From NCBI GenBank assembly GCA_903915465.1, contig CAIWTA010000082.1:4183-68182 (forward strand): DNA of 64,000 nucleotides, written 5' to 3'. The translations under genes and the position numbers were made by a program. Source of the stretch: an uncultured Bacteroidales bacterium. GTDB lineage: Bacteria > Bacteroidota > Bacteroidia > Bacteroidales > FEN-979. The notes beneath the pieces were generated by a model that saw nothing but the letters and a program-made list of their open reading frames with translations, searched no databases and was not told the origin of the DNA. The first letter of the stretch is position 1; every line of letters starts with the position of its first letter. Below are positions 1 to 64,000 of this stretch, piece after piece.

Positions 1-912
1 ATTCGGTTCATCAAGACAAAGTCCATAGAAATCCGGACTATCAGAACCAATAAAATGGATGGCCAGACTGGAAGGAGATTCTGCAAAAGTGCATTCAATC
101 GTCTGCAGGTGATTACATGGAGCAAGTGTATCAACCTGGATTTGTTGATCACGAATAAGAAATTTTGTTTTTATGGATGCATGGTTATTTGCATAAAAGA
201 TCCTGCAACGGCTGTATTTCTGAAGTTTCCCATAGGACCTTCCGGATCCGGATATTTTAATCCAGGCTTCTTTATCAGGGAAAAACGGTGTTAATGAATC
301 CTGCAACGGTGTAAACCGGAAATAGTTGGCCAATGCGCCGTATGGTCTCTTCCCCTGACGGCTGTAAGGAGTACCAATCAGGCTGAAACGGCTCCAGTTA
401 CCGGAATTTGTAATTTGTAAGGAAAGCCGGCTTGTTTCATCACTAAAAGAAAGTAACCCGGTGCCATTTCCTCCGAACTCACTCTGGAACCTGAAACGCA
501 AGTACTCCGTGATGCGGTCAGCTTCTAGTTGGGAATCACCGTAATGAAGGATATGGATACATTCTTTTGTTGGCGACATATCTGCAAGTATCCGGAAGAA
601 AGGATCAAGCGTAGCCTTGCTGCTGTCAGAGTATTCCAAAAATTGACTAACTGCTGGATGTGGAATTGTGTCATGGAGAATAATTGCTTTCACAGATTTT
701 ATTGCCACGACAGAATCTGCTTTATCGTTTTGGGCCTGCTTGGAAATATCAGCATACGTAATCTGTGCCGGTTGGAAAAATTTTGTGATCGGTGGGATCC
801 TGATATCAAATCCTGCACTGATATGTATTCCATTGACAGGAGAGATAAGTGAAATTAACCCAAGAACAATTCCAATTCCACAAAGTAATAAGAAGATACG
901 GTAAGGTTTCAT
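1..912 (-). CDS. SGNH/GDSL-type hydrolase-like protein, N-terminal part (gene runs off the left edge)
   Basis: Absent from the ORF track because no stop lies in the window. Hand translation from the ATG at 912-910 gives an open frame of 304 codons down to position 1. It starts MKPYRIFLLLCGIGIVLGLISL (signal/TM) and contains HILHYGDSQLEADRITEYLRFRF, a GDS catalytic-serine block. The + strand track ORFs at 55-904 are antisense shadows. Confidence 0.6.
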   Translation of the reverse strand, partial: MKPYRIFLLLCGIGIVLGLISLISPVNGIHISAGFDIRIPPITKFFQPAQITYADISKQAQNDKADSVVAIKSVKAIILHDTIPHPAVSQFLEYSDSSKATLDPFFRILADMSPTKECIHILHYGDSQLEADRITEYLRFRFQSEFGGNGTGLLSFSDETSRLSLQITNSGNWSRFSLIGTPYSRQGKRPYGALANYFRFTPLQDSLTPFFPDKEAWIKISGSGRSYGKLQKYSRCRIFYANNHASIKTKFLIRDQQIQVDTLAPCNHLQTIECTFAESPSSLAIHFIGSDSPDFYGLCLDEPN

Positions 913-960
913 TCAATAATGATTGGTTGATCCCGGCAACAGAGGTTCCAAAAATTCAGG

Positions 961-2283
961 TTATTTCTGGTTTCCTTCTTTCCTGCTCGCAGGAGGAGGA
1001 TGAATGAGCAGTTTTTGACCTACAACAATCGTATTGGAACGAAGATGATTCCAGGCTTTTACATCATCAACTGTAACATGGTATTTGCCTGAGATGGAAC
1101 CAAGATTATCCCCGTTTCGAACAATGTAGCAAGCACCGGAATTGCTGTTTTGACGTGATTTTGTGGAGGATGGGCCGGAAACGCCCGAATGAAATAGAAG
1201 ATCGTTTTGCTTCGCTGTTAAAGCATCTTCTGTCACATTATTCCTGAAGATAGAATCCGACATCTGCCGGAATTGCAAGGCACTGTTGGTAGGAAGCCGC
1301 AAAACATACACTTTACGTTGCGAAGGTAAAATGTCTCTTTTGTACTGCGGATTCATATTGCGAATCTCCTGAAGCGAAACACCGGTAGCATTCGAGATTT
1401 GCTGGAAATGAAGCCGGCGGGAAATATGAATAGTATCAACATCCATTGAAAAATCAAGGATAAACGGCCGAAGACCAAAGTCTCTGTGATATTCTGCTAC
1501 ATAGGTGATGGCCATAAAAGCAGGAAGGTAATCGCGGTCGGCAAGAGGAAGGAAAGGGTACAGGCTCCAAAAGTCTTTCTTCCCGTTTGCACGGCGGATG
1601 GCTTTGTTCACATTTACAGGTCCGGAGACAAAAGCAGTCAATGCAAGAGTCCAATCGTTGTAAAGAGAATATAGCTCTTTCATGTAACGTGCAGCGGCTT
1701 CTGTTGAGCAGATAAGATCTTTCCGCTCATCAACCATCGAATTGATTTCCAGGTTAAATAACTTACCCGTGAGATAAGTCATTTTCCAATAGCCGGTTGC
1801 TCCGTTTCCCGATGTTGAATTGGGATTGTAAATCGAAGCAAATGAAGGCAGATAGGCAAGTTCCAACGGAAGCTGATACTTGGCAAAGATCTGCTTGAAC
1901 ATCGGAACATAATGATCAGAGAGTCCCAACAGCGCACATGAAGCTTCAGGTCTTTTCCGGATCAACAAATCGATGTATTGCTTTACAGTGTCGTTGTAAT
2001 CGACATGGACAACTGAATTCATCTCACAAATCTGGTTCCTGATAATTGAATCATTGAGGACAATATTTCCTGACCTTAAAGATGCCAGGATTTTCCTGTT
2101 TTCCGATTCGTACTTGTGAAATGAAGAAAGGAAAGGATTTCCATTCACAAGTGAATCAAGCTCGCATTGAAAAGAAGGAACCTTAAAGCAAACCGAATCA
2201 CTAACCACATGAAAATGGGCGAAAATAAACGCAGGTAAGAGAAGGAACAAGAGGTTTAACAGAAATGTCTTTTTTACAGGCAT
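961..2283 (-). CDS. lytic murein transglycosylase (MltD-like) with C-terminal LysM domain
   Basis: N-terminal signal peptide. Transglycosylase-like core (ELAYLPSFASIYNP...GATGYWKMTY). C-terminal LysM (YIVRNGDNLGSISGKYHVTVDDVKAWNHLRSNTIVVGQKLLI). Confidence 0.75.
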   Translation of the reverse strand: MPVKKTFLLNLLFLLLPAFIFAHFHVVSDSVCFKVPSFQCELDSLVNGNPFLSSFHKYESENRKILASLRSGNIVLNDSIIRNQICEMNSVVHVDYNDTVKQYIDLLIRKRPEASCALLGLSDHYVPMFKQIFAKYQLPLELAYLPSFASIYNPNSTSGNGATGYWKMTYLTGKLFNLEINSMVDERKDLICSTEAAARYMKELYSLYNDWTLALTAFVSGPVNVNKAIRRANGKKDFWSLYPFLPLADRDYLPAFMAITYVAEYHRDFGLRPFILDFSMDVDTIHISRRLHFQQISNATGVSLQEIRNMNPQYKRDILPSQRKVYVLRLPTNSALQFRQMSDSIFRNNVTEDALTAKQNDLLFHSGVSGPSSTKSRQNSNSGACYIVRNGDNLGSISGKYHVTVDDVKAWNHLRSNTIVVGQKLLIHPPPASRKEGNQK

Positions 2284-2428
2284 CAGGGTTAATTTCGGAA
2301 TGCAAAAAAAAGTAAAAATTAAGACATTTCCGAATCCTGCATCATCTTTTATGAAAAATTAACTTCTCAGGTAATAAGAAGAAACCTCATTAATACTCTA
2401 TCTTGGTCGTATCCAAAGGAAACTATTG

Positions 2429-3403
2429 CTAATGCTTCAGGATCCATGCATCTTTATAGATCTTTTTGACTTCTCTCAAAGCACTGTCGGCGCTCGGTTT
2501 ATTGGTATAATCAAGGACAGAAACACGAAGTTTATGATCTTTTTCAAGCATCTTTGCTTCCGAATAGCCCTGTCTTTTCAAATCATCCAGAGCCTTCACC
2601 ATTTCATCGCGTGGAGATTGGCTTTTGACAACGATATAATAACGACCGGAAGGACTTTGCAAAATATCAGGCTGAACCTGGGTCACAGGAGTTTTAATAT
2701 GTCCTTTGGGTTTCAAATATCCTGTTTTGGAAGTTTCAGCTTTTGTTGTTTTGGTAGCTATACCTTCAGTTTTTGATGGGACTGCCTTGGTATTATCTGT
2801 GGGAACCAAGCCACAGACAATAGGAATACCTTCCTGGTCAGAGAGTTCACCAAACCATGCAGCGGCATAATTTTCATAGATGGAAACCCCGATTGCATTC
2901 CATTTCATTCCATTCCATTTCCCGGTATTCATAAGGAAACCGTTAAAATAGTCCACCGATTTCCAGAATGCGATAATGCTGTCAATCACCGCAGCACTGT
3001 TTTCCCAGTAAACGATTTCGTATCCTTTTCCTTTATATTTCGTCAGTTCCTTGGGTTTATCCCACACGCTATTCTTCTTGTTCTCGTCTCTCGGGTAACA
3101 GAAAGGTTTCCAGTATCCATTGGCAGACCATGAATGCGAATTGCACGAACCTCTGTCGGGATTATTGAGAAACAGGTCTTTGACATGCGTAGATGCCACG
3201 TAGCTTAAGGATTTTGATAAAGGGATGGGAGGAAGGTCATATCGGGCACGGTAATCATTTATCATGGTGTAAAGTTTGTACTCCATTGGGGAAATACAAA
3301 AGGATGATGGTACTTCCTTCCCCTGTTTACCAGGCTGCTGGCAGAAAGCAGAAAGCTGTAAAGCCACAAATACTAAAAGAAGGATTCGCCAAATGTATCT
3401 CAT
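2429..3403 (-). CDS. secreted CAP/SCP-like domain protein with C-terminal SPOR domain
   Basis: Signal peptide MRYIWRILLLVFVALQLSAF. CAP-like core (INDYRARYDLPPIPLSKSLSYVASTHVKD...WENSAAVIDSIIAFWKS...AIGVSIYENYAAAWFG). SPOR-like tail (YYIVVKSQSPRDEMVKALDDLKRQGYSEAKML...LRVSVLDYTNKPSADSALREVKKIY). Confidence 0.55.
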   Translation of the reverse strand: MRYIWRILLLVFVALQLSAFCQQPGKQGKEVPSSFCISPMEYKLYTMINDYRARYDLPPIPLSKSLSYVASTHVKDLFLNNPDRGSCNSHSWSANGYWKPFCYPRDENKKNSVWDKPKELTKYKGKGYEIVYWENSAAVIDSIIAFWKSVDYFNGFLMNTGKWNGMKWNAIGVSIYENYAAAWFGELSDQEGIPIVCGLVPTDNTKAVPSKTEGIATKTTKAETSKTGYLKPKGHIKTPVTQVQPDILQSPSGRYYIVVKSQSPRDEMVKALDDLKRQGYSEAKMLEKDHKLRVSVLDYTNKPSADSALREVKKIYKDAWILKH

Positions 3404-5424
3404 TTTGATTTCCTCGTTTTCTTAACCTTAAGTTGGACTTCAGCAGGAAGTGTTTTCGTGGAACTAAAAATAATGGTTTGGTCACGATCCAGGATACGGG
3501 CGTAAAATCCATATGCATCGGAGTTATTTTCAATCTTCAGCAAAAGTTTGTTCCATCCCTTATGAACATGAAGAAAGACCTGCCCCTGATCCGGTTCAGC
3601 GATCCGTGAACCGATGTACTTGAAAATTTGTTTATCATTGAAGAATATCTTCATCCCGTCATCCGATCCTACCAGCAAATTCACAATCCGGTCTTCTTTT
3701 GAATAAACATATGAAAGCGCGTAGCTGATGGCTATTTCGTTTGGTTTTATAAAATCCTGTAATGAAACATACCCGCTGGCAGGAACTTTTATTTTTTGCC
3801 AATGAATATACTTTCCCTTAACGCCCGGATAGGTAGCATTATCATCAATGTTCTTTTCAGGTGGATAGATGGAATCCAGTCCTGACCGATTATTTTTTGA
3901 CTTTTTCTGATTTGTAAATGCCCCTGCAATAAGCCAATCAGGAAAATAATCACGCTGGGGGATCATCTTTATGCCGTCTAATCCTGTATAAAAACCGGTT
4001 GATAAACTGTCTTTGCCTTCCACAACAAATTTGAGGATGACGCCAAATCCCGGATTTGGAACGTCTTTCAGAATGATGCTTCCACCTGGGTTGATGATTG
4101 GTGAGAAACCATGAATTTCGCCCACTCTCTTATCGTCAATGAAAATTCCGACATTTCCAAAATTAGGAGCCTGTGAATAATAAATGTTGATGGTGTATGA
4201 CAATTCTTCGAGTTTCGGAAGATTTAAAATAAAAGAATCGCCATTCTTAGATTCGACAAGCATTTGTTTTAAACCACTCCATTCTGGACCATGATCTGAC
4301 ATGTCGATCACCTTTGATTGAACTCCGCTAAGACTGAACTTAAGATTCTCAGCTTCCATGATCCGGATAGGTGTGATAGTCCGTAATGGAATCCTTTGAC
4401 CAGCCTTGGATATGGTGGGAAATTTCTGATGGGGCTCTAACTGATACCAGTAAACCGTACTGCTGTAATCTGCAACATCCCTGTTTCCTTTACCATGTTC
4501 AAAACTAAAATAGATGGATTTCTTAAACGGGATTGCATCCGCGATATGAAATCTGTATGCAGCAATCCTGCTGAGGGAATCGTTCTTAAGAATCAAACCA
4601 TTGTAAGGACCCGCATATTCACCGCGGTTAAAGTTCCATCCGCTGGAGAAGTAATCTTCTGTAGCTGTTCCAAACATCGAAGGCTTCTTTTCCCCATCCA
4701 CAAAAACTTTTTCTGTTCCATCAAGAAATGAAAATGTACCATCATAGGCTTGGATATTCATATTAACTCCTACAACATGCCCCTTGCCTTTTGTTTTCAG
4801 GATCGTATAATTTGAATCATAATCTGTACGGACATCCCGGTGCCAGTATGCATGAAAATAAGCCACGTCCATGCTTATCGGGTCCTCCAGCTTCTGGTAA
4901 TTGATTTGATAGTAAAAACCCTGAATTTCCAAACCTGTCTCGTTGACAATATCAATTTTTGCGTTCCGTTCGAAGGGCATCGGGAAAAAGCATGTGTACC
5001 CGCCTCCCGTCATGCCCAGATAAGGAGTCGAATATTGTTTATAATCAAATCCGCATCCAAAAAAATCTCCCAATGGTACCTCCACGGATGGATTTTCTTC
5101 TTCATCCCAATACATTCGGATCAGGATCCTTCTTAAAAAATAAGGATCTTTTGAATCAACCGTGAACCAGATACGCGTAATGATACCGGGGCCTGTGGCA
5201 TTCAGGATAGTGGCAGCCTTCCCGGTTTGTATTACCAGCCGGTCGTTGTTTTTTCCTGAGCTGTCATGGCTTGAAACCTCGATCAGTTTGCTGGGTTTCA
5301 GGTAAGGCAGTTCACCAGGGTTTAATATCTTTTCGATTTCAACCTGGTTCGGGGAAATACAGGAAGTAAGGATCATTCCAATTATTAACAGAGCCAGGAA
5401 TACAGGGTAAAAACGACTTTTCAT
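3400..5424 (-). CDS. DUF2961 / GH172-family glycoside-hydrolase-like lipoprotein with extra C-terminal beta-sandwich region
   Basis: DUF2961 signature blocks GPGIITRIWFT and IRMYWDEEENPSVEVPLGDFFGCGF. Start moved to the internal ATG at 5424 (MKSRFYPVFLALLIIGMILTSC, lipobox). The C-terminal roughly 180 aa resemble a lectin/jelly-roll module (LLVGSDDGMKIFFNDKQIF...HKGWNKLLLKIENNSDAYGFYARI). Confidence 0.7.
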   Translation of the reverse strand: MKSRFYPVFLALLIIGMILTSCISPNQVEIEKILNPGELPYLKPSKLIEVSSHDSSGKNNDRLVIQTGKAATILNATGPGIITRIWFTVDSKDPYFLRRILIRMYWDEEENPSVEVPLGDFFGCGFDYKQYSTPYLGMTGGGYTCFFPMPFERNAKIDIVNETGLEIQGFYYQINYQKLEDPISMDVAYFHAYWHRDVRTDYDSNYTILKTKGKGHVVGVNMNIQAYDGTFSFLDGTEKVFVDGEKKPSMFGTATEDYFSSGWNFNRGEYAGPYNGLILKNDSLSRIAAYRFHIADAIPFKKSIYFSFEHGKGNRDVADYSSTVYWYQLEPHQKFPTISKAGQRIPLRTITPIRIMEAENLKFSLSGVQSKVIDMSDHGPEWSGLKQMLVESKNGDSFILNLPKLEELSYTINIYYSQAPNFGNVGIFIDDKRVGEIHGFSPIINPGGSIILKDVPNPGFGVILKFVVEGKDSLSTGFYTGLDGIKMIPQRDYFPDWLIAGAFTNQKKSKNNRSGLDSIYPPEKNIDDNATYPGVKGKYIHWQKIKVPASGYVSLQDFIKPNEIAISYALSYVYSKEDRIVNLLVGSDDGMKIFFNDKQIFKYIGSRIAEPDQGQVFLHVHKGWNKLLLKIENNSDAYGFYARILDRDQTIIFSSTKTLPAEVQLKVKKTRKSK

Positions 5425-5494
5425 TGGTTGTTTTTTGAATGGAGATTGTTGAAAAACCCATGCAAAGATGTGCAAAATTAAGTCATTTAATGGG

Positions 5495-7231
5495 TTATTT
5501 CACATTTTCTTCAATCAGCAATTTTGCTATTATGGAATCAGGAAAATAGTTTTTGATACCGATTGCTGTATCAGCATCCGGAGAATAGAATTCCCGGAAT
5601 TCATGATTTTTGGAAAGTTGTGTGGACACACAAAATTTCATCTTTGTGGATAACTGTTTTGCAATATCATCGTAACCGTTATTTTTCATACCAATATAAT
5701 CTATGTAATTCCATAAAAGTTTTTCATAAGGTTTTGGACTAACCATCGAATCCTGATTCAAAATAATTGATGATTTCTTTGACCATTCGACCGATTCTGT
5801 GGTTTTTCCAATCTCCTTTGCCATCCATGCCAGGCAGCGCGCTTCAATGGAAATCAACAAAGCCAGATCGGGATCATTCTCAGTGGTTGAAAGATTTTCA
5901 AGAATCAGACGATCGACATACTTTCCGCCGGAAACATAGATTTCCTTCAGGAATTGCCTTTCTCCGGATACTTTATAAATCTCCATTCCGATCCAGTTGT
6001 AGAATGGTAAGGATCTTGATGAATCTCTTTGATGAAATCTCAACGGCTTACCACGTTCCGCTTGTTCTTTTAGTAAACGGAAGGCATTTTCAGCCGATTT
6101 CGGATCTATGTAAACATATCCCATAAGACCGGGCGCTTCCTGCCACAATTGCAGCTCCTGGTCCTTGTCTGGCGCACGATCCCGTGAGGAAGAAAAAAAG
6201 TTGAACCGTGAGTTGCCGGAAGCCGGAAAGATGGAATTTCTCGCAAGGTTAAGCGCACTGATGTATAACAATTTATCTCCCGGATTCCCAAACTTGATTT
6301 TCGGAATATTTAAAAAAAGCATCAGGTTATCTTCGAAAAAAGTTTTCAAAAAGCAACCCTTCAGATTAACCGCTTCTTTCATCAACTGACCAGGATCTTC
6401 TTGCTGCCGCTGTGTTCCACGGATATACCGGAAAGAAATTGTTTCTTTTGGCCTGATCAATCTCTTTTGATAAAGCACAAAAAAATTGGCAGAAGACTTG
6501 TTGTAAAGATTTTGGGAATCCGGCTTTTCTTCATAGGCAGAATCATTCATCAGAGATTTATAAAAATCCTCCCGGGTAGAATGATAATATTTATAGGATA
6601 AAATTCTGGGAGAAGCCGTAAAGAATTCTGTGATATTAATTGGACGGTTAGTTTCTATCTCCTTGCTATTGATCATTTTCCTGCTACTTGCAATACGGTT
6701 TGCCAGAATACCTGCATATTCACGGTTGTATTCAATATCCTCTACAGAATCATTACCAAAATCCAGGACAGGAAAAATTGAGACTTCATGTGGTTGTGTG
6801 TCAGTACTCCTGATTTCCATTTCCACCACCGAAAGCGTAGAACTGTAAACAAGGAAAGTCTCTCTTACCTGGATACAACTCGCTGGCTGATATTCCATGA
6901 TCATCATATCGGGAAAGGAATAAATGACGACGGGTTTCCTAAAATAATCACTGGTTTTCTTAACAAGAACATCATCAATTTTCCAGAATGAAAACATCGT
7001 GCCAGATCCATTTCCCGAATAATTTACTAAGCAGGAATCGGAGTAATAGTCCATTTTGTAGAACATATCCTCTGAAAGAGCTGACCTCGACATTGTGGCT
7101 GCATAAGTAGTGTACAAAGGATCTTTAGCAGCGGCATTAATTTTAAGGTAATTGTCAATGACGGTCAACGACTGTGAAAAGAAAAATGTTGGTAGTGTTA
7201 GCAGGATTAAAAGAAGGGAATTTCGTTTCAT
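5495..7231 (-). CDS. secreted hypothetical protein, possible (alpha/alpha)6 six-hairpin glycosidase-like C-terminus
   Basis: Signal peptide from the internal ATG at 7231 (MKRNSLLLILLTLPTFFFSQS). The C-terminal third has GH63/trehalase-like features (EARCLAWMAKEIG..., HEFREFYSPDADTAIGIKNYFPDS). The fold assignment is tentative. Confidence 0.4.
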   Translation of the reverse strand: MKRNSLLLILLTLPTFFFSQSLTVIDNYLKINAAAKDPLYTTYAATMSRSALSEDMFYKMDYYSDSCLVNYSGNGSGTMFSFWKIDDVLVKKTSDYFRKPVVIYSFPDMMIMEYQPASCIQVRETFLVYSSTLSVVEMEIRSTDTQPHEVSIFPVLDFGNDSVEDIEYNREYAGILANRIASSRKMINSKEIETNRPINITEFFTASPRILSYKYYHSTREDFYKSLMNDSAYEEKPDSQNLYNKSSANFFVLYQKRLIRPKETISFRYIRGTQRQQEDPGQLMKEAVNLKGCFLKTFFEDNLMLFLNIPKIKFGNPGDKLLYISALNLARNSIFPASGNSRFNFFSSSRDRAPDKDQELQLWQEAPGLMGYVYIDPKSAENAFRLLKEQAERGKPLRFHQRDSSRSLPFYNWIGMEIYKVSGERQFLKEIYVSGGKYVDRLILENLSTTENDPDLALLISIEARCLAWMAKEIGKTTESVEWSKKSSIILNQDSMVSPKPYEKLLWNYIDYIGMKNNGYDDIAKQLSTKMKFCVSTQLSKNHEFREFYSPDADTAIGIKNYFPDSIIAKLLIEENVK

Positions 7232-7266
7232 GCAATAATTTTTTCGGATCATTTATGAAAAAATTC

Positions 7267-7917
7267 TCACAGATATTCCAGTAATTCATTCAGGGAATAT
7301 GCCACAGGCAAACCACAACCGAGAATTCGTTCTTCGGAATGATGCCCGTTGGGAATCAGTATACAATCAATCCCAAGTTCGGCAGACACCTCGGCATCAT
7401 GGTTGGTATCCCCGATAAAAATGATCCTTTCTACCGGTATATTTAACGCTTTCAATAAAGTTCTTCCGATATCAGATTTCCCATGTGCAAAATGATCATT
7501 GAGTCCGGTGATGCGATCGAAATATTTCCCAACTCCGAGTTTATCGGTTTCTGATTTTAACTCATTTTCTTCGCGGGCTGACAAAATATATTGTCTATAG
7601 CCTTTTTTCTTCAGTGTTTCCAGGATTTCCGGTACCTCACTGTAAAGGCTGCATTCATTCTGTCTTAAATTGTACATCATCATGAATTCCATCCCAATCG
7701 CTTCGAAAGGCTCGACATTGAAATCAAAACCAAGTTTATTGTAATAATCCTTGACGGGAAAATCAAAAATTGTCCGGTACTTTTGCAACGATAATGGCGA
7801 TAAACCGTGGTCTGATAACATTCTGTTCATCACTTCAACACATAGCCAGGCATCATTCAGCAATGTTCCGTTCCAATCCCATATGATATGAGAATACTTC
7901 CGAGGTTGCACCTTCAT
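7267..7917 (-). CDS. HAD-family hydrolase (phosphoglycolate-phosphatase-like)
   Basis: HAD motif I at the N-terminus (HIIWDWNGTLLND) and motif IV (IFIGDTNHDAEV). The track start at 8055 would overlap the divergent radical-SAM gene. The ATG at 7917 (MKVQPRKYSHIIWDWNG) is the plausible start. Confidence 0.8.
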   Translation of the reverse strand: MKVQPRKYSHIIWDWNGTLLNDAWLCVEVMNRMLSDHGLSPLSLQKYRTIFDFPVKDYYNKLGFDFNVEPFEAIGMEFMMMYNLRQNECSLYSEVPEILETLKKKGYRQYILSAREENELKSETDKLGVGKYFDRITGLNDHFAHGKSDIGRTLLKALNIPVERIIFIGDTNHDAEVSAELGIDCILIPNGHHSEERILGCGLPVAYSLNELLEYL

Positions 7918-7983
7918 GAAAAGAGTAAATTTGTACGTTAGGGTTTTCTTTTTTTCAAAAATAGACAAAAACGACATTCCTTC

Positions 7984-8928
7984 ATGGATTTTCCTTTCAC
8001 TTCCGAAATGATCATTGAACTTCACGACTGCGCAATTTGCCCGCGCAATTGTCACGCCAACCGGTTTTCAAAAAAGCCGGGTTACTGTAATACAAGTGCT
8101 TCTTTAAGCATTTCTTCCATTTGTGTCCACCGTGGCGAAGAACCACCAATCTCGGGAGCAGATGGTATCTGTAACATATTTTTTACCGGTTGTAACCTGC
8201 AATGCATCTTTTGCCAGAATTATCAGATAAGCAATAAAAGATTTTCCCGTGCTGCGAATGAGCGCCCACTCAGTGTAATTCTCGATCAGATCACTTCCAT
8301 CCTGGATAAAGGGATTAACCGTGTGGGTTTTGTTTCTCCTTCACATTGCATACCGCAAATGAAGCTCATCATCAAAGGGCTTCATTCAATCGGGTATAGG
8401 CCCAAAATGGTATTCAATACCAATGCTTATGACAGGGTTGAGACCATCCGGTCTCTTGAGGGCATTATCGATGTTTATCTTCCTGATTTTAAGTACATGG
8501 AAGAAAAACTGGCCAAAGATTATTCAGATGCTAAAGATTATCCGGAAGTTGCTTCATCCGCGATAAAAGAAATGTACCGGCAAAAAGGAGCTGCATTACA
8601 TTTGGATGAGTTTGGAAGGGCGGAATCTGGAATTATTATCAGACATCTTGTTCTGCCTGGTCATATTGAAAATAGTTTGAAGGTATTGCAACATATTGCC
8701 ACAGAGATCTCTGCGAAAATACATATCTCATTGATGTCGCAATATTACCCGACACCGCAGGTGAGCTGCCATCCAGAACTGAACAGAACACTTACGGCTG
8801 CTGAATATAGAGAAGTAGCCGGCGAAATGGAAAATCTGGGCATGGAAAATGGGTGGATTCAGGAACTCGGGAGTACCTCACATTACAAGCCCGATTTTGA
8901 AAGGATCAATCCGTTTGAAGAATCCTGA
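7984..8928 (+). CDS. radical SAM protein (PflX-type pyruvate-formate-lyase-activating-enzyme-like)
   Basis: CxxxCxxC cluster motif CNLQCIFCQN. An N-terminal extra Cys cluster (CAICPRNCHANR...PGYC) is typical of the PflX/COG1313 group. Confidence 0.8.
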   Translation: MDFPFTSEMIIELHDCAICPRNCHANRFSKKPGYCNTSASLSISSICVHRGEEPPISGADGICNIFFTGCNLQCIFCQNYQISNKRFSRAANERPLSVILDQITSILDKGINRVGFVSPSHCIPQMKLIIKGLHSIGYRPKMVFNTNAYDRVETIRSLEGIIDVYLPDFKYMEEKLAKDYSDAKDYPEVASSAIKEMYRQKGAALHLDEFGRAESGIIIRHLVLPGHIENSLKVLQHIATEISAKIHISLMSQYYPTPQVSCHPELNRTLTAAEYREVAGEMENLGMENGWIQELGSTSHYKPDFERINPFEES

Positions 8929-8964
8929 GATGTGAAGAAAAGTAGGATGATACGTTGATTTTCA

Positions 8965-9642
8965 TCATTTCCATTTACCTTGACAGGTTTTGTGACGCAA
9001 AGCTTTCTTTAATAATTTGAGATATTCTTCCCTGGGAATCATTTCAGATCCAAGGCTGATCATATGCTTTGTCTCAACTTGTGAGTCAATGAAAAGGAAT
9101 TCAAGTTCTTTGGCTTTTTGCACAAGATGAAATAATGCCACCTTAGATGCGTCAGTCATGCAGAAAAACATCGACTCACCAAAAAATGCACTTCCAAGTG
9201 AAACGCCGTAAAGGCCGCCTACAAGCTCACCTTCAAAATAAGTCTCCACGCAATGAGCATACCCGGCCTGATGCAAATTCAGATATGCATCTTTCATTTC
9301 TTTGGTCAGCCACGTTCCTTCTTTAATTTCTCTTTCACCGCTGGCACACTGCTCAAGAACTTGCATAAATGCAGAATCCCATTTGACTTCAAAAAGGTTC
9401 TTTTTAATCTTTTGCCGAAGGCTGTGTGAAATTTTGAAACGATCTGGAAATAACACCAGTCTTGGATCTGGAGACCACCATAGGATGGGATCTTCTTCAG
9501 AAAACCAGGGGAATATCCCATTGGAGTAAGCGTCAATTAATCGTTTAACGCTCAGATCTCCGCCGATAGCAAGCAATCCGCCTTCCTCTGCATAAGAAAC
9601 ATCAGGAAAAATAATTTCATCCGGTAACTGAAAAATGGGCAT
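8965..9642 (-). CDS. aat: leucyl/phenylalanyl-tRNA--protein transferase
   Basis: Family-typical blocks GGDLSVKRLIDAYSNGIFPWFSEEDPILWWSPDPRLVLFP and GESMF. Start set at the ATG at 9642 (MPIFQLPDE), which removes the overlap with the upstream gene. Confidence 0.9.
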   Translation of the reverse strand: MPIFQLPDEIIFPDVSYAEEGGLLAIGGDLSVKRLIDAYSNGIFPWFSEEDPILWWSPDPRLVLFPDRFKISHSLRQKIKKNLFEVKWDSAFMQVLEQCASGEREIKEGTWLTKEMKDAYLNLHQAGYAHCVETYFEGELVGGLYGVSLGSAFFGESMFFCMTDASKVALFHLVQKAKELEFLFIDSQVETKHMISLGSEMIPREEYLKLLKKALRHKTCQGKWK

Positions 9643-9647
9643 TGCTT

Positions 9648-10832
9648 TTAAGATTCGTCCAGGCTTTTTATTAAACGATCGCACGCATCCTCAACTTCCT
9701 CAGGCTTAATGGTGAGAGGAGGAGCAATGCGGAACGTGGTGGGATGAAATAAATACCAATCTACAATCAATCCATTTTGTAATGCAGCACTAATCAGCTT
9801 CTTCCGAATAGAAATATCATTAATCTCCACTCCGATGGCAAGCCCTTTTCTTCTTATTTCCCTGATAGCAGGATGATTTTGAATCTTCTCACAGATCATC
9901 TTTCCTTTTATTTCGGCTGTTTCAAGAAGATCACCACAGGAAATAATTTGCAGACTGGCCAGCGCTGAGGCACAAGAGACCGGGTGGCCGCCAAAGGTGG
10001 TGATATGACCCAGTTCTGGATTGAAGGTCAGCGTTTCCATGATCTCCTTCGATGAGATAAAAGCTCCTATCGGCATTCCGCCACCCATGGCTTTGGCTAG
10101 GACCAGGATATCCGGGTTAATTCCGAAATGTTCAAACGAAAAAAGTTTACCTGTTCTTCCAAATCCCATCTGGACATCATCGATAACAAGAAGAGTACCT
10201 GTTTCAGTGCATTTTCGTCGCAACTGATTCAGGAAATCTTTATCAGGAATGATAATACCAGCTTCTGCCTGGATAGTTTCAGCAACAACACATGCTGTTT
10301 TTATGGTGATACCCTCAAGATCATCAACATCATTGAACTTCAGGAAACGTATATCCGGAATCAATGGACGAAAAGAATTCTTTAATGATTCGTTTCCCAG
10401 AATGCTTAAAGCCCCCATCGTACTTCCATGATAAGCATTATTGAATGCGATAATTTCTGTTCGGCGGGTAAATCTTTTTGAAAGTTTGATCGCACCTTCA
10501 ATTGCTTCACTGCCTGAATTGACAAGATATACGGAATTCAGGCTCTCCGGTAAAAAAGAGACCAATGCTTTTGCTAACTTGACTTGCGGGGCTTGTACAA
10601 ATTCACCGTAGACATTCAAATGCAAATAATGATCAAGCTGATTATGGATGGCTTCGATTACTTCAGGATGTCGGTGACCAATATTACTAACAGAAATTCC
10701 TGAAACAAAATCGATGTATCGCTTTCCAGAAGAATCAAAAAGGTAAATACCTTCAGCTCTTTCAATCTCCAGACCAAGTGGCTGATTCGAAGGAAGACCT
10801 AAATATTTGAAAAACATTTCTCTTTCTGTCAT
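9648..10832 (-). CDS. class-III (acetylornithine/aspartate-family) PLP aminotransferase
   Basis: Class-III aminotransferase blocks (NSGSEAIEGAIKLSKR, VIDDVQMGFGRTGKLFSFEH, LAKAMGGGMPIGA). The track N-terminus (to 10982) overlaps the divergent SDR gene. The ATG at 10832 (MTEREMFFKYLG) fits. Confidence 0.85.
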   Translation of the reverse strand: MTEREMFFKYLGLPSNQPLGLEIERAEGIYLFDSSGKRYIDFVSGISVSNIGHRHPEVIEAIHNQLDHYLHLNVYGEFVQAPQVKLAKALVSFLPESLNSVYLVNSGSEAIEGAIKLSKRFTRRTEIIAFNNAYHGSTMGALSILGNESLKNSFRPLIPDIRFLKFNDVDDLEGITIKTACVVAETIQAEAGIIIPDKDFLNQLRRKCTETGTLLVIDDVQMGFGRTGKLFSFEHFGINPDILVLAKAMGGGMPIGAFISSKEIMETLTFNPELGHITTFGGHPVSCASALASLQIISCGDLLETAEIKGKMICEKIQNHPAIREIRRKGLAIGVEINDISIRKKLISAALQNGLIVDWYLFHPTTFRIAPPLTIKPEEVEDACDRLIKSLDES

Positions 10833-10901
10833 CTTAAATAAATTGTTTTTGCTAAGGTAGCAAAACAGACAAGAAAAATTATCTTTGTGAATAGTAAAAA
10901 C

Positions 10902-11714
10902 ATGGTAATGAAAGATAAAGTCACAATTATCACCGGGGCGAGTTCGGGAATTGGCAAGGCATTGGCGTTCTCCTGCGCACAAAAAGGGGCAAAACTAGTG
11001 ATTTCTGCAAGGAATGATCAGAAACTCAAGGAAATTGCAACTGAACTTACTTCATTTGGCGTTGACGTCCTTCCTGTAAAAACAGATGTTTCCATCGAAT
11101 CCGATTGCCGGGATCTGATCGAAAAAGCAATTGCTAAATTTGGCCGGATTGATGTCCTGATCAACAATGCCGGGATCTCCATGCGTGCACTCTTCGATCA
11201 GGCCAACCTGGACGTGATCAGGCAATTGATGAATACGAATTTCTGGGGAACTGTTTATTGTTCTAAATATGCTCTGCCTTACCTTCTCCAATCGAGAGGT
11301 TCTCTCGTTGGGATCTCCTCCATTGCAGGATACAAAGGTCTTCCCGGAAGAACAGGTTACTCAGCATCAAAATTTGCCATGCAGGGATTATTGGAAGTCA
11401 TTCGGATTGAAAATATGAAAAAAGGACTTCATGTTCTGATTGCCTGTCCTGGTTTTACCTCATCGAATATTCGTAACATTGCACTGGCTTGGGATGGCAC
11501 CAGCCAGGGCGAAACTCCTCTGGATGAATCCCGGCTTATGCCGGCTGAAGAAGTTGCATTGCGAATTGCAGCTGCAATTCAAAAAAGACAGCGTAGCCTT
11601 ATTCTTACTAATCAAGGGAAAATGACCGTTCTATTAAATAAATTTTTTCCTGGATTTATGGATAAAATGGTCTATCGCCATATGGCTAAAGAACCAAACT
11701 CACCTTTTAAGTAG
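10902..11714 (+). CDS. short-chain dehydrogenase/reductase (classical SDR)
   Basis: TGASSGIGKALA cofactor motif, NNAG, and catalytic YSASK. Start taken at the first ATG (10902), downstream of a TAtcTTTG -7 box. Confidence 0.85.
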   Translation: MVMKDKVTIITGASSGIGKALAFSCAQKGAKLVISARNDQKLKEIATELTSFGVDVLPVKTDVSIESDCRDLIEKAIAKFGRIDVLINNAGISMRALFDQANLDVIRQLMNTNFWGTVYCSKYALPYLLQSRGSLVGISSIAGYKGLPGRTGYSASKFAMQGLLEVIRIENMKKGLHVLIACPGFTSSNIRNIALAWDGTSQGETPLDESRLMPAEEVALRIAAAIQKRQRSLILTNQGKMTVLLNKFFPGFMDKMVYRHMAKEPNSPFK

Positions 11715-11723
11715 TTGCCTCTT

Positions 11724-12695
11724 CTATGCTCTTGGATGATACTGCAGGATTGTACTCCTAAGGTATTCCCTGTCAAGATGCGTATAAATTTCAGTAGTGG
11801 TGATGGATTCATGTCCGAGCATTTCCTGAACAGCGCGCAAATCGGCACCGCCTTCTACAAGATGCGTGGCAAATGAATGCCGGAATGTATGAGGACTCAC
11901 ATTCTTTTTTAAGCCGGTCTTTTTGACCAGGTCTTTAATGATAGTGAAAACCATGACCCTGGAGAGTTTATTTCCCCGACGGTTAAGAAAAACGATATCT
12001 TCATTTCCCTTTTTCAAAGTAATATGTGGCCGGATTAATTCCAGGTACGTTATAAGTCTTTTCTGTGCTATACTTCCCAAAGGAACTAATCTTTCTTTAT
12101 TCCCCTTTCCAATGATTTTAATAAAGCCTTCATTAAAGAAAAGGCCGGAGATCTTGAGTTCTACAAGTTCAGTAACCCGAAGACCGCACCCATACAGTAT
12201 CTCAAGCATTGCCCGGTTCCGTTCGCCACCAGGCTTGCTGAGATCAATTGCATTCAAAAGCAGGTCGATCTCCTCAATGTTCATGATTAAAGGTAGTTTG
12301 CGACCAATTTTCGGTGACTCAAGCATCTCAGTGGGATCCTTGGAAATTAAATTCTCAAGAAGTAAGTATTTGTAAAAGCCTTTCATCCCGGAAATTACAC
12401 GTGTCTGTGTTCGTGCCGTAATCCCAAGTTCAGTGATCCATCTCAGGAAATCCTGGAGATGCCTTAATTCCACTTTGTCAGGTTGAAGATTCAATGAGGA
12501 AGAATCTATGAATTGTGTGAATTTTGTCACATCGTGAATATAGGCTTCTACTGAATTCCTTGACAACGAACGTTCAAGCTGAAGATATGCCTTAAAACCT
12601 TTGATGTAAGAGGACCAATCTGCCAAAGTGAAGAAAGATTTAATCGGAATGGTTAAAAGTATGAAAATATTTTGGTTATTAATCTGAAAAAGCAT
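11724..12695 (-). CDS. xerD: site-specific tyrosine recombinase XerD
   Basis: N-terminal SAM-like block (YLQLERSLSRNSVEAYIHDV). Catalytic C-terminus (HTFRHSFATHLVEGGADLRAVQEMLGHESITTTEIYTH). The true start may be the in-frame TTG at 12626 (MADWSSYIKGF). Confidence 0.9.
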   Translation of the reverse strand: MLFQINNQNIFILLTIPIKSFFTLADWSSYIKGFKAYLQLERSLSRNSVEAYIHDVTKFTQFIDSSSLNLQPDKVELRHLQDFLRWITELGITARTQTRVISGMKGFYKYLLLENLISKDPTEMLESPKIGRKLPLIMNIEEIDLLLNAIDLSKPGGERNRAMLEILYGCGLRVTELVELKISGLFFNEGFIKIIGKGNKERLVPLGSIAQKRLITYLELIRPHITLKKGNEDIVFLNRRGNKLSRVMVFTIIKDLVKKTGLKKNVSPHTFRHSFATHLVEGGADLRAVQEMLGHESITTTEIYTHLDREYLRSTILQYHPRA

Positions 12696-12702
12696 ATTTT
12701 TG
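12695..12702 (+). promoter_or_regulatory. Bacteroidota sigma-A -7 box (TAnnTTTG) for rpmG
   Basis: TATTTTTG lies 28 nt upstream of the rpmG ATG. It matches the established Bacteroidetes -7 consensus TAnnTTTG. Confidence 0.5.
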
Positions 12703-12729
12703 CAGTCCCCAAATAAAAAGTGATAGAAG

Positions 12730-12918
12730 ATGGCTAAGAAGAGTAAAGATCAACGCATACAGGTAATCCTTGAATGTACAGAGCAAAGAGCCGCTGGAGT
12801 TGCCGGTATCTCACGGTATATCACCAAGAAGAACAAGAAAAACACTCCTGAACGGTTAGAATTGAAGAAATACAATTCTTACATGAAAAAAATCACATTA
12901 CATAAAGAAATCAAATAA
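12730..12918 (+). CDS. rpmG: 50S ribosomal protein L33
   Basis: [62 protein letters not shown] is a typical L33 in length and sequence. Confidence 0.95.
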
Positions 12919-12930
12919 TAAAAATATACT

Positions 12931-13092
12931 ATGGCAAAGAAAGTTGTTGCAACATTCCAGACTGGCAGCGGAAAAGATTATACAAAGGTTATCCGTATGG
13001 CAAAATCCGGTAAATCCGGCGCTTACGTCTTTAAAGAAAGCATTGTTCCAAATGACCTTGTAAAAGACTTTCTGACCAACCCCAAAAATTAA
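12931..13092 (+). CDS. DUF4295-family small protein (below ORF-track size cut-off)
   Basis: Hand translation gives MAKKVVATFQTGSGKDYTKVIRMAKSGKSGAYVFKESIVPNDLVKDFLTNPKN*. It occupies the conserved Bacteroidota position between rpmG and ftsY. Confidence 0.8.
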   Translation: MAKKVVATFQTGSGKDYTKVIRMAKSGKSGAYVFKESIVPNDLVKDFLTNPKN

Positions 13093-13111
13093 TCTCCTTC
13101 TCATGAAGGTG

Positions 13112-13148
13112 AAAAGGCTTTTTTCCTATGGGAAAGAAGCCTTTTTTG
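13112..13148 (+). terminator. rho-independent terminator/attenuator after the rpmG-DUF4295 unit
   Basis: The hairpin AAAAGGCTTTTTTCC-TAT-GGGAAAGAAGCCTTTT has one mismatch and is followed by TTTTG. Confidence 0.6.
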
Positions 13149-13184
13149 TTCATGAAACTCAGATTTTAAGAACGAATCGATTAT

Positions 13185-14138
13185 ATGGGATTCTTTTCAT
13201 TTCTTTCAAAAGATAAAAAGGAAAACCTTGATAAAGGGTTGGAAAAAACCAAAACCAGCCTTATTTCCAGGATTTCAAAGGTTCTTGTAGGCAAGTCTCA
13301 TGTTGATGATGAAGTCCTTGACAACCTTGAAGAAATCTTAATTACTTCGGATGTTGGCGTGGAAACGACTTTGAAGATCATCGATCGGATCCAGAAAAGG
13401 GTAACCAGGGATAAGTATACAAGCACAACAGAATTGAACAACATGCTGAAAGAAGAAATCGCTGATCTTCTTCAGGAAAATAATGTGGAAGATCTTGCTG
13501 ATTTCACAATTCCTGCATCCATCCGCCCATATGTAATCATGGTTGTCGGGGTGAATGGCGTCGGGAAAACTACTACCATCGGGAAATTAGCATATAATTT
13601 TAAGAAAGCAGGATTATCTGTCCTGCTTGGCGCTGCCGATACTTTTCGTGCTGCCGCTGTTGACCAGCTTAAAATATGGGCAAACCGGGCAGATGTTCCT
13701 ATTATTATGCAGGCCATGGGTTCCGACCCGGCTTCCGTAGCTTACGACACTGTGAAAGCAGCCATCGCACGAAATGCAGATGTAGTGATCATCGATACAG
13801 CCGGACGTTTACACAACAAGATCAACCTGATGAATGAACTGTCGAAGATCCGCAATGTGATCCAGAAACTCATTCCTGAAGCACCACATGAAGTACTCCT
13901 GATCCTTGATGCTTCCACCGGGCAAAACGCAATCGAACAGGCAAAACAATTCACTGCAGCGACTGAAGTCAATGCCATTGCCCTTACGAAGTTAGATGGA
14001 ACAGCAAAAGGCGGAGTTGTGATCGGAATATCAGACCAGTTCAAAATTCCGGTTAAGTACATCGGAATTGGCGAAAAGATAGAAGATCTTCAGGTTTTTA
14101 ATCGCTTCGAGTACGTTGATAGCCTCTTTAAACAATAA
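13185..14138 (+). CDS. ftsY: signal-recognition-particle receptor FtsY
   Basis: SRP GTPase motifs GVNGVGKTTTIGKLA, DTAGRLHNK and LTKLDGTAKGG. Confidence 0.95.
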   Translation: MGFFSFLSKDKKENLDKGLEKTKTSLISRISKVLVGKSHVDDEVLDNLEEILITSDVGVETTLKIIDRIQKRVTRDKYTSTTELNNMLKEEIADLLQENNVEDLADFTIPASIRPYVIMVVGVNGVGKTTTIGKLAYNFKKAGLSVLLGAADTFRAAAVDQLKIWANRADVPIIMQAMGSDPASVAYDTVKAAIARNADVVIIDTAGRLHNKINLMNELSKIRNVIQKLIPEAPHEVLLILDASTGQNAIEQAKQFTAATEVNAIALTKLDGTAKGGVVIGISDQFKIPVKYIGIGEKIEDLQVFNRFEYVDSLFKQ

Positions 14139-14147
14139 ATCCTTTCG

Positions 14148-15461
14148 TTGAAAACCAGATCACATCCCCACAGGATTGGCATCGTTTCACTTGGATGTGC
14201 CAAAAACCTCGTGGACACTGAAGTCCTCATGAAACAACTGGATGCCAGCCAGTTCAAACTGATCCTGGATCCAACAGACAAAGATCTTCTCGATACCGCA
14301 ATCATCAATACATGCGGATTTATCCTCGATGCCAAACAGGAATCTATCGACACAATCTTTCAATTCGTCCAGGCGAAAAAAAATGGTCAACTGAAAAATC
14401 TCTTTGTTATGGGATGCCTCTCCCAACGCTACAAGGAGCATCTTGTCAAGGAAATCCCTGAAGTGGATGAGTATTTTGGGGTTAACAACTTGATGCAAAT
14501 CGTGGAAAGGGTGGGAGGTGAGTTCCGTTCAAATTTGTTGGGTGAACGGTACCTTACCACACCTTCTCATTTTGCTTACCTGAAAATCGCCGAAGGTTGT
14601 GATCGCTCCTGCTCTTTCTGCTCCATTCCAATGATCCGGGGAAAACATATATCAAAACCTATCGAACTTGTCTTACAAGAAGCTGAATCACTCATCCGCC
14701 AAGGTGTGAAAGAGATCAACGTGATCTCTCAGGACACAACATATTATGGCCTTGATCTTTATAAAAAAAGAAGATTGCCGGAATTGCTGTCAAAACTTGC
14801 TTCCCTGCCCGGAATTGAATGGTTGAGGTTGCATTATACATACCCTGATGGATTTCCAGAGGAATTGCTGGATGTTATCATGAGTCAGAATACAATATGT
14901 AAATATATCGACATTCCGCTTCAGCATATCAACTCAAGGATCCTGAATTCAATGAAAAGAGGAATGGATACTGCAGAGACTCACAAATTAGTAAATACAA
15001 TCCGGACAAGGGTTCCAGGAATTGCAGTTCGAACAACTTTTATTGTTGGTTATCCTGGCGAAACTGAAAAGGAATTCGAAGAATTAAAGGATTTTGTGAG
15101 GAGCTCAAGGTTTGAACGGATGGGCGTTTTTATATATTCACACGAAGAAGCTACTTTAGCTTATAATTTGAAAGATGATATTCCTGCCTCTGTTAAAACA
15201 AGCAGGGCTAATGAATTGATGGAGATCCAGGAAGGGATCTCATTCGAAATGAACCAGAACAAAATAAACCAGATACTGAAGGTGATTATCGACCGGAAAG
15301 AAGGAGAATATTTTATTGGCCGCACCGAGATTGATTCTGCAGAAGTTGATAATGAAGTCCTGATCCGGTCAGGGAAAAATGAACTTTTCCCTGGAAATTT
15401 CTGTGATACACGCATCATTTCTGCCGATCAATTTGACCTCTATGGTAAAATTCCTGAATAA
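14148..15461 (+). CDS. rimO: ribosomal protein S12 methylthiotransferase RimO
   Basis: MTTase N-domain (IGIVSLGCAKNLVDTE), radical-SAM CDRSCSFCSIP, and a C-terminal TRAM region. It starts at a TTG. Confidence 0.9.
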   Translation: MKTRSHPHRIGIVSLGCAKNLVDTEVLMKQLDASQFKLILDPTDKDLLDTAIINTCGFILDAKQESIDTIFQFVQAKKNGQLKNLFVMGCLSQRYKEHLVKEIPEVDEYFGVNNLMQIVERVGGEFRSNLLGERYLTTPSHFAYLKIAEGCDRSCSFCSIPMIRGKHISKPIELVLQEAESLIRQGVKEINVISQDTTYYGLDLYKKRRLPELLSKLASLPGIEWLRLHYTYPDGFPEELLDVIMSQNTICKYIDIPLQHINSRILNSMKRGMDTAETHKLVNTIRTRVPGIAVRTTFIVGYPGETEKEFEELKDFVRSSRFERMGVFIYSHEEATLAYNLKDDIPASVKTSRANELMEIQEGISFEMNQNKINQILKVIIDRKEGEYFIGRTEIDSAEVDNEVLIRSGKNELFPGNFCDTRIISADQFDLYGKIPE

Positions 15462-15487
15462 AGAAAATTTCCATTTCTATTATTTAC

Positions 15488-15495
15488 TATTTTTG
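15488..15495 (+). promoter_or_regulatory. TAnnTTTG -7 box upstream of the MORN-repeat gene
   Basis: TATTTTTG lies 23 nt upstream of the ATG at 15518. Confidence 0.4.
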
Positions 15496-15517
15496 TCAAA
15501 ACAAAATATAAAGAACT

Positions 15518-16339
15518 ATGAAACGTATCCTTCTCTTTATCACAGCTATGGTTGTAATTCCGATATTCCTCTTCTCGCAGACGAGGGATAAAAAGTTGAA
15601 CATTGTTGATAAACCCCAGACTTCCCCGCAGACTATAATGCAAAAGTCGGATACCATTAATAAAATGGGACCGAATAATATGAAAACAGGGTATTGGGAA
15701 GAGTCAAACGGAGGTGACGTAGTTTCGAAAGGATATTATGAGAGTAATAATAAAATCGGTACCTGGGTTATGACTACTCAAAATAATCTTTTAATTAAAG
15801 TTGAATCCTATAAAAATTCGAAAAAGGACGGTATCTCATTGACGTTTGATAAAAAAAATCGTTTGATCAACCAGGAGTGGTATAGAAACGGACAACTAAA
15901 CGGGTTATCCACAGCTTATAATACGTACAGCGAAAATCCACTTTCCGAGGTTACCTATGCCAATGGAAAGAAAAACGGAACGTCCAAATTATATTACGAC
16001 AATGGCAAAGTTCAGGAAGAAGCAACTTATAAAGACGACATTAAAGACGGAACTATAAAATGGTACAACAAATCAGCTAAGTTGGTTGCTGAATACAATT
16101 ACAAAAATGGCCTTTTCGAAGGTGTGCAGAAAACATACTATGAGAATGACACCCTTTTGTCAGTTTCCAACTACCACAATAATATCCTTTCCGGTGATTA
16201 TATTGAATACTATAGGAACAGTTTGCAGAAAGTGTCAGGAAAGTACCTCAATGGGGAGAAAGAAGGTGTATGGACTGAATATGATGAAATGGGAAAAGCT
16301 ATAAAAACTTCGAAATTCAAGAACGGTATCCCTAAATAA
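15518..16339 (+). CDS. secreted MORN-repeat-variant (YwqK-family) protein
   Basis: Signal peptide, then repeated Y-x-NG-x-x-x-G units (YRNGQLNGLSTAY, YANGKKNGTSKLYYDNGKVQEEATYKDDIKDGTIKWY, YKNGLFEGVQKTYY, YLNGEKEGVWTEY). Confidence 0.75.
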   Translation: MKRILLFITAMVVIPIFLFSQTRDKKLNIVDKPQTSPQTIMQKSDTINKMGPNNMKTGYWEESNGGDVVSKGYYESNNKIGTWVMTTQNNLLIKVESYKNSKKDGISLTFDKKNRLINQEWYRNGQLNGLSTAYNTYSENPLSEVTYANGKKNGTSKLYYDNGKVQEEATYKDDIKDGTIKWYNKSAKLVAEYNYKNGLFEGVQKTYYENDTLLSVSNYHNNILSGDYIEYYRNSLQKVSGKYLNGEKEGVWTEYDEMGKAIKTSKFKNGIPK

Positions 16340-16367
16340 AATTTCAATTTCTTCTTAGGCATCTGCT

Positions 16368-16850
16368 ATGCGTAAAATCCGGAATCCTTTCGCAGGTCGG
16401 GAAGGCTATAACTGTTTTGGCTGTTCACCGGATAACGCTCTTGGTCTTCAAATGCATTTTATTGAAGACGGGGACGAGATCGTCTCGCACTGGGAGCCAT
16501 GCGAGCATTTTCATGGCTACGAGAATATTTTACACGGAGGAATCCAGGCTACTTTAATGGATGAAATTGCCAGTTGGGTTGTTTATGTTAAGGTGAGAAG
16601 ATCAGGTGTAACTTCAAAAATGAATGTTCGGTACCTGAAACCGGTTTTTGTTGATAAAGGAACCATAACATTACGTGCCGGGATACATGCAATGCGCAGA
16701 AACCTTGCAGACATTCTAGTAAAACTGTATAATAGCGATAATCAACTATGTGCCGAAGCCATCGTTACTTATTTTACCTCCTCTCCGGAAAAAACAAAAG
16801 AATCCTCTTTTTATCCCGACCACAACGAATTCTTTGAAGAGAACCATTGA
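16368..16850 (+). CDS. PaaI-family hotdog-fold thioesterase
   Basis: N-terminal CFGCSPDN zinc-ribbon-like block, then LHGGIQATLMDE, typical of PaaI/DUF4442-type thioesterases. Confidence 0.7.
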   Translation: MRKIRNPFAGREGYNCFGCSPDNALGLQMHFIEDGDEIVSHWEPCEHFHGYENILHGGIQATLMDEIASWVVYVKVRRSGVTSKMNVRYLKPVFVDKGTITLRAGIHAMRRNLADILVKLYNSDNQLCAEAIVTYFTSSPEKTKESSFYPDHNEFFEENH

Positions 16851-16939
16851 ATTGATATGAGCGCGTTAATGCTGTTTGAAAAGTATATTTTTTCATTCAC
16901 CGCTTTCTACTTCTGTCTTTTGACTTTCGACTTCAATCC

Positions 16940-18064
16940 TCAAAGCTGCTGTAATAAAAAATGGAAAAGGCGTGGCCAGTTGACTTCACCTGCTTTCTCT
17001 CCGATCCTGACCATCACAATTTTCTTTGCAGGACAAACGTATATATATTGGCCTAAAACTCCATAAGCAAAAAATTCACCGTCCTCTCTTACCCGCCAGA
17101 AGTAAGCGTATGGATATCCACGAGAATCCCTGGAGTCATTCTGGATGGTCAGGGATTCTTTAACCCAATGTTCCGGAACAATACTCTTCTCATCTCTATA
17201 TCCTCTATCAAGATATAACTGGCCAAACCTGGCAAAATCTGAAGCACTCGCTTGGATGCAGCAGAAAGCCTTGGCTTCATGATTTTTCTTGCTATCAAGA
17301 CTCCACGTAGAAGTATATTTCATGCCAAGTGGCTTCCATATCTTTTCTTCAAGATATTCGGAAATTCTCTTCCCTGTGGCCTTCTCAAGTATCATGGCAA
17401 GAAGCTGTGTATTCCCGCTCTGGTAAGAGTATGCTTCGCCTGGTTCAGAAATTACTTTTAATTTGAAAATAAATTTCTTTAAATTCTTGCCGTAGTAAAT
17501 TCTTGATGCATCACCAAAAGGATCATTATATCCTTCTTCAAAATTAATCCCCGATCGCATCGTAATCAAATGCCTTAGGGTAACTTTTCCGTATCCACGA
17601 TTACTGAGTTCAGGAAAGAAATCCGTCACAGGCTGGTCCAGGTTTCGAAGATATCCTTCTTCGATGGCAATCCCGACAAGTGCAGAAACGAAAGACTTGG
17701 CGATGGAAAAAGAGGGCAAAACAGAGGATTCATCATATCCATTCAAATATTTGGAAAACAGTAAACTGTCGTTTCGGATAATGAGAAAAGCGATTGTATG
17801 ACTGTTCTTCAGAAGATCGTCAAAGGAACCATATTTACCTGACTTAAGATACTCATCAGGTATTAGTATTTGGAAGTTATCATGACATTCCTTAAAATTC
17901 GAGATAGGTTGTTGATTATGTATAGAGTCCGCAGAAAAATGCTTGTAATCGCTGACCCCGGTGGGATACCAAAAAACCGACCGTACGACAAAGCAGGATG
18001 AAAGGAAGGACAGGAGGAGAAACAGGGTGGAAAGCTGAACAATTCCTTTAATTCGCAATTCCAT
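16940..18064 (-). CDS. serine hydrolase, class-C beta-lactamase/PBP-like
   Basis: SxxK active-site motif (SIAKSF), a YSN-like YQSGN block and an N-terminal membrane anchor. Confidence 0.75.
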   Translation of the reverse strand: MELRIKGIVQLSTLFLLLSFLSSCFVVRSVFWYPTGVSDYKHFSADSIHNQQPISNFKECHDNFQILIPDEYLKSGKYGSFDDLLKNSHTIAFLIIRNDSLLFSKYLNGYDESSVLPSFSIAKSFVSALVGIAIEEGYLRNLDQPVTDFFPELSNRGYGKVTLRHLITMRSGINFEEGYNDPFGDASRIYYGKNLKKFIFKLKVISEPGEAYSYQSGNTQLLAMILEKATGKRISEYLEEKIWKPLGMKYTSTWSLDSKKNHEAKAFCCIQASASDFARFGQLYLDRGYRDEKSIVPEHWVKESLTIQNDSRDSRGYPYAYFWRVREDGEFFAYGVLGQYIYVCPAKKIVMVRIGEKAGEVNWPRLFHFLLQQL

Positions 18065-18269
18065 TTCTAATTACATAATCTTTTCTAACTGATTTGGATT
18101 TAGAAGAATAGCGTTTGCTATAATTATTTTTGTTTCTTTTGCCGTATGCACTTTTGTGTGATATGTTACCAGTGCAAAGAGATTTCCTCGAATGAGAGCA
18201 GGACGCAAAAGAAAAAAAAGAAAGGATAAAAACAATCAGAAAAAAAGATGATTTTCCTATGATTTTCAT
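18048..18269 (-). CDS. small basic putative lipoprotein
   Basis: From the internal ATG: MKIIGKSSFFLIVFILSFFSFASC (lipobox), followed by a Lys/Arg/Ser-rich tail. It overlaps the next gene's start by 17 nt. No homology recognised. Confidence 0.3.
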   Translation of the reverse strand: MKIIGKSSFFLIVFILSFFSFASCSHSRKSLCTGNISHKSAYGKRNKNNYSKRYSSKSKSVRKDYVIRNGIAN

Positions 18270-18336
18270 AACCAATTGACTGGTGCTTACGAAAGGTAAA
18301 AATATCAAAATTTTTGATATGAACCGAAAAAATTAA

Positions 18337-18344
18337 TATTTTTG
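18337..18344 (+). promoter_or_regulatory. TAnnTTTG -7 box upstream of the TonB-receptor operon
   Basis: TATTTTTG lies 59 nt upstream of the ATG at 18403. Confidence 0.4.
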
Positions 18345-18402
18345 TGCAAATTGACCGGCTGCAATTTTTATCATTAATTTCAGATAAGCCCAAGACTGCA
18401 TC

Positions 18403-19716
18403 ATGAAAAGAATATTTTTATTACAACTACCACTCATTTTTATTTTTCTAACAGGGTATTCTATTCTTCATGCCCAGAAAAATGAATGGGTAAATCAGGT
18501 AATCGTAGCCAATGGAGGAAAATTTGAAGCTCCACCCTTTACAGATTACGTCACTGTCCAGTCCTATGATCCTGTCACAAAAATTGTTAACATATTTAGT
18601 ACCATATACACACAATCAGCGCAGGATGTGGTAATTAATGGAAATGTTGCATATGTCGCGGCCCAGGATTCAATTGTTATGTATAATATTGATACCTACC
18701 AGCGGATAGCTGCAATTGCAGACTCCGGGTTAAGTAAACTCTACTACTATCAGAATAAATTGATCGTTACAAAGAATTATCCGGTAAAACGATTCTTTGT
18801 CGAAATTCTGGATGCAAGTAATCTCGCTCTTCTGGGATTTGTTCAGGGAGTGTCTGGGGAATGTGGTGGAGCTGTAATGTCGAAAGATCTCTTGTATGTG
18901 GCAGTTGATAGTGGATGGCAGGGAACAAGGGGAAGATTGGCGATCATTGATCCTGCCGCTAATTGGCAATTGCTGCGGGAAGTAGACCTTGGAACCGATG
19001 CAGTCGGGATCTGGAACCTTTATGGTTATAACGAAAAAATCTATTCTGTGAACAAAACTCCTTTTGGCGGGGTGGATGTGGGAAGCATCAGCATGTATGA
19101 TGTGAATAGCGGCTCTTTCCAAAACCAGATTTTCAATGTCAAGATAGGAAATGGTTTTGGTATAAAAGACAATCTTCTATATCTGAATATAAGTGATGGT
19201 TTAGGGTCAATTAACCTAGATAACCTTCAGATTGCCGACACCATCATTATTGCCGCACCCAGTTCATCCGGGAACATTGTGATTCATTCTGCTGCCGTGG
19301 ACTATGTTAACAATCAGTTTTATTTGAATATAGGAAATTTTTCCAACTTTGGAATTGGATTTATAGCAACTTTCAATGGTGATTCCATCGGATCATACGC
19401 TACGGGCTTTAATTCTGAAGGTATTGCAATCGATTATCGTACACCATCTGGGATCAAGGATGACCAAGTACAGCAAAATTGTATCTCGATGGCTCCCAAT
19501 CCGGTATCTGACTTTTTGACACTGAACTTTACTGGTAGCGATATTGCCAGAGAAGTTAAAATCCTTGACTTGACTGGCAGGCAAGTTTATTCGATGGATC
19601 TCAATAAACAAGTCAGGGATCTGAAGGTTAACTGTACAGATTTCCCTTCAGGAATTTATCTTCTTTCTGTCAATACGTACGATAAAGTTATTTTACGAAA
19701 GTTCATTCGGAAATGA
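18403..19716 (+). CDS. secreted YncE/DUF5074-like beta-propeller protein with T9SS C-terminal sorting domain
   Basis: Signal peptide. It opens with VIVANGGKFEAPPF, comparable to the NEGNF opening of DUF5074 proteins, and repeated blade-like segments follow. The type-A T9SS CTD is MAPNPVSDFLTLNF...GIYLLSVNTYDKVILRKFIRK. Confidence 0.65.
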   Translation: MKRIFLLQLPLIFIFLTGYSILHAQKNEWVNQVIVANGGKFEAPPFTDYVTVQSYDPVTKIVNIFSTIYTQSAQDVVINGNVAYVAAQDSIVMYNIDTYQRIAAIADSGLSKLYYYQNKLIVTKNYPVKRFFVEILDASNLALLGFVQGVSGECGGAVMSKDLLYVAVDSGWQGTRGRLAIIDPAANWQLLREVDLGTDAVGIWNLYGYNEKIYSVNKTPFGGVDVGSISMYDVNSGSFQNQIFNVKIGNGFGIKDNLLYLNISDGLGSINLDNLQIADTIIIAAPSSSGNIVIHSAAVDYVNNQFYLNIGNFSNFGIGFIATFNGDSIGSYATGFNSEGIAIDYRTPSGIKDDQVQQNCISMAPNPVSDFLTLNFTGSDIAREVKILDLTGRQVYSMDLNKQVRDLKVNCTDFPSGIYLLSVNTYDKVILRKFIRK

Positions 19717-19805
19717 CCTTTTATTAAATCATTTTTTGAGAAGAATTCTTGCCTTAAAGATTACGTTAAAAGTGGTTCTGAATTTAGATGCAAAAATAGA
19801 TTAAC

Positions 19806-20813
19806 ATGAAAATTCTTTTATTTCTTTCCTGTACTTTCCTTATTTTTTCCTCATTACCGGCGATCCATGGATATGCCCAGTTTCCGCCGGCAGTAGGTCA
19901 ACCTGGAACTACGGCAATGTACATGGATAGTACAGCTTTTGTTGGTTGGGCAAACACTTGCAAGGTAACCAGGGGTTATGTAAACATTTCTGATACTACA
20001 ATTACCTACAATGGACAAAATTATTCCAGCTATGGAACTGAAGCTGATGCACTTGGTAAAGCCGACAATGCTGTTGTCAGCCTGGGTGATGGTGGTTCTG
20101 CTATACTTACATTTGAAAGCTATATAATCAATGGAGCTGGATTTGATTTTGCTGTATTTGAAAACAGTCTTGACGGATCATTTTTAGAACTGGGTTTTGT
20201 GGAAGTAAGCTCTGACGGTACGAATTTCTTTCGATTTCCTGCTATCTCCAATACGCAGACAATCAATCAGGTAGCCATGTTTGGAACACTCGATCCTACA
20301 AAAATCAACAACTTGGCTGGGAAATACAAAGTTCTTTATGGAACTCCATTTGATCTGGACATACTGAATGGAACACCTGGATTGGATGTGAACCATATAA
20401 CCCATGTTAAGATCATTGACGTTGTCGGGAATATTATTGCTCCTTATGCAACCCTTGATTCCCAGGGAAACATCGTGAACGATCCGTGGCCAACTCCTTT
20501 TAATACATGTGGATTCGACCTCGATGCGATAGGAGTGATCAACGCTGATCCACTGACCATCTTCGAACAAGTAAAGCATAAAAATATTGATCTTTATCCA
20601 AACCCAGTGATGAATTCCCTGACAATTAATATCCTGGATGGCTCGACTGTTAGTCTTGTCCTGACAAACATTACAGGAATAGAGGTTAAAACAATTGAGA
20701 ACATCACAAATAATTCAACATTCAGCTTATCTTCTCTTCCTGCCGGAATCTATTTCGGCCTCTTCAGATTCCCCGATGGAGTAATTGAATCCCGGAAAAT
20801 CATTAAGCTTTAA
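19806..20813 (+). CDS. secreted cell-surface protein of unknown function with T9SS C-terminal sorting domain
   Basis: Signal peptide. The N-terminal roughly 250 aa contain GAGFDFAVFENSLDGSFLELGFVEVSSDGTNFFRF, a block I recognise from uncharacterised surface proteins that co-occur with TonB receptors. The T9SS CTD is LYPNPVMNSLTINI...GIYFGLFRFPDGVIESRKIIKL. Confidence 0.6.
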   Translation: MKILLFLSCTFLIFSSLPAIHGYAQFPPAVGQPGTTAMYMDSTAFVGWANTCKVTRGYVNISDTTITYNGQNYSSYGTEADALGKADNAVVSLGDGGSAILTFESYIINGAGFDFAVFENSLDGSFLELGFVEVSSDGTNFFRFPAISNTQTINQVAMFGTLDPTKINNLAGKYKVLYGTPFDLDILNGTPGLDVNHITHVKIIDVVGNIIAPYATLDSQGNIVNDPWPTPFNTCGFDLDAIGVINADPLTIFEQVKHKNIDLYPNPVMNSLTINILDGSTVSLVLTNITGIEVKTIENITNNSTFSLSSLPAGIYFGLFRFPDGVIESRKIIKL

Positions 20814-20842
20814 CACGCATCTCATTATCTTAATTTACTGAT

Positions 20843-22771
20843 TTGATAGGAGCTAAGACACATATTCGGGTTGTTCTGCTATTCTTTCTCTTTTTTGTAA
20901 ATCAGTTTCTGTTCTCCCAAAGTTTGAAAGACACCTTACAGTTAGAGGGATTCGAGGTGAAATCGAATTTTCTGGTGCATAACCCTGGATTCAAAAAGGT
21001 AAGAATCGATTCTTCGCTGCTGATTCCTCAGATGAATGCCGACCTCTCCACAATTCTTGCCCAGCATTCAACGATTTTTATCAAATCATACGGAAACGGC
21101 AGCCTTGCCACACCTTCTTTACGTGGTACTTCGGCCAGCCATACTCAGATTGAATGGAACGGTATCAGCATAAATTCACCCATGCTTGGAATGATGAACC
21201 TCTCGCAGGTTCCTGTTTCCCAGTTTAATGATATTGATATCCTTTACGGACCAGCTAGTATTTCGCAAACGAGCGGTGCTTTTGGTGGTGTAATAAACCT
21301 TGTAACAAACCCAGATTGGAACAACAGGATCAACCTTCTCATTGCTCAGACCCTGGCCAGTTTTTCTTCATATAACACAAACGTTGGAATTGCAATTGGG
21401 AATTTGAATGTTCAATCAGTTACTAAAATAAACTATGGCTCAGCATTGAATGACTTTCCCTTTTACAATGAACAAACCAATTCAAGACAAAAACAGCAAA
21501 ATGCACAATATTCACTGGGTGGCATTTCTGAGGAAGCCTTCTTTAAATTTTCAAATAAATATTTCCTGACAGCAAGACTATGGTATAGTGAGAATAATAC
21601 TCATATTCCACCGATATCAACAAATGTCAAAAACCTGGACAACTTCGTACAAAAGGATCGTGTATTGAAGAGCATGATTGAAGGAAAAGTGCTTGGAAAA
21701 AAAAATGTGCTGACACTGCGAACTGCCCTTGTTGATCAGTTTATGAGTTTCACCGACAGCATCAGTAAACACCAGGTCTATTCCTGGACGAACCGTGTAA
21801 AATGGACCTTTTCAGGAATCAAAAACCTGAGTTTCAAACCGGGAATTGATATCAATTATGATTGGGTCATCTCGGATGCCTATGACGGTGAAAAAACAAG
21901 AAGCAATATTGGTGCTTTTGCTGAATTTATCTATGATTTAAAGAAAATTAATTTCACACTTGTATTCAGACAGGATATCATTGATGGGAAATTTCTTCCA
22001 TTTATTCCTGGTTTTGGATTTGGCTTAAGTCCATTCAATAAAATCAATATCAGCCTGAATGCAAATGTGTCCAAAAACTACCGATATCCATCCTTGAACG
22101 ATCTTTATTGGAGAGTCTATGGAAATCCGGATTTACATCCGGAGACGGATTATGCTACAGAGGGAAGTATAATCTACAGCTATCTAAATAAAAAGAGACA
22201 TTTTTTCCTGGAAGCTGAAATCACCGGTTATTATTCAAAAATGATTGATCTGATCACATGGACACCTGTAACTGGTAACAGTTCTGTCTGGAGCCCGGAA
22301 AATATCAGCGAAGTCCTTGCCAGGGGAGCTGAAGTAGGCTTCAATCTTTGGTTGGAAGTCTGGAAAGGGAAAATTTCAATAGACAACAACTACAGCTATT
22401 GTAAATCCACCAGTGAAAAAGCAAAATCTGCACAGGATGCTTCTGTGGGTAAGCAGCTCATCTATATCCCTGTACACTCTTTAAACTCAACTCTGACATT
22501 AAAAAGAAATGAATTTTATTTGTCATATATTTTCCAGTTTGTAAGTAAAAGATATACAGGGACAGACAACGAAACTTACATGCCTGCATATTCTCTTTCT
22601 AATTTAATTTTCGGGAAAAACATTCATCTGAGAAAAATTATAGTATCTTTACAACTACAAATCAATAATTTGTTAGATTTGGATTATCAATCTATTGTAA
22701 ATCGGCCTATGCCGGGACGGAATTATGCTTTTACACTGAAATTCAATTTCTTAAATCAACAACCAAATTAA
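20843..22771 (+). CDS. TonB-dependent outer-membrane receptor (BtuB/CirA-size class)
   Basis: Plug-domain blocks (SYGNGSLATPSLRGTSASHTQIEWNGISINSPM, DIDILYGPASISQTSGAFGGVINLVT). Terminal beta-strand GRNYAFTLKFNF. TTG start. Confidence 0.85.
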   Translation: MIGAKTHIRVVLLFFLFFVNQFLFSQSLKDTLQLEGFEVKSNFLVHNPGFKKVRIDSSLLIPQMNADLSTILAQHSTIFIKSYGNGSLATPSLRGTSASHTQIEWNGISINSPMLGMMNLSQVPVSQFNDIDILYGPASISQTSGAFGGVINLVTNPDWNNRINLLIAQTLASFSSYNTNVGIAIGNLNVQSVTKINYGSALNDFPFYNEQTNSRQKQQNAQYSLGGISEEAFFKFSNKYFLTARLWYSENNTHIPPISTNVKNLDNFVQKDRVLKSMIEGKVLGKKNVLTLRTALVDQFMSFTDSISKHQVYSWTNRVKWTFSGIKNLSFKPGIDINYDWVISDAYDGEKTRSNIGAFAEFIYDLKKINFTLVFRQDIIDGKFLPFIPGFGFGLSPFNKINISLNANVSKNYRYPSLNDLYWRVYGNPDLHPETDYATEGSIIYSYLNKKRHFFLEAEITGYYSKMIDLITWTPVTGNSSVWSPENISEVLARGAEVGFNLWLEVWKGKISIDNNYSYCKSTSEKAKSAQDASVGKQLIYIPVHSLNSTLTLKRNEFYLSYIFQFVSKRYTGTDNETYMPAYSLSNLIFGKNIHLRKIIVSLQLQINNLLDLDYQSIVNRPMPGRNYAFTLKFNFLNQQPN

Positions 22772-22772
22772 T

Positions 22773-23918
22773 TTGTACATCAAAACTAAAAAGTTTACGA
22801 TCAGCCGGATTCATACATATCTCCTTGTCTTTCTGAAAGGTCTTTTCTTTCTTGCCATTCTCGTCATGGCATTTTCCTGCAGCAAGAAACCCATTAGAGA
22901 ATCAAAAGAGACACCTGCACTTCCTCCTCTGGATTCCTTTAGTAATGGCGTTTTTGTCGTGAATGAAGGAAATTTCAATTGGGGTAATGCTTCCGTTTCT
23001 TTTATCAATCTTTCTGACAATACCGTTGATGCTGACCTGTTTGAGCCAATTAACCACAGGAGCCTTGGTGATGTTGCTCAAAGCATGAATATTTCAGGAA
23101 ACCAGGGTTATATTGTAGTGAATAACTCAAATAAAATTGAAATCGTCTCCTTGAAAGATTTTTCGTCCGTAAAATCTCTTTCAGGATTCAATTCTCCGCG
23201 CGACATTGCATTTGTAACTTCTGATAAAGCCTATGTAACGAATCTCCTTGGTGATATTATGGTCATCAACCTTCATACGATGGAAATTAAAGAGATTATC
23301 AAAACTTCTTGTTGGACAGAACAGATGGTCAAATTCGGAAACCTGATATTTGTTGCTGCAATCGGAAAATATGACGACCCCAACTCAAAACGAAATGCAA
23401 AAGTGCTTATCATTAATTCCCTTACAGACCAGATCATTGATAGCATCAAGACTGGAAAAGAACCACTGGGAATGGTGATCGATAGAAAGGAAAAGGTCTG
23501 GGTACTTTGTACTGGTGGGTATGATAATTACGAAGCACCATCCTTGATACGGATTGATCCTCTTCTGCTGATCGTCGAAAAATCTTTTCCTTTCCCAAAT
23601 GTGAAAGACGCCCCATCCAGACTTTGTATAAACGGCACTGGTGATACATTATATTTTTTGAAAAATGGAATATTTCAAATGCCGGTCACCGCATTAACTT
23701 TATCCAGTCAGCCTTTAATTCCTTCCCAGGGCAGACTTTTCTACGGACTTGGCATCAATCCAGCCAATGGCAACATTTTTGCTTCGGACGCCGTTGATTA
23801 CGTGCAAAATGGCTTGGTCTATCAGTTCAGCTCATCAACTGGTCAGCTTATCCATTCGTATGAGGTGGGCAGAATTCCTGGCTCCTTCTGCTTTTCGAAT
23901 GCATCTGTAAAGAATTAG
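22773..23918 (+). CDS. YncE/DUF5074-like beta-propeller lipoprotein
   Basis: Lipobox LVMAFSCSKK. Hallmark opening FVVNEGNFNWGNASVSFINL. Repeated propeller-like segments follow, ending GRIPGSFCF. It starts 1 nt after the receptor's stop. Confidence 0.7.
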   Translation: MYIKTKKFTISRIHTYLLVFLKGLFFLAILVMAFSCSKKPIRESKETPALPPLDSFSNGVFVVNEGNFNWGNASVSFINLSDNTVDADLFEPINHRSLGDVAQSMNISGNQGYIVVNNSNKIEIVSLKDFSSVKSLSGFNSPRDIAFVTSDKAYVTNLLGDIMVINLHTMEIKEIIKTSCWTEQMVKFGNLIFVAAIGKYDDPNSKRNAKVLIINSLTDQIIDSIKTGKEPLGMVIDRKEKVWVLCTGGYDNYEAPSLIRIDPLLLIVEKSFPFPNVKDAPSRLCINGTGDTLYFLKNGIFQMPVTALTLSSQPLIPSQGRLFYGLGINPANGNIFASDAVDYVQNGLVYQFSSSTGQLIHSYEVGRIPGSFCFSNASVKN

Positions 23919-24080
23919 GTTCCTGCTTGTCTATGAATTCTCGGGAAAGATTTTTTTGAATAACAAGGGATCTCACACAAAAATTTACGTGCAGTGCAAT
24001 TATCCTTTAACAATTATTACAGGATCCCAGCTATGCTGAAAAAAACCAGTGAACTGACCTTCGAGATCACGCTCATAAAT

Positions 24081-24725
24081 TTATAAGACAATTCTTTTCG
24101 CTATTTCCCTGAATTCACTTAGTATCATTGCTGTTGCTCCCCATATCGTATACCCGTCAATGATATAACAGGGTGCAAAAATATTTGCTCCGTTTCGGAG
24201 AAGAATATGCTTCCGTTTGATGTTTGTATCATTTAACAGGTCTGAAAGGCTGATTTCAATGATCTTCTCGACTTCTTTGCGATCCGGATTGAAAGTAGGT
24301 GTATACTCCGAAAATCCGATAAATGGCTGAACAAGGTAATTACTGGGTGGAATATATAGTTCTGATAATTTTCCAATAATGTTGACTTTATGAGTGTCGA
24401 TGCCAATTTCTTCATGCGCTTCTCTTAAGGCTGTCCCGCAAAGGTCTGTATCCGAACTTTCATATTTCCCACCAGGTAAACTGATCTGGCCACTATGTAT
24501 CCCATCATATGTTGGACGTAACATCAACACAAGGCGAATGGAATCATCTGTCGAACCAGGATAAAGGAGAATCAAAACGCTGCTTTTAACCGCTTGGTTC
24601 TGTTTGGAAAAATCAAATAACTCACGGATCTTCCTGATCGATGACATGGTTAGTTGAACTGCCCTTCCCGGAAGCGGTTTTTCTAGTTCTTTTTTAAGAT
24701 TGGAAGTGAAAGTTGAGAAGATCAT
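24081..24725 (-). CDS. NUDIX hydrolase, CoA-pyrophosphatase-like
   Basis: Nudix box GGKYESSDTDLCGTALREAHEEIGI. Confidence 0.8.
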   Translation of the reverse strand: MIFSTFTSNLKKELEKPLPGRAVQLTMSSIRKIRELFDFSKQNQAVKSSVLILLYPGSTDDSIRLVLMLRPTYDGIHSGQISLPGGKYESSDTDLCGTALREAHEEIGIDTHKVNIIGKLSELYIPPSNYLVQPFIGFSEYTPTFNPDRKEVEKIIEISLSDLLNDTNIKRKHILLRNGANIFAPCYIIDGYTIWGATAMILSEFREIAKRIVL

Positions 24726-24815
24726 CTGGCGAAAAGATCAATAAATATTTTTATCAAAATTACGATTTGTTTTCTGCTAAATTTTGTATTATTGCAGAGT
24801 ATTGAAAAATGGCAA

Positions 24816-25088
24816 ATGGTTAAGCAAAAGCGAAAACCGGTAGGAGAGGAACATGGACTGGTTGATTATAGTAGGGAATTAATCCTGTTTAATGATGAAA
24901 AGAATTCGTTTGATTTTGTAATTCAAACGCTGATCGATGTATGCGATCATGAATTACTCCAAGCAGAACAGTGCGCATTTATTGCCCACTTTAAGGGCAA
25001 ATGTGCTGTCAAATCAGGATTTTGGGGAGAACTCAAGCCAAAGTTCGAAGAGATGTCCCGCAGGGGTTTAACTGTTTCTATTGATTGA
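24816..25088 (+). CDS. clpS: ATP-dependent Clp protease adaptor ClpS
   Basis: ClpS core LILFNDEKNSFDFVIQTLIDVCDHELLQAEQCAFIAHFKGKCAVKSG. Start set at the in-frame ATG at 24816. Confidence 0.85.
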   Translation: MVKQKRKPVGEEHGLVDYSRELILFNDEKNSFDFVIQTLIDVCDHELLQAEQCAFIAHFKGKCAVKSGFWGELKPKFEEMSRRGLTVSID

Positions 25089-25318
25089 AACCAAAATTAA
25101 CTTGAAGTTAATTTCAAGCATTGATTCGTGCAAGGCGGCTGGCAGCTATTAAAAATAAATTTAATGTATTTTTTTACCTTTTAAATTATCTGAAGTTAAT
25201 CGTATGTATATAAGCATCTTACGAATTGTTTTTGTTGCTATAATCACCTATAAATAAGATATTTCATAAATTATCGAGAATCAATGGCGAAAAACTTGCT
25301 TTTCAGTTCTACGGATTG

Positions 25319-25326
25319 TATATTTG
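25319..25326 (+). promoter_or_regulatory. orphan TAnnTTTG -7 box with upstream TTG
   Basis: TATATTTG at 25319-25326, with cTTG at 25295-25298 (20-nt spacer), matching the -33/-7 architecture. No CDS follows on this strand. Confidence 0.4.
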
Positions 25327-25331
25327 CCGAG

Positions 25332-25460
25332 TCAAGCTAAATATAATTAGAAAGGGATTCGTAGAAAAGGTTCTTGAATGGTTTAGTTTGAAGCATTAGG
25401 CGGTTACGGTTGTCTGAGAGAAGTGGGGATCACCAAAATGTGATTCCCACTTTGCTTTTA
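25332..25460 (+). ncRNA. candidate small RNA of about 130 nt, family not recognised
   Basis: It is bounded by the orphan promoter above and the terminator at 25423-25460. There is no ORF beyond a few codons inside it. It lies in a 440-bp gap between clpS and a convergent gene. Confidence 0.3.
25423..25460 (+). terminator. rho-independent terminator
   Basis: An 11-bp stem, GTGGGGATCAC-CAAAAT-GTGATTCCCAC, with one G-U pair, is followed by TTTGCTTTTA. It could also act in reverse for the minus-strand gene ending at 25528, but that side has only a weak U tract. Confidence 0.6.
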
Positions 25461-25527
25461 TCGGTACCCTGTTCAACTAAATAAGGATAAATTTCAGCAC
25501 TTGGAAAGACGATAGACGGATTGTTTC

Positions 25528-26292
25528 TTAAAGTATATAAGGTATTAAAGCTCTTCTCCTTGCAGGATAATCAGGAAATGTGGCCTTATACCATTGATGA
25601 TGATTCAACGCCCTTGGAATTAAATTCACTATTGTCCAGATCGCAAATGCCAGTCCTGGTAAGCTCCACGTCATTAAAGCAAATCCGCACCATTCTAAGA
25701 TCTCGCTGAAATGATTGGGACATGAAATAACCTCGAACAATCCCCCTTGTGGAATTGTGTATCCCTTTTCTCCCGGTTTTCTTAAATGTATAAGAATATT
25801 GTCAGACTGCCAGTTTTTGGACAGACCATAGATACTCAAGAAAAGTCCCGCAATAAAACAGGGACTATGGAGCCAGGAAAGTTCATACTTCTCTGAAAGA
25901 GATCCAAAATAATATCCATTAATAAATCCATTTACCAGATTAAAGCAAAATGCCATCAACACAATGATAAATGGTATTTTCTTTCCTTTAGTCCTAAGCC
26001 TGAAAGGGAAAACCAATGTTCTGTTGATATAGTGTATCATCCAGAAAGCAAAAAAAACCCAAGGCACGATGTTATGCTTTAGAGTACCAAAAAGAAAGAA
26101 AAAGGCAAAAGCAAGTAATGCAGGTGACTCCATAATCATCCACCCGATTTTATTACTGATTAATGGTCCCCACGCAGTTGTAGTGTGTCTGCCGTATGGA
26201 GCAATAATCCTCAAAATAACAGGGAAAAGAATAACTGCAACAGCAATCCAGATGTAGATAAAAAAATAAAAATTCGTGGTTGACATAACCAA
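25528..26292 (-). CDS. 3-oxo-5-alpha-steroid 4-dehydrogenase (steroid 5-alpha-reductase) family membrane protein
   Basis: A polytopic membrane protein. The family-typical C-terminus is GGLFEVISCPNHFSEILEWCGFALMTW...RALNHHQWYKATFPDYPARRRALIPYIL. Confidence 0.8.
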   Translation of the reverse strand: MVMSTTNFYFFIYIWIAVAVILFPVILRIIAPYGRHTTTAWGPLISNKIGWMIMESPALLAFAFFFLFGTLKHNIVPWVFFAFWMIHYINRTLVFPFRLRTKGKKIPFIIVLMAFCFNLVNGFINGYYFGSLSEKYELSWLHSPCFIAGLFLSIYGLSKNWQSDNILIHLRKPGEKGYTIPQGGLFEVISCPNHFSEILEWCGFALMTWSLPGLAFAIWTIVNLIPRALNHHQWYKATFPDYPARRRALIPYIL

Positions 26293-26293
26293 G

Positions 26294-27280
26294 TTATTTT
26301 TTGTTTAGAAAATCATTTTTGTTAAACCAATTGAAGATATCTGTTATCGTTTCCTCAATAGGTCTTGGGGTGAAACCAAGCTCTTTCCTCGCTTTTGAAT
26401 TAGAAATCAGTTTGTTTGACTTTTTAATAATTTCTAACGACTCCTTAGTATAAAGTGGAACAGCTCCGGTTATCCTGCTGTGAAAAGTGATGAAAGGAAG
26501 TCCGGCTTTTGCTACCCAGAAAGGCATTTCCATTTGGGTTGTTCTTTTCTGAGTCGTTTTTTCGATTAAAATCGCGATTTCTTTTAAACTATGCCATTTT
26601 CCTGATAATAGATATTTTTCCCCGTTCCTTCCTTTATTAATAGAATCAATTGCTGCAGAAACGATGTCTCGAACATCAACCCAATTGTATCCACCCGGAA
26701 CCAATGCTGGAATCTGCCTATTGACCAATTGAAGGAATGCTTTTCCCATCAATGACGGTTCGTAATCCATCGGACCAATGATTGCAGTAGGACTTAGAAT
26801 AAAAGCATTTAAACCATTGTTCGCAGCTTCCATTACGATTCTTTCACCATCCGCTTTTGACCGGTCGTAAGAAAATGCGTTGTCATCTACCAATTCTCTG
26901 GTCTCATCCAGAGTCTGGTTCAGCGGCTCCTGGCGGAATGCATGAATAGAGCTAAAATGGATAAACTTTTTCACGCCCGCTTTCTGAGAAGCCTGAATAA
27001 TATTCCGTGTTCCCTCCACATTGAGCCTTCTTACAGTTCCAAGAGGGTCACCGGCAATCGATATTTTGGCAGCAAGATGGAACACAACATCAACACCGTC
27101 TACAAATGATTCTAAAAAATTAGGATCGAGCAAATCACCTTGAAAAATAGTTGTTTTCAAATGCTTAAGAGCATAATCATTTTGATGGCTTAATGCTCTG
27201 ACATAATCCCCTTTCTCTACTAATTTTTGGCACAAATTAGCCCCTACATGGCCATTGGCGCCAGTAACAGCAATTATCAT
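26294..27280 (-). CDS. extended SDR, NAD(P)-dependent epimerase/dehydratase / dihydroflavonol-reductase / HpnA-like
   Basis: Rossmann motif VTGANGHVGANL and catalytic YDRSK. Its stop lies 1 nt from the start of the 5-alpha-reductase-like gene, suggesting co-transcription. Confidence 0.8.
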   Translation of the reverse strand: MIIAVTGANGHVGANLCQKLVEKGDYVRALSHQNDYALKHLKTTIFQGDLLDPNFLESFVDGVDVVFHLAAKISIAGDPLGTVRRLNVEGTRNIIQASQKAGVKKFIHFSSIHAFRQEPLNQTLDETRELVDDNAFSYDRSKADGERIVMEAANNGLNAFILSPTAIIGPMDYEPSLMGKAFLQLVNRQIPALVPGGYNWVDVRDIVSAAIDSINKGRNGEKYLLSGKWHSLKEIAILIEKTTQKRTTQMEMPFWVAKAGLPFITFHSRITGAVPLYTKESLEIIKKSNKLISNSKARKELGFTPRPIEETITDIFNWFNKNDFLNKK

Positions 27281-27349
27281 AACAATATACTTGAAATAAC
27301 AAAGATAATAGTTTTTATAAAATACATAAAGAAATAGAAATCTGCCTGG

Positions 27350-28516
27350 TCATGCGGAAATCCTTTCCAATCCTGATTTTGCATTCAGGATATTCTGCAC
27401 CGGGCGAAATTCATTCCGAATCAATTGCCAACGGTTTGGATATTCGTTAAAGAGATGAAGAATCTTTGATCGGTGCTTTTTTAGGGCATCAGTAATAGCT
27501 GGAGGTGAAATGGGTTTTGGAAATTCATTTCCAAGATTTGAACTGGTCAGTATTTTATTTTGCGATTTTAATAGGTTAGCTGCATGCTCTAATCTATCCA
27601 ATAAAATAATCGTTTTTGCATATTTAACAGGAACTTCACCAACATGTTCTTTAAGCTGTTCTTTCACTTTTTGTTCCTGCTCTATATCGAAAAATAGATG
27701 GAAATCAGAAATGAGAACGTCACTAATACTTCTTTCCGGCACCATTGCATCAGCGTATTTTGCAGCTTTTTCCAAAATTGCCTTTAGATTGTCAATACTT
27801 CCGTCAAAACCCTTTATCTTTTTTATAGTGGATTCCGAAAATTTATAATTTCTTGAATTTTTACTGGAAATCTCCTCTAAATAGCTATAAGATAGATGAA
27901 TTATTCCATCTTTCAATTTCTCGGTAAGATGAGAAACCTCTTTTCGGAGTTCATTAACTTCATAAAGGATGTTGCGTGTATTCTCGGTAAGTGTAGCAAA
28001 TAATTCTTTATCCTCTTTTTGGATGTCGAAATGGGCAATAATTGAATTTCTGATTAGATGTGCAATGATCGTTTTATTACCAGTTGACAGTATTTTGGTA
28101 GGATTGATTGTTCCAAAATTACTAAGATCCGTCTTAAAATAAAAGAAAAAAAGATCATTATAACCATCGACAGAATTCTTAATTCTAATTAATAAAATAT
28201 TGTTATTAAATTCATTAAATATATTTAATTGAATCTTTTCTTTAGGTTTAATTTCGAAAGGCAAATCTTCAATTCTCAGCCAAGTGTAAGGAGAATTATC
28301 CAACCGGAAACGGTTTAAGATTGAAGTAGAGTCAGAGACATGAAATGATTCTTGAAAATACTCCCCGTTATCATTTTTTAACATCGTAGATACCAGATTC
28401 TCTTTCTCGTCGGTACAGTAAACAGCAACCACTTTTTCAATACCCGGAAGCAATTTAGGCAAGATATTGAGTATGAAAAGAATGGGTTTTTCAGTAAACG
28501 AAAAAGATCTTTTCAT
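27350..28516 (-). CDS. hypothetical protein, 388 aa, no domain recognised
   Basis: A long uninterrupted ORF whose codon usage looks like its neighbours'. The centre is rich in heptad-like charged segments (NELRKEVSHLTEKLKDG, QEQKVKEQLKEH). It sits behind a minus-strand TAtaTTTG box at 28535-28542. Confidence 0.6.
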   Translation of the reverse strand: MKRSFSFTEKPILFILNILPKLLPGIEKVVAVYCTDEKENLVSTMLKNDNGEYFQESFHVSDSTSILNRFRLDNSPYTWLRIEDLPFEIKPKEKIQLNIFNEFNNNILLIRIKNSVDGYNDLFFFYFKTDLSNFGTINPTKILSTGNKTIIAHLIRNSIIAHFDIQKEDKELFATLTENTRNILYEVNELRKEVSHLTEKLKDGIIHLSYSYLEEISSKNSRNYKFSESTIKKIKGFDGSIDNLKAILEKAAKYADAMVPERSISDVLISDFHLFFDIEQEQKVKEQLKEHVGEVPVKYAKTIILLDRLEHAANLLKSQNKILTSSNLGNEFPKPISPPAITDALKKHRSKILHLFNEYPNRWQLIRNEFRPVQNILNAKSGLERISA

Positions 28517-28534
28517 TTAGCATTAAGTTTTATG

Positions 28535-28542
28535 CAAATATA
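28535..28542 (-). promoter_or_regulatory. TAnnTTTG -7 box (minus strand) for the 388-aa gene
   Basis: The reverse complement of CAAATATA is TATATTTG, 18 nt upstream of the ATG at 28516. It is embedded in the TTAAG array. Confidence 0.4.
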
Positions 28543-28680
28543 TGCTTAAATATATGCTTAAACAAATTTAAGTTAAAATTGTTGCTTAAAATTGTTAAGT
28601 AAATTTTTCAGCATAAATAGAATAAAAAAGTTAAGTCAAAAATAATACTTAAATAGCTTGATATCAACCTAATAAAAATA

Positions 28681-28688
28681 TAGATTTG
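28681..28688 (+). promoter_or_regulatory. TAnnTTTG -7 box (plus strand) for the 28746/28996 genes
   Basis: TAGATTTG lies 58 nt upstream of the ATG at 28746. Confidence 0.4.
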
Positions 28689-28745
28689 TCATATTTTAAA
28701 ATCACATACTTAATAGTTATACTCATTTATTAAGCAAATTAAGTA

Positions 28746-28952
28746 ATGGCAGAATTTGATTATTATTCAATAATGGAGAAGCGGATTAATTATTTATCAA
28801 AGAAATACGATCCATTTAATAAATTTTCCAGAGAATGGGAAAAGATTACAGAAAAGCAAAATTGTACTCAATCTATCAAACCGAAATTAAAAAAAATACT
28901 TGCGAAACAAATGGCTGAAATCTATAATTCTGTTATCGCATTTTTACTCTGA
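28746..28952 (+). CDS. small hypothetical protein (68 aa)
   Basis: ATG-initiated ORF 44 nt upstream of the next gene on the same strand. It is a charged, helical-looking sequence. No homology recognised. Confidence 0.35.
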   Translation: MAEFDYYSIMEKRINYLSKKYDPFNKFSREWEKITEKQNCTQSIKPKLKKILAKQMAEIYNSVIAFLL

Positions 28953-28995
28953 ATGTCTTTTTTAAAGTACCTTTACTTCATAAAAACAGACCATT

Positions 28996-29997
28996 ATGAA
29001 AACATGCAAGAAAATTTTTATCGGGTTGTTAGGACTGATCGTTCTTTTACTGGTCATCGCTTTTCTGCTACCTTCTAAATATCATGTTGAGCGCAACACA
29101 TTCATTATGGCGAACAAATTGACAATCTATGATCTGACAAGTCATTTCCAAAAGTGGGATCTTTGGGCACCCTGGACTCAGAAAATTGACTCCACAGCAA
29201 AATTTGAACTTGTTGGCCCCGATGGTGAAGTCGGTACAAAGCGGATATGGGATGGGAAAATCCTGAGAGATGGAGAAATGGTGCTTACTCAGCTTATTCC
29301 GGGAGAACTCGTTGCATACAACCTTTCGTTCCATAAAGGAGACTACAAATCCAAAGGGAAGTTAACGATCGAAGCACTAGGAGATTCCTGTAAAGTTTCC
29401 TGGATTGATGATGGTGATCTTGGCTATAATCCCATTTCCCGATATATGGGGCTTTTTATGGGAAAAATGATGAATCCGGATTTTGATAAAGGCCTTTCAA
29501 AGCTTAAAACGGTTGCGGAACAACGTAAATCCTGGCCAAAGATGAAGGAAACAACAATACCGGAACAATTTGTCCTGGTTATAGTAGATTCTGCTAGGAT
29601 AAAAGATTATAAGAAAGTCATGGGAAATGCCTTTGGAGAGATATTTAAATATATACAAACCAGCGGACTTAAACAAAACGGTTCTCCATTTTCAATTTGC
29701 CTAAAATGGGATTCTGTTACAAAAAGTTCTGTTATGAAAATAGGTGTTCCTGTGAATAAAGAAGGAAAAAATAATGGAAGGATAGCAGCTGAAAAAATTC
29801 CTGCCCAGAATGCAGTGATGGGATATTATTTTGGCCCTTATGATAAAATTGAGTCTGCTTATAACGCCCTTGCTCAATATTGTAAAGAAGGTAAAAATGA
29901 AATTACAGGCGGACCTTGGGAAATCTATATCTCAGATCCAATGATCGAAAAAGATTCAATGAAATTTGAAACTCATATCCTGTTTCCGATAAAATAA
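28996..29997 (+). CDS. membrane-anchored SRPBCC (START/Bet v1-like) plus GyrI-like small-molecule-binding fusion protein
   Basis: N-terminal TM (IFIGLLGLIVLLLVIAFLL). SRPBCC-like half (YHVERNTFIMANKLTIYDL...WAPW). GyrI-like half (AVMGYYFGPYDKIESAYNALAQYCKEGKNEITGGPWEIYISDP). Confidence 0.65.
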   Translation: MKTCKKIFIGLLGLIVLLLVIAFLLPSKYHVERNTFIMANKLTIYDLTSHFQKWDLWAPWTQKIDSTAKFELVGPDGEVGTKRIWDGKILRDGEMVLTQLIPGELVAYNLSFHKGDYKSKGKLTIEALGDSCKVSWIDDGDLGYNPISRYMGLFMGKMMNPDFDKGLSKLKTVAEQRKSWPKMKETTIPEQFVLVIVDSARIKDYKKVMGNAFGEIFKYIQTSGLKQNGSPFSICLKWDSVTKSSVMKIGVPVNKEGKNNGRIAAEKIPAQNAVMGYYFGPYDKIESAYNALAQYCKEGKNEITGGPWEIYISDPMIEKDSMKFETHILFPIK

Positions 29998-30274
29998 TCT
30001 GGTTCAACGCAAAAATGTCTACTTTAATTGATTGTTTTTTAGCACAATAGTCCCATTAGTCCCCAATCAGAGCAACTGACATCTGCGGATATAAGCTGAT
30101 GCCATTTTGCAGCGTAGAAGGATTTATATTTTCTTTTCGATAGCTGAGGGAGTGAATTTCGACAATCAGTTTTTTGTTGACGTGAGCGGGATATATATTG
30201 TCTCCAGCACCTGAAAAAAGAACTGGCTGTACATTCGAACAATACCTCTTTTTTCAACAAAATAAAAAAAACAC

Positions 30275-30781
30275 TTATTTGAATTCCTTTTTCAGCAATT
30301 CAACCCAGCCTGCAACTCTTTCCCGTGTCAGATGGTTTTCATACTCTTCATCGATTGCCAGTCCTACAAGTTTTCCTTTAACCAGGGCTAAGGAGTTTTC
30401 AAATGAATATCCTTGACGTACAACAGATCCTACAATGTTGGCATTTCTCTTCAGGAGCCATTCATATAATATCCCCATCGCATCCACAAAAGTTGAGGAA
30501 TAGGTACTTTGATCTCCCAAACCAAACAAAGCAACTTTTTTTCCTGTAAAATCAATTTCTTCAAGAGTTTCCAGAAAATCCTCAAAATCGTCCTGCAGGT
30601 CACTAACTCCCCAGGTTGACAATCCGAAGATAAGATAGTTATATTTTTCAACATCTCCTTTTTCAGCAAGATCAACGTTCATGATATCTGCTGCATCTTC
30701 TCCAAATGTCTTCCGTATAAGAACCGCAATGTTTTCTGTATTCCCGGTTGTGGTTCCATAAAATATTCCGATGTTTGCCAT
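30275..30781 (-). CDS. fldA: long-chain flavodoxin
   Basis: MANIGIFYGTTTGNTENIA FMN-phosphate loop, the WGVSDLQDDFEDF block, and a 168-aa length. Confidence 0.9.
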   Translation of the reverse strand: MANIGIFYGTTTGNTENIAVLIRKTFGEDAADIMNVDLAEKGDVEKYNYLIFGLSTWGVSDLQDDFEDFLETLEEIDFTGKKVALFGLGDQSTYSSTFVDAMGILYEWLLKRNANIVGSVVRQGYSFENSLALVKGKLVGLAIDEEYENHLTRERVAGWVELLKKEFK

Positions 30782-30798
30782 AATTGCAACTATTTTCG

Positions 30799-30806
30799 TA
30801 CGTTTG
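30799..30806 (+). promoter_or_regulatory. TAnnTTTG -7 box for the sensor kinase
   Basis: TACGTTTG. Its position implies a transcript start near 30813, which rules out the track ATG at 30771. That ATG would also overlap the fldA start. Confidence 0.45.
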
Positions 30807-30827
30807 TCCTATCCAAAATGCCTGATT

Positions 30828-32663
30828 TTGCTAAACTCACAAGTCAAAAGTAGCAAAATTTCCATAAGAAACATATCGCTTACGGAGAAACTTGTTCTTT
30901 ACTTTCTCATTATCGGGATTGGCGTTATCTCCGTGATAAGTTTTTATTCATTCTACAGCACAAAGAATGCATTGATGAGCCGGACTTTCGACCAGTTAAC
31001 TTCGTTAAGGCTGGTAAAAAAGAACCAGGTGGAGATCTTTTTCAGTGATCGCCTCAAGGACCTTACACTCCTCTCCAATGCTTATGATACAAAGCAGATC
31101 ATTTCATTTTTTAATGCTTGCAGAAAAAAAGGAAATGGTTCAGATGATCAGGAACTACTGGAAAAATATTCAGAATACCTGAATAAATACAAGGCACTTA
31201 GGAACTATTTTAGTTGCATTTATCTGGTTGGTGTGGATCAAATAGCGTTGAAGGGCTTTCTTCAAAATGAAATCAAACCTTTAATTGTAACAGATAAGAT
31301 CTTTGGGCAACAAATTATTACTTTTTCAGCCTCTCATTTTCAGCATCATCGGATTATTCTTCTCGACATGATCCCGGATCCACAGACTCATTTGCCGGTT
31401 CTGTTTATTGCTGCTCCGGTAACTTCAGAAAGTAAGGAAATCGACGGCTGGCTGTTTCTTGCAGTTTCGATTGAGGCGATCAATAAGATCATGGTAAACA
31501 ATAATCCTAAAAGCGGATTAGGTATGACTGGCGAAACCTATCTTGTGGGTAATGATTTCAAGCTTCGTTCCGGATCAAGGTTTATCCCGAATTCTATCCT
31601 GAATACCATCGTAAGGACACAACCAGCAATCAAAGCATTAAACAGGCAGGAAGGGCAAGTTATCACACCGGATTATAGAAACATTACGGTATTGTCCTCG
31701 TTCAGCAGGGTCGATGTCCCCGGCATAAATTGGGTTATTCTTGCCGAGATTGATTTGAAAGAGGCCATGATCCCGATCTACAGGATGCGGAATAGTTTGT
31801 TGATTCTAAGCCTTCTCATTTCCGTAATATTCTTCATTTTCGTGTTCTTCACCTCAAAAAAGATCACGAAACCTATTATCCTGTTGAGAGATGCTGCTAT
31901 GCGTATCGGGAAAGGACAATATGACGTGGATATACCTGTAAGGGCAAATGATGAAATCGGGGCACTAACCAGGGCTTTCAATATAATGTCGGCACAGATC
32001 AAGGAAAAAACCAAGGAGTTACAATCTGAACGTATTGGTCGTCTGCGTTCAGTGATTGATGCCGAAGAAAGCGAAAGGCAACGTCTTTCAAGGGAAATCC
32101 ATGATGGGATTGGGCAATCGCTGATCGCCCTGAAGCTCAGGTTGGAGAGTTTGCTTTACATTGAAAGTTCTGAGATCAAAGCAAACATCAACGTGTTGAA
32201 AGACCAGTTCGATGGAACAGTTGATGAGATCAGGCGGATCTCAAATAATCTAATGCCTTCGGTTCTCGAGGTTTTCGGGATAACCATTGCATTGCGGAAT
32301 TTATGTGACGAAACCGAAGAACATTGTGAGATTAACATCATTTATGGAACATCCGGTGATCTGGAAAATATCAATACAAAAATTAAAACCTATTTATTCA
32401 GGATCGCACAAGAAGCTTTTAACAATATCATCAAGCATTCCGGGGCAAAAGAAGTGGAGATCAAACTTATCCGGATCAATGAAATTGTTAATTTTACCAT
32501 TCGTGACAATGGAAGGGGCTTCGATGTAATTGATGTTGCTTTCGAAAAAGGTAATGGTTTGCATAATATGCGTGAACGGGTAGCTTTGATGGAAGGAACC
32601 ATCGACATCAAATCAAAACTTAACCAGGGAACAGAAATTATTATTCAAATTCCCGTTTTCTGA
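30828..32663 (+). CDS. sensor histidine kinase (Cache-like periplasmic domain, HAMP, HisKA_3, HATPase_c; NarX/LiaS class)
   Basis: Two TM segments flank a roughly 280-aa extracytoplasmic region. HAMP (ANDEIGALTRAFNIM). HisKA_3 H-box (ERQRLSREIHDGIGQSL). ATPase N/G boxes (QEAFNNIIKHSGA, DNGRGF, GNGLHNMRERV). Start proposed at the in-frame TTG at 30828, with low certainty. Confidence 0.85.
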   Translation: MLNSQVKSSKISIRNISLTEKLVLYFLIIGIGVISVISFYSFYSTKNALMSRTFDQLTSLRLVKKNQVEIFFSDRLKDLTLLSNAYDTKQIISFFNACRKKGNGSDDQELLEKYSEYLNKYKALRNYFSCIYLVGVDQIALKGFLQNEIKPLIVTDKIFGQQIITFSASHFQHHRIILLDMIPDPQTHLPVLFIAAPVTSESKEIDGWLFLAVSIEAINKIMVNNNPKSGLGMTGETYLVGNDFKLRSGSRFIPNSILNTIVRTQPAIKALNRQEGQVITPDYRNITVLSSFSRVDVPGINWVILAEIDLKEAMIPIYRMRNSLLILSLLISVIFFIFVFFTSKKITKPIILLRDAAMRIGKGQYDVDIPVRANDEIGALTRAFNIMSAQIKEKTKELQSERIGRLRSVIDAEESERQRLSREIHDGIGQSLIALKLRLESLLYIESSEIKANINVLKDQFDGTVDEIRRISNNLMPSVLEVFGITIALRNLCDETEEHCEINIIYGTSGDLENINTKIKTYLFRIAQEAFNNIIKHSGAKEVEIKLIRINEIVNFTIRDNGRGFDVIDVAFEKGNGLHNMRERVALMEGTIDIKSKLNQGTEIIIQIPVF

Positions 32664-32667
32664 AATT

Positions 32668-33327
32668 ATGAAAAAGATTAAAATTATTTTAGTGGATGAT
32701 CACCAGTTGGTGCGGGACGGGATAAAATCCTTACTTAACGGCATCAATGACCTCCAGATCATCGGGGAAGCTTCCGACAGGATTGAACTTTATCAGCTAC
32801 TAACCAGCCTGAGCCCCGATTTGCTGATCATGGACATCTCTCTTCCTGGTATTTCCGGTATTGAAATAACGAAGACCATTTGTCAGGATTATCCAGGTAT
32901 TAAGGTGTTAATGCTTTCCATGTACAACAGTGAAGATTTTATTTTCAACTCGATAAAAGCAGGTGCAAAAGGATATCTCCCTAAGAATACTTCACGAAAA
33001 GAACTCCTCGAAGCCATTTATGCCATTCAGAGCGGAGAAGACTTCTTTTCGGAATCTGTCTCCAAGACCATGCTCAAAAGCTATGTCAGAAGAGCTACGG
33101 ATGATGAAAAATCCATTGAAAAATCCAGCGAGATCCTGACTACCAGAGAAATCGAAGTGTTGAAATTGTACGTCGAAGGACTGATCAACAAAGAGATCAG
33201 CGACAAGCTTAACATCAGCATTCGTACTGTGGAGACCCACAAAAATCATATCATGCGTAAACTCGGACTGAAATCGACGGTGGAGATGGTTAAATTCGCG
33301 ATCCGCAATAAAATTGTTGAACTCTAG
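32668..33327 (+). CDS. response regulator, NarL/LuxR family (REC plus LuxR HTH)
   Basis: Receiver residues (ILVDDH, LLIMDISLPGISG) and a LuxR-type HTH (LTTREIEVLKLYVEGLINKEISDKLNISIRTVETHKNHIMRKLG). Confidence 0.9.
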   Translation: MKKIKIILVDDHQLVRDGIKSLLNGINDLQIIGEASDRIELYQLLTSLSPDLLIMDISLPGISGIEITKTICQDYPGIKVLMLSMYNSEDFIFNSIKAGAKGYLPKNTSRKELLEAIYAIQSGEDFFSESVSKTMLKSYVRRATDDEKSIEKSSEILTTREIEVLKLYVEGLINKEISDKLNISIRTVETHKNHIMRKLGLKSTVEMVKFAIRNKIVEL

Positions 33328-33508
33328 GATGTTTCCCTTCCTTATGTAAGTATTATTCGCAATACCTTCACATAAAACTAAGGTTTACACTTATATATTA
33401 CGCCAAGCGCTCTTATCTAATAATCAGTACTTTACAGGATTGTACAACATTTTATTCTTTCGTAAAATTGCTGCGCCATTCCTGATAACCAAGCAAATTT
33501 ATAAAACC

Positions 33509-34333
33509 ATGAAAAGATTGCTCGTAATTTCTCAATGGCTGATGGTAATTTCCTTCTTGTTTATTGTATCAGGAAAGTGCTACTCACAAATACAGGACGA
33601 AGGGCTTGCTGAACAAAAAGTATCTAGTCCTGCTCAATTCAATCTGGGGGCAGATCTGGTGAGCCGGTATATCTGGCGAGGAAAAGATTTTGGGAATTCA
33701 CCTGCAATCCAGCCCAATGTTACATTCTCTGTCGCCGGGTTCAAGATCGGCGCCTGGGGTTCGTTCGGATTTGTTCCCTATACTGAGCAAATTAATGACT
33801 CCACCAGTGTGAATATGGGGAATTATGCCGAGGTTGATCCATTTGTATCTTATACCCTCAAAGGATTTACGCTGGCAGTGACCGATTTTTTCACCATCAA
33901 CGGATTGACGCCCAACTCAGGCAATTACTTCAATTACAAGAATAGCACCACAGGCCATACTTTTGAGATTTCTTTAGCCTGGGCAGGTCCCGATAAGTTC
34001 CCCCTGCAGTTATTTGTCGGAACGCTGGTTTATGGAGCTGATAAAGGGAAGGATTCGGAAGGGAATTATGGCCTGGGTACGACCAATAATTACTCAACCT
34101 ATTTTGAAGCGGCTTATCCTTTTACTATCAAAGGCGTTGGTGTAAAACCGTTTATTGGTGGAATTCCTTTTGGTTCATCATGGTATTGCCCGACAAGTGG
34201 TATAGTCAATGCAGGTCTGACAGTTTCCAAAACCCTTCAGATCACAAAGGAATTTGGTTTGCCGCTCTTTACATCAATCGTTGTAAACCCTCAATCGCAA
34301 TGTGTTTTCTTTGTTTTTGGACTTTCTCTTTAG
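33509..34333 (+). CDS. TorF-family putative outer-membrane porin
   Basis: Signal peptide from the ATG at 33509 (MKRLLVISQWLMVISFLFIVSG). Family-typical DLVSRYIWRGKDFGNSPAIQP, alternating beta-strand pattern, and an aromatic-rich C-terminus. Confidence 0.6.
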   Translation: MKRLLVISQWLMVISFLFIVSGKCYSQIQDEGLAEQKVSSPAQFNLGADLVSRYIWRGKDFGNSPAIQPNVTFSVAGFKIGAWGSFGFVPYTEQINDSTSVNMGNYAEVDPFVSYTLKGFTLAVTDFFTINGLTPNSGNYFNYKNSTTGHTFEISLAWAGPDKFPLQLFVGTLVYGADKGKDSEGNYGLGTTNNYSTYFEAAYPFTIKGVGVKPFIGGIPFGSSWYCPTSGIVNAGLTVSKTLQITKEFGLPLFTSIVVNPQSQCVFFVFGLSL

Positions 34334-34440
34334 AATTCAAATGATAAATCTTCCTCTTCACAAAACAGTTTCCGGTAGTATGTATTCATTTACTACTAAT
34401 CCAAGCCATATAAACTTAACAAACCTAACAAAATTCTATT

Positions 34441-35670
34441 ATGGGAACAATTGATATTGGTTCGACCGGCTTTATGCTGTTATCAGCGAGTCTGGTTATG
34501 CTTATGACTCCAGCGCTGGCCTTCTTTTATGGAGGTTTAGCAACAAAAAGAAACATACTTGGCATTATGATCCAGAGTTTTGCTTCTCTGGGATGGACCA
34601 CTGTGTTGTGGTTTGCATTTGGTTATTCATTATGTTTCAGTGGCGGAGAAGGTGGTTTTTTTGGAAATCTTCAAAAAGCTTTCCTGAATGGAGTTTCAAT
34701 GAATTCTGTTTATGCCGGAAACGGTAAGATTCCCGAAATTGTGTTTATCGCTTATCAGATGATGTTTGCAATTATTACACCTGCGCTCATCACTGGGGCA
34801 TTTGTAAACCGTGTTACATTTAAGTCCTATATGATTTTCCTCACATTCTGGCAGATCCTGGTTTATTATCCGTTTGTGCATATGATCTGGGGTGGAGGTT
34901 TGCTGGCCGAATGGGGTGTGTTGGATTTTGCGGGAGGTATTGTTGTTCACGCTACCGCAGGCTTTGCTGCTCTGGCTTCCGTTTTTTATATAGGTGCACG
35001 CGTGGATAAAAGTTCAATTCCTAACAGTATTCCGCTTGTTGCGATTGGTTCAGGATTGTTGTGGTTCGGCTGGTATGGATTCAATGCAGGAAGCGAGTTG
35101 CAGGTTGATAATATCACAGCCATCGCCTTCCTGAATACGGATGTGGCCGCTTCCTTTGCGACAGCAGCTTGGGTAGTGATTGAATGGATCAGGGAAGGCA
35201 GACCCAAATTGCTTGGACTATTGACCGGGTCCATTGCTGGTCTTGCCACGATTACACCCTGTGCCGGTTTTGTTCCGTTATGGTCGGCTCCTTTGATCGG
35301 AACGGCGGCAGGGCTGGTTTGCTATCTTGCAGTCCAATTGAAAAACAAACTTAAATGGGATGATGCTTTGGATGTGTGGGGCGTTCATGGAGTCGGAGGA
35401 GTGTTGGGAACAATATTATTAGGTGTGTTTGCCAGCAATGCTATCAACAAAGCTGTTACCGTGAATGGCCTTGCTTTTGGAGAGACAAGCTTCTTTTTAA
35501 AAGAGTTGATAACTGTAATCGCCGCATCTGCTTATGCATTCATCTTTACATACATAATGCTTGCCCTGATTAATCTTGTTGTAAGAGTCAGGGTCACAGA
35601 AGCCGATGAAAAAGCCGGGCTCGATTTTGCATTGCATGGCGAAAAGGCCTACGATGAAGGAAGTCTCTGA
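34441..35670 (+). CDS. amt: ammonium transporter
   Basis: Amt/MEP signature blocks (LMTPALAFFYGG, DFAGGIVVHATAGFAAL, GWYGFNAGS, DDALDVWGVHGVGGVLG). Confidence 0.95.
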   Translation: MGTIDIGSTGFMLLSASLVMLMTPALAFFYGGLATKRNILGIMIQSFASLGWTTVLWFAFGYSLCFSGGEGGFFGNLQKAFLNGVSMNSVYAGNGKIPEIVFIAYQMMFAIITPALITGAFVNRVTFKSYMIFLTFWQILVYYPFVHMIWGGGLLAEWGVLDFAGGIVVHATAGFAALASVFYIGARVDKSSIPNSIPLVAIGSGLLWFGWYGFNAGSELQVDNITAIAFLNTDVAASFATAAWVVIEWIREGRPKLLGLLTGSIAGLATITPCAGFVPLWSAPLIGTAAGLVCYLAVQLKNKLKWDDALDVWGVHGVGGVLGTILLGVFASNAINKAVTVNGLAFGETSFFLKELITVIAASAYAFIFTYIMLALINLVVRVRVTEADEKAGLDFALHGEKAYDEGSL

Positions 35671-35997
35671 TATCAATTTCAGAACTCCTGACCCAAAATC
35701 AGGTTATCAAGTATTTATAGGATTCCTGTCGCAGACCAAATTGTCGCTTAATTCGTAAACATGTGCATAAATATTATCTAAGAGGCTGAAATACAATGTA
35801 CACACAATTTGTTAACTGTGTACCAGAAAAACTTGCGACAGTCCTCTTTGCTCCCGGTCAGGAGGTCTGAAATTATCTATTGATTTTTGAACAGATTCTA
35901 ACACTGTGAAAATCCGCGATCAATGTAAACCATTCAACGACACAAACTTTCGGGCGTGGGCCTGGGGCCATGGTAACGCGTGACGTGCAATGACTTC

Positions 35998-36828
35998 CTA
36001 CAGGTCTTTCCTGTTCATTACAACGAAGACAATTCCAATAAGGACAACAGAATATAACATTGGTATGCTGCAATCCATGAGGGAACCAGTTTCCTGAACA
36101 TGCAGTCCCATAATGGTTTTTAGGATAGGAATATAAGGATACTCAACCAAGTTAAGCGCAGCGTTCACTGGTAAATAATGTGATATTCCGCCCAAATGCA
36201 GACTTGGAATTTTGGAAACCATCGAAAAAATTGGTTCAATGATTAACACGTAAAGCGTAAAAAGTGCTATAGCAAGGCCTGTATTCCTGAAGATAAAACC
36301 GAAAAAGAAAGCAATGATAAGAAAAGAGAATAATAAGACAAAAAAAACGGAAATGAAGCTGGATTTAGTCACAATCTGCGAAAAACTCGTGACTTCTGAA
36401 TGGGTAATACCCAGAATGAAGATTCCCAATTTCAGAATTACAGTTATGCATAATGAAAGCAGGAGAATGAACAGAAGTTTGGAAAGAAGGAATTCTTTTT
36501 TACTCATTCCGGTTATTACATTTTGACGGATTGTTTTATATGTAAATTCATTCGTGATTAAAATGATGATGATAATAGCGGGGAATATCAATATATACCG
36601 GATGCTGGCGAAGAATGTAAGATTTTGCCAGATGTTTGGGAAGAAATATATATTTACGTGTGGCAGCGGAATCGGAAGATGCTTGTTCATGTCGGTAACC
36701 CAGCTGTTGACAATCAGTTCCGCAAGGATTATGCCCGATGCTAAAAAGAGAAAATACAAACCAATAATGATCCAGAAGGTTTTGTAGGTTAGAATCTTTC
36801 GTAATTCCAGGCGAAGTAGCTTTATCAT
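35998..36828 (-). CDS. ABC-2-type transporter permease
   Basis: It has about six predicted TM segments and overlaps the upstream ATPase gene by 4 nt. Confidence 0.7.
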   Translation of the reverse strand: MIKLLRLELRKILTYKTFWIIIGLYFLFLASGIILAELIVNSWVTDMNKHLPIPLPHVNIYFFPNIWQNLTFFASIRYILIFPAIIIIILITNEFTYKTIRQNVITGMSKKEFLLSKLLFILLLSLCITVILKLGIFILGITHSEVTSFSQIVTKSSFISVFFVLLFSFLIIAFFFGFIFRNTGLAIALFTLYVLIIEPIFSMVSKIPSLHLGGISHYLPVNAALNLVEYPYIPILKTIMGLHVQETGSLMDCSIPMLYSVVLIGIVFVVMNRKDL

Positions 36829-37721
36829 TGGTTTTTGTGTAAAAGTTCAAGAAAATGTTGTTCAAGTGTTCTTTTTCTTTCTGCTAGATGGTTTAAGACA
36901 ATTCCTTTCTGGTAGAAGAAACCGTTAAGTTCAGAAGCATCGATCTTTCCATTGAATGTGACAATGAATTTTTCTGGTGCTGCAACCAGGCTAAGGAATT
37001 GCGGATGTTCTTTAAGAAGTTTACCAAGTTTGTTCATTTCCGCGCAACCCAGTTCAAAAGAATCGGAAATGGATAAAACTTCACCGACGTTGCCATCGAA
37101 CAATTTATTGCCTTTATCCAAAACCGCCACGTGTGTACATATTTTCTGCACTTCGTCGAGAAGATGACTTGCAAGAATGATCGTTACTCCTTCCTTCGCA
37201 ATCATCAGGATCAACTCACGGATCTGTGCGATGCCTTGAGGATCCAGACCGTTGGTTGGTTCATCCAAAATCAGTACTTCGGGATTCCCCAGAAGCGATG
37301 CGGCAATTGCAAGCCGTTGTTTCATTCCAAAAGAAAATGTCCGGAACTTATCATTCCTGCGGTGGAACAAATCTACCAGCTTGAGTACCCTTTCTAGATC
37401 TGAAGGGGATTTGTCTTTGATATCAGCAATGATCCTGAGGTTTTGACGTGCTGTCAGGTAGGGATAGAAGTTAGGACTTTCAATTACAGATCCGATTCTC
37501 TTTCTGCTTTCATTCGATGGATTCCTGCCGAACCAACTGAATGACCCGCTTTCAGAACGTATGAGCCCAAGAATGATACTGAGGGTAGTAGTTTTCCCAC
37601 TTCCGTTTGGACCAAGCAAACCAAAAACCTGCCCTTTATGAACTTCTGTTGACAGCTGATTAACCGCGTGAATCCTGCCGTAGCGTTTCGAAATTTCCTG
37701 AATGGATAGAACTGTTTCCAA
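36825..37721 (-). CDS. ABC transporter ATP-binding protein
   Basis: Walker A GPNGSGKTT, signature FSFGMKQRL, Walker B LILDEPTNGLD. Confidence 0.9.
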   Translation of the reverse strand: METVLSIQEISKRYGRIHAVNQLSTEVHKGQVFGLLGPNGSGKTTTLSIILGLIRSESGSFSWFGRNPSNESRKRIGSVIESPNFYPYLTARQNLRIIADIKDKSPSDLERVLKLVDLFHRRNDKFRTFSFGMKQRLAIAASLLGNPEVLILDEPTNGLDPQGIAQIRELILMIAKEGVTIILASHLLDEVQKICTHVAVLDKGNKLFDGNVGEVLSISDSFELGCAEMNKLGKLLKEHPQFLSLVAAPEKFIVTFNGKIDASELNGFFYQKGIVLNHLAERKRTLEQHFLELLHKNQ

Positions 37722-37799
37722 ATTTTCCAGTGCTGATTTGTTAGAATATGTAAAGCTGAGACGAAAGGTTTAAAATATTGTTACAAAAGATCCTTGAAA

Positions 37800-38507
37800 T
37801 CAGTGAAAAAGTAAAAAAACCGTCGGTTTTTTATCAATAGCAGGTTGTTTTCCTCTCCAGTTCCCGACTGTATTAACAACAATTGATTCTGCAATTGTTG
37901 TAAGCTCTGTAGCCAAGCAAAGGAGCGTGCCTTCATGGCAGTTTTCAATAATTGCCTGGAAAACCTGAATATTCCTGTAAGGTGTTTCAATGAATATCTG
38001 TGTTTGATCGAGAGAATAGATGTTCCGTTCAAGCTCCTTTAACCGTTTTGCCCGGGTACTTTTATCAATCGGAAGATAACCAATAAAAGAAAAGTTTTGT
38101 CCGTTGAATCCTGAAGCCATCAATGCAAGCATGAGAGAGGATGGTCCGACCAATGGGCAAATCTGGATATTTGCTTCATGGGCAATTCGCAAAATTCCAG
38201 AGCCGGGGTCAGCCACACAAGGAAGACCGGCTTCGGAGAGTAACCCTGCGTCATTCCCATTTACTAATGGTTCAAGAAATGAGGATAAGTTCTCCTGCAG
38301 AGTATGCTCATTGAAAATGAGAAATTGAAGCTCATCAATAGCCAGGGCAGGAGATGTTTTTTTCAGGAACCTGCGGGCAGTCCGTACTTCTTCAACAATG
38401 AAATACTTTAGTCTGCGAATAATTTCAATATTATATTCCGGTATAACATTCTTAACCGGACTTTCTCCGAGCGGTGCAGGGATCAAATACAGTATTCCTT
38501 TTTTCAT
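37800..38507 (-). CDS. tetrapyrrole-methylase-fold SAM-dependent methyltransferase (RsmI-like)
   Basis: N-terminal YLIPAPLGE and SEAGLPCVADPG blocks, typical of RsmI-type methylases. Confidence 0.7.
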   Translation of the reverse strand: MKKGILYLIPAPLGESPVKNVIPEYNIEIIRRLKYFIVEEVRTARRFLKKTSPALAIDELQFLIFNEHTLQENLSSFLEPLVNGNDAGLLSEAGLPCVADPGSGILRIAHEANIQICPLVGPSSLMLALMASGFNGQNFSFIGYLPIDKSTRAKRLKELERNIYSLDQTQIFIETPYRNIQVFQAIIENCHEGTLLCLATELTTIAESIVVNTVGNWRGKQPAIDKKPTVFLLFH

Positions 38508-38524
38508 TCCTGATCCTTAATACA

Positions 38525-39481
38525 TCACAGTTTCAGCCATGGCAGATTATCCAGGTCTACATTTCCTCCCGATAAAATAATTCCGATTTTCTCGTAACCA
38601 GGTAAAATTTTCTTCTCGAGGATTGCTGCTAGAGGTACAGCAGATGAGGGTTCTACAAGAATCTTCATCCTTTCCCACAGGATTCGCATAGCAGTTTTCA
38701 AGGAAGCTTCACTGACTGTGATAATTTCTTTCACGTGATCCAGAATAATGGGAAAAGTGATTGTACCAAGAGAGGTTCTTAATCCATCTGCAATTGTATC
38801 CGGATTAACTGATGGAATGATCTTTTTCTGGGTAAATGAAAGATAGGCATCATTCGCTTGCTCAGGTTCCACACCAATTACGTCAGTTCCATGAAAAAAA
38901 TAATTCGCTGACAAAGCCGTTCCACTCAATAATCCGCCACCGCCAACAGGTGAAAGAACAAGATCGAGGCCAGCCGTGTCTTGCATTAATTCAAGTGCAG
39001 CCGTTGCTTGTCCTGCAATTATTCTGGTATCGTTATACGGATGGATTTCAATAGCGCCAGTCTGTTCCATGACCTTAAAGAGAGTTTCTTCACGCGCTGT
39101 CAAAGTGGGCTCACAAAAAGTGATAATTCCTCCATAAGAACGAACCGCTTCAACCTTAACCCTCGAAGAATTACTGGGCATAACGATAAATGCAGGAATA
39201 TTTTTCAGCGATGCTGCCCATGAAAGCGCTTGAGCATGGTTTCCCGAAGAGTGGGTTGCAACTCCTTTGGACAATTCATTATCATTTATTGAGAAAATTG
39301 TATTGGTAGCACCCCTGGCTTTAAATGCACCGACTTTTTGAAAATTTTCGCATTTAAAAAACAGTTGCTTTTCCATCAAATGATTTATGGAACGAGATGT
39401 AAGAATTGGGGTACGATGAACAAACGGCCGGATCCGGTCTGCAGCATGTAATATATCCTCAGCTGTCACAAAAGGTTGCAT
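38525..39481 (-). CDS. PLP-dependent threonine/serine dehydratase family enzyme
   Basis: PLP-lysine block FKCENFQKVGAFKARGA, SSGNHAQA, and the glycine loop GGGGLLSG. Confidence 0.8.
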   Translation of the reverse strand: MQPFVTAEDILHAADRIRPFVHRTPILTSRSINHLMEKQLFFKCENFQKVGAFKARGATNTIFSINDNELSKGVATHSSGNHAQALSWAASLKNIPAFIVMPSNSSRVKVEAVRSYGGIITFCEPTLTAREETLFKVMEQTGAIEIHPYNDTRIIAGQATAALELMQDTAGLDLVLSPVGGGGLLSGTALSANYFFHGTDVIGVEPEQANDAYLSFTQKKIIPSVNPDTIADGLRTSLGTITFPIILDHVKEIITVSEASLKTAMRILWERMKILVEPSSAVPLAAILEKKILPGYEKIGIILSGGNVDLDNLPWLKL

Positions 39482-39518
39482 GGGAATGTCAGATTTTGAT
39501 GTTAAAACATCAGGAATG

Positions 39519-39980
39519 TTATTTTAAGGCAATTTTTTCTGAAAGAATTCCACAGGCTTTATCCAATTTTTTAAACACTTCCTCAAACCCATTAATATCT
39601 CCGTACCAAGGATCTTCGACATTATAGTTTTGTCCGGGATGTACTAAATTCATCACATAATCCACCTTTTCCATATCGGCTTTATTTCTTGCAAATTGCT
39701 TGATTCTGTTATAGTGGGAATCGTCCATAATATAGATCAGGTCGAAATTCTGAAAATCAAGGGTATTGAAAAGCCTGGCAGTATGAGTAGTAATGTCGAT
39801 ATCATATTTTTTACCTGTAGCAATCGCTCTGCTATCAGGATGATCTCCTGCGTGAAATGCTTCAAATCCGGCAGAATCAACTTCTGCAGCCACATGAAGT
39901 AATTGAAGTTTTTTTCTGAGGATGCCTTCGGCGAGAGGAGACCTGCAAATATTGCCGGTGCAGACAAATAGTATTTTCAC
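39519..39980 (-). CDS. low-molecular-weight protein-tyrosine phosphatase
   Basis: Active-site loop ILFVCTGNICRSPLAEG and a DP motif near the C-terminus. Confidence 0.9.
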   Translation of the reverse strand: MKILFVCTGNICRSPLAEGILRKKLQLLHVAAEVDSAGFEAFHAGDHPDSRAIATGKKYDIDITTHTARLFNTLDFQNFDLIYIMDDSHYNRIKQFARNKADMEKVDYVMNLVHPGQNYNVEDPWYGDINGFEEVFKKLDKACGILSEKIALK

Positions 39981-41413
39981 AACTTGATCTTCTTGTCCAG
40001 ATCTTCCACAAAGATGCGGAAATGTTTATCAGTCTCTATAAGGTTGTTGACTGTACGACAGGCGTGCAGCACAGTAGCATGGTCTTTGTTGCCGCAATGC
40101 AGGCCAATGCTGGCTAATGAAGCTTTTGTGTGTTTTTTGGAGAAATACATTGATAGTTGTCTTGCCTGGACAATCTCCCTTTTCCGCGTTTTGGTGTAAA
40201 TCATCTCAATAGGAATATTGAAATAATCGCAAACCACTTTCTGTATATAATCGATTGAGATTTCACGTGAAGTATTCTTCACAAATTTATCGATCATCTG
40301 CTTGGCCAGTTCAAGAGTGATCGTTTTCTTGTTCAGTGAGGACTGGGCAAGCAGGGAGATAAGCGCACCTTCCAGCTCACGCACATTGGTGTTGATACTG
40401 TACGCAAGATATTCTACAACTTCGGCAGGGATTTCAATGCCATCATTATATAATTTTTTATGCAGTATGGCAATTCTGGTTTCCAGGTCAGGTACCTGGA
40501 GGTCTGCTGACAGGCCCCATTTGAAACGGGAGAGTAACCGGGCTTCAATCCCTTTCATTTCAACCGGGGGCTTATCGGAAGTCAATACAATCTGATTGCT
40601 TTTCTGGTGAAGGTGATTGAAAATATGAAAAAAGACATCCTGGGTCTTTTCTTTTCCTGCAAGGTTATGAATGTCATCGATGATCAGCACATCAATCATC
40701 TGATAGAAATGAATAAAATCGTTCTGGTTATTATTCTTGACTGAATCGACGAACTGGTTGAAGAATTGATCAGTAGTAACATAAAGAACGGTCTTTTCAG
40801 GAAAATTGTTTTTCACTTGAAGACCAATGGCATGTGTGAGATGAGTTTTTCCAAGGCCTGTATGACTATACAGCAATAATGGGTTAAAGGATGTTTTACC
40901 TGGATTATTTGCTACAGCAAAGCCTGCTGATCTGGCCAATCTGTTGCAATCGCCTTCAACGAAGTTATCAAAAGAATAACTCTCGATCAATTGGGAATTT
41001 ACTTTGATCTTCTTCAAACCCGGTATAATAAAGGGGTTCGGAATCTCTTTGGAATTTCCTCGGTTCAAATCAATCGGCATTGATACTGGGAGATTAGAGG
41101 TTGCTTTTCGCTCTCCAGTTGGGACATTGATCGCGTACGGTTCAGGATCGCTTTCTGAATTATCCATAATAATGCTGTATTCAAGTCGTCCATCATTTCC
41201 CAACTCCTTTTTAATTGTCTTTTTTAATAATGCAACATAGTGTTCTTCCAGCCATTCATAGAAAAACTGGCTGGGAACCTGAATAGTAAGGACGTTGTCC
41301 TTTACTTTTAAAGGTTTTATTGGAAGAAACCATGTTTTAAAAACCTGGTGATTGATATTATCCTTAATAACTTTTAAACAATTTTCCCAAACTTCCACGG
41401 CGTACTTTTCCAT
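39977..41413 (-). CDS. dnaA: chromosomal replication initiator DnaA
   Basis: AAA+ Walker A GLGKTHL, Walker B IDDIHNL, and domain IV (REIVQARQLSMYFSKKHT...IGLHCGNKDHATVLHACR). Confidence 0.95.
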   Translation of the reverse strand: MEKYAVEVWENCLKVIKDNINHQVFKTWFLPIKPLKVKDNVLTIQVPSQFFYEWLEEHYVALLKKTIKKELGNDGRLEYSIIMDNSESDPEPYAINVPTGERKATSNLPVSMPIDLNRGNSKEIPNPFIIPGLKKIKVNSQLIESYSFDNFVEGDCNRLARSAGFAVANNPGKTSFNPLLLYSHTGLGKTHLTHAIGLQVKNNFPEKTVLYVTTDQFFNQFVDSVKNNNQNDFIHFYQMIDVLIIDDIHNLAGKEKTQDVFFHIFNHLHQKSNQIVLTSDKPPVEMKGIEARLLSRFKWGLSADLQVPDLETRIAILHKKLYNDGIEIPAEVVEYLAYSINTNVRELEGALISLLAQSSLNKKTITLELAKQMIDKFVKNTSREISIDYIQKVVCDYFNIPIEMIYTKTRKREIVQARQLSMYFSKKHTKASLASIGLHCGNKDHATVLHACRTVNNLIETDKHFRIFVEDLDKKIKL

Positions 41414-41804
41414 TAATTAACCACCTGCAATAAAAAAGATAAAGCTGTTTTGTAGTATCTGTATTCAAGCCAAGGGTTAAAGTTGCGAAGCCAAATTCAG
41501 AAGGAGATTAGTTAGCAAAAAACAATTAACAAATGTGATGAAAAAAAGGATACAAAAATAAAATATTCCGCTTGTTTTAAAAAAATATTCTGTTACAAGA
41601 TTCTTGATTTACCTGCAAAACTAAGGGTTTTGGAAAGATTTTTGTAGACCTCATCAATTGGCTTAACTTTAGATCGTTATAATATGAAATACTTTTTGTT
41701 TATAAATCATCTAAATAGGCTTAAGGTTAAATTACAAATACTTACAATTAAATATATATAACAAATGTATAAAAACAGTCTAAATATAAATTTCACAAAA
41801 AAGG

Positions 41805-42431
41805 TTACCCCCCCCGGTAAATGGACAAAAACTTTATCGATATCGGACGAACCTTGTTCAATTTTTCCTGAACGACTAACCCCGATGACCTGCGAATGTA
41901 AAATCGGATCGTACAAGTCGTATCTGTAAAATCCTGATGAAGGATAGATGCAGATTCTTCTCTGAGTGTTTTCATTATGTAATTAATGACCGGATATTCA
42001 AAGGAAACCAAGTATTCCTCATTGATCGTCTTTGTAAGGATCTTAATGTTGTCAAGAGCATCTTTTGCAGAAGAACGGTAAGCATTGATGAGTCCGGGGA
42101 TTCCAAGTTTGATTCCTCCAAAGTATCGCACTACAACAATTAAAACATTTGTTAAATCTTTCGATTGAATTTGTCCGAAAATCGGTTTCCCTGCTGTCCC
42201 AGAAGGTTCCCCATCGTCATTCACCCGGTAAACCGACCTGTCAGGTCCGAAGCAATAAGCAAAGCAATGATGCCTTGCATCATGGTATTCCTTACGCAGT
42301 GAACGAAGATTTTCTTTTACTTCTTCCTCCGAATACACCGGGTAAGCGCTGGATATAAATTTACTCCCTTTTTCTTTATAAATCCCCTGCGAAAACCCGG
42401 AAATTGTTCTATAAGTATCGTCAAACAACAT
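41805..42431 (-). CDS. yigZ: YigZ/IMPACT-family protein
   Basis: GSKFISSAYPV, ARHHCFAY and DDGEPSGTAGKPI blocks. Confidence 0.85.
   Translation of the reverse strand: MLFDDTYRTISGFSQGIYKEKGSKFISSAYPVYSEEEVKENLRSLRKEYHDARHHCFAYCFGPDRSVYRVNDDGEPSGTAGKPIFGQIQSKDLTNVLIVVVRYFGGIKLGIPGLINAYRSSAKDALDNIKILTKTINEEYLVSFEYPVINYIMKTLREESASILHQDFTDTTCTIRFYIRRSSGLVVQEKLNKVRPISIKFLSIYRGG
41808..41815. repeat. C8/G8 homopolymer tract in the last codons of yigZ
   Basis: The run ACCCCCCCCGG encodes ...YRGG* on the minus strand. It is the only long G/C homopolymer I saw in this AT-rich window. Confidence 0.9.
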
Positions 42432-42549
42432 ACAAAGGAATGTCTTCCGCTAAGGTATATAATTTTCCCAAAGATTAATCTTTTGATTTGTCTTATTATT
42501 GCTAAACTCAGAGATATCTTCTTTAAACAATAATTTATATCTTCGGTAA

Positions 42550-43422
42550 ATGAAGAACAAACCTGTTTCAGTCAAAGAAATTATTGAGGAATTCAGAGAT
42601 CAACTGATACATCAATATGGAGAAAAGGAAGTGATGCAGTTTCTGTACCTCCTTTTCGATTCCTGGAAAGGCTGGACAAAAGCACAGGTTCATCTGGAGA
42701 AATCACATGAATTAAAAGTAGAAGAAGTTGCACGATTTGATAGTGCCCTGGATAAACTTAAGAAAAACAATCCCATCCAATATATAATAGGAGAGACCTG
42801 TTTTCACGGGATTCGTCTGAAAGTTAATCCAGATGTTATGATCCCAAGACCTGAAACTGAAGAGCTTGTGGCTGCTGTGGCGCATGATATCAATCATAGA
42901 AAGTACAAGGATCTTTCTATACTTGACATTTGCACCGGGTCCGGATGTATTGCTATCAGTCTGAAGAAATTGTTTCCTTCTGCTGCGGTTGCTGCGGTTG
43001 ATGTTTCCTCAGGAGCATTGCAGATTGCCAGGAATAATGCACGCATCAACAATTGCCATATACAGTTTATATTGTCGGATATTCTTGATGAAGCAACCTG
43101 GAAGAATTTTCCAACCTGTCATATTATCATCGCCAATCCGCCGTATGTAACTGAAAGAGAAAAAGCCATGATGAAAAAAAATGTGCTGGATTATGAACCT
43201 TCAATTGCCTTATTTGTTCCTGATGACAACCCACTCCTATATTACCAGGCAATTACAGATTTATCAGTGGTTCACCTTCTAAGTCCTGGACAATTATATT
43301 TTGAAATCAATGAGCACTTTGCTGATGAAATCAAAAAACTCCTGTTGTCAAAAGGTTTTCAGGGGGTCGAGATACTGTCGGATATTCATCAGAAACTGCG
43401 ATTTGCTAAGGCAGAACTCTAA
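42550..43422 (+). CDS. prmC: release-factor glutamine N5-methyltransferase PrmC (HemK)
   Basis: SAM motif ILDICTGSGCIA and catalytic IIANPPY. Confidence 0.9.
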   Translation: MKNKPVSVKEIIEEFRDQLIHQYGEKEVMQFLYLLFDSWKGWTKAQVHLEKSHELKVEEVARFDSALDKLKKNNPIQYIIGETCFHGIRLKVNPDVMIPRPETEELVAAVAHDINHRKYKDLSILDICTGSGCIAISLKKLFPSAAVAAVDVSSGALQIARNNARINNCHIQFILSDILDEATWKNFPTCHIIIANPPYVTEREKAMMKKNVLDYEPSIALFVPDDNPLLYYQAITDLSVVHLLSPGQLYFEINEHFADEIKKLLLSKGFQGVEILSDIHQKLRFAKAEL

Positions 43423-44561
43423 CGAATCAATTCTTTCAGCACACCATCAGTAACCAGAATATCCTTAATTTCTTTATATGTGATGAAAAGATCAGCAGGG
43501 CCAAAGGAATGTGGTGCAATGTCATATTGGTTATAAAAAAAACCAATCCCTGTGAGGGTTACATAAAAATTTGAAGTGGGTTTGATTTCATTTACAAAGA
43601 AACCGGAATCTGTTAGTGTCTGATTGGCAGGCACATTAAATTTTTCCCTTGCCTTTTTGGTCAAAAGCGATGTAAGTTTTTCCTCATAGTTACCATAATA
43701 AAGTTCCTTCGCCGAAATAACCTTGCCTGTATTTAGGTTAACCACCGTATATCTTCTGGTTTGTAGCCCATGCGCTCCGCCGGTGAAAGCATATTGCTCC
43801 ACGTAAAAAGCCAGCACATGCGAGTTATTCTGAACAATATGCATATAATTCAGTAATTCCCAGTTAAAACTTTGGCCACTGGTCCTGTCATAAATATCAA
43901 TATTGTTGTTTATATAAGTATCAAAATAGACCTGTTTAATTGCATTCAGAATCTTTTCAGGGTCAGAAATCCTGATATCATTATTGGTATACTTCGATAT
44001 AATAAGCTTCTTCAATGAATCCGAAATAAACGAATTGGCTGATTCTCCGGGAAGTAACATAGAAAGCTGAATCCTGCCGGACGGAGATTTTGGCTTCTTG
44101 ACAAGTGCCACTGATCCTTTCTGGAAATAGGCATTCATTGGTATACTTCCGTCGGGATATTTCTCAGTCAATTCAAATGGCAGATTCATTCCATTTCCAC
44201 CAATTTCACAAGTTCCTTTAAGTGTCTGACTATTGATGAATTGACCTTTAAATGAAATACTTTTTTCCCAGGGATTCAAATTCATTACAAAACTGCCATC
44301 ATTAATGACTTTTCCGCAAACCGGTATGAGATTTCCAGCATTACCAGGCTTTCCCAAAATATCTGTTTTACCAGGGAAAAGGCATTCTCCGAAAATTGTG
44401 TCATTGTTCTTTATCAGTTCCAATTCCATAGGAAATTCCTTGTTGATAGCACCCGTAAGATGCATATAACATTTTTTTGGAATCAACGTCTGGGAATAAA
44501 GTCCGTGAAATGCTAATATGCTGAATACAAGCAGCATTACCTTAATCTTACATGTTTTCAT
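43419..44561 (-). CDS. DUF3298/DUF4163 (RsiV/PdaC-like) domain protein, secreted
   Basis: Signal peptide. Hallmark YAFTGGAHGLQTRRYTVVNLNTGKVIS. It ends with the typical FYNQYDIAPHSFGP block. Confidence 0.75.
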   Translation of the reverse strand: MKTCKIKVMLLVFSILAFHGLYSQTLIPKKCYMHLTGAINKEFPMELELIKNNDTIFGECLFPGKTDILGKPGNAGNLIPVCGKVINDGSFVMNLNPWEKSISFKGQFINSQTLKGTCEIGGNGMNLPFELTEKYPDGSIPMNAYFQKGSVALVKKPKSPSGRIQLSMLLPGESANSFISDSLKKLIISKYTNNDIRISDPEKILNAIKQVYFDTYINNNIDIYDRTSGQSFNWELLNYMHIVQNNSHVLAFYVEQYAFTGGAHGLQTRRYTVVNLNTGKVISAKELYYGNYEEKLTSLLTKKAREKFNVPANQTLTDSGFFVNEIKPTSNFYVTLTGIGFFYNQYDIAPHSFGPADLFITYKEIKDILVTDGVLKELIR

Positions 44562-44602
44562 TTTCCGGATATTTAAAATTAATAAAATTGCTCAGGGAAA
44601 CC

Positions 44603-45274
44603 CTATTCTCCTTTTCTTTCACCGAAGATTGCCGTTCCAATTCTTACAAGTGTACTACCTTCTTCCATTGCAATGTGAAAATCCTCAGACATTCCCATAG
44701 AAATCTCTGCGAAATTCTGGTCTGCAGGAAAATATTCCTTTTTGAGAAGCTGGAAAGAATGATAAAGTGACTGAAATTCATTTCTAACACGTGTGGTATC
44801 ATTAGTGAAAGTTGCCATTCCCATAAGCCCGGTTATGCGGATAGCGTGCATCGACCGATAATCCTTAGATTCAAGAATAGCTTGGGCTTCAGGAAAATCA
44901 AGTCCGAATTTCGTTTCTTCCGAGGCAATGAAAAGTTCCAGCAAGCAGTCCACTACACGATTGATCTTCGCCGCTTCCTTGTTCACCTCAATTAACAGCT
45001 TCAGGCTGTCAATACTTTGGATTAACCCTATAAATGGAATAATATAGCGTACTTTGTTCGTTTGCAGGTGCCCGATAAAATGCCATTCTATGTCTGTTGG
45101 TAAAACTGCCTGCTTACGCATTAATTCCTGTACCTTGTTTTCACCAAATCTTCGCTGACCATGCCGATAAGCCTCAAGAATGCCAACCTCAGGCTGGTTC
45201 TTTGAAACGGCCACAAGTTTGACGGAAGGAGGGAGATGTAAAAACAGATCGGCAAGATTTTTTTGGATACCCAT
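44603..45274 (-). CDS. yggS: YggS-family PLP homeostasis protein
   Basis: LVAVSKNQP (PLP lysine), HFIGHLQTNK, EISMGMSEDF. Confidence 0.9.
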   Translation of the reverse strand: MGIQKNLADLFLHLPPSVKLVAVSKNQPEVGILEAYRHGQRRFGENKVQELMRKQAVLPTDIEWHFIGHLQTNKVRYIIPFIGLIQSIDSLKLLIEVNKEAAKINRVVDCLLELFIASEETKFGLDFPEAQAILESKDYRSMHAIRITGLMGMATFTNDTTRVRNEFQSLYHSFQLLKKEYFPADQNFAEISMGMSEDFHIAMEEGSTLVRIGTAIFGERKGE

Positions 45275-45378
45275 TTGCGCAAAGGATGGAAAGGTTCTGG
45301 CAAAAATACGAATTAGATATTCATTCGATGCGGAATTAGGAATAAAAACAGTGGTCGCATTTCAATCGGAAAAACTTG

Positions 45379-45386
45379 TAATTTTG
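45379..45386 (+). promoter_or_regulatory. TAnnTTTG -7 box for the LtaS-like gene
   Basis: TAATTTTG lies 12 nt upstream of the ATG at 45398, which implies a near-leaderless mRNA. Confidence 0.4.
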
Positions 45387-45397
45387 AGCTTTTCAAA

Positions 45398-47260
45398 ATG
45401 GCAAAAAAGATCATTTTATCTCTACTGCGGCAGTTGTTCTTCTGGATCGTGTTTTTCGATTTCATTCGGTTGGTATTTTTAATTTACCATCTGCGTCTTA
45501 TTCTGATTGAGAAAATCGGATTTTTTGAGATCCTGGGTGTTTTCTGGTACTCTTTTCCCCTCGATTTTGCCACGACCTGTTATATTTTGATAATCCCATT
45601 TTTACTTTTATTGCTCCAATCGATCAGCAATTTTCCTTGGATTCACATTGTGAATAAAATTTACACCGCCCTGCTTGTTTTTTTATATTCACTCACAGGA
45701 GCAATTGAAATGGGGATTTATTCTGAATGGAAGACAAAACTCACCTATAAGGTAATCAAATATCTCAGTCATCCCTCTGAGATCTTCAATTCATCTGAAA
45801 CATTGACCTTCATTTTGCTGGTGGTTCTGCTGATCCTAATGTTTCTGACCAGTTTCTATGCCTATATCAGACTTTTTTTTCTTGAAATTTTACCTGAAAA
45901 ACGAAAGCTGTTTTTCTCATTGCTGTTTTTTATACTCACGCCACTTTTGCTTGTTGTTGGGATGCGCGGTGGAATTCGGCAAATCCCGATCAACCAGAGT
46001 GAATCCTACTATTCAAAGAAAAACATACTGAATCTTGCTGCTGTCAACAATTTTTTTAACCTGTATATCAGTATTTTCGAAAATCTTCCTAATTTTTCAA
46101 GGAATCCATATATTTTCATGTCACATGATGATGCCGAGAAAATCATAAAGGAGATTTACAATGTTCCCAAGGATACAACAATTTCAATCCTGAAAATCCC
46201 AAAACCAAACATTGTAATACTGATCCTGGAAAGTTGGTCTGCCGATCTTCTGGAAGATCTCGGAGGAGAACCAGGAATCACACCGCAGGTGAAGCATCTC
46301 CTACAGAACGGGATTCTTTTCGATCGGGTGTATGCTTCCGGTTCACGATCGGAGCAAGGAATGGCTTCGATATTTAGCGGATTTCCCGCTCATCCCATTT
46401 CTTCAATTACTGTTCAGCCAGATAAATTTGTGAAATTACCCAGTCTGCCTCAGCGACTTCAGAAAGACGGATATTCTACTTCATTCTATTTTGGAGGCCA
46501 ATTGATTTATGGAAACATGAAAAGCTATATGATTTTTAACAATTTTGATAAAATCATGGAAGGAGCTGATTTTCCTGTATCAATACCACGCGGGAAGTTA
46601 GGAATCCATGATCAATATACCCTGGAATATCAGTTGAAAGATCTGAAAAAACAAAAGCGGCCTTTCTTTTCTGCACTATTTACTGTATCCACACACTCTC
46701 CTTGGGACCAGCCATATCCAAAGTTTTTGAAATGGGGCGATAACGAGCACGATTACATCAACAGCGCTTTTTACACGGATCATTGCCTTGGTGAATATTT
46801 TGAAAAAGCCAGAAAAGAAGATTGGTTCAGAAGTACTTTATTCATCATCGTAGCCGATCATAGCCACAATTCTTACCGAAACTGGCATCCGCAATCACGG
46901 GAATACCATAAAATTCCAATGATATTTTATGGTGATGTGATAAAAGATGCATATAAAGGAAAGAAATGGCATAAGTTGGGAAATCATCATGATATTGCTG
47001 CAACTCTGCTTGCCCAATTGGGGCTGAAACATAATGATTTCCCTTGGAGCAAAGATCTTTTCAACCCTTTTTCGCATGAATTTGCATACTATTCTACCGA
47101 AGATGGTGTCGGGTGGATTCGTCCTGATGCCTATTTTTCATTTGATGTAACAGCGAATTATTTTTATTTTAATCAGATGAATCAATCCTTTCAGGATTCC
47201 ATCTTCCGCGAAGGCAAAGCTTATCTTCAAGGTGTTTTTGAAAATTATATGGGCGATTAG
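45398..47260 (+). CDS. LTA-synthase/sulfatase-family phosphoglycerol(ethanolamine)-transferase-like membrane protein
   Basis: It has about five N-terminal TM segments, then an alkaline-phosphatase-superfamily domain (VILILESWSAD, SGSRSEQG, FIIVADHSH). Confidence 0.8.
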   Translation: MAKKIILSLLRQLFFWIVFFDFIRLVFLIYHLRLILIEKIGFFEILGVFWYSFPLDFATTCYILIIPFLLLLLQSISNFPWIHIVNKIYTALLVFLYSLTGAIEMGIYSEWKTKLTYKVIKYLSHPSEIFNSSETLTFILLVVLLILMFLTSFYAYIRLFFLEILPEKRKLFFSLLFFILTPLLLVVGMRGGIRQIPINQSESYYSKKNILNLAAVNNFFNLYISIFENLPNFSRNPYIFMSHDDAEKIIKEIYNVPKDTTISILKIPKPNIVILILESWSADLLEDLGGEPGITPQVKHLLQNGILFDRVYASGSRSEQGMASIFSGFPAHPISSITVQPDKFVKLPSLPQRLQKDGYSTSFYFGGQLIYGNMKSYMIFNNFDKIMEGADFPVSIPRGKLGIHDQYTLEYQLKDLKKQKRPFFSALFTVSTHSPWDQPYPKFLKWGDNEHDYINSAFYTDHCLGEYFEKARKEDWFRSTLFIIVADHSHNSYRNWHPQSREYHKIPMIFYGDVIKDAYKGKKWHKLGNHHDIAATLLAQLGLKHNDFPWSKDLFNPFSHEFAYYSTEDGVGWIRPDAYFSFDVTANYFYFNQMNQSFQDSIFREGKAYLQGVFENYMGD

Positions 47261-47337
47261 CCTGAATCTCCGTTCAGGGATGGGAGGTTTTTCTTCCGGA
47301 GAATTGTTAAAGAATCTCTTTGGCCTGAAAATTTTGG

Positions 47338-48585
47338 TTAATCTAAAAGATGAACAGCCAATCCGCTCCGGAGTTTCGGTTCAAACCAGGTCGTTTTAGG
47401 TGGCATAATATTGCCGGAATCTGCAATATTTATTAATTGCTGCATCGAAACAGGGTACAGCGCAAAAGCCGCTTTCATTTCGCCACTGTCAACACGTCTG
47501 GTCAACTCGCCTAAACCGCGAATCCCACCCACAAAATCAATACGGGTGGAAGTTCTTAGATCTTTTATATCCAGGATTTTATCCAGCACAAGTTTTGAAA
47601 GGATCGTCACATCCAAAACCCCGATAGGATCTCCATCGTTGTAAGTACCGGACTTGGCAGTAAGAGAATACCATTTCCCTTCTAAATAAAGGCTAAAGTT
47701 ATGAAGATTGCCGGGCTTATATATTTCAGTTCCCTTTTTTTCCACAACAAAAAACTCGGAGATTTTCCCTAAAAATTCCTCATTTGAATGACCATTCAGA
47801 TCCTTTACCAATCGGTTGTAATCAATTATGGATAATTGTTCAGCAGGAAAATGCACAGCAAGGAAAAAATTGTATTCCTCGTTCCCTTTATGATTCGGGT
47901 TTTTCATTCTCTTTTCATTTCCCACCAATGCCGCAGCAGCTGTGCGGTGATGTCCATCCGCCACATATGTATAGGGGATTTTTGAGAAAAGATCAGTAAT
48001 CTGCCTGATAGTCTCATCATTGTTGATGATCCAGAAAAGATGACCTACTCCATCCGGAGCAACAAAATCATATACAGGTTTTTCTTTGGCAGCAATGTCG
48101 TTCACTATCTGATCAATTTCAGGAACGGCCGAATATGTGAAGAATACGGGTTCCATATTGGCATTGGTGGTACGGATATGCTTCATCCTGTCTTCTTCTT
48201 TGTCTTTCCTGGTAAGCTCGTGTTTCCGGATTATTCCCTTCATGTAATCTTCAACTCCGGCGCATCCCACAATTCCATACTGGGTTTTTCCATTCATGGT
48301 CTGCGCATAGATGTACAGTAACTCTTTTTCATCCTGAACGAGCCATTCATTTTTCCGGAAAAGTTCAAAATTCTCTTTTGCTTTATCATAAACAACCTGA
48401 GAATGCACATCTGTTTCTGCTGGCAAATCTATTTCCGGCTTAATGATATGAAGCAAGGAGTAGGAATTCCCTGCAGCATCTATTCTTGCTTCATCAGAGT
48501 TTAGTACATCGTAAGGTTTTGAGGCCAGATCTCTGACGATTGCCTTTGGTGGTCTGAGAGCCTTAAAAGCTTTTAAAATAGCCAT
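47338..48585 (-). CDS. DUF1015 domain-containing protein
   Basis: MAILKAFKALRP start, the YVADGHHR motif and a roughly 415-aa length, all typical of DUF1015. Confidence 0.8.
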   Translation of the reverse strand: MAILKAFKALRPPKAIVRDLASKPYDVLNSDEARIDAAGNSYSLLHIIKPEIDLPAETDVHSQVVYDKAKENFELFRKNEWLVQDEKELLYIYAQTMNGKTQYGIVGCAGVEDYMKGIIRKHELTRKDKEEDRMKHIRTTNANMEPVFFTYSAVPEIDQIVNDIAAKEKPVYDFVAPDGVGHLFWIINNDETIRQITDLFSKIPYTYVADGHHRTAAAALVGNEKRMKNPNHKGNEEYNFFLAVHFPAEQLSIIDYNRLVKDLNGHSNEEFLGKISEFFVVEKKGTEIYKPGNLHNFSLYLEGKWYSLTAKSGTYNDGDPIGVLDVTILSKLVLDKILDIKDLRTSTRIDFVGGIRGLGELTRRVDSGEMKAAFALYPVSMQQLINIADSGNIMPPKTTWFEPKLRSGLAVHLLD

Positions 48586-48656
48586 GATGCAATTGTTTAA
48601 TATGAAATTTTATCAGAAAAATAAAGAAAAGTAAAATAAAATGAAGAAGACAATAA

Positions 48657-49115
48657 CTATAAGGAGTCATCATCATCGTCACCGAGATGTTCTTCTGGTT
48701 TGACGCTGCGCTGCAGCGAACCAATCAGCGCTCCGATCATCTTCGTCATTTCCATGAGATAGTTTTTCGAATGATCAAATTCGTCGTTGGTGATGAAGCT
48801 ACGACTTTGTGCAATGGTAGATAAAACGACACATTCCCGCACAGAGCTCTTAGCCATCTTCAAATAATACACGAATTGACTTTTATTCCGTGAGGAGCCT
48901 TCAGCAATATTGAGAGCAATACCTTGTGCAGAAGTGAGAAAGCGTTCAAAAAAAACATTTATACAATGTTCATCTTTCCCATTTGTAGCCACTTTATAAA
49001 CCCAATTGATATATTCGAGGGATTTGTGGTAGATTCTCAGATCTTCAAACCTGAAGAAAGTAGTAGTGGGTCTTTCCAATTCGTGTTCCATGGTTTGAGG
49101 AATTAATGAATACAT
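48657..49115 (-). CDS. four-helix-bundle protein (23S rRNA intervening-sequence protein / Avd-like family)
   Basis: FRFEDLRIYHKSLEY, NIAEGSSRNK and ECVVLSTIA blocks. It has an unusual acidic tail, GDDDDDSL. The start may be the ATG at 49091. Confidence 0.75.
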   Translation of the reverse strand: MYSLIPQTMEHELERPTTTFFRFEDLRIYHKSLEYINWVYKVATNGKDEHCINVFFERFLTSAQGIALNIAEGSSRNKSQFVYYLKMAKSSVRECVVLSTIAQSRSFITNDEFDHSKNYLMEMTKMIGALIGSLQRSVKPEEHLGDDDDDSL

Positions 49116-49177
49116 ATTAAGTTTAAGTTGAATCCCATAAAAATTTTGAAAGTTGAGCGTAACGAGTAATTAATTCC

Positions 49178-50101
49178 TTATTTATTAAGCTGGAACGACC
49201 TGTCTCCATATTTCAGAAAATTCACGATCTGTGTTGCTGCAGCAATTCCGGCATTGACGTTTGCTTCTTCAGTCTGAGCTCCCATTTTCTTTGGTGTAAA
49301 GAAAAATCTCCCTTTAAAATTAGCTTCAAACTCAGCCTTGTTCGTGGGTTCAACATCTGAAAGATAGACAAAATCTTTACGATCTCCGAATATTTTCAAC
49401 AAATCGGTTTCATTAATAACTTCAGCCCTTGCAGTATTTACCAATACAGCACAAGCAGGCATGCTGGATAATAATTTATAGTTGATAGATAATTTGGTCT
49501 GGCTGTTTGACGGAATGTGAAGGGAAACATAGGAGCACGTACGATACAATTCATCCACAGATCCTAAGCATTTGACGCCATCTTTCTCAATGTCTTCTTT
49601 CTTGACAAAAGGATCAAAAGCGTAAACCTCCATCCCAAATCCTTTGGCGATGCGGGCCACATTTTTCCCCACGGCACCATAGGCATGTATTCCTATCTTT
49701 TTATCTTGTAATTCTGAACCTGATTTGCCATTGAAGAAATTCCTTGCATGGCAAACCATCATTCCAAGCGCAAGTTCTGCAACTGCGTTGGAATTCTGGC
49801 CTGGGGTGTTCATCACACAAACACCTTTAGCTGTTGCGGCAGGCAGGTCAATATTGTCAAAGCCGGCTCCTGCCCGCACAATGATTTTCAGGTTTTTTCC
49901 GGCTTCGATAATGAATTTATCTGTTTTGTCGCTTCTGACTATAACAGCATCAGTATCAGCGATGGCTTTCGCGAAATCATCCTGACTTGTATAACCCTCC
50001 AGAAGAATTAGTTCAAAACCAGCTTCTTCAACTACTTTTCGAATTCCTTTTACTGCAATTGAAGCAAAAGGCTTATCAGTGGCAACGAGTACTTTTGTCA
50101 T
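49178..50101 (-). CDS. serA: D-3-phosphoglycerate dehydrogenase (short, ACT-less type)
   Basis: A D-2-hydroxyacid dehydrogenase fold (GIHAYGAVGKNVA NAD motif) located next to serC. Confidence 0.8.
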   Translation of the reverse strand: MTKVLVATDKPFASIAVKGIRKVVEEAGFELILLEGYTSQDDFAKAIADTDAVIVRSDKTDKFIIEAGKNLKIIVRAGAGFDNIDLPAATAKGVCVMNTPGQNSNAVAELALGMMVCHARNFFNGKSGSELQDKKIGIHAYGAVGKNVARIAKGFGMEVYAFDPFVKKEDIEKDGVKCLGSVDELYRTCSYVSLHIPSNSQTKLSINYKLLSSMPACAVLVNTARAEVINETDLLKIFGDRKDFVYLSDVEPTNKAEFEANFKGRFFFTPKKMGAQTEEANVNAGIAAATQIVNFLKYGDRSFQLNK

Positions 50102-50128
50102 AGAACATGTTGTGTTTAATACGTAAAA

Positions 50129-51199
50129 TCAGGAGTTTATTATCTCGAATTCATGGATGCAATCAACCATTGCCTGAACACTCTCCAAAGGTAATGCATT
50201 GTAAGTGGAAGCACGGAACCCACCAACCGAACGGTGGCCTTTGATACCAATCATTCCTTTGCCTTTTGCAAAATCCATGAAGGCATCTTCTTTATCCTTA
50301 TATTGTTCTTTCATTACAAAACAAATGTTCATTAATGAACGTGAGTCCTTTTCAACAGTACCGACAAACATCTTGCTATTGTCAATGGTATTATAAAGGA
50401 GTTGTGCTTTATGCTTATTCATCTCCGCCATCTTCTGAACACCACCCAGGTTCTTTATCCAGCGTAGCGTTTCAAGACATGTATAAATGGCAAAACAAGG
50501 GGGCGTATTGAACATCGACCCTTCCTTAATATGAGTCTTATAATTTAGCATGGTAGGAATAGGACGATCTGTCTTCCCCAGAATATCTTCTCGAAGGATG
50601 ACAAAGGTAACACCTGCAGGCCCCAGATTTTTCTGGGCACCGCCATAAATAAGGGCATACTTGGAAACATCAATTGGGCGGCTTAGAATATCCGACGACA
50701 TATCTGCAACCAAAGGAACAGGGCTTTCCAGATCGGTATGAATTTCTGAACCATAAATGGTGTTATTGGTCGTAATATGAAAATAATCTGCATCCTTCGG
50801 AATAGCAAAATTCTTTGGAATATATGTAAAGTTCTTGTCGGCTGATGAACCAACGACCTCAACATTACCAAAAAACTTGGCTTCTTTAATAGCTTTCTGC
50901 GCCCACACACCAGTTTCCAGGTAAGCAGCTTTCGTTTTGAAAAGGTTATAAGGAACCATGCAGAATTGTAAGCTGGCGCCACCTCCCAGAAAAAGTACAT
51001 GGTAATTTTCAGGAATCTCTAATAGCTCCTTGAAAAGCGCTACAGTTTCATCCATGATGGCTTGAAAATCCTTACTCCTGTGCGAGATCTCGAGTAATGA
51101 CATCCCTATTCCGTTAAGGTCAAGAATCGCTTTCGCGGAATTTTCAATTGCTATTCTGGGCAATACAGACGGACCAGCGTTGAAATTATGCTTCTTCAT
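50129..51199 (-). CDS. serC: phosphoserine aminotransferase
   Basis: [14 protein letters not shown] start, GGGASLQF, and [13 protein letters not shown] (PLP lysine region). Confidence 0.95.
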
Positions 51200-51343
51200 A
51201 AATAGACAGGTTTATATAAGGTTTATGTCAGAATGGTTTTAAAAATACAAATAACAGAGAAGCAAAGGTAAAATATTTTGATTTTGATTATCAAATGTCA
51301 ACAGTAAAATATTTATGTCATTCTCACCAGAAAAATGGCAAAT

Positions 51344-52252
51344 TTAGTTATTCTTTGCAGAAATATTCTGAATGAAATTCCAATTTCCATTTTCGAACAA
51401 AAAACCATCCAGGTTTTCTCCCAGAGGCACGTTGTAAACAGGCTGTCCCTCCTGCGGTTCAAGCAATGGTCCAAGCTGGTCGCAGACAATCATCCATACG
51501 TTTCGATTTTCATAATCATAGGCTTTTCTTCCCGGATTCCATTTTTTGTTCCCTGTAGGGATGGTTTGCTGGTCAAACCTCAGTACCATTGTTGCATAAG
51601 AGGAGTAAGTAAAGATAACACGAACATTGTTACCGTTATGGTATTTTCTGAAAATTTTTGCCCCGAATACTGGATTCCCTTGACCGTCAAAGGTCAACAC
51701 ATCAATGACCTTTTGAAACATCAAGGAATTGCAGCCATCCCATCCCAATAAAGAATAATAGACTTTGTTACCGGATTTATTCATCAGAATTTTATAATAC
51801 AATGCTCCGTACCATTTTCCAGAAACAAGGATCCTGAACTCTGGATCATTGATGGAACTTGATGCATCGGATAGTTCAATGACTTTATTTTTTTTCTTAT
51901 TTTTTACCTGGATAAGGCAAAAGTATTTGTTTGTTCCGTCACTTTTTGGAAGATTCCAATTGTAAATCCTGAATTTTTTATCCGGAGAATAGATCTTTCC
52001 TATGGTCTTCAAAGAATCGAAAGGATAATTGAAAGTGGCAGGAAAAATAAGTGTCTCCTTGAGAAGGGTAAGGTAATGATCGTTTAACAAAATTTTCAGT
52101 GAATCATTGTCAGTTTTCCTGATCTCTGTCGAAATCAATCGCAAAGAATCTTCAATTTCATGTAACGCACGCTTTTTTTGGGCATAAGAAGGTAACCAAA
52201 CAGCGAGTCCAAACAGGAAGACAAAAATGGCATTCCGATAATACATGAACAC
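51344..52252 (-). CDS. secreted hypothetical protein
   Basis: Signal peptide (AIFVFLFGLAVWLPSYAQ) and a long clean ORF. No domain recognised. Confidence 0.55.
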   Translation of the reverse strand: MFMYYRNAIFVFLFGLAVWLPSYAQKKRALHEIEDSLRLISTEIRKTDNDSLKILLNDHYLTLLKETLIFPATFNYPFDSLKTIGKIYSPDKKFRIYNWNLPKSDGTNKYFCLIQVKNKKKNKVIELSDASSSINDPEFRILVSGKWYGALYYKILMNKSGNKVYYSLLGWDGCNSLMFQKVIDVLTFDGQGNPVFGAKIFRKYHNGNNVRVIFTYSSYATMVLRFDQQTIPTGNKKWNPGRKAYDYENRNVWMIVCDQLGPLLEPQEGQPVYNVPLGENLDGFLFENGNWNFIQNISAKNN

Positions 52253-52297
52253 TATTTTGATTGCTCCTTCAAATGTAAAGCATTATTTCTAATCCAT

Positions 52298-52305
52298 TAC
52301 CTTTG
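52298..52305 (+). promoter_or_regulatory. TAnnTTTG -7 box for the acyl-CoA-reductase-like gene
   Basis: TACCTTTG lies 20 nt upstream of the ATG at 52325. Confidence 0.45.
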
Positions 52306-52324
52306 CAGAGGAAGATATACGGAT

Positions 52325-53431
52325 ATGTTGGTAAAAGAAAGAATAAATAGTTTTATCCATCTGGGTCAGGTGCTTCAGGAATTCTACCGCCAAAAGACAG
52401 AAATTGTTTCTAATCCTTATCTTTTTTCTGATCAATTGGCGGTACTCGAACAGGCAGTCGCAAATTCACAAATCGAAAACAGCTGGTTTACTTTGGATAA
52501 TATTTTGTATGTTATCCGTTCCATCTCTTCCAATCTGAATAGTGAAAACCTGGATTTCTGGCTGAAACCTTATAAATCAGCCTTGGACAACGAAACCAAG
52601 ATAAAAACTGTAGCTGTAATAATGGCTGGAAATATTCCCATTGTTGGGTTTCATGACTTCCTTTGTGTGTTGTTATCCGGAAACAGGTTTTTGGGAAAGC
52701 TTTCATCGGGCGATAAGCATCTTCTGCCTGCATTGGCAGCAATCCTTACTGACAATAATCCAAACTGGGATCATTTTATTCAATTTACCCGGGAGCCAAT
52801 CCATTCTTTTGATTCAGTTATCGCCACCGGAAGTAACAGTTCATCAAATTATTTCCAGTTTTATTTTTCTAAATACCCACACATTATTAGGAGAAACAGA
52901 AACAGCATAGCTATTTTGACAGGAGAGGAAACTGCTGAGGATCTCTCAAATCTGACAGTGGATATTTTTCTCTTCTTCGGACTGGGTTGTCGTAGCGTTT
53001 CAAAAATATATATCCCCGAAAGATATGATTTTTCTATGCTGATACAAGCATTTTTAAGCTTTGAGGAACTGCTTGATCATCATAAGTACAGGAACAATTA
53101 TGATTATTTCAAGGCAATTTTCCAGTTAAACTTGGTTTCTTTCATTGATGCTAAGAATATATTACTGAAAGAGGATAATTCTGTTTCATCACCCATCTCG
53201 GTCTTGAACTATCAATATTATTCAAACTGGGATAACCTTTTACTTGAACTTTCCGTGATCAGTGAATCCATACAATGTATTGTTGGTAAGAAAGAAGCGC
53301 CATTTCAATGGGTAAAACCCGGGAAAACCCAGATTCCGGAACTGTGGGATTATGCAGATGCGGTGGATACAATGCAGTTTTTGTTTGAAATGGTGAACCC
53401 CGGGAGTAAAGAATCACTTCCTCGAAGCTAA
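52325..53431 (+). CDS. LuxC-like acyl-CoA reductase family protein
   Basis: AVIMAGNIPIVGFHDFLCVLLSGNRFLGKLSS and GLGCRSVSKIYIP blocks, as in the Bacteroidota proteins annotated as acyl-CoA reductase. Confidence 0.65.
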   Translation: MLVKERINSFIHLGQVLQEFYRQKTEIVSNPYLFSDQLAVLEQAVANSQIENSWFTLDNILYVIRSISSNLNSENLDFWLKPYKSALDNETKIKTVAVIMAGNIPIVGFHDFLCVLLSGNRFLGKLSSGDKHLLPALAAILTDNNPNWDHFIQFTREPIHSFDSVIATGSNSSSNYFQFYFSKYPHIIRRNRNSIAILTGEETAEDLSNLTVDIFLFFGLGCRSVSKIYIPERYDFSMLIQAFLSFEELLDHHKYRNNYDYFKAIFQLNLVSFIDAKNILLKEDNSVSSPISVLNYQYYSNWDNLLLELSVISESIQCIVGKKEAPFQWVKPGKTQIPELWDYADAVDTMQFLFEMVNPGSKESLPRS

Positions 53432-53482
53432 TTTTAACGATAAATTAATAGGGTCGCTTTTTTATTATTCAGATTAATTTTG

Positions 53483-53490
53483 TAATTTTG
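53483..53490 (+). promoter_or_regulatory. TAnnTTTG -7 box for rpmE
   Basis: TAATTTTG lies 29 nt upstream of the ATG at 53519. Confidence 0.5.
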
Positions 53491-53518
53491 CACACTTCAA
53501 AGAAAACTAATTAATACA

Positions 53519-53788
53519 ATGAAAAAAGATATTCATCCTAAAGATTACAGATTAGTAGTTTTTAAAGACATTTCGAACGAGTACACTTTTATTTCTAAGT
53601 CCACCGTTCGAACAAAGGAAACCATTGTTTGGGAAGATGGTCTTGAATACCCGTTGGTTAAACTGGAGATTTCTCATACATCTCATCCTTTCTATACAGG
53701 AAAAATGAAGTTGATCGATACTGCTGGTCGTGTTGACAAGTTTAAAAGCCGTTATTCTAAGCATATTGAGAATAAAAACGCAAAATAA
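53519..53788 (+). CDS. rpmE: 50S ribosomal protein L31, type B (no zinc ribbon)
   Basis: [17 protein letters not shown]...[25 protein letters not shown]. It lacks the CxxC pairs of type A. Confidence 0.95.
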
Positions 53789-53809
53789 TTTATTTTTTTA
53801 ACTTCTTCA

Positions 53810-53848
53810 AAAAGCCTCTATTAAATCAGGAATGGAGGCTTTTTATTT
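53810..53848 (+). terminator. rho-independent terminator after rpmE
   Basis: AAAAGCCTC, a 16-nt loop, then GAGGCTTTT, followed by TATTT. Confidence 0.65.
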
Positions 53849-53926
53849 AATGGTTAACATAATAATTTGTGTGCTTTTTAGGTTTAACCAAAGATTGGAA
53901 ATATTTCTTAACCTATTTGAATTAAG

Positions 53927-55117
53927 ATGAACTACATACTTTTCGATGAAAGCAGTGTAAGGACAAATCTACTTCCGTTAACATTCATGCGGCCAGTGGG
54001 GGATATCAGGATCGGGATTCTGACCATCAGGGAAAAATGGGAGAACCTGTTAAATTCTAAAACCTCCACACTCACTGACGCTTATCTTTCCAGGAAATTT
54101 CCTATTATTAAAGAAGACACCAACATCCTGATCAATGGATCTGTTTTGCCCAACGAGGAAATCATAGGATTGGTAAAAAACCTTCAGCCACATCAGACCA
54201 TCGTTTCAAATGATTCAATCATTGCTCTTCACATTACTGCTGAAGAACTGGAGCGATTGGGTGATTCATCGCATGATGGCATTGAAGAAATTGACGTGAA
54301 AGAGGCTCCTTTAAAACTAAACAACACTTGGGATATTTTCACATATAACGCACAGGCCATCGAAGATGATTTCAAACTGCTTACTAAAGACAGAAAATCA
54401 CAACCTCTCAGCAATTCAAACAAGGTCGTTGGAAACGGAAAGATATTTCTTGAAAAAGGAGCAGTCGTTGAATGTGCTGTTCTGAATGCCACAAATGGCC
54501 CGATTTACATCGGCAAAGATGCTGAAGTGATGGAAGGTGCCTTGATTCGTGGCCCTTTTGCTCTTTGTGAATATGCACAGGTTAAAATGGCTGCTAAAAT
54601 TTATGGTGCCACCACAGTAGGCCCTTATTCACGGATTGGAGGTGAAATCAATAATTCCGTTATTTTTGGCTATTCCAATAAAGCCCATGACGGGTTCCTC
54701 GGACATTCTGTCATTGGTGAATGGTGCAACATTGGTGCTGATTCCAATACTTCCAACCTCAAAAACACCTATGATGAAGTCCGTCTTTGGAATTATCAGA
54801 AACAAACTTTCGTGGGAACATCTTTGCAATTTTGTGGATTGATTATGGGTGATCATTCCAAATGCGGAATTGATACGATGTTCAACACAGGGACCGTGGT
54901 CGGTGTCAATGTCAATGTATTTGGCTCAGGTTTTCAACGCAACTTCATCCCTTCCTTTACCTGGGGAGGGGCCGGACGGCATGCTGACTATAATCTGCAA
55001 AAAGCGCTGGAAGTAGCTAAAGCAGTTTATTCAAGACGAAACGTCATATTCGATGAGACAGAAAAACAATTACTCTCCGATGTCTATCGTATGACACTGA
55101 AAAATAAGCATTTGTAA
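53927..55117 (+). CDS. GlmU-like putative sugar nucleotidyltransferase with left-handed beta-helix
   Basis: N-terminal nucleotidyltransferase-like region (LLPLTFMRPVGDIRIGILT). C-terminal hexapeptide repeats (IGKDAEVMEGALIRGP, IGGEINNSVIFG, IGEWCNIGADSNTSN). Confidence 0.7.
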   Translation: MNYILFDESSVRTNLLPLTFMRPVGDIRIGILTIREKWENLLNSKTSTLTDAYLSRKFPIIKEDTNILINGSVLPNEEIIGLVKNLQPHQTIVSNDSIIALHITAEELERLGDSSHDGIEEIDVKEAPLKLNNTWDIFTYNAQAIEDDFKLLTKDRKSQPLSNSNKVVGNGKIFLEKGAVVECAVLNATNGPIYIGKDAEVMEGALIRGPFALCEYAQVKMAAKIYGATTVGPYSRIGGEINNSVIFGYSNKAHDGFLGHSVIGEWCNIGADSNTSNLKNTYDEVRLWNYQKQTFVGTSLQFCGLIMGDHSKCGIDTMFNTGTVVGVNVNVFGSGFQRNFIPSFTWGGAGRHADYNLQKALEVAKAVYSRRNVIFDETEKQLLSDVYRMTLKNKHL

Positions 55118-55173
55118 TTTAGCTTGACAGATTAATTGTCTTTTTTCACAACTTTTTCCTGGTCAGTTTCGAC

Positions 55174-55189
55174 TGGCATATTAATTGTC
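55174..55189 (+). promoter_or_regulatory. sigma-54-like -24/-12 element upstream of lon (imperfect)
   Basis: TGGCAT-ATTAA-TTGTC compared with the consensus TGGCAC-N5-TTGCW. The GG is correctly spaced, but the -12 position reads GT rather than GC. It lies 57 nt upstream of the lon ATG. Confidence 0.25.
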
Positions 55190-55245
55190 ATTATCAAAAA
55201 ACTTCATTGACATCGAATTAAAAATGACAGTTTGACGTTGAATTT

Positions 55246-57699
55246 ATGAAAAATCAAAAAAAAGATCCGAATTTGTTTTTATCCGATATCATCGATACAG
55301 AAACTGAATTCATTCCGCTTCTTTCTTCAGAAGATGAACTTACAATGAACTCAGAAGAAGTCCCGGAAATACTTCCAATTCTTCCGCTACGTAATACCGT
55401 TCTTTTTCCAGGTGTAGTGATTCCCATTACAGTTGGAAGGGATAAATCCATAAAACTAATTAAAGACTACTATAAAACTGAAAGGATCATCGGAGTTGTT
55501 GCGCAAAAAGATCCAAAGGTGGAAGATCCTGAATTCCACGACCTGAATGACATTGGGACAGTAGCTTATATTATGAAAATTTTCCAGATGCCTGATGGTA
55601 GCAACACAGCAATCATACAAGGAAAACGAAGATTTCGTATTGTTGAACCCATTCAATCAGAACCTTATATCAAAGCGAAAGTCGTTCCTTTTGACCTTCC
55701 GGTTGAAACGCCAAAGAATGACCAGAGATTTAATGCGTTGATCTCGTCTTTGAAGGACCTGGCTATTCAAATCATCAATAAATCGCCAAACATCCCTTCC
55801 GACGCTGCTTTTGCCATAAAAAACATCGAGAGTCCTGCGTTTTTAGTCCATTTTATTTCTTCAAATCTTAATATCGAACTTGAGGAGAAGCAGAAATTGC
55901 TGGAAATTTCCGATCTCGTTGAACGTGCCAATCTTGTTTTGACATTCCTTTCGAACGAAATACAGGTCCTGGATTTAAAGAATCAGATCCAAAGTTTGGT
56001 GAAGGTTGATCTCGACAAACAACAGCGTGATTACCTGCTCAACCAACAGTTGAAAACTATTCAGGAGGAATTGGGAGGAACATCAAATGCCCAGGAAGCA
56101 AAAGCGCTTAAGGAATTGTCCCGGAATAAAAAATGGTCAAAGGAAGTTGAAGCCCTTTTTGAGAAAGAGATGAACAAACTTCAGCGGATGCATCCTGCGG
56201 CTGCAGAATACTCAATTCAGGTCAATTATCTTGAAACTCTTGTTCATCTGCCATGGGGTGAGTATACGCCGGATAATCTTGACCTTAATCATGCGAGAAA
56301 GGTTCTGGATGAGGATCATTTCGGATTGGAGAAAGTGAAAGACAGGATCATCGAATACCTAGCTGTGATCAAATTAAAGAAAGACCTGAAGTCACCAATT
56401 GTCTGTCTGGTAGGACCTCCGGGCGTTGGAAAAACTTCATTGGGAAAATCCATCGCCCGTGCTCTGGGCCGTAAATACACCCGTATGTCTCTCGGCGGGC
56501 TGCGGGATGAAGCTGAATTACGAGGCCACAGAAAAACATATATTGGTGCAATGCCAGGACGGATCCTTCAAAGTCTGAAAAAAGCAAAATCATCGAACCC
56601 TGTCTTTGTTCTGGATGAAATTGACAAAGTAATGGGTATGAACATAAATGGCGATCCACAGGCTGCCTTACTTGAAGTCCTGGATCCTGAGCAGAATGTT
56701 GCATTCTATGATAACTTCCTCGAGACAGAATACGATCTCTCCAGAATCATGTTTATCGCTACTGCAAATACAATCAGCACGATTCATCCTGCGCTCCGCG
56801 ATAGGATGGAAATCATTGATCTGCCTGGCTATCTTATGGAGGAAAAGATCGAAATTGCCCGTATACACCTGATTCCAAAACAGATGAACGAGCATGGATT
56901 AAAAATGAGCCAGATTGCTTTCTCTAATGGAGTTATCGAAAAAATTATTGATGATTATACGAGAGAATCTGGAGTCCGGACGCTCGAAAAAAACATTGCC
57001 AAGGTCCTTAGAAATAAAGCTAAATCCATTGTGTTCAAAGAAAAATTGAAGAAAAATCTGGATTTCGCAGATGTAAAAAAGATCCTTGGAATCCCTATCT
57101 TTCAAATGGAAAAATCCATTACCAACGAAATTCCCGGCGTTGTTACTGGTTTGGCCTGGACTTCGGCTGGAGGGGAGATCTTATTTGTTGAAGTGAGCCT
57201 GAACAAAGGGAAAGGGGAATTGACACTGACCGGCAACCTGGGTGATGTCATGAAAGAATCAGCCTCTATAGCTCTTGCTTACCTTAAAGCACACACCTCA
57301 ATTTTTGGTATTAATCCAGAGGTTTTCGATAAGTGGAATGTTCATATCCACGTTCCTGAAGGAGCAACACCCAAAGATGGTCCATCTGCCGGAATAACAA
57401 TCTTTACTGCGCTTGCATCCGCTTTTACGCAACGGAAAGTCAGGGAAAAACTTGCAATGACTGGAGAAGTAACATTAAGAGGTAAAGTTTTGCCAGTAGG
57501 AGGGATCCAGGAAAAAATACTTGCTGCCAAACGAGCTAATATCACCGATATCATCCTTTCCATTGAAAACAGAAAGGAAATTGAAGACATCAAAACCGGG
57601 TATATACAGGGTGTGAATTTTCACTATATCGAAGAAATGAAAGAAGTGAAGGATCTTGCCCTCTTGGATGAAAAGGTTAACAACCCGATCATTTTCTGA
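55246..57699 (+). CDS. lon: ATP-dependent endopeptidase La (Lon)
   Basis: Lon N-domain, AAA+ Walker A GPPGVGKTS, and protease active-site PKDGPSAGIT. Confidence 0.95.
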   Translation: MKNQKKDPNLFLSDIIDTETEFIPLLSSEDELTMNSEEVPEILPILPLRNTVLFPGVVIPITVGRDKSIKLIKDYYKTERIIGVVAQKDPKVEDPEFHDLNDIGTVAYIMKIFQMPDGSNTAIIQGKRRFRIVEPIQSEPYIKAKVVPFDLPVETPKNDQRFNALISSLKDLAIQIINKSPNIPSDAAFAIKNIESPAFLVHFISSNLNIELEEKQKLLEISDLVERANLVLTFLSNEIQVLDLKNQIQSLVKVDLDKQQRDYLLNQQLKTIQEELGGTSNAQEAKALKELSRNKKWSKEVEALFEKEMNKLQRMHPAAAEYSIQVNYLETLVHLPWGEYTPDNLDLNHARKVLDEDHFGLEKVKDRIIEYLAVIKLKKDLKSPIVCLVGPPGVGKTSLGKSIARALGRKYTRMSLGGLRDEAELRGHRKTYIGAMPGRILQSLKKAKSSNPVFVLDEIDKVMGMNINGDPQAALLEVLDPEQNVAFYDNFLETEYDLSRIMFIATANTISTIHPALRDRMEIIDLPGYLMEEKIEIARIHLIPKQMNEHGLKMSQIAFSNGVIEKIIDDYTRESGVRTLEKNIAKVLRNKAKSIVFKEKLKKNLDFADVKKILGIPIFQMEKSITNEIPGVVTGLAWTSAGGEILFVEVSLNKGKGELTLTGNLGDVMKESASIALAYLKAHTSIFGINPEVFDKWNVHIHVPEGATPKDGPSAGITIFTALASAFTQRKVREKLAMTGEVTLRGKVLPVGGIQEKILAAKRANITDIILSIENRKEIEDIKTGYIQGVNFHYIEEMKEVKDLALLDEKVNNPIIF

Positions 57700-57715
57700 T
57701 CGTGCGGCGGTTTTC

Positions 57716-59680
57716 TTACCTTACTAATACCATCCTTCGGGTAGCATTAAAATCGCCAGATTCCATCTTATAAAAATATACACCAGGGGGTAGATCTTTC
57801 CGATTGAACTGAAGTGAGAAGATTCCGGCCTCATGTTTCCTGTCAGCAGGAATATCTATCAGGTTTCCGGCAGAATCAAAAACGGAGATCTTGACTGCTG
57901 AAGGTTTTGGTACCTGGTAGTTGATTATGGTGCTATTCATAAATGGATTCGGAACATTCTGATAAAGGTGATACCCGGCAACCTTATTCTTCTGCTGTAT
58001 TCCTTCGACTATTGTGGCCTGCTTAAGCAGAATATTCCTATATGGATCAAAAGCCAGGCTCTTTGGCTCCTTAGAAAAAGTAAATTCGAACAGCTGGTCA
58101 TTGACATCGTTGATAACCTGGATCAGCGTGTCGGTCTGATCCGTAAACTGGACTTGGATTTGCACAGGCATCCTGAAGAATACTGTTTGATCCTGCGTTT
58201 GCTTCATAAGAAATTTCACATTCCAGTTTCCATTTCCGAGATCCTGAAATTCGTAGGCATTATAGTACTCCGGATGATCAGGATGGTAAATCCATTCCTG
58301 GAAAAACCAAGTCAAATCCTGTCCGCTTACCTGGTTTACTTTTTGAATGAATTCTTCTGTGACTGCATTTTTAAACATGAAATTTGTATCTGTTGCATAC
58401 GAATAAAGCAACTGAAAAAACAGGGAATCCCCAAGAACATAACGCAATTGGTGAAGAACACAGGCGCCTTTATCATAAACTATTGCAGTATTATAAAGCG
58501 TGTTGGGATCTGGAGTTTGCATTGCATAGGCAGGATTGTAAATCGGAAGTCCAGGATTTGCTCCAAGATAATAGTTTGCCTGTCCTTCGAGGTGACTCTT
58601 GTAAGCTGAATAGCCATTGGTATGTTCAATCCAAACAGATTCGCAATAAGTAGCAAAACTTTCGTTCAGCCACACATCTGCCCAGGTTCCGCATGTAATA
58701 AGGTCGCCAAACCATTGATGAGAAAACTCATGAGAAATAAGTCCTTCCTGCCACCCATTCGACCTCAGGTTGATCAAAGTCTGGTTTTCCATCCCGCCCC
58801 AGGGAAAATAACTGTTCAAAGTTGCAAAACCAATTTTCTCAAAAGGGTATACACCGAATTTCTCAGAGAAAAAAGAAGTCATAGGAATGATTAATAGTTC
58901 CATTGGCGTCGGGATCTCGGGGTATTTATAATAAAACCTGGCAGGAATGCTGTCATTCGGATTATCAGGTAAATGCCAGTAAACAATATCCAGAAGGAAG
59001 TTTATTTTGGATGATATCGTGATCAGGTATGTGGAAACCGGATCTCTGCTGGTCCAGTGATACCACAAAGTGTCAGCGATGAGTAAAGAATCAGCCAACT
59101 TGCCGTTGGATCCGAGCTTTACCGTAGCAGGTACTTTGGCCGTCAGGTCAAGTAACGCTTTATCAGAAGGACGATCCCAGCAGGGAAACCACTTTCGTGA
59201 ACCTTCCGGAGGTGTATCCGTAAAAACAAATCCCCCTGCTGCATAAAATGCATTGTCTGTAACATTCTTATGTTTGAAATAGATTTCAATTTCCACAATT
59301 TCACCAGGCTGAAATGTCCGGGTTAGTTGAATCTTTAATGTATCTGATAAATGGGAAAAAGAAACAGCAGCCATTCCAACAGAATCGACTGCAAGAGAGA
59401 AATTCACAGCATTCAGCCCGATCGAATTCAGGGCAGAATCTACTTTAAAAGTTATAACCTCTTTTGCAGTAAACTCTTTTGAAGGGGGTGTTTGGTAACA
59501 ATGATAAATGTCAAGATCAAGTTTGTACTTCAACACATCATATGAATGCTTCATGTAAAAATGAGCAGTATCAAAAGGTTCAATTGAAAAGGACTTATGC
59601 GTGCCGGCGACCACAGTCAGAGCAATAAAAGTACCGGTTAAGAGGACAAGCAGCTTTGCGGAAGATTTCAGCAATTTCAT
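57716..59680 (-). CDS. M1-family zinc metallopeptidase (aminopeptidase N-like) with T9SS C-terminal sorting domain
   Basis: GGMENQT exopeptidase motif. HEFSHQWFGDLITCGTWADVWLNESFATY (HExxH-x18-E). T9SS CTD (NVPNPFMNSTIINY...GVYFYKMESGDFNATRRMVLVR). Confidence 0.85.
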   Translation of the reverse strand: MKLLKSSAKLLVLLTGTFIALTVVAGTHKSFSIEPFDTAHFYMKHSYDVLKYKLDLDIYHCYQTPPSKEFTAKEVITFKVDSALNSIGLNAVNFSLAVDSVGMAAVSFSHLSDTLKIQLTRTFQPGEIVEIEIYFKHKNVTDNAFYAAGGFVFTDTPPEGSRKWFPCWDRPSDKALLDLTAKVPATVKLGSNGKLADSLLIADTLWYHWTSRDPVSTYLITISSKINFLLDIVYWHLPDNPNDSIPARFYYKYPEIPTPMELLIIPMTSFFSEKFGVYPFEKIGFATLNSYFPWGGMENQTLINLRSNGWQEGLISHEFSHQWFGDLITCGTWADVWLNESFATYCESVWIEHTNGYSAYKSHLEGQANYYLGANPGLPIYNPAYAMQTPDPNTLYNTAIVYDKGACVLHQLRYVLGDSLFFQLLYSYATDTNFMFKNAVTEEFIQKVNQVSGQDLTWFFQEWIYHPDHPEYYNAYEFQDLGNGNWNVKFLMKQTQDQTVFFRMPVQIQVQFTDQTDTLIQVINDVNDQLFEFTFSKEPKSLAFDPYRNILLKQATIVEGIQQKNKVAGYHLYQNVPNPFMNSTIINYQVPKPSAVKISVFDSAGNLIDIPADRKHEAGIFSLQFNRKDLPPGVYFYKMESGDFNATRRMVLVR

Positions 59681-59816
59681 AGATTCAGAAACTTGTTAGA
59701 TTTTATAATAAGATCTATTTTATTGAAAAGAATGTTTATAACCATTTAATAATCAGTTAGGTGATTAGATGATAATTTGTAACTTTATGATTATTAACCA
59801 AATAATTGATAAAAAG

Positions 59817-60230
59817 ATGCAAATTTATCCAACCAATCTAACCGAAAACCAGTGGAAAGTTATTGAAAATATTTTGAACGATAACCGAAAATTCAAACAT
59901 GATTTAAATTTTTTTTTCAATGCAATATTCTATTTCTTAAAAACGGGTTGCCAATTGCGTATGTTACCAACACATTTTGCACCCTGGAATACTATATATT
60001 ATTATCACAGACAATGGAAAAACAATAGCTTGATTGAAGAAATTCACGAAGTACTTCGGAATATGGTACATAAGATTGCTGGACATAAAGAATTTCCAGG
60101 TGCTGTTTGTATTGATAGTCGATCTGTGAAAACATCTCGTTCTGGCGGAGTCAGTCGGAGGGTAGATGGCGGAAGGAAAGTGAAAGGTCACAAACAACAT
60201 ATTATTACAGATACTATAAGTAGTAGTTGA
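59817..60230 (+). pseudogene. IS5-family transposase, N-terminal fragment (DUF4096-type N-domain plus the start of the DDE domain); C-terminal half missing
   Basis: MQIYPTNLTENQWKVIENIL...FNAIFYFLKTGCQLRMLP...WNTIYYYHRQW...AVCIDSRSVKTS...KGHKQHIITDT, then a stop. Full-length relatives are roughly twice this length. Nothing resembling the rest of the DDE domain is visible in any downstream frame. Confidence 0.7.
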
Positions 60231-60544
60231 GCACGCTTCAACCATTCATGACTCATTCCCATATGAATACTGCGATAAGAAGATATCTCCTTAAGGGGGA
60301 ATGCGTATTATCAAAGAGTTTTATGATAAGCGTGATTCTTGGTGCTGGGAACAGCACTGGTGCAGCGTAAATCAGATATGATGATGTGCAAAAAAAAATT
60401 CTTAATAAGAAAATGGAATGCCGTCACAATGTAGTTTGTAAAGGTGCTTTCCCAAATTCGATCATAATAAATCCGATGAAATATTTTCTGAACTAATTAC
60501 TTTTTAGTTTGAACAACTTAGGAGTTCTGAATCAAAGAATATAT

Positions 60545-60580
60545 TGCAGTTTACAAACGATGTTACATTTGTAAACTGCA
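60545..60580. repeat. perfect 13-bp inverted repeat with a 10-bp spacer
   Basis: TGCAGTTTACAAA-CGATGTTACA-TTTGTAAACTGCA. It lies inside a roughly 730-bp stretch with no ORF. Confidence 0.9.
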
Positions 60581-60970
60581 GTATATTCATATAATATTTT
60601 AACAATCTGGCTATTATAATTATTTAATAACAGGATCATCTTAATAATTGTTGTATGTTTAAGAGCAAAGCGTAATCGAAGTAACTGTTATACCTAAGCA
60701 TTATTCGCACTATACATTTGAATGTAGATATAAATCCTTACAAATTTGATTGATTGTAATTAACAATAGACCACTGTTCAATTGGGTTGTGCCAATTGTA
60801 AACAATTCTTTAATTATATCAATACACTAAATATAAATAACACAAAACCATATAAATACATAATGTATATAAACAATAACTTGAAACAAATCAAATTTAA
60901 TTATTTTTAATAACTTTATACAGAATTTACATAAAAGCATTACTTTTGTAATCACTTTAACTTGGACAAT

Positions 60971-61444
60971 ATGGTCGAAAGGATTCTGGAAATTTTTAAA
61001 CTGAAGAATTTATCACCTTCTCAGTTTGCGGATGAAATAGGCGTTCAGCGATCAAATATTTCACACTTGATATCTGGAAGAAATAAACCGAGCCTCGAAT
61101 TTATACAGAAAATCATGAATAGATTTCCCGACGTAAATCCTGAATATATATTGTCTGGTTTTGGAAACATTTTACGGGATGGTTTACAGACTTCATTGGA
61201 CCTATCTTCTCTTTCTGTTAAAATGCCTGAGAATCAACCTGAACAGATTTCAATGCCTGAGAATCAATCAGAAGAACCTGTTACCGCTGGCGATCCAGAA
61301 ACAACAAAACCCATAAAGAATAAAACAGCTCCTGAAAATGGGCGAAATATTGCAAAAGTGGAAAATAATAGAAATGATAACAAAATTGAGAAAATTGTTT
61401 TCTTTTTCAACGATAAAACCTTCAGGGAATATTTTCCTGAATGA
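60971..61444 (+). CDS. XRE-type helix-turn-helix protein with low-complexity C-terminal half
   Basis: HTH LSPSQFADEIGVQRSNISHLISGRNKPSLEFIQKI. The internal duplication MPENQPEQISMPENQSEEP comes from a repeated DNA 17-mer. Start at the ATG at 60971. Confidence 0.75.
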   Translation: MVERILEIFKLKNLSPSQFADEIGVQRSNISHLISGRNKPSLEFIQKIMNRFPDVNPEYILSGFGNILRDGLQTSLDLSSLSVKMPENQPEQISMPENQSEEPVTAGDPETTKPIKNKTAPENGRNIAKVENNRNDNKIEKIVFFFNDKTFREYFPE

Positions 61445-61447
61445 GAA

Positions 61448-61867
61448 CTAAAATCGTTCCTTTCCCGAGAAAAAGAAAGAGCTTTCGATAGCGGCATTTT
61501 CATCGCTGTCTGACCCATGAACAGCATTTTCACTTACAGAAATCCCATACAATTGACGAATGGTGCCGGGATCCGCTTTTGAAGGGTCCGTAGCACCGAT
61601 CAGTTGACGAAATTCCTGCACAGCATTTGGTTTTTCCAAGATAGCAGCAACAATTGGCCCTGAGGACATAAATTCCACAAGATCCGAATAAAAAGGTCTT
61701 TCTTTATGTACTTCATAAAAAACACCTGCCTGAATTTTTGTCAGTTGGGTTTTCTTAAGAGCAACAAGACGGAATCCCGCTTCCTGGATTTTTGAAAGGA
61801 TTTTTCCTTCAAAACCATCTTTGACTGCGCTTGGCTTGATCATCATGAATGTTCGGTTACCTATCAT
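61448..61867 (-). CDS. ndk: nucleoside-diphosphate kinase
   Basis: [12 protein letters not shown], the catalytic-His block NAVHGSDS, and a 139-aa length. Confidence 0.95.
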
Positions 61868-61911
61868 TTTATTGATGTTTAATTCCTATGTAAATTTAGC
61901 TATTTATTTAG

Positions 61912-61919
61912 TATTTTTG
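61912..61919 (+). promoter_or_regulatory. TAnnTTTG -7 box for the DHH phosphoesterase gene
   Basis: TATTTTTG. It implies a transcript start near 61926, so the track ATG at 61821 (inside ndk) is not used. The in-frame TTG at 61947 is the likely start. Confidence 0.45.
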
Positions 61920-61946
61920 CAACTGTTATCTGGAAAATCAAGCATC

Positions 61947-62966
61947 TTGAAAAAAAACGACTTTCACAGTATTCATAGTCTTCTCCAACAGCCTCAGAAA
62001 ATACTGATCACCACACATACAAACCCTGACGGAGATGCCATTGGTTCCAGCCTGGCACTTTTTGGTTACTTAAGGAAAAATGGGCATTCTGTAACTGTTA
62101 TGATTCCAGACCCGGATCCGAAATTTTTGCAATGGATGCCTTTTCATGAAAACCTTCTTGTTTATTGCCTGGAGAAAGAAATCTGTCGCGCTCATATCCA
62201 GGAAGCAACATTGATCTTTTGTGTTGATTTCAACAGTCTTAGCAGATTAAACCAAGCTGAAGCTGATTGCAGATGTTCGACTGCCCGAAAGATATTGATA
62301 GATCATCATACACAACCGTCCAATGACTTTGATTTTCTGATTTCGGACACACAAACATCTTCCACTTCTGAGTTGGTCTATGATTTTATTGCAAACTCGG
62401 GTGATAAAGAGAAAATTGATACTGAAATGGCGACCTGCATTTATGCTGGTATTATCACCGACACAGGCTCTTTCAGCTATTCCTGTAATTATGAAAAAAC
62501 TTATTTGATTACGGCTGACCTTTACCGTCGCGGAATTGATGGCGAACATATTCACCGGTTGGTGTATGACACCTATTCGGAAAGCAGGCTTAGGCTTCTG
62601 GGTTATGCGATCAGTGAGAAACTTGTTGTTCTTCCTGAATATCATGCTGCATATATTGCTTTGACCAGACAAGAATTGGACCGTTTCAATCATCAGATTG
62701 GTGATACCGAAGATATTGTGAACTATGCCCTTTCAATTGCTGATATTAACATAGCAGCACTTTTTTACGAACGTGAAGATATTGTAAAAGTATCATTGCG
62801 GTCAAAGGGACATTTTTCTGTTAATGATATTGCCCGGACTTATTTCGAAGGAGGTGGCCATGTGAATGCTGCCGGAGCAAACAGCAAATTATCTTTGAAA
62901 GATACAGTAGACGTATTCGTGAAATTTTTACCCACCTTTCAGGAGCAATTAAATTCTGTTTATTAA
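61947..62966 (+). CDS. nrnA: DHH/DHHA1 phosphoesterase (NrnA-like oligoribonuclease/pAp phosphatase)
   Basis: ILITTHTNPDGDAIGS, LIDHHTQ (DHH) and GGGHVNAAG (DHHA1) motifs. Confidence 0.8.
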   Translation: MKKNDFHSIHSLLQQPQKILITTHTNPDGDAIGSSLALFGYLRKNGHSVTVMIPDPDPKFLQWMPFHENLLVYCLEKEICRAHIQEATLIFCVDFNSLSRLNQAEADCRCSTARKILIDHHTQPSNDFDFLISDTQTSSTSELVYDFIANSGDKEKIDTEMATCIYAGIITDTGSFSYSCNYEKTYLITADLYRRGIDGEHIHRLVYDTYSESRLRLLGYAISEKLVVLPEYHAAYIALTRQELDRFNHQIGDTEDIVNYALSIADINIAALFYEREDIVKVSLRSKGHFSVNDIARTYFEGGGHVNAAGANSKLSLKDTVDVFVKFLPTFQEQLNSVY

Positions 62967-63517
62967 TGCCATGTAAAATTGAACGGATGATCTTCCCAAT
63001 GGTCATCTCTGTCCTTCTTGTTTTCCTGTTTCTTCTTCCCTCTTGCGGCCAGGAACCTGCGCCAGCTAACGCTACGCATAATTTCAATATGATGGATGAT
63101 ACGCTGCTGAATTACAATAAAGGCGTAATGTTGACAGAAGACCGCGAAATAGAAGACTTTATTTTTCGATATCACTGGAAAATGACAAAAAGCCCGACGG
63201 GTCTAAGGTATTTCATCTATACAAGGGGTAGTGGGAAGAAAGCGGAAAAAGGGGAAAGAGCGACATTGCAATTCACTGTCAGACTGCTTAATGGGAACCT
63301 TTGCTATTCATCGGTTGTGGATGGAAAAAAAACATTTAAGATCGGTTATGGTGGTGTTGAAAGTGGATTGGAAGAAGGAATTTTGCTGTTGAAAGTTGGA
63401 GACAAAGCAAAATTTATATTACCTTCGCATCTCGCTTTTGGGTTGCTAGGTGACCAGAACAAAATCCCCCAGAATGCCTCGTTAGTCTATGATGTCGAAC
63501 TGGTAGAAATAAAATAA
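62966..63517 (+). CDS. FKBP-type peptidyl-prolyl isomerase lipoprotein
   Basis: Lipobox LLPSCGQE. FKBP core GLRYFIYTRGSGKKAEKGERATLQFTVRLLNG...FKIGYGGVESGLEEGILLLKVGDKAKFILPSHLAFG. Its start overlaps the nrnA stop (TAATG). Confidence 0.85.
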   Translation: MPCKIERMIFPMVISVLLVFLFLLPSCGQEPAPANATHNFNMMDDTLLNYNKGVMLTEDREIEDFIFRYHWKMTKSPTGLRYFIYTRGSGKKAEKGERATLQFTVRLLNGNLCYSSVVDGKKTFKIGYGGVESGLEEGILLLKVGDKAKFILPSHLAFGLLGDQNKIPQNASLVYDVELVEIK

Positions 63518-63545
63518 CCTTAATAATAATCACAAACAATTATCT

Positions 63546-64000
63546 ATGAAAAAAATGTTTTTTCAACCTCTGGCAGTTATTCTGCTGGTCGTCTTTGCCT
63601 CTCTGGCATGTTCATCTAAATATCCGGGTTTTGATAAAACAGAATCAGGATTGTATTACAAATTGTATAAAGTCAGCAAAGACACAATCAAGCCAAAGGT
63701 AGGCGACTGGATTACCTTAGACTACAAATTAGTAGTTAAAGTAAAAAGCAAGGATTCTACTTTATTGGATAGTAAAAAGACTTCCCAGGGTTCCGTTCGT
63801 CTTCAGATCCCACCTTCTGATTATAAAGGTGACCTCTATTCCGGAATGAAAATCATGTCGTCTGGTGATAGTGCAATCTTTATTATTCCGGCAGATTCTT
63901 TATTTAAACGTACATTTAAACAACCTTCCCGTCCGCCTTTTGTCGACAGCAATAGTGTAGTGCAATTTTTCGTTCATTTGAAATTAATTGAAAACCCGGC
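63546..64000 (+). CDS. second FKBP-like lipoprotein (GldI-like), 5' part only (runs off the right edge)
   Basis: Absent from the ORF track. Hand translation from the ATG at 63546 is open to the window end. It gives MKKMFFQPLAVILLVVFASLACSSK (lipobox), then the divergent FKBP pattern GDWITLDYKLVV...GDLYSGMKIMSSGDSAIFIIPADSLF. Confidence 0.6.
   Translation, partial: MKKMFFQPLAVILLVVFASLACSSKYPGFDKTESGLYYKLYKVSKDTIKPKVGDWITLDYKLVVKVKSKDSTLLDSKKTSQGSVRLQIPPSDYKGDLYSGMKIMSSGDSAIFIIPADSLFKRTFKQPSRPPFVDSNSVVQFFVHLKLIENP

Follow-up and report, generated by a model that had tools for sequence, protein, structure and literature searches.

In the stretch of DNA studied here, 64,000 nucleotides from an uncultured Bacteroidales bacterium (hereafter the window), a gene for an extended SDR is directly followed by a gene for a homologue of steroid 5-alpha-reductase (5AR), and the two would appear to constitute a two-gene operon with a putative Bacteroidetes-type promoter of its own. 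Of 85 informative related loci, 57 have the same order, SDR and then 5AR, which argues that the adjacency is not due to chance. The pair is distinct from the bile-acid cluster of gut Bacteroidota. With about an even chance of being right, we propose that it interconverts the 3-hydroxy and 3-oxo forms of a steroid-like lipid and, with NADPH, saturates the 3-oxo-delta-4 form to the 5-alpha product. No earlier account of such a pairing was found in open-access papers. The five ORFs of a preliminary description of this DNA were all reproduced, with their coordinates, strands and domain assignments (Table 1).

Table 1. Features in the region of the SDR-5AR pair (positions refer to the window).
Feature	Position	Strand	Remarks
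5AR gene	25528..26292	-	SRD5A1/2-type 7-TM NADPH-dependent enone (3-oxo-delta-4) reductase (predicted); second gene of core operon
Extended SDR gene	26294..27280	-	HpnA/SdmB-like; first gene of core operon; immediately upstream of 5AR
-7 box of SDR	27300..27307	-	TATCTTTG; consensus TAnnTTTG; Bacteroidetes-type (putative)
388-aa ORF	27350..28516	-	Uncharacterised family
Promoter/operator-like block	28535..28589	-	Upstream of 388-aa gene
Small ORF, 68 aa + stop	28746..28953	+	Upstream of SRPBCC/GyrI-like gene, same orientation
SRPBCC + GyrI-like fusion, 333 aa	28996..29997	+	Divergent from operon
Flavodoxin FldA	30275..30781	-	

The reductase contains NHFSEILEWCGF and has the C-terminus YPARRRALIPYIL. 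Its length is 254 aa when counted from a TTG start; the ATG at 26286, two codons further in, is the probable start, as used in public gene calls (P0001), and yields 252 aa. The gap of 1 nt between the two genes, as given in the preliminary description, therefore holds for the TTG start, and becomes 7 nt with the public ATG start. The steroid-5-alpha-reductase signature noted there was borne out by Pfam, where PF02544 (Steroid_dh) scored 179.5 bits, above the gathering score of 22.6 (E = 5e-53); an NCBIfam profile search gave no matching model. Comparison by phmmer with PDB structures, the SRD5A sequences being PDB-derived fragments, showed end-to-end matches to PbSRD5A (7c83; 233 bits, 2.9e-68, 43% identity, residues 17-253) and human SRD5A2 (7bw1; 147 bits, 5.9e-42, 40% identity, residues 25-253), and the score for the TECR art-1 was far below these (45 bits, 8.5e-11). 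From these alignments, which covered PbSRD5A, SRD5A2 and, as the one member outside SRD5A1/2, a TECR, the protein is assigned to the true SRD5A1/2 type and a TECR-like identity is excluded.

In the alignment the catalytic residues E55 and Y88 are intact and invariant, as are all listed NADPH-contact residues (N160, D164, R171, N193, E197, and further R, H and Y residues), their roles being those described for the family (PMC7815742). In the QEY motif, Met takes the place of Gln. Exchange of this residue (Q56A/L) inactivates human SRD5A2 (PMC7815742), and the replacement was considered as a possible sign of lost or altered function; the position does not serve as a discriminator, since Met is present in 13 of 13 bacterial homologues aligned, the gut-type clade included. 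As to activity, PbSRD5A reduces progesterone; it was crystallised with monoolein in its pocket, and its native substrate is unknown (PMC7815742). Reduction of 3-oxo-delta-4 steroids is reported for the DET2 enzymes of T. denticola and Leifsonia (PMC11301207, PMC11131428) and, according to PMC10382948, for the 5AR of gut Bacteroidota. All bacterial SRD5A1/2-type enzymes assayed to date act on such steroids.

The upstream partner (328 aa) belongs, as judged from its motifs, its length of about 330 aa and its Pfam matches, to the extended SDR superfamily: Epimerase (PF01370) was found at 9e-29 and 3Beta_HSD at 7.6e-25, with GxxGxxG (GANGHVG) at residue 7 and YxxxK (YDRSK) at residue 138. A relationship to HpnA had been suggested in the preliminary description, and HpnA and SdmB were indeed the nearest named families, with full-length NCBIfam matches of 224.7 bits to HpnA (TIGR03466, cut-off 367.65) and 189.5 bits to SdmB (NF052578, cut-off 600). 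Since both scores lie far below the cut-offs, the enzyme would represent a third branch beside HpnA and SdmB. PDB entry 3wj7 was matched with 146 bits and OleD, weakly, with 88 bits. SdmB-family enzymes oxidise the sterol 3-hydroxyl and reduce the 3-keto group (PMC10202945), and the SDR of the window is a probable 3-hydroxy/3-oxo oxidoreductase. The 64-kb window contains no SdmA Rieske oxygenase, no squalene or oxidosqualene cyclase, and no squalene-hopene cyclase, hpn or other hopanoid genes.

The linkage of the two genes extends well beyond close relatives. The SDR lies immediately upstream of the 5AR, on the same strand, in all 33 loci with at least 57% 5AR identity and in 23 of 48 loci with 48-57% identity, about half of the latter lacking it; gaps are mostly 10 nt or shorter. 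Twenty-one distant loci, one of them on a Dehalococcoidia chromosome, correspond to about 16 independent contexts which have only the SDR and the 5AR in common; no third gene or functional theme recurs beside the pair in them, the neighbours being unrelated housekeeping genes. The HpnA/SdmB signature is present in nine of ten distant SDR partners. In L061 and L062 the gene upstream of the 5AR encodes an OleD-like 2-alkyl-3-oxoalkanoate reductase instead of an HpnA-like SDR. Pairwise distances of SDR and 5AR are correlated (r = 0.89; Mantel 0/2000), to which species phylogeny contributes too. The preliminary description had named a housekeeping clade without linked SDR in relatives as an outcome that would speak against it; since the reductase is of true SRD5A1/2 type and an SDR is linked to it across wide divergence, this outcome falls away. 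A -7 box matching the consensus, TATCTTTG, precedes the start codon of the SDR by 27 nt, and in 26 of the 27 related loci such a box is located between -20 and -35, where about 0.01 would be expected per locus. From the match to the consensus and the conserved position it is the putative promoter of the operon.

How the two enzymes could cooperate may be pictured as follows. The genes would be transcribed from the one promoter and translated in a coupled manner, yielding the SDR and then a seven-helix membrane reductase of SRD5A1/2 type. On a polycyclic lipid embedded in the membrane, the SDR would exchange hydroxyl and ketone in the way known for SdmB at sterol C-3. In the reductase, Glu55 and Tyr88 would polarise the carbonyl of the resulting conjugated enone, whose beta-carbon would receive a hydride from NADPH, to give a 5-alpha-saturated ketone, which the SDR may then turn back into an alcohol. 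The net result would be the conversion of a stenol or 3-oxo-delta-4 steroid to a product of the 5-alpha-stanol type. While the gene identities, the catalytic residues, the operon structure and the conservation of the pair are observed, we infer which way the reactions run and that the substrate resembles a steroid or triterpenoid. Genes for making, taking up or breaking down sterols or hopanoids were absent from the 64-kb window, and none recurred beside the pair elsewhere; with the core-chromosome, housekeeping-like context of the pair, an endogenous lipid would agree no less well than steroids that are scavenged.

Such a lipid need not be a steroid. The pair could perhaps act on another endogenous membrane lipid, neither steroid nor polyprenol, with an enone or allylic alcohol, for example a keto-lipid or a long-chain 3-oxo/enoyl intermediate. 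The OleD-like partners in L061 and L062, the weak OleD match of the window SDR, the monoolein in the pocket of PbSRD5A (PMC7815742) and the vertical inheritance of the pair in anaerobes which are unable to make sterols are all compatible with this. We consider it rather unlikely, however, given that every assayed bacterial homologue accepts steroids and that enoyl reductases of the TECR type are much more distant from the 5AR.

A second candidate is polyprenol, whose alpha-saturation would provide a dolichol-like carrier lipid, in a bacterial analogue of the DHRSX/SRD5A3 detour. Undecaprenol, being an allylic alcohol, would be oxidised by the SDR to its enal; saturation of C2=C3 by the 5AR would follow, and the SDR would reduce the aldehyde. 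An SDR and an SRD5A-family reductase are known to alternate in this manner (PMC11250103), and the housekeeping-like location on the core chromosome, with no catabolic genes, would suit such a route. In addition, polyprenyl-phosphate-dependent glycan genes adjoin the pair in two distant loci (GT4, GT4 and Wzy_C in L056; PMT_2 in L086), although two of about 16 contexts are a weak indication. Against polyprenol stand the reductase itself, a 254-aa protein of SRD5A1/2 type (40% to SRD5A2) with TECR, the one member outside SRD5A1/2 in the comparison, far off at 45 bits, and the SDR, which is extended and HpnA/SdmB-like, whereas DHRSX is a classical SDR. We consider the polyprenol route unlikely.

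The preliminary description had instead joined five genes in one module and compared it with the allo/isoallo bile-acid chemistry of gut Bacteroidota. This interpretation was half right. The neighbourhood is conserved as regards the SDR-5AR pair; the flavodoxin, the 388-aa gene and the SRPBCC/GyrI-like gene all lie outside this core and are not required parts of the functional unit. The flavodoxin passes the NCBIfam cut-offs of NF006739 (197 bits versus 175) and TIGR01752 (192.5 bits versus 146.75), which identifies it as an ordinary long-chain FldA, and its position beside the pair is not conserved in relatives.

The 388-aa protein was called an unknown, and it is still without a match in Pfam or NCBIfam profile searches; its family comprises 466 representatives at 50% clustering. 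An AF2 model (pLDDT 75.6) displays an alpha/beta domain at the N-terminus, a helix of 75 residues, and helical bundles in the C-terminal part. Weak matches to the NtrC family (E = 5e-5) and weak fold matches to Cache/GAF/LasR-like domains and ZraR tentatively suggest a ligand-sensing regulator. The gene is missing from many SDR-5AR loci, and a distant family member is located elsewhere. Upstream of it is a block with TTAAGC half-sites, a tandem 12-nt duplication (the repeat at 28536-28562) and a -7 box, TATATTTG. This block is conserved in L002, L003, L006, L007, L008, L022, L023 and L024. In loci that lack the 388-aa gene the SDR is not preceded by the block, which therefore belongs to the 388-aa gene. 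From its distribution and its own putative promoter the 388-aa gene is regarded as a separate transcription unit and a lineage-specific insertion outside the core.

For the SRPBCC/GyrI-like protein, the fusion and membrane anchor which had been described were found again: Polyketide_cyc2/SRPBCC (PF10604, 1e-9) covers residues 30-175 and GyrI-like (PF06445, 9.4e-12) residues 188-333, with a hydrophobic helix at the N-terminus (Kyte-Doolittle values reaching 3.3). The 195 family matches are all about 333 aa long and all from the Bacteroidales lineage, within which the gene is always near the SDR-5AR pair and divergent from it, with variable inserts between them. It accompanies the pair only in loci in which ClpS, NUDIX and DUF5074 genes flank them as well, and was absent from all distant SDR-5AR loci examined; it is tied to the pair only by synteny at the level of the lineage or family. 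A small ORF upstream of it had been overlooked; it was detected by tblastn at the same position in eight related loci (6e-13 to 2e-7) and is a called gene of 66 aa in L106 and L107.

As for the bile-acid comparison, the gut cluster consists of 5AR, a 5BR which is an NADH:flavin oxidoreductase, and a 3-beta-HSDH, according to PMC10382948, which summarises Sato et al. 2021. This gut-type architecture (5AR, flavin 5-beta-reductase, classical SDR) was seen in L018, the 5AR of which is 39% identical to that of the window. A profile search of the window revealed no Oxidored_FMN gene in it and no adh_short gene near the 5AR, and the window's relatives were recovered from metagenomes of lakes and of soil or sediment. 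A gut-type allo/isoallo module, or else a five-gene sterol pathway including the 388-aa protein, the SRPBCC/GyrI-like protein as lipid binder and the flavodoxin, has in its favour the common 5AR family and the divergent SRPBCC/GyrI-like gene, which keeps its place across the lineage despite variable inserts. The missing flavin enzyme, the extended SDR and the habitats contradict the former; the latter is contradicted by the flavodoxin, which is not syntenic, the optional and separately promoted 388-aa gene, and the SRPBCC gene, which is lacking in all distant pair-bearing loci. Both are very unlikely, and the five-gene pathway is largely refuted as far as the flavodoxin and the 388-aa protein are concerned. 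An adjacency by chance or by inherited synteny, with no functional coupling, would agree with the missing SDR in about half of the loci at 48-57% identity, but it is hardly credible in view of about 16 unrelated contexts with only these two genes in common, gaps within about 10 nt, a consistent partner subfamily and a spread across phyla including Dehalococcoidia.

Homologues of the human steroid 5-alpha-reductase occur commonly in bacteria and their native role is unknown, as was stated explicitly for Leifsonia DET2 (PMC11131428). The loci compared here show that many environmental bacteria inherit the reductase in a tight operon with one SDR subfamily, whose closest characterised relatives act at sterol C-3, and the pair thereby offers a testable hypothesis for two enzymes, leading from alcohol to enone, saturated ketone and again alcohol. 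The operon was found in anaerobic environmental Bacteroidales, and the pair independently in Dehalococcoidia and other lineages. Conversion of stenols to stanols underlies a redox and diagenesis proxy, the stanol/stenol ratio (Wakeham 1989, as cited in PMC7292411). That the SDR-5AR operon underlies the microbial hydrogenation of stenols to 5-alpha-stanols in anoxic waters and sediments is a speculative idea, to which we assign a low probability. A full-text search of open-access papers yielded none linking 5-alpha-reductase with stanols and stenols or with anoxic settings, nor was a description of genes for environmental stanol formation found in this literature. The pair is set apart from the gut bile-acid cluster, and as a candidate marker it could point to the saturation of sterols in the environment or else to a dolichol-like pathway in bacteria.

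Among known systems, PbSRD5A (PDB 7C83) and human SRD5A2 (PDB 7BW1) share with the window 5AR the length of about 254 aa, the 7-TM architecture, the Glu/Tyr pair and the NADPH residues; the window enzyme differs by the Met in place of the QEY Gln and by its operon coupling to an SDR. The families closest to that SDR, with full-length matches, are HpnA and the SDRs of sterol C-4 demethylation, SdmB/SdmC; the SDR of the window has neither an SdmA Rieske oxygenase nor hopanoid genes nearby, and its partner is a 5-alpha-reductase. The gut cluster has the 5AR family in common with the window, and in both a hydroxysteroid dehydrogenase and an enone reductase go together; in the gut cluster the partners of the 5AR are a classical SDR and an OYE-type flavoenzyme, in the environmental organisms of the window the SDR is extended and HpnA/SdmB-like, with no flavoenzyme. 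The dolichol pathway of DHRSX and SRD5A3, in which two steps of an SDR flank that of an enone/enal reductase of the SRD5A family, would serve as the mechanistic template for the pair (PMC11250103); it is eukaryotic, with unlinked genes, an SRD5A3 of another subfamily and polyprenol as substrate, whereas the window contains a linked bacterial pair.

All open reading frames of the preliminary description were found at the coordinates claimed. Its gap of 1 nt between the extended SDR and the SRD5A1/2-type reductase (5AR) holds for a TTG start, but the ATG of public gene calls gives 7 nt.

Features of the SDR-5AR region (window positions)
Feature	Position	Strand	Remarks
Hairpin	25420-25453		14-bp stem, T-run on + strand
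5AR	25528-26292	-	254 aa; Pfam Steroid_dh E=5e-53
Extended SDR	26294-27280	-	328 aa; Epimerase 9e-29, 3Beta_HSD 7.6e-25
-7 box of SDR	27307-27300	-	TATCTTTG; TAnnTTTG match
388-aa gene	27350-28516	-	
Promoter/operator-like block of 388-aa gene	28535-28589	-	conserved TTAAGC...GCTTAA half-sites, then TAnnTTTG -7 box
Small ORF	28746-28953	+	68 aa; between 388-aa and SRPBCC/GyrI-like genes, co-oriented with the latter
SRPBCC/GyrI-like fusion	28996-29997	+	333 aa
Flavodoxin	30275-30781	-	168 aa
Histidine kinase, longest ORF	30771-32663	+	

For analysis of conservation, the window proteins were mapped onto 20 genome and 80 metagenome loci encoding 5AR relatives. An SDR was located directly upstream in the same orientation in all 33 informative loci with at least 57% 5AR identity, in 23 of 48 loci at 48–57% identity and in one of four below 48%; estimated gaps from SDR stop to 5AR start were mostly 10 nt or less. 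All-against-all clustering of 21 distant pair-bearing loci, representing about 16 independent genomic contexts, showed that SDR and 5AR were the only families shared beyond near-duplicate loci; the genes around the pair were unrelated housekeeping genes. In one of these contexts, a complete Dehalococcoidia chromosome, SDR stop and 5AR start overlap. Pairwise distances of SDR and 5AR were correlated (r=0.89 among distant loci; Mantel 0/2000), to which shared species history also contributes. A neighbour-joining tree from tblastn segments, which is indicative only, placed SDR-linked reductases in several clades, one of them next to PbSRD5A.

Nine of ten distant SDR partners showed the same sub-threshold signature, HpnA above SdmB; the tenth, in locus L062, is an OleD-like ketoreductase. 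SDRs of this kind (2-alkyl-3-oxoalkanoate reductase family, about 175–179 bits) are present upstream of 5AR in loci L061 (2650-3684) and L062 (4925-5956), beside divergent EthD and DUF1214 genes; it looks as if a non-orthologous gene had replaced the partner there. In locus L005 (2835-3428) the upstream SDR aligns over 198 of 328 residues only, with 153 nt between it and the next gene; truncation, a frameshift or an assembly error in the MAG may be the cause.

TAnnTTTG is the Bacteroidetes-type -7 consensus of Bacteroides promoters. In 26 of 27 related loci it lies 20–35 nt ahead of the SDR start (chance expectation about 0.01 per locus), both with and without the 388-aa gene; motif and positional conservation argue for a predicted promoter of the pair's own. 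The hairpin lies between ClpS and 5AR, which are convergent. It is probably the terminator of ClpS; the SDR-5AR transcript might end there as well, though the T-run is absent on the minus strand.

The reductase, which includes NHFSEILEWCGF and ends with YPARRRALIPYIL, gave end-to-end alignments to a bacterial SRD5A structure (7C83; 233 bits, 43% identity) and to human SRD5A2 (7BW1; 147 bits, 40% identity), as against only 45 bits for a TECR-type enoyl reductase. The carbonyl-polarising Glu and Tyr are kept (E55 and Y88, equivalent to E57 and Y91 of SRD5A2), as are NADPH-contact residues; the roles of these residues are from PMC7815742. In the "QEY" motif Met stands in place of Gln; as all bacterial homologues aligned, including the gut-type clade, share this Met, the change is uninformative as a discriminator. 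Bacterial SRD5A1/2-type enzymes assayed so far all reduce 3-oxo-delta-4 steroids (PMC7815742, PMC10382948, PMC11301207, PMC11131428): PbSRD5A was shown to act on progesterone (PMC7815742), the gut Bacteroidota 5AR on 3-oxo-delta-4-LCA (PMC10382948), and T. denticola and Leifsonia DET2 likewise reduce such steroids (PMC11301207, PMC11131428).

In the SDR, GxxGxxG is located at residue 7 and the YxxxK motif at residue 138. Its best named match was HpnA (224.7 bits, cut-off 367.65), with the sterol demethylase SDR SdmB lower (189.5 bits, cut-off 600); since both matches were full length but below cut-off, the SDR is a separate branch of the HpnA/SdmB subfamily. In PDB it is related to the extended SDR 3WJ7 (146 bits) and, with weaker matches, to a nucleoside-diphosphate-sugar epimerase (2X4G), to kavalactone reductase and to cinnamoyl-CoA reductase. 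Enzymes of the SdmB family work on sterol C-3; SdmB of Calothrix by itself converts lanosterol to lanosterone, and SdmB/SdmC carry out decarboxylation and 3-keto reduction in C-4 demethylation (PMC10202945).

In the best-supported model, the two enzymes of the pair would form a redox relay acting on a membrane lipid: the SDR would set up or resolve a carbonyl and the reductase would saturate a conjugated double bond with NADPH. In eukaryotes, DHRSX and SRD5A3, an SDR and an SRD5A-family enzyme, alternate in exactly such a manner (PMC11250103). The homologies of both enzymes speak for a 3-hydroxy/3-oxo-delta-4 steroid or triterpenoid as substrate, to which we would give about an even chance. 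Another lipid is unlikely. A polyprenol appears improbable, though in its favour are the housekeeping-like context of the pair and, as a weak hint, two loci with the pair beside polyprenyl-phosphate-dependent glycan genes. In locus L056 (6756-10182) two genes for GT4 glycosyltransferases and one for a Wzy_C O-antigen polymerase/ligase come after the pair, and in locus L086 (3177-4715) a PMT_2 (ArnT-like) gene comes before it. With low probability, the SDR-5AR operon may be the basis of the microbial hydrogenation of stenols to stanols in anoxic environments.

The five-gene steroid, bile-acid or polycyclic-lipid module proposed previously is not borne out for its other members. The fusion is indeed divergent and N-terminally anchored and belongs to a small, lineage-restricted family (195 matches). 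It is divergent from the pair throughout the lineage, separated by nothing, by the 388-aa gene and small ORF, or by four other genes. Since it is missing from all distant pair-bearing loci and ClpS, NUDIX and DUF5074 persist equally on the other side, its linkage is not independent functional evidence. The interval between fusion and SDR is a variable insertion spot (loci L103/L104, 1804-6001; L043); the four genes inserted in L103 and L104 include an exosortase EpsH-like gene. SRD5A enzymes use NADPH directly. The flavodoxin scores above both the FldA and the long-chain flavodoxin cut-off but lacks synteny in relatives. The histidine kinase ORF overlaps the flavodoxin start codon region divergently by 11 nt (30771-30781); its true start is probably further downstream.

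The 388-aa gene occurred in a subset of close loci only and was absent from many which keep the pair. Its product had no Pfam or NCBIfam match; the family comprises 466 representatives at 50% clustering, all of about 365–400 aa. An AF2 model (pLDDT 75.6, pTM 0.46) has an alpha/beta domain at the N-terminus, helical bundles at the C-terminus and a helix of 75 residues. A profile search gave weak NtrC-family matches (E=5e-5); the Foldseek matches (Cache/GAF/LasR-like, ZraR) were all weak, with no E value of 0.001 or lower. The protein is possibly, with low confidence, a ligand-sensing regulator. Its upstream block, which may be an autoregulatory operator, contains in the window an exactly duplicated 12-nt unit, AAATATATGCTT, in a tandem repeat at 28536-28562; the TTAAGC/GCTTAA block was not found upstream of SDR in loci without the 388-aa gene. 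The small ORF was conserved in 8 related loci (tblastn E 6e-13 to 2e-7) and called as a 66-aa gene in two, L106 and L107; it occurs mainly together with the 388-aa gene, and thus the two may have arrived together. A distant family member (384 aa) in locus L105 (3581-6155) is divergent to a 388-aa protein without Pfam match, possibly a paralogue, in unrelated surroundings (two-component system, cytochrome bd genes) with no SDR-5AR pair nearby.

The window is core chromosome; its genes include those for DnaA, FtsY, Lon, leucyl/phenylalanyl-tRNA protein transferase, 2-hydroxyacid dehydrogenase and class-V aminotransferase. No squalene/oxidosqualene cyclase, Rieske oxygenase or hopanoid genes were found within the 64 kb. 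Public metagenome contigs carry an identical reductase and 388-aa protein; the nearest named genomes (65–73% 5AR identity) are uncultured Bacteroidales/Bacteroidota MAGs from Lac Pavin and MAGs with MFD (Microflora Danica) isolate names.

The protein families of the pair are already known; in the literature searched we found no account of their widely conserved operon (HpnA/SdmB-like SDR with SRD5A1/2-type reductase), which differs from the gut cluster. The latter, as characterised, consists of 5AR, a predicted 3-beta-HSDH and a putative 5-beta-reductase of the NADH:flavin oxidoreductase kind (PMC10382948). A gut-type arrangement was present in a Bacteroidales MAG (W2P33.019; locus L018, 8010-11562), where an Oxidored_FMN gene and then two classical SDRs come after a 5AR 39% identical to that of the window. 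In the window, both features are absent; it therefore does not belong to this cluster type, and the proposed analogy with gut bile-acid genes does not hold.

Follow-up and report, generated by a model that had tools for sequence, protein, structure and literature searches.

Among the described systems that come closest to the locus analysed here, TyrR binds its boxes cooperatively, including ones that overlap the regulator's own promoter. Fur operators are read as short hexamers (NATWAT), arrayed in both orientations, and the repressor polymerises along them. The heptads of the omega repressor and the ParR-parC arrangement consist of 7-11 bp repeats upstream of the plasmid operons of these proteins themselves, where autoregulation goes together with a higher-order complex, and at NtrC-type enhancers helically phased strong and weak sites, 80-150 bp upstream of the promoter, promote oligomerisation. 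The locus described below carries an array of short sites upstream of a gene for a 388-aa protein, and we infer, at a probability of roughly 0.6, that the array is a multi-site autoregulatory operator at which this protein, an orphan one-component regulator, binds TTAAGY half-sites.

The window (the whole stretch of DNA that was analysed, 64,000 nucleotides from an uncultured Bacteroidales bacterium) holds the array in an intergenic region of 229 bp with 18% GC (28517-28745), flanked on one side by the ORF for the 388-aa protein on the minus strand (27350..28516) and on the other by a small divergent ORF of 68 aa on the plus strand (28746..28952), a conserved partner of the array. Eleven TTAAGY/RCTTAA sites, in both orientations, occupy 28523..28744 and are supported by counts, by shuffles and by conservation in 76 other species. 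The earlier note had reported eleven pentamers here, and all positions were verified: TTAAG occurs six times (starts at 28523, 28568, 28595, 28631, 28730 and 28739) and CTTAA five times (starts at 28545, 28557, 28585, 28648 and 28709), with 11 of 11 sites in the extended form TTAAG[TC] or [GA]CTTAA. The claimed enrichment was kept against a dinucleotide-preserving background, as shuffling of the 229-bp region gave a mean of 1.64 pentamers (sd 1.27, maximum 9) and 11 or more were reached in 0 of 20,000 shuffles. The runner-up among 230-bp stretches of the 64-kb window held 5 pentamers, in coding DNA, with overlapping CTTAAG hexamers counted twice.

Two tandem duplications had also been described within the array, and both repeats were found. 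The 12-bp tandem, TATATGCTTAAA x2, lies at 28539 and 28551 (TRF period 12, 2.2 copies, 100% matches) and the second, TAAAATTGTT x2, at 28574 and 28587 with a period of 13. The former extends over 28536..28562 (AAATATATGCTT x2.2) and contains sites 28545 and 28557, both in the spacer that separates -33 from -7 in the promoter of the 388-aa gene. This repeat is better read as two phased sites than as a duplication; close relatives have both sites and differ in the flanks. Absent from the earlier description were two perfect TTAAG-N12-CTTAA palindromes, 63 bp apart, of which the first (28568..28589) lies just upstream of the -33 element of the 388-aa gene and the second (28631..28652, TTAAGT-N10-ACTTAA) ends 5 nt upstream of the -33 element of the divergent promoter. 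The TTAAG site at 28595..28599 (plus strand) forms an everted pair with 28585 (CTTAA-N5-TTAAG) and was conserved in alignments A3 and A5.

For comparison across species, 80 species-level loci with a homologue of the 388-aa protein (26-60% identity to the window protein) were used, 76 of which include upstream DNA; the set takes in Prolixibacteraceae, Marinilabiliaceae, Salinivirgaceae, Alkaliflexus imshenetskii DSM 15055 and three Carboxylicivirga isolates. Within 300 bp upstream of the homologue, 7-17 TTAAG/CTTAA pentamers were present in 76 of 76 other species (mean 10.8 per upstream region, window counted in), over a locus-wide background of ~1 pentamer per 300 bp. AT-rich controls, comprising all other 300-bp windows with GC <=30% in the same loci, had a mean of 0.97 pentamers and a maximum of 5 (n=267 windows). 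The most over-represented pentamer upstream was CTTAA, with 833 observed and 152 expected under a first-order model, and the leading hexamers were ACTTAA, GCTTAA, CTTAAG and ATTAAG; related AT-only words showed far weaker enrichment in these upstream regions.

At closer range, a footprint was obtained from three genomes, those of the window, L082 and L083, the latter two with the same gene order and with proteins 70% and 68% identical to that of the window. Ten of the 11 window sites were invariant at aligned positions in this three-genome alignment, where 93% of the columns in sites were invariant compared to 45% elsewhere (Fisher p = 7e-11). The remaining site, 28709, was window-specific and not conserved in L082 and L083; the perfect 12-bp tandem was also specific to the window, with both of the sites inside it common to L082 and L083. 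The motifs are thus conserved in orthologous intergenic regions, in the breadth of 76 species as well as site by site in the footprint, and as far as sequence comparison can speak, this conservation is the decisive result for the array being real regulatory DNA.

The word that the sites share is A-n-TTAAG-Y, with a pyrimidine after TTAAG in 92% of sites and the G itself set by the search definition. Flank preference was identical for either strand, and this equality in both orientations suggested that duplex DNA is recognised. Spacings between sites in the same orientation peaked at 10-12, 20-23, 28-34, 42-44, 53-55 and 62-63 bp, those of convergent pairs at 7-8, 17-18, 27 and 39-40 bp, and those of divergent pairs at 1 (CTTAAG), 10-13, 21-24 and 34-38 bp; the sites are therefore aligned on the helix, with a period of ~10.5-11 bp. 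No second array was found at any other gene in the ~760 kb examined (the 64 kb of the window and ~700 kb of related loci). Clusters of at least 4 sites elsewhere in the 80 loci and the window were considered as evidence of a regulon and rejected, these being coding DNA or CTTAAG counted twice.

The promoters at the locus are of the Bacteroidota type, with TTTG and TAnnTTTG boxes, and a search for sigma-54 promoters (-24 GG / -12 GC) gave only 2 loose matches in 76 upstream regions. Candidate -7 boxes lie exactly where the earlier note had placed them, at 28535-28542 on the minus strand (as the reverse complement of TATATTTG) and at 28681-28688 on the plus strand (TAGATTTG). For the 388-aa gene, the -7 box TATATTTG (28535..28542, consensus TAnnTTTG) stands 20 nt from a -33 element TTTG (28563..28566, minus strand) that has sites on both sides: 28568 and 28557 flank it, 28545 adjoins the -7 box, and 28523 falls at about the start site. 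This last site (28523..28527), which reads CTTAA in the sense direction of the 388-aa gene, is located 6 nt before the ATG, at about the predicted start of transcription, and is invariant in the window, L082 and L083. Of 75 loci scanned, 62 had a TAnnTTTG -7 box close to the start codon, as does the window, and the layout ...TTAAGC-TAAAA-TTTG-CTTAAG-N8-TTAAG-NN-TAnnTTTG recurs across loci, with CTTAA (CTTAAT) directly after the -7 box in 24 of them. Repeated sites overlap the core promoter of the 388-aa gene itself, in the window and recurrently across loci.

On the divergent side, the candidate promoter of the small ORF (28658..28688, plus strand) is composed of a -33 element TTG(ATA) at 28658-28663, a 20-nt spacer and the -7 box TAGATTTG at 28681-28688, and both boxes were conserved in alignment A3. 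The 5' leader predicted for the small ORF contains three sites, 28709, 28730 and 28739 (28709..28744, plus strand), the third of which abuts the ATG (TTAAGTAATG). In the window, as in 27 of the 73 loci that were scanned, a divergent ORF has TTAAG 0-7 nt upstream of its start codon (ATG, GTG or TTG). From the 388-aa gene to the small ORF, the entire control region is occupied by the array, and the earlier proposal of a multi-site operator agrees with sites that lie over and beside the boxes of both promoters.

Downstream of the 388-aa gene, on the same minus strand, lie a 3-beta-HSD/epimerase-family gene (26294-27280) and, in the same probable operon, a steroid 5-alpha-reductase-family gene (25528-26292), and a gene for an SRPBCC (Polyketide_cyc2) plus GyrI-like protein (28996..29997, plus strand) is probably co-transcribed with the small ORF. 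The pair of 3-beta-HSD-like and 5-alpha-reductase-like genes accompanies the 388-aa gene in 32 of 80 loci (~40%), following it in many relatives and lying upstream or divergently in others, and the SRPBCC plus GyrI-like gene was a neighbour in 22 of 80, divergently adjacent in ~20. In Marinilabiliaceae and others, the epimerase, reductase and SRPBCC neighbours are gone and the array stays, usually with a small divergent ORF. As the array is kept where other neighbours vanish, the constant unit is made up of the small ORF, the array and the 388-aa gene. From lineage to lineage, the small ORF differs widely in both length and sequence, and in many loci none was found. Sites and 388-aa gene were co-inherited in 76 of 76 other species, whatever the other neighbours. 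A LuxR-type response regulator encoded nearby (32668-33327) was also weighed as a candidate binder and set aside, being syntenic in only 1 of 80 loci. The earlier note had named the adjacent 388-aa protein as the obvious candidate binder, and it is still the best one, as the array travels with its gene though all other neighbours change and the protein is regulator-like.

Searches with single sequences of the 388-aa protein (27350..28516, minus strand) found no Pfam or NCBIfam family, and Pfam searches of 30 members gave no usable family. More than 130 homologues were obtained, all of them unnamed proteins of Bacteroidota metagenome bins, and a profile search of 1.84 billion representatives returned 464 clusters at 50% identity. 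The family is discrete, in that among the matches listed nearly all were of ~365-400 aa and matched end to end. The literature searched held no description of the family or the motif, and nothing relevant on TTAAG in Bacteroidetes promoters or on enhancer-binding-protein relatives in Bacteroidetes. An AlphaFold2 model from a 30-sequence alignment (mean pLDDT 76) predicted a sensor-like N-terminal alpha/beta domain made of antiparallel beta-hairpins (residues 1-135), a single long helix of 76 residues (145-220), a small, bEBP-lid-like helical bundle (224-270), a disordered linker (279-292) and a basic, helical C-terminal domain (297-378) in which short helices (325-330 and 338-347) follow a long one. 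The N-domain gave weak Foldseek matches to Cache and GAF sensor domains (probability 0.84-0.96, E ~0.05-0.1).

Comparison of the family profile to the PDB matched the NtrC1 lid (4l4u, E = 2.7e-5 to 5e-5; also 4bs1 and 1ny6), with a weak match to VpsR (7v2b, E = 0.036). In Foldseek, the bundle was superimposed on the lids of ZraR, NtrC1, VpsR and FlrC with a probability of ~1.0 and an rmsd of ~2-3 A over 75-80 columns, at weak E values (at least 0.13), and Pfam AAA_lid_14 was matched weakly in 3 of 30 members (best E = 0.039). The full-length model gave weak domain-level matches in Foldseek; modelling the C-terminal half separately improved the match to the lid and not that of the DNA-binding part. 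Judged by profile and predicted structure, the bundle is related to the helical lid that NtrC-type enhancer-binding proteins carry in their AAA+ module. A Walker A or GAFTGA-like motif was found in 0 of 30 family members, Sigma54_activat in Pfam gave no match, and the AAA+ alpha/beta core is absent. As it is without the ATPase domain and a sigma-54 target, the 388-aa protein falls outside the enhancer-binding-protein family in its defined sense.

The C-terminal domain occupies the position at which enhancer-binding proteins carry their helix-turn-helix. It is the most conserved part of the family, with a nearly invariant SPPAITDALKKH...IRxEFRPVQN segment, and the last 94 residues of the protein have a net charge of +8. 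Against the PDB, a profile built from the last 95 residues gave no match, Fis-type HTH_8 gave no match in Pfam, and hhalign against E. coli Fis returned a probability of 0.3%. As sequence comparison matched no known DNA-binding domain, the helix-turn-helix reading rests on AlphaFold secondary structure, position after the lid, charge and conservation, and on these features the C-terminal domain would be the DNA-reading head. Neither the TTAAG motif nor the presumed recognition helix varies, and the near-invariance of the C-terminal segment, matching the invariance of the DNA motif, was counted in favour of the 388-aa protein as the binder.

The same array could be the operator of another factor, either some regulator that these Bacteroidales have in common or the small ORF's product, with the 388-aa gene a mere conserved target. 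The C-terminal domain of the 388-aa protein does match no known DNA-binding domain, and the small ORF recurs beside the array, with a site just upstream of the divergent start codon in 27 of 73 loci. However, the small ORF is highly variable and in many loci was not found, whereas the motif is constant; no other gene in the 64 kb and ~700 kb of related loci has a second array, 7-17 sites at the same gene in each species would be surprising for a general regulator, and the 388-aa protein has the features of a regulator, so that another binder appears unlikely, if still worth serious consideration. A good deal less probable is a purely structural role, in which DNA with an intrinsic bend or flexibility from the phased TTAA steps shapes the promoter region, or is wrapped around a nucleoid protein, and no sequence-specific regulator is dedicated to it. 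The TA step within TTAA is flexible, the phasing is 10.5-11 bp and the region has only 18% GC, but the G and the next pyrimidine are as conserved as the TTAA core (Y in 92%, with G set by the way sites were searched for), enrichment of AT-only words is far weaker, AT-rich control regions are without the motif, and the sites are preserved base for base where AT-rich flanks drift.

Many short repeats upstream of a gene are also seen in the ParR-parC arrangement and in the iterons of Rep genes, and the earlier note had raised an iteron field as one form the array might take. In the sense of replication this was not upheld: the repeat unit is of 5-7 bp in both orientations and not a 17-22 bp direct repeat, no Rep, ParA or ParM-like gene was found near the window locus or in related loci, synteny of the locus is chromosomal, with assemblies of 4-5 Mb among those that show it, and relatives of the 388-aa protein were found neither in 72,556 plasmids nor in a viral contig collection. 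Iterons of a replication origin, or a parC/parS-type partition centromere, of a mobile or integrated element are thus very improbable. No better placed is an action of the motif in RNA, as a leader structure or an RNA-binding-protein site on the small-ORF mRNA; two to three sites do fall in the predicted 5' leader, one of them abutting the ATG, but most lie upstream of both promoters, in both orientations and with symmetric flanks, folding was no better than that of shuffles on both strands (z = -1.3 and 0.0), and Rfam gave nothing above threshold, the only match being mir-2542 at 25.5 bits against a gathering score of 60. The two short tandem duplications in the window might speak for low-complexity sequence arisen by chance or for recent slippage, without function. 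Chance is excluded by the shuffles, 0 of 20,000 of which reached the observed count, and by the conservation in 76 of 76 other species, and slippage is countered by the perfect 12-bp tandem being window-specific, yet with both of its sites kept in relatives; we give this explanation next to no weight.

If the array is the autoregulatory operator of the 388-aa protein, dimers or higher oligomers of that protein would bind TTAAGY half-sites ~one helical turn apart, and the phased spacing would permit cooperative spreading along one face of the DNA. The long helix would dimerise the protein, and the lid may be a remnant of an NtrC-type AAA+ module. Because sites lie on both sides of the -33 element, between -33 and -7 and over the start, occupancy should repress the 388-aa gene promoter, and the 388-aa gene would be shut off together with the 3-beta-HSD-like and 5-alpha-reductase-like genes when its own promoter is occupied. 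The palindrome just upstream of the divergent -33 element and the leader sites up to the ATG suggest that the small ORF and the SRPBCC gene would be controlled from the same complex; at this divergent promoter, activation would fit the site positions too. Occupancy would be changed by a ligand of the N-domain, possibly a steroid-like lipid, as suggested by the neighbouring enzymes. Gut Bacteroidetes make isoalloLCA with the same two enzyme families, 3-beta-HSD-like and 5-alpha-reductase-like, and a 3-beta-HSDH homologue is induced by substrate in that study (bioRxiv 10.1101/2021.01.08.425963). The shared enzyme families and the substrate induction make a steroid-like ligand a reasonable lead.

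What is probably new here is the combination of an autoregulatory operator of many sites with a regulator whose architecture is undescribed. Transcription factors and DNA motifs are poorly charted in Bacteroidota beyond gut model species, and the locus offers a pairing of an unannotated family (464 clusters, cultured Alkaliflexus and Carboxylicivirga included) with the word A-n-TTAAG-Y and mapped promoter boxes, from which a logic of regulation is predicted. If true, an enhancer-binding-protein scaffold stripped of its ATPase would have been reused as a sigma-A regulator by way of a large phased array. Such a regulator could give a handle on bacterial sensing of steroid-like molecules and a source of inducible promoters for Bacteroidales. 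A wider and more tentative possibility is that the 388-aa family is a previously unrecognised class of regulators derived from enhancer-binding proteins, in which the ATPase motor was lost and the lid and a diverged DNA-binding head were kept. Its members might form a phased complex on 7-17 TTAAGY half-sites over a divergent sigma-A region, with an N-terminal sensor that answers a steroid-like lipid and switches on the 3-beta-HSD-like/5-alpha-reductase-like pair along with the START-like protein in environmental Bacteroidales, and with the small divergent protein as partner or antagonist.

With TyrR and VpsR, which belong to the NtrC family and act at sigma-70-type promoters, the 388-aa protein shares the order of sensor domain, enhancer-binding-protein scaffold and C-terminal DNA-binding region, the last of these being predicted here. 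Common to both are promoters of the housekeeping sigma factor, not sigma-54, and several boxes bound cooperatively, as is proposed for the 388-aa protein. In contrast, TyrR and VpsR keep a complete AAA+ domain, whereas the 388-aa family is without Walker A, the GAFTGA loop and the AAA+ alpha/beta core, and its C-terminal domain is not detectably a Fis-type helix-turn-helix. TyrR boxes are also few per promoter and are 22-bp palindromes (TGTAAA-N6-TTTACA), compared to the 7-17 half-sites of 5-7 bp at these loci. The many short AT-rich words of the TTAAG array, in both orientations, over and beyond the core promoter, resemble those of Fur arrays and imply cooperative spreading; Fur hexamers, however, are contiguous, whereas the TTAAG sites stand ~one helical turn apart, have the word TTAAGY and lie beside a candidate protein that is unrelated to Fur. 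The omega and ParR-parC systems likewise have 7-10 or more short repeats of mixed orientation upstream of the gene of the binder (here a candidate), but omega and ParR are small ribbon-helix-helix proteins of plasmid partition, and the present locus is chromosomal, has no partition NTPase and encodes a multidomain protein of 388 aa. Unlike NtrC enhancers, the TTAAG sites overlap the core promoter, with no sigma-54 promoter and no ATPase in the 388-aa protein; what the two have in common are multiple, helically phased sites and a protein of probable enhancer-binding-protein ancestry.

The 68-aa small ORF divergently oriented from the 388-aa gene (window positions 28746-28952, plus strand), which is also predicted by independent gene callers, is a genuine conserved small protein. 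Among the relatives, examples were found in loci L001 (3503-3689, minus strand) and L070 (3442-3741, minus strand), with further examples in L072, L078 and L080. Small proteins of close relatives have in common DYYSVMQKRIEYFAKKYDPYNR and a hydrophobic C-terminus, and those of Marinilabiliaceae and Carboxylicivirga, of approximately 100-120 aa, have the common motif YYxxxLEQVAEWFMQLFFDPxYH; the pattern common to the versions is YY..h.E.h.E(Y/W)F...(F/Y)DP.Y. The small protein may act as a partner or an antagonist of the 388-aa protein.

Within the array, the perfect 12-bp tandem TATATGCTTAAA x2 (window positions 28539-28562) is lineage-specific. Both of its TTAAG sites were kept at the same aligned positions in the two closer relatives, L082 and L083, with different flanks, and one site unit seems to have been homogenised, or re-duplicated, in the lineage of the window. 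A metagenome contig with an identical 388-aa gene (L081; ena:ERZ27313350:k141_1035015) ends 152 bp upstream of that gene, inside the array (locus position 1-152). The repeat-rich array region, at 18% GC, may break short-read assemblies.

A HAMP/HisKA_3 histidine kinase and a LuxR-type response regulator are encoded 2-4 kb from the array (window positions 30771-33327, plus strand). The kinase also matches dCache weakly, at E = 5e-5, which falls short of the Pfam cut-off. The pair adjoins a flavodoxin gene (30275-30781, minus strand), and the kinase and flavodoxin ORF starts overlap by 11 bp on opposite strands. A connection of this pair with the array is unlikely, because in other species neither gene keeps synteny with the 388-aa gene (kinase 1/80 loci, response regulator 1/80 loci).

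The candidate regulator gene is flanked by 3-beta-HSD/epimerase-family and steroid 5-alpha-reductase-family genes (window positions 25528-27280, minus strand) and by a gene for a START-like SRPBCC plus GyrI-like protein (28996-29997, plus strand). In gut Bacteroidetes, the 3-beta-HSD/epimerase and 5-alpha-reductase families make up the isoalloLCA cluster (bioRxiv 10.1101/2021.01.08.425963). The presence of both families here, in lake, peat and fen Bacteroidales, suggests a steroid- or polyprenol-modifying module.
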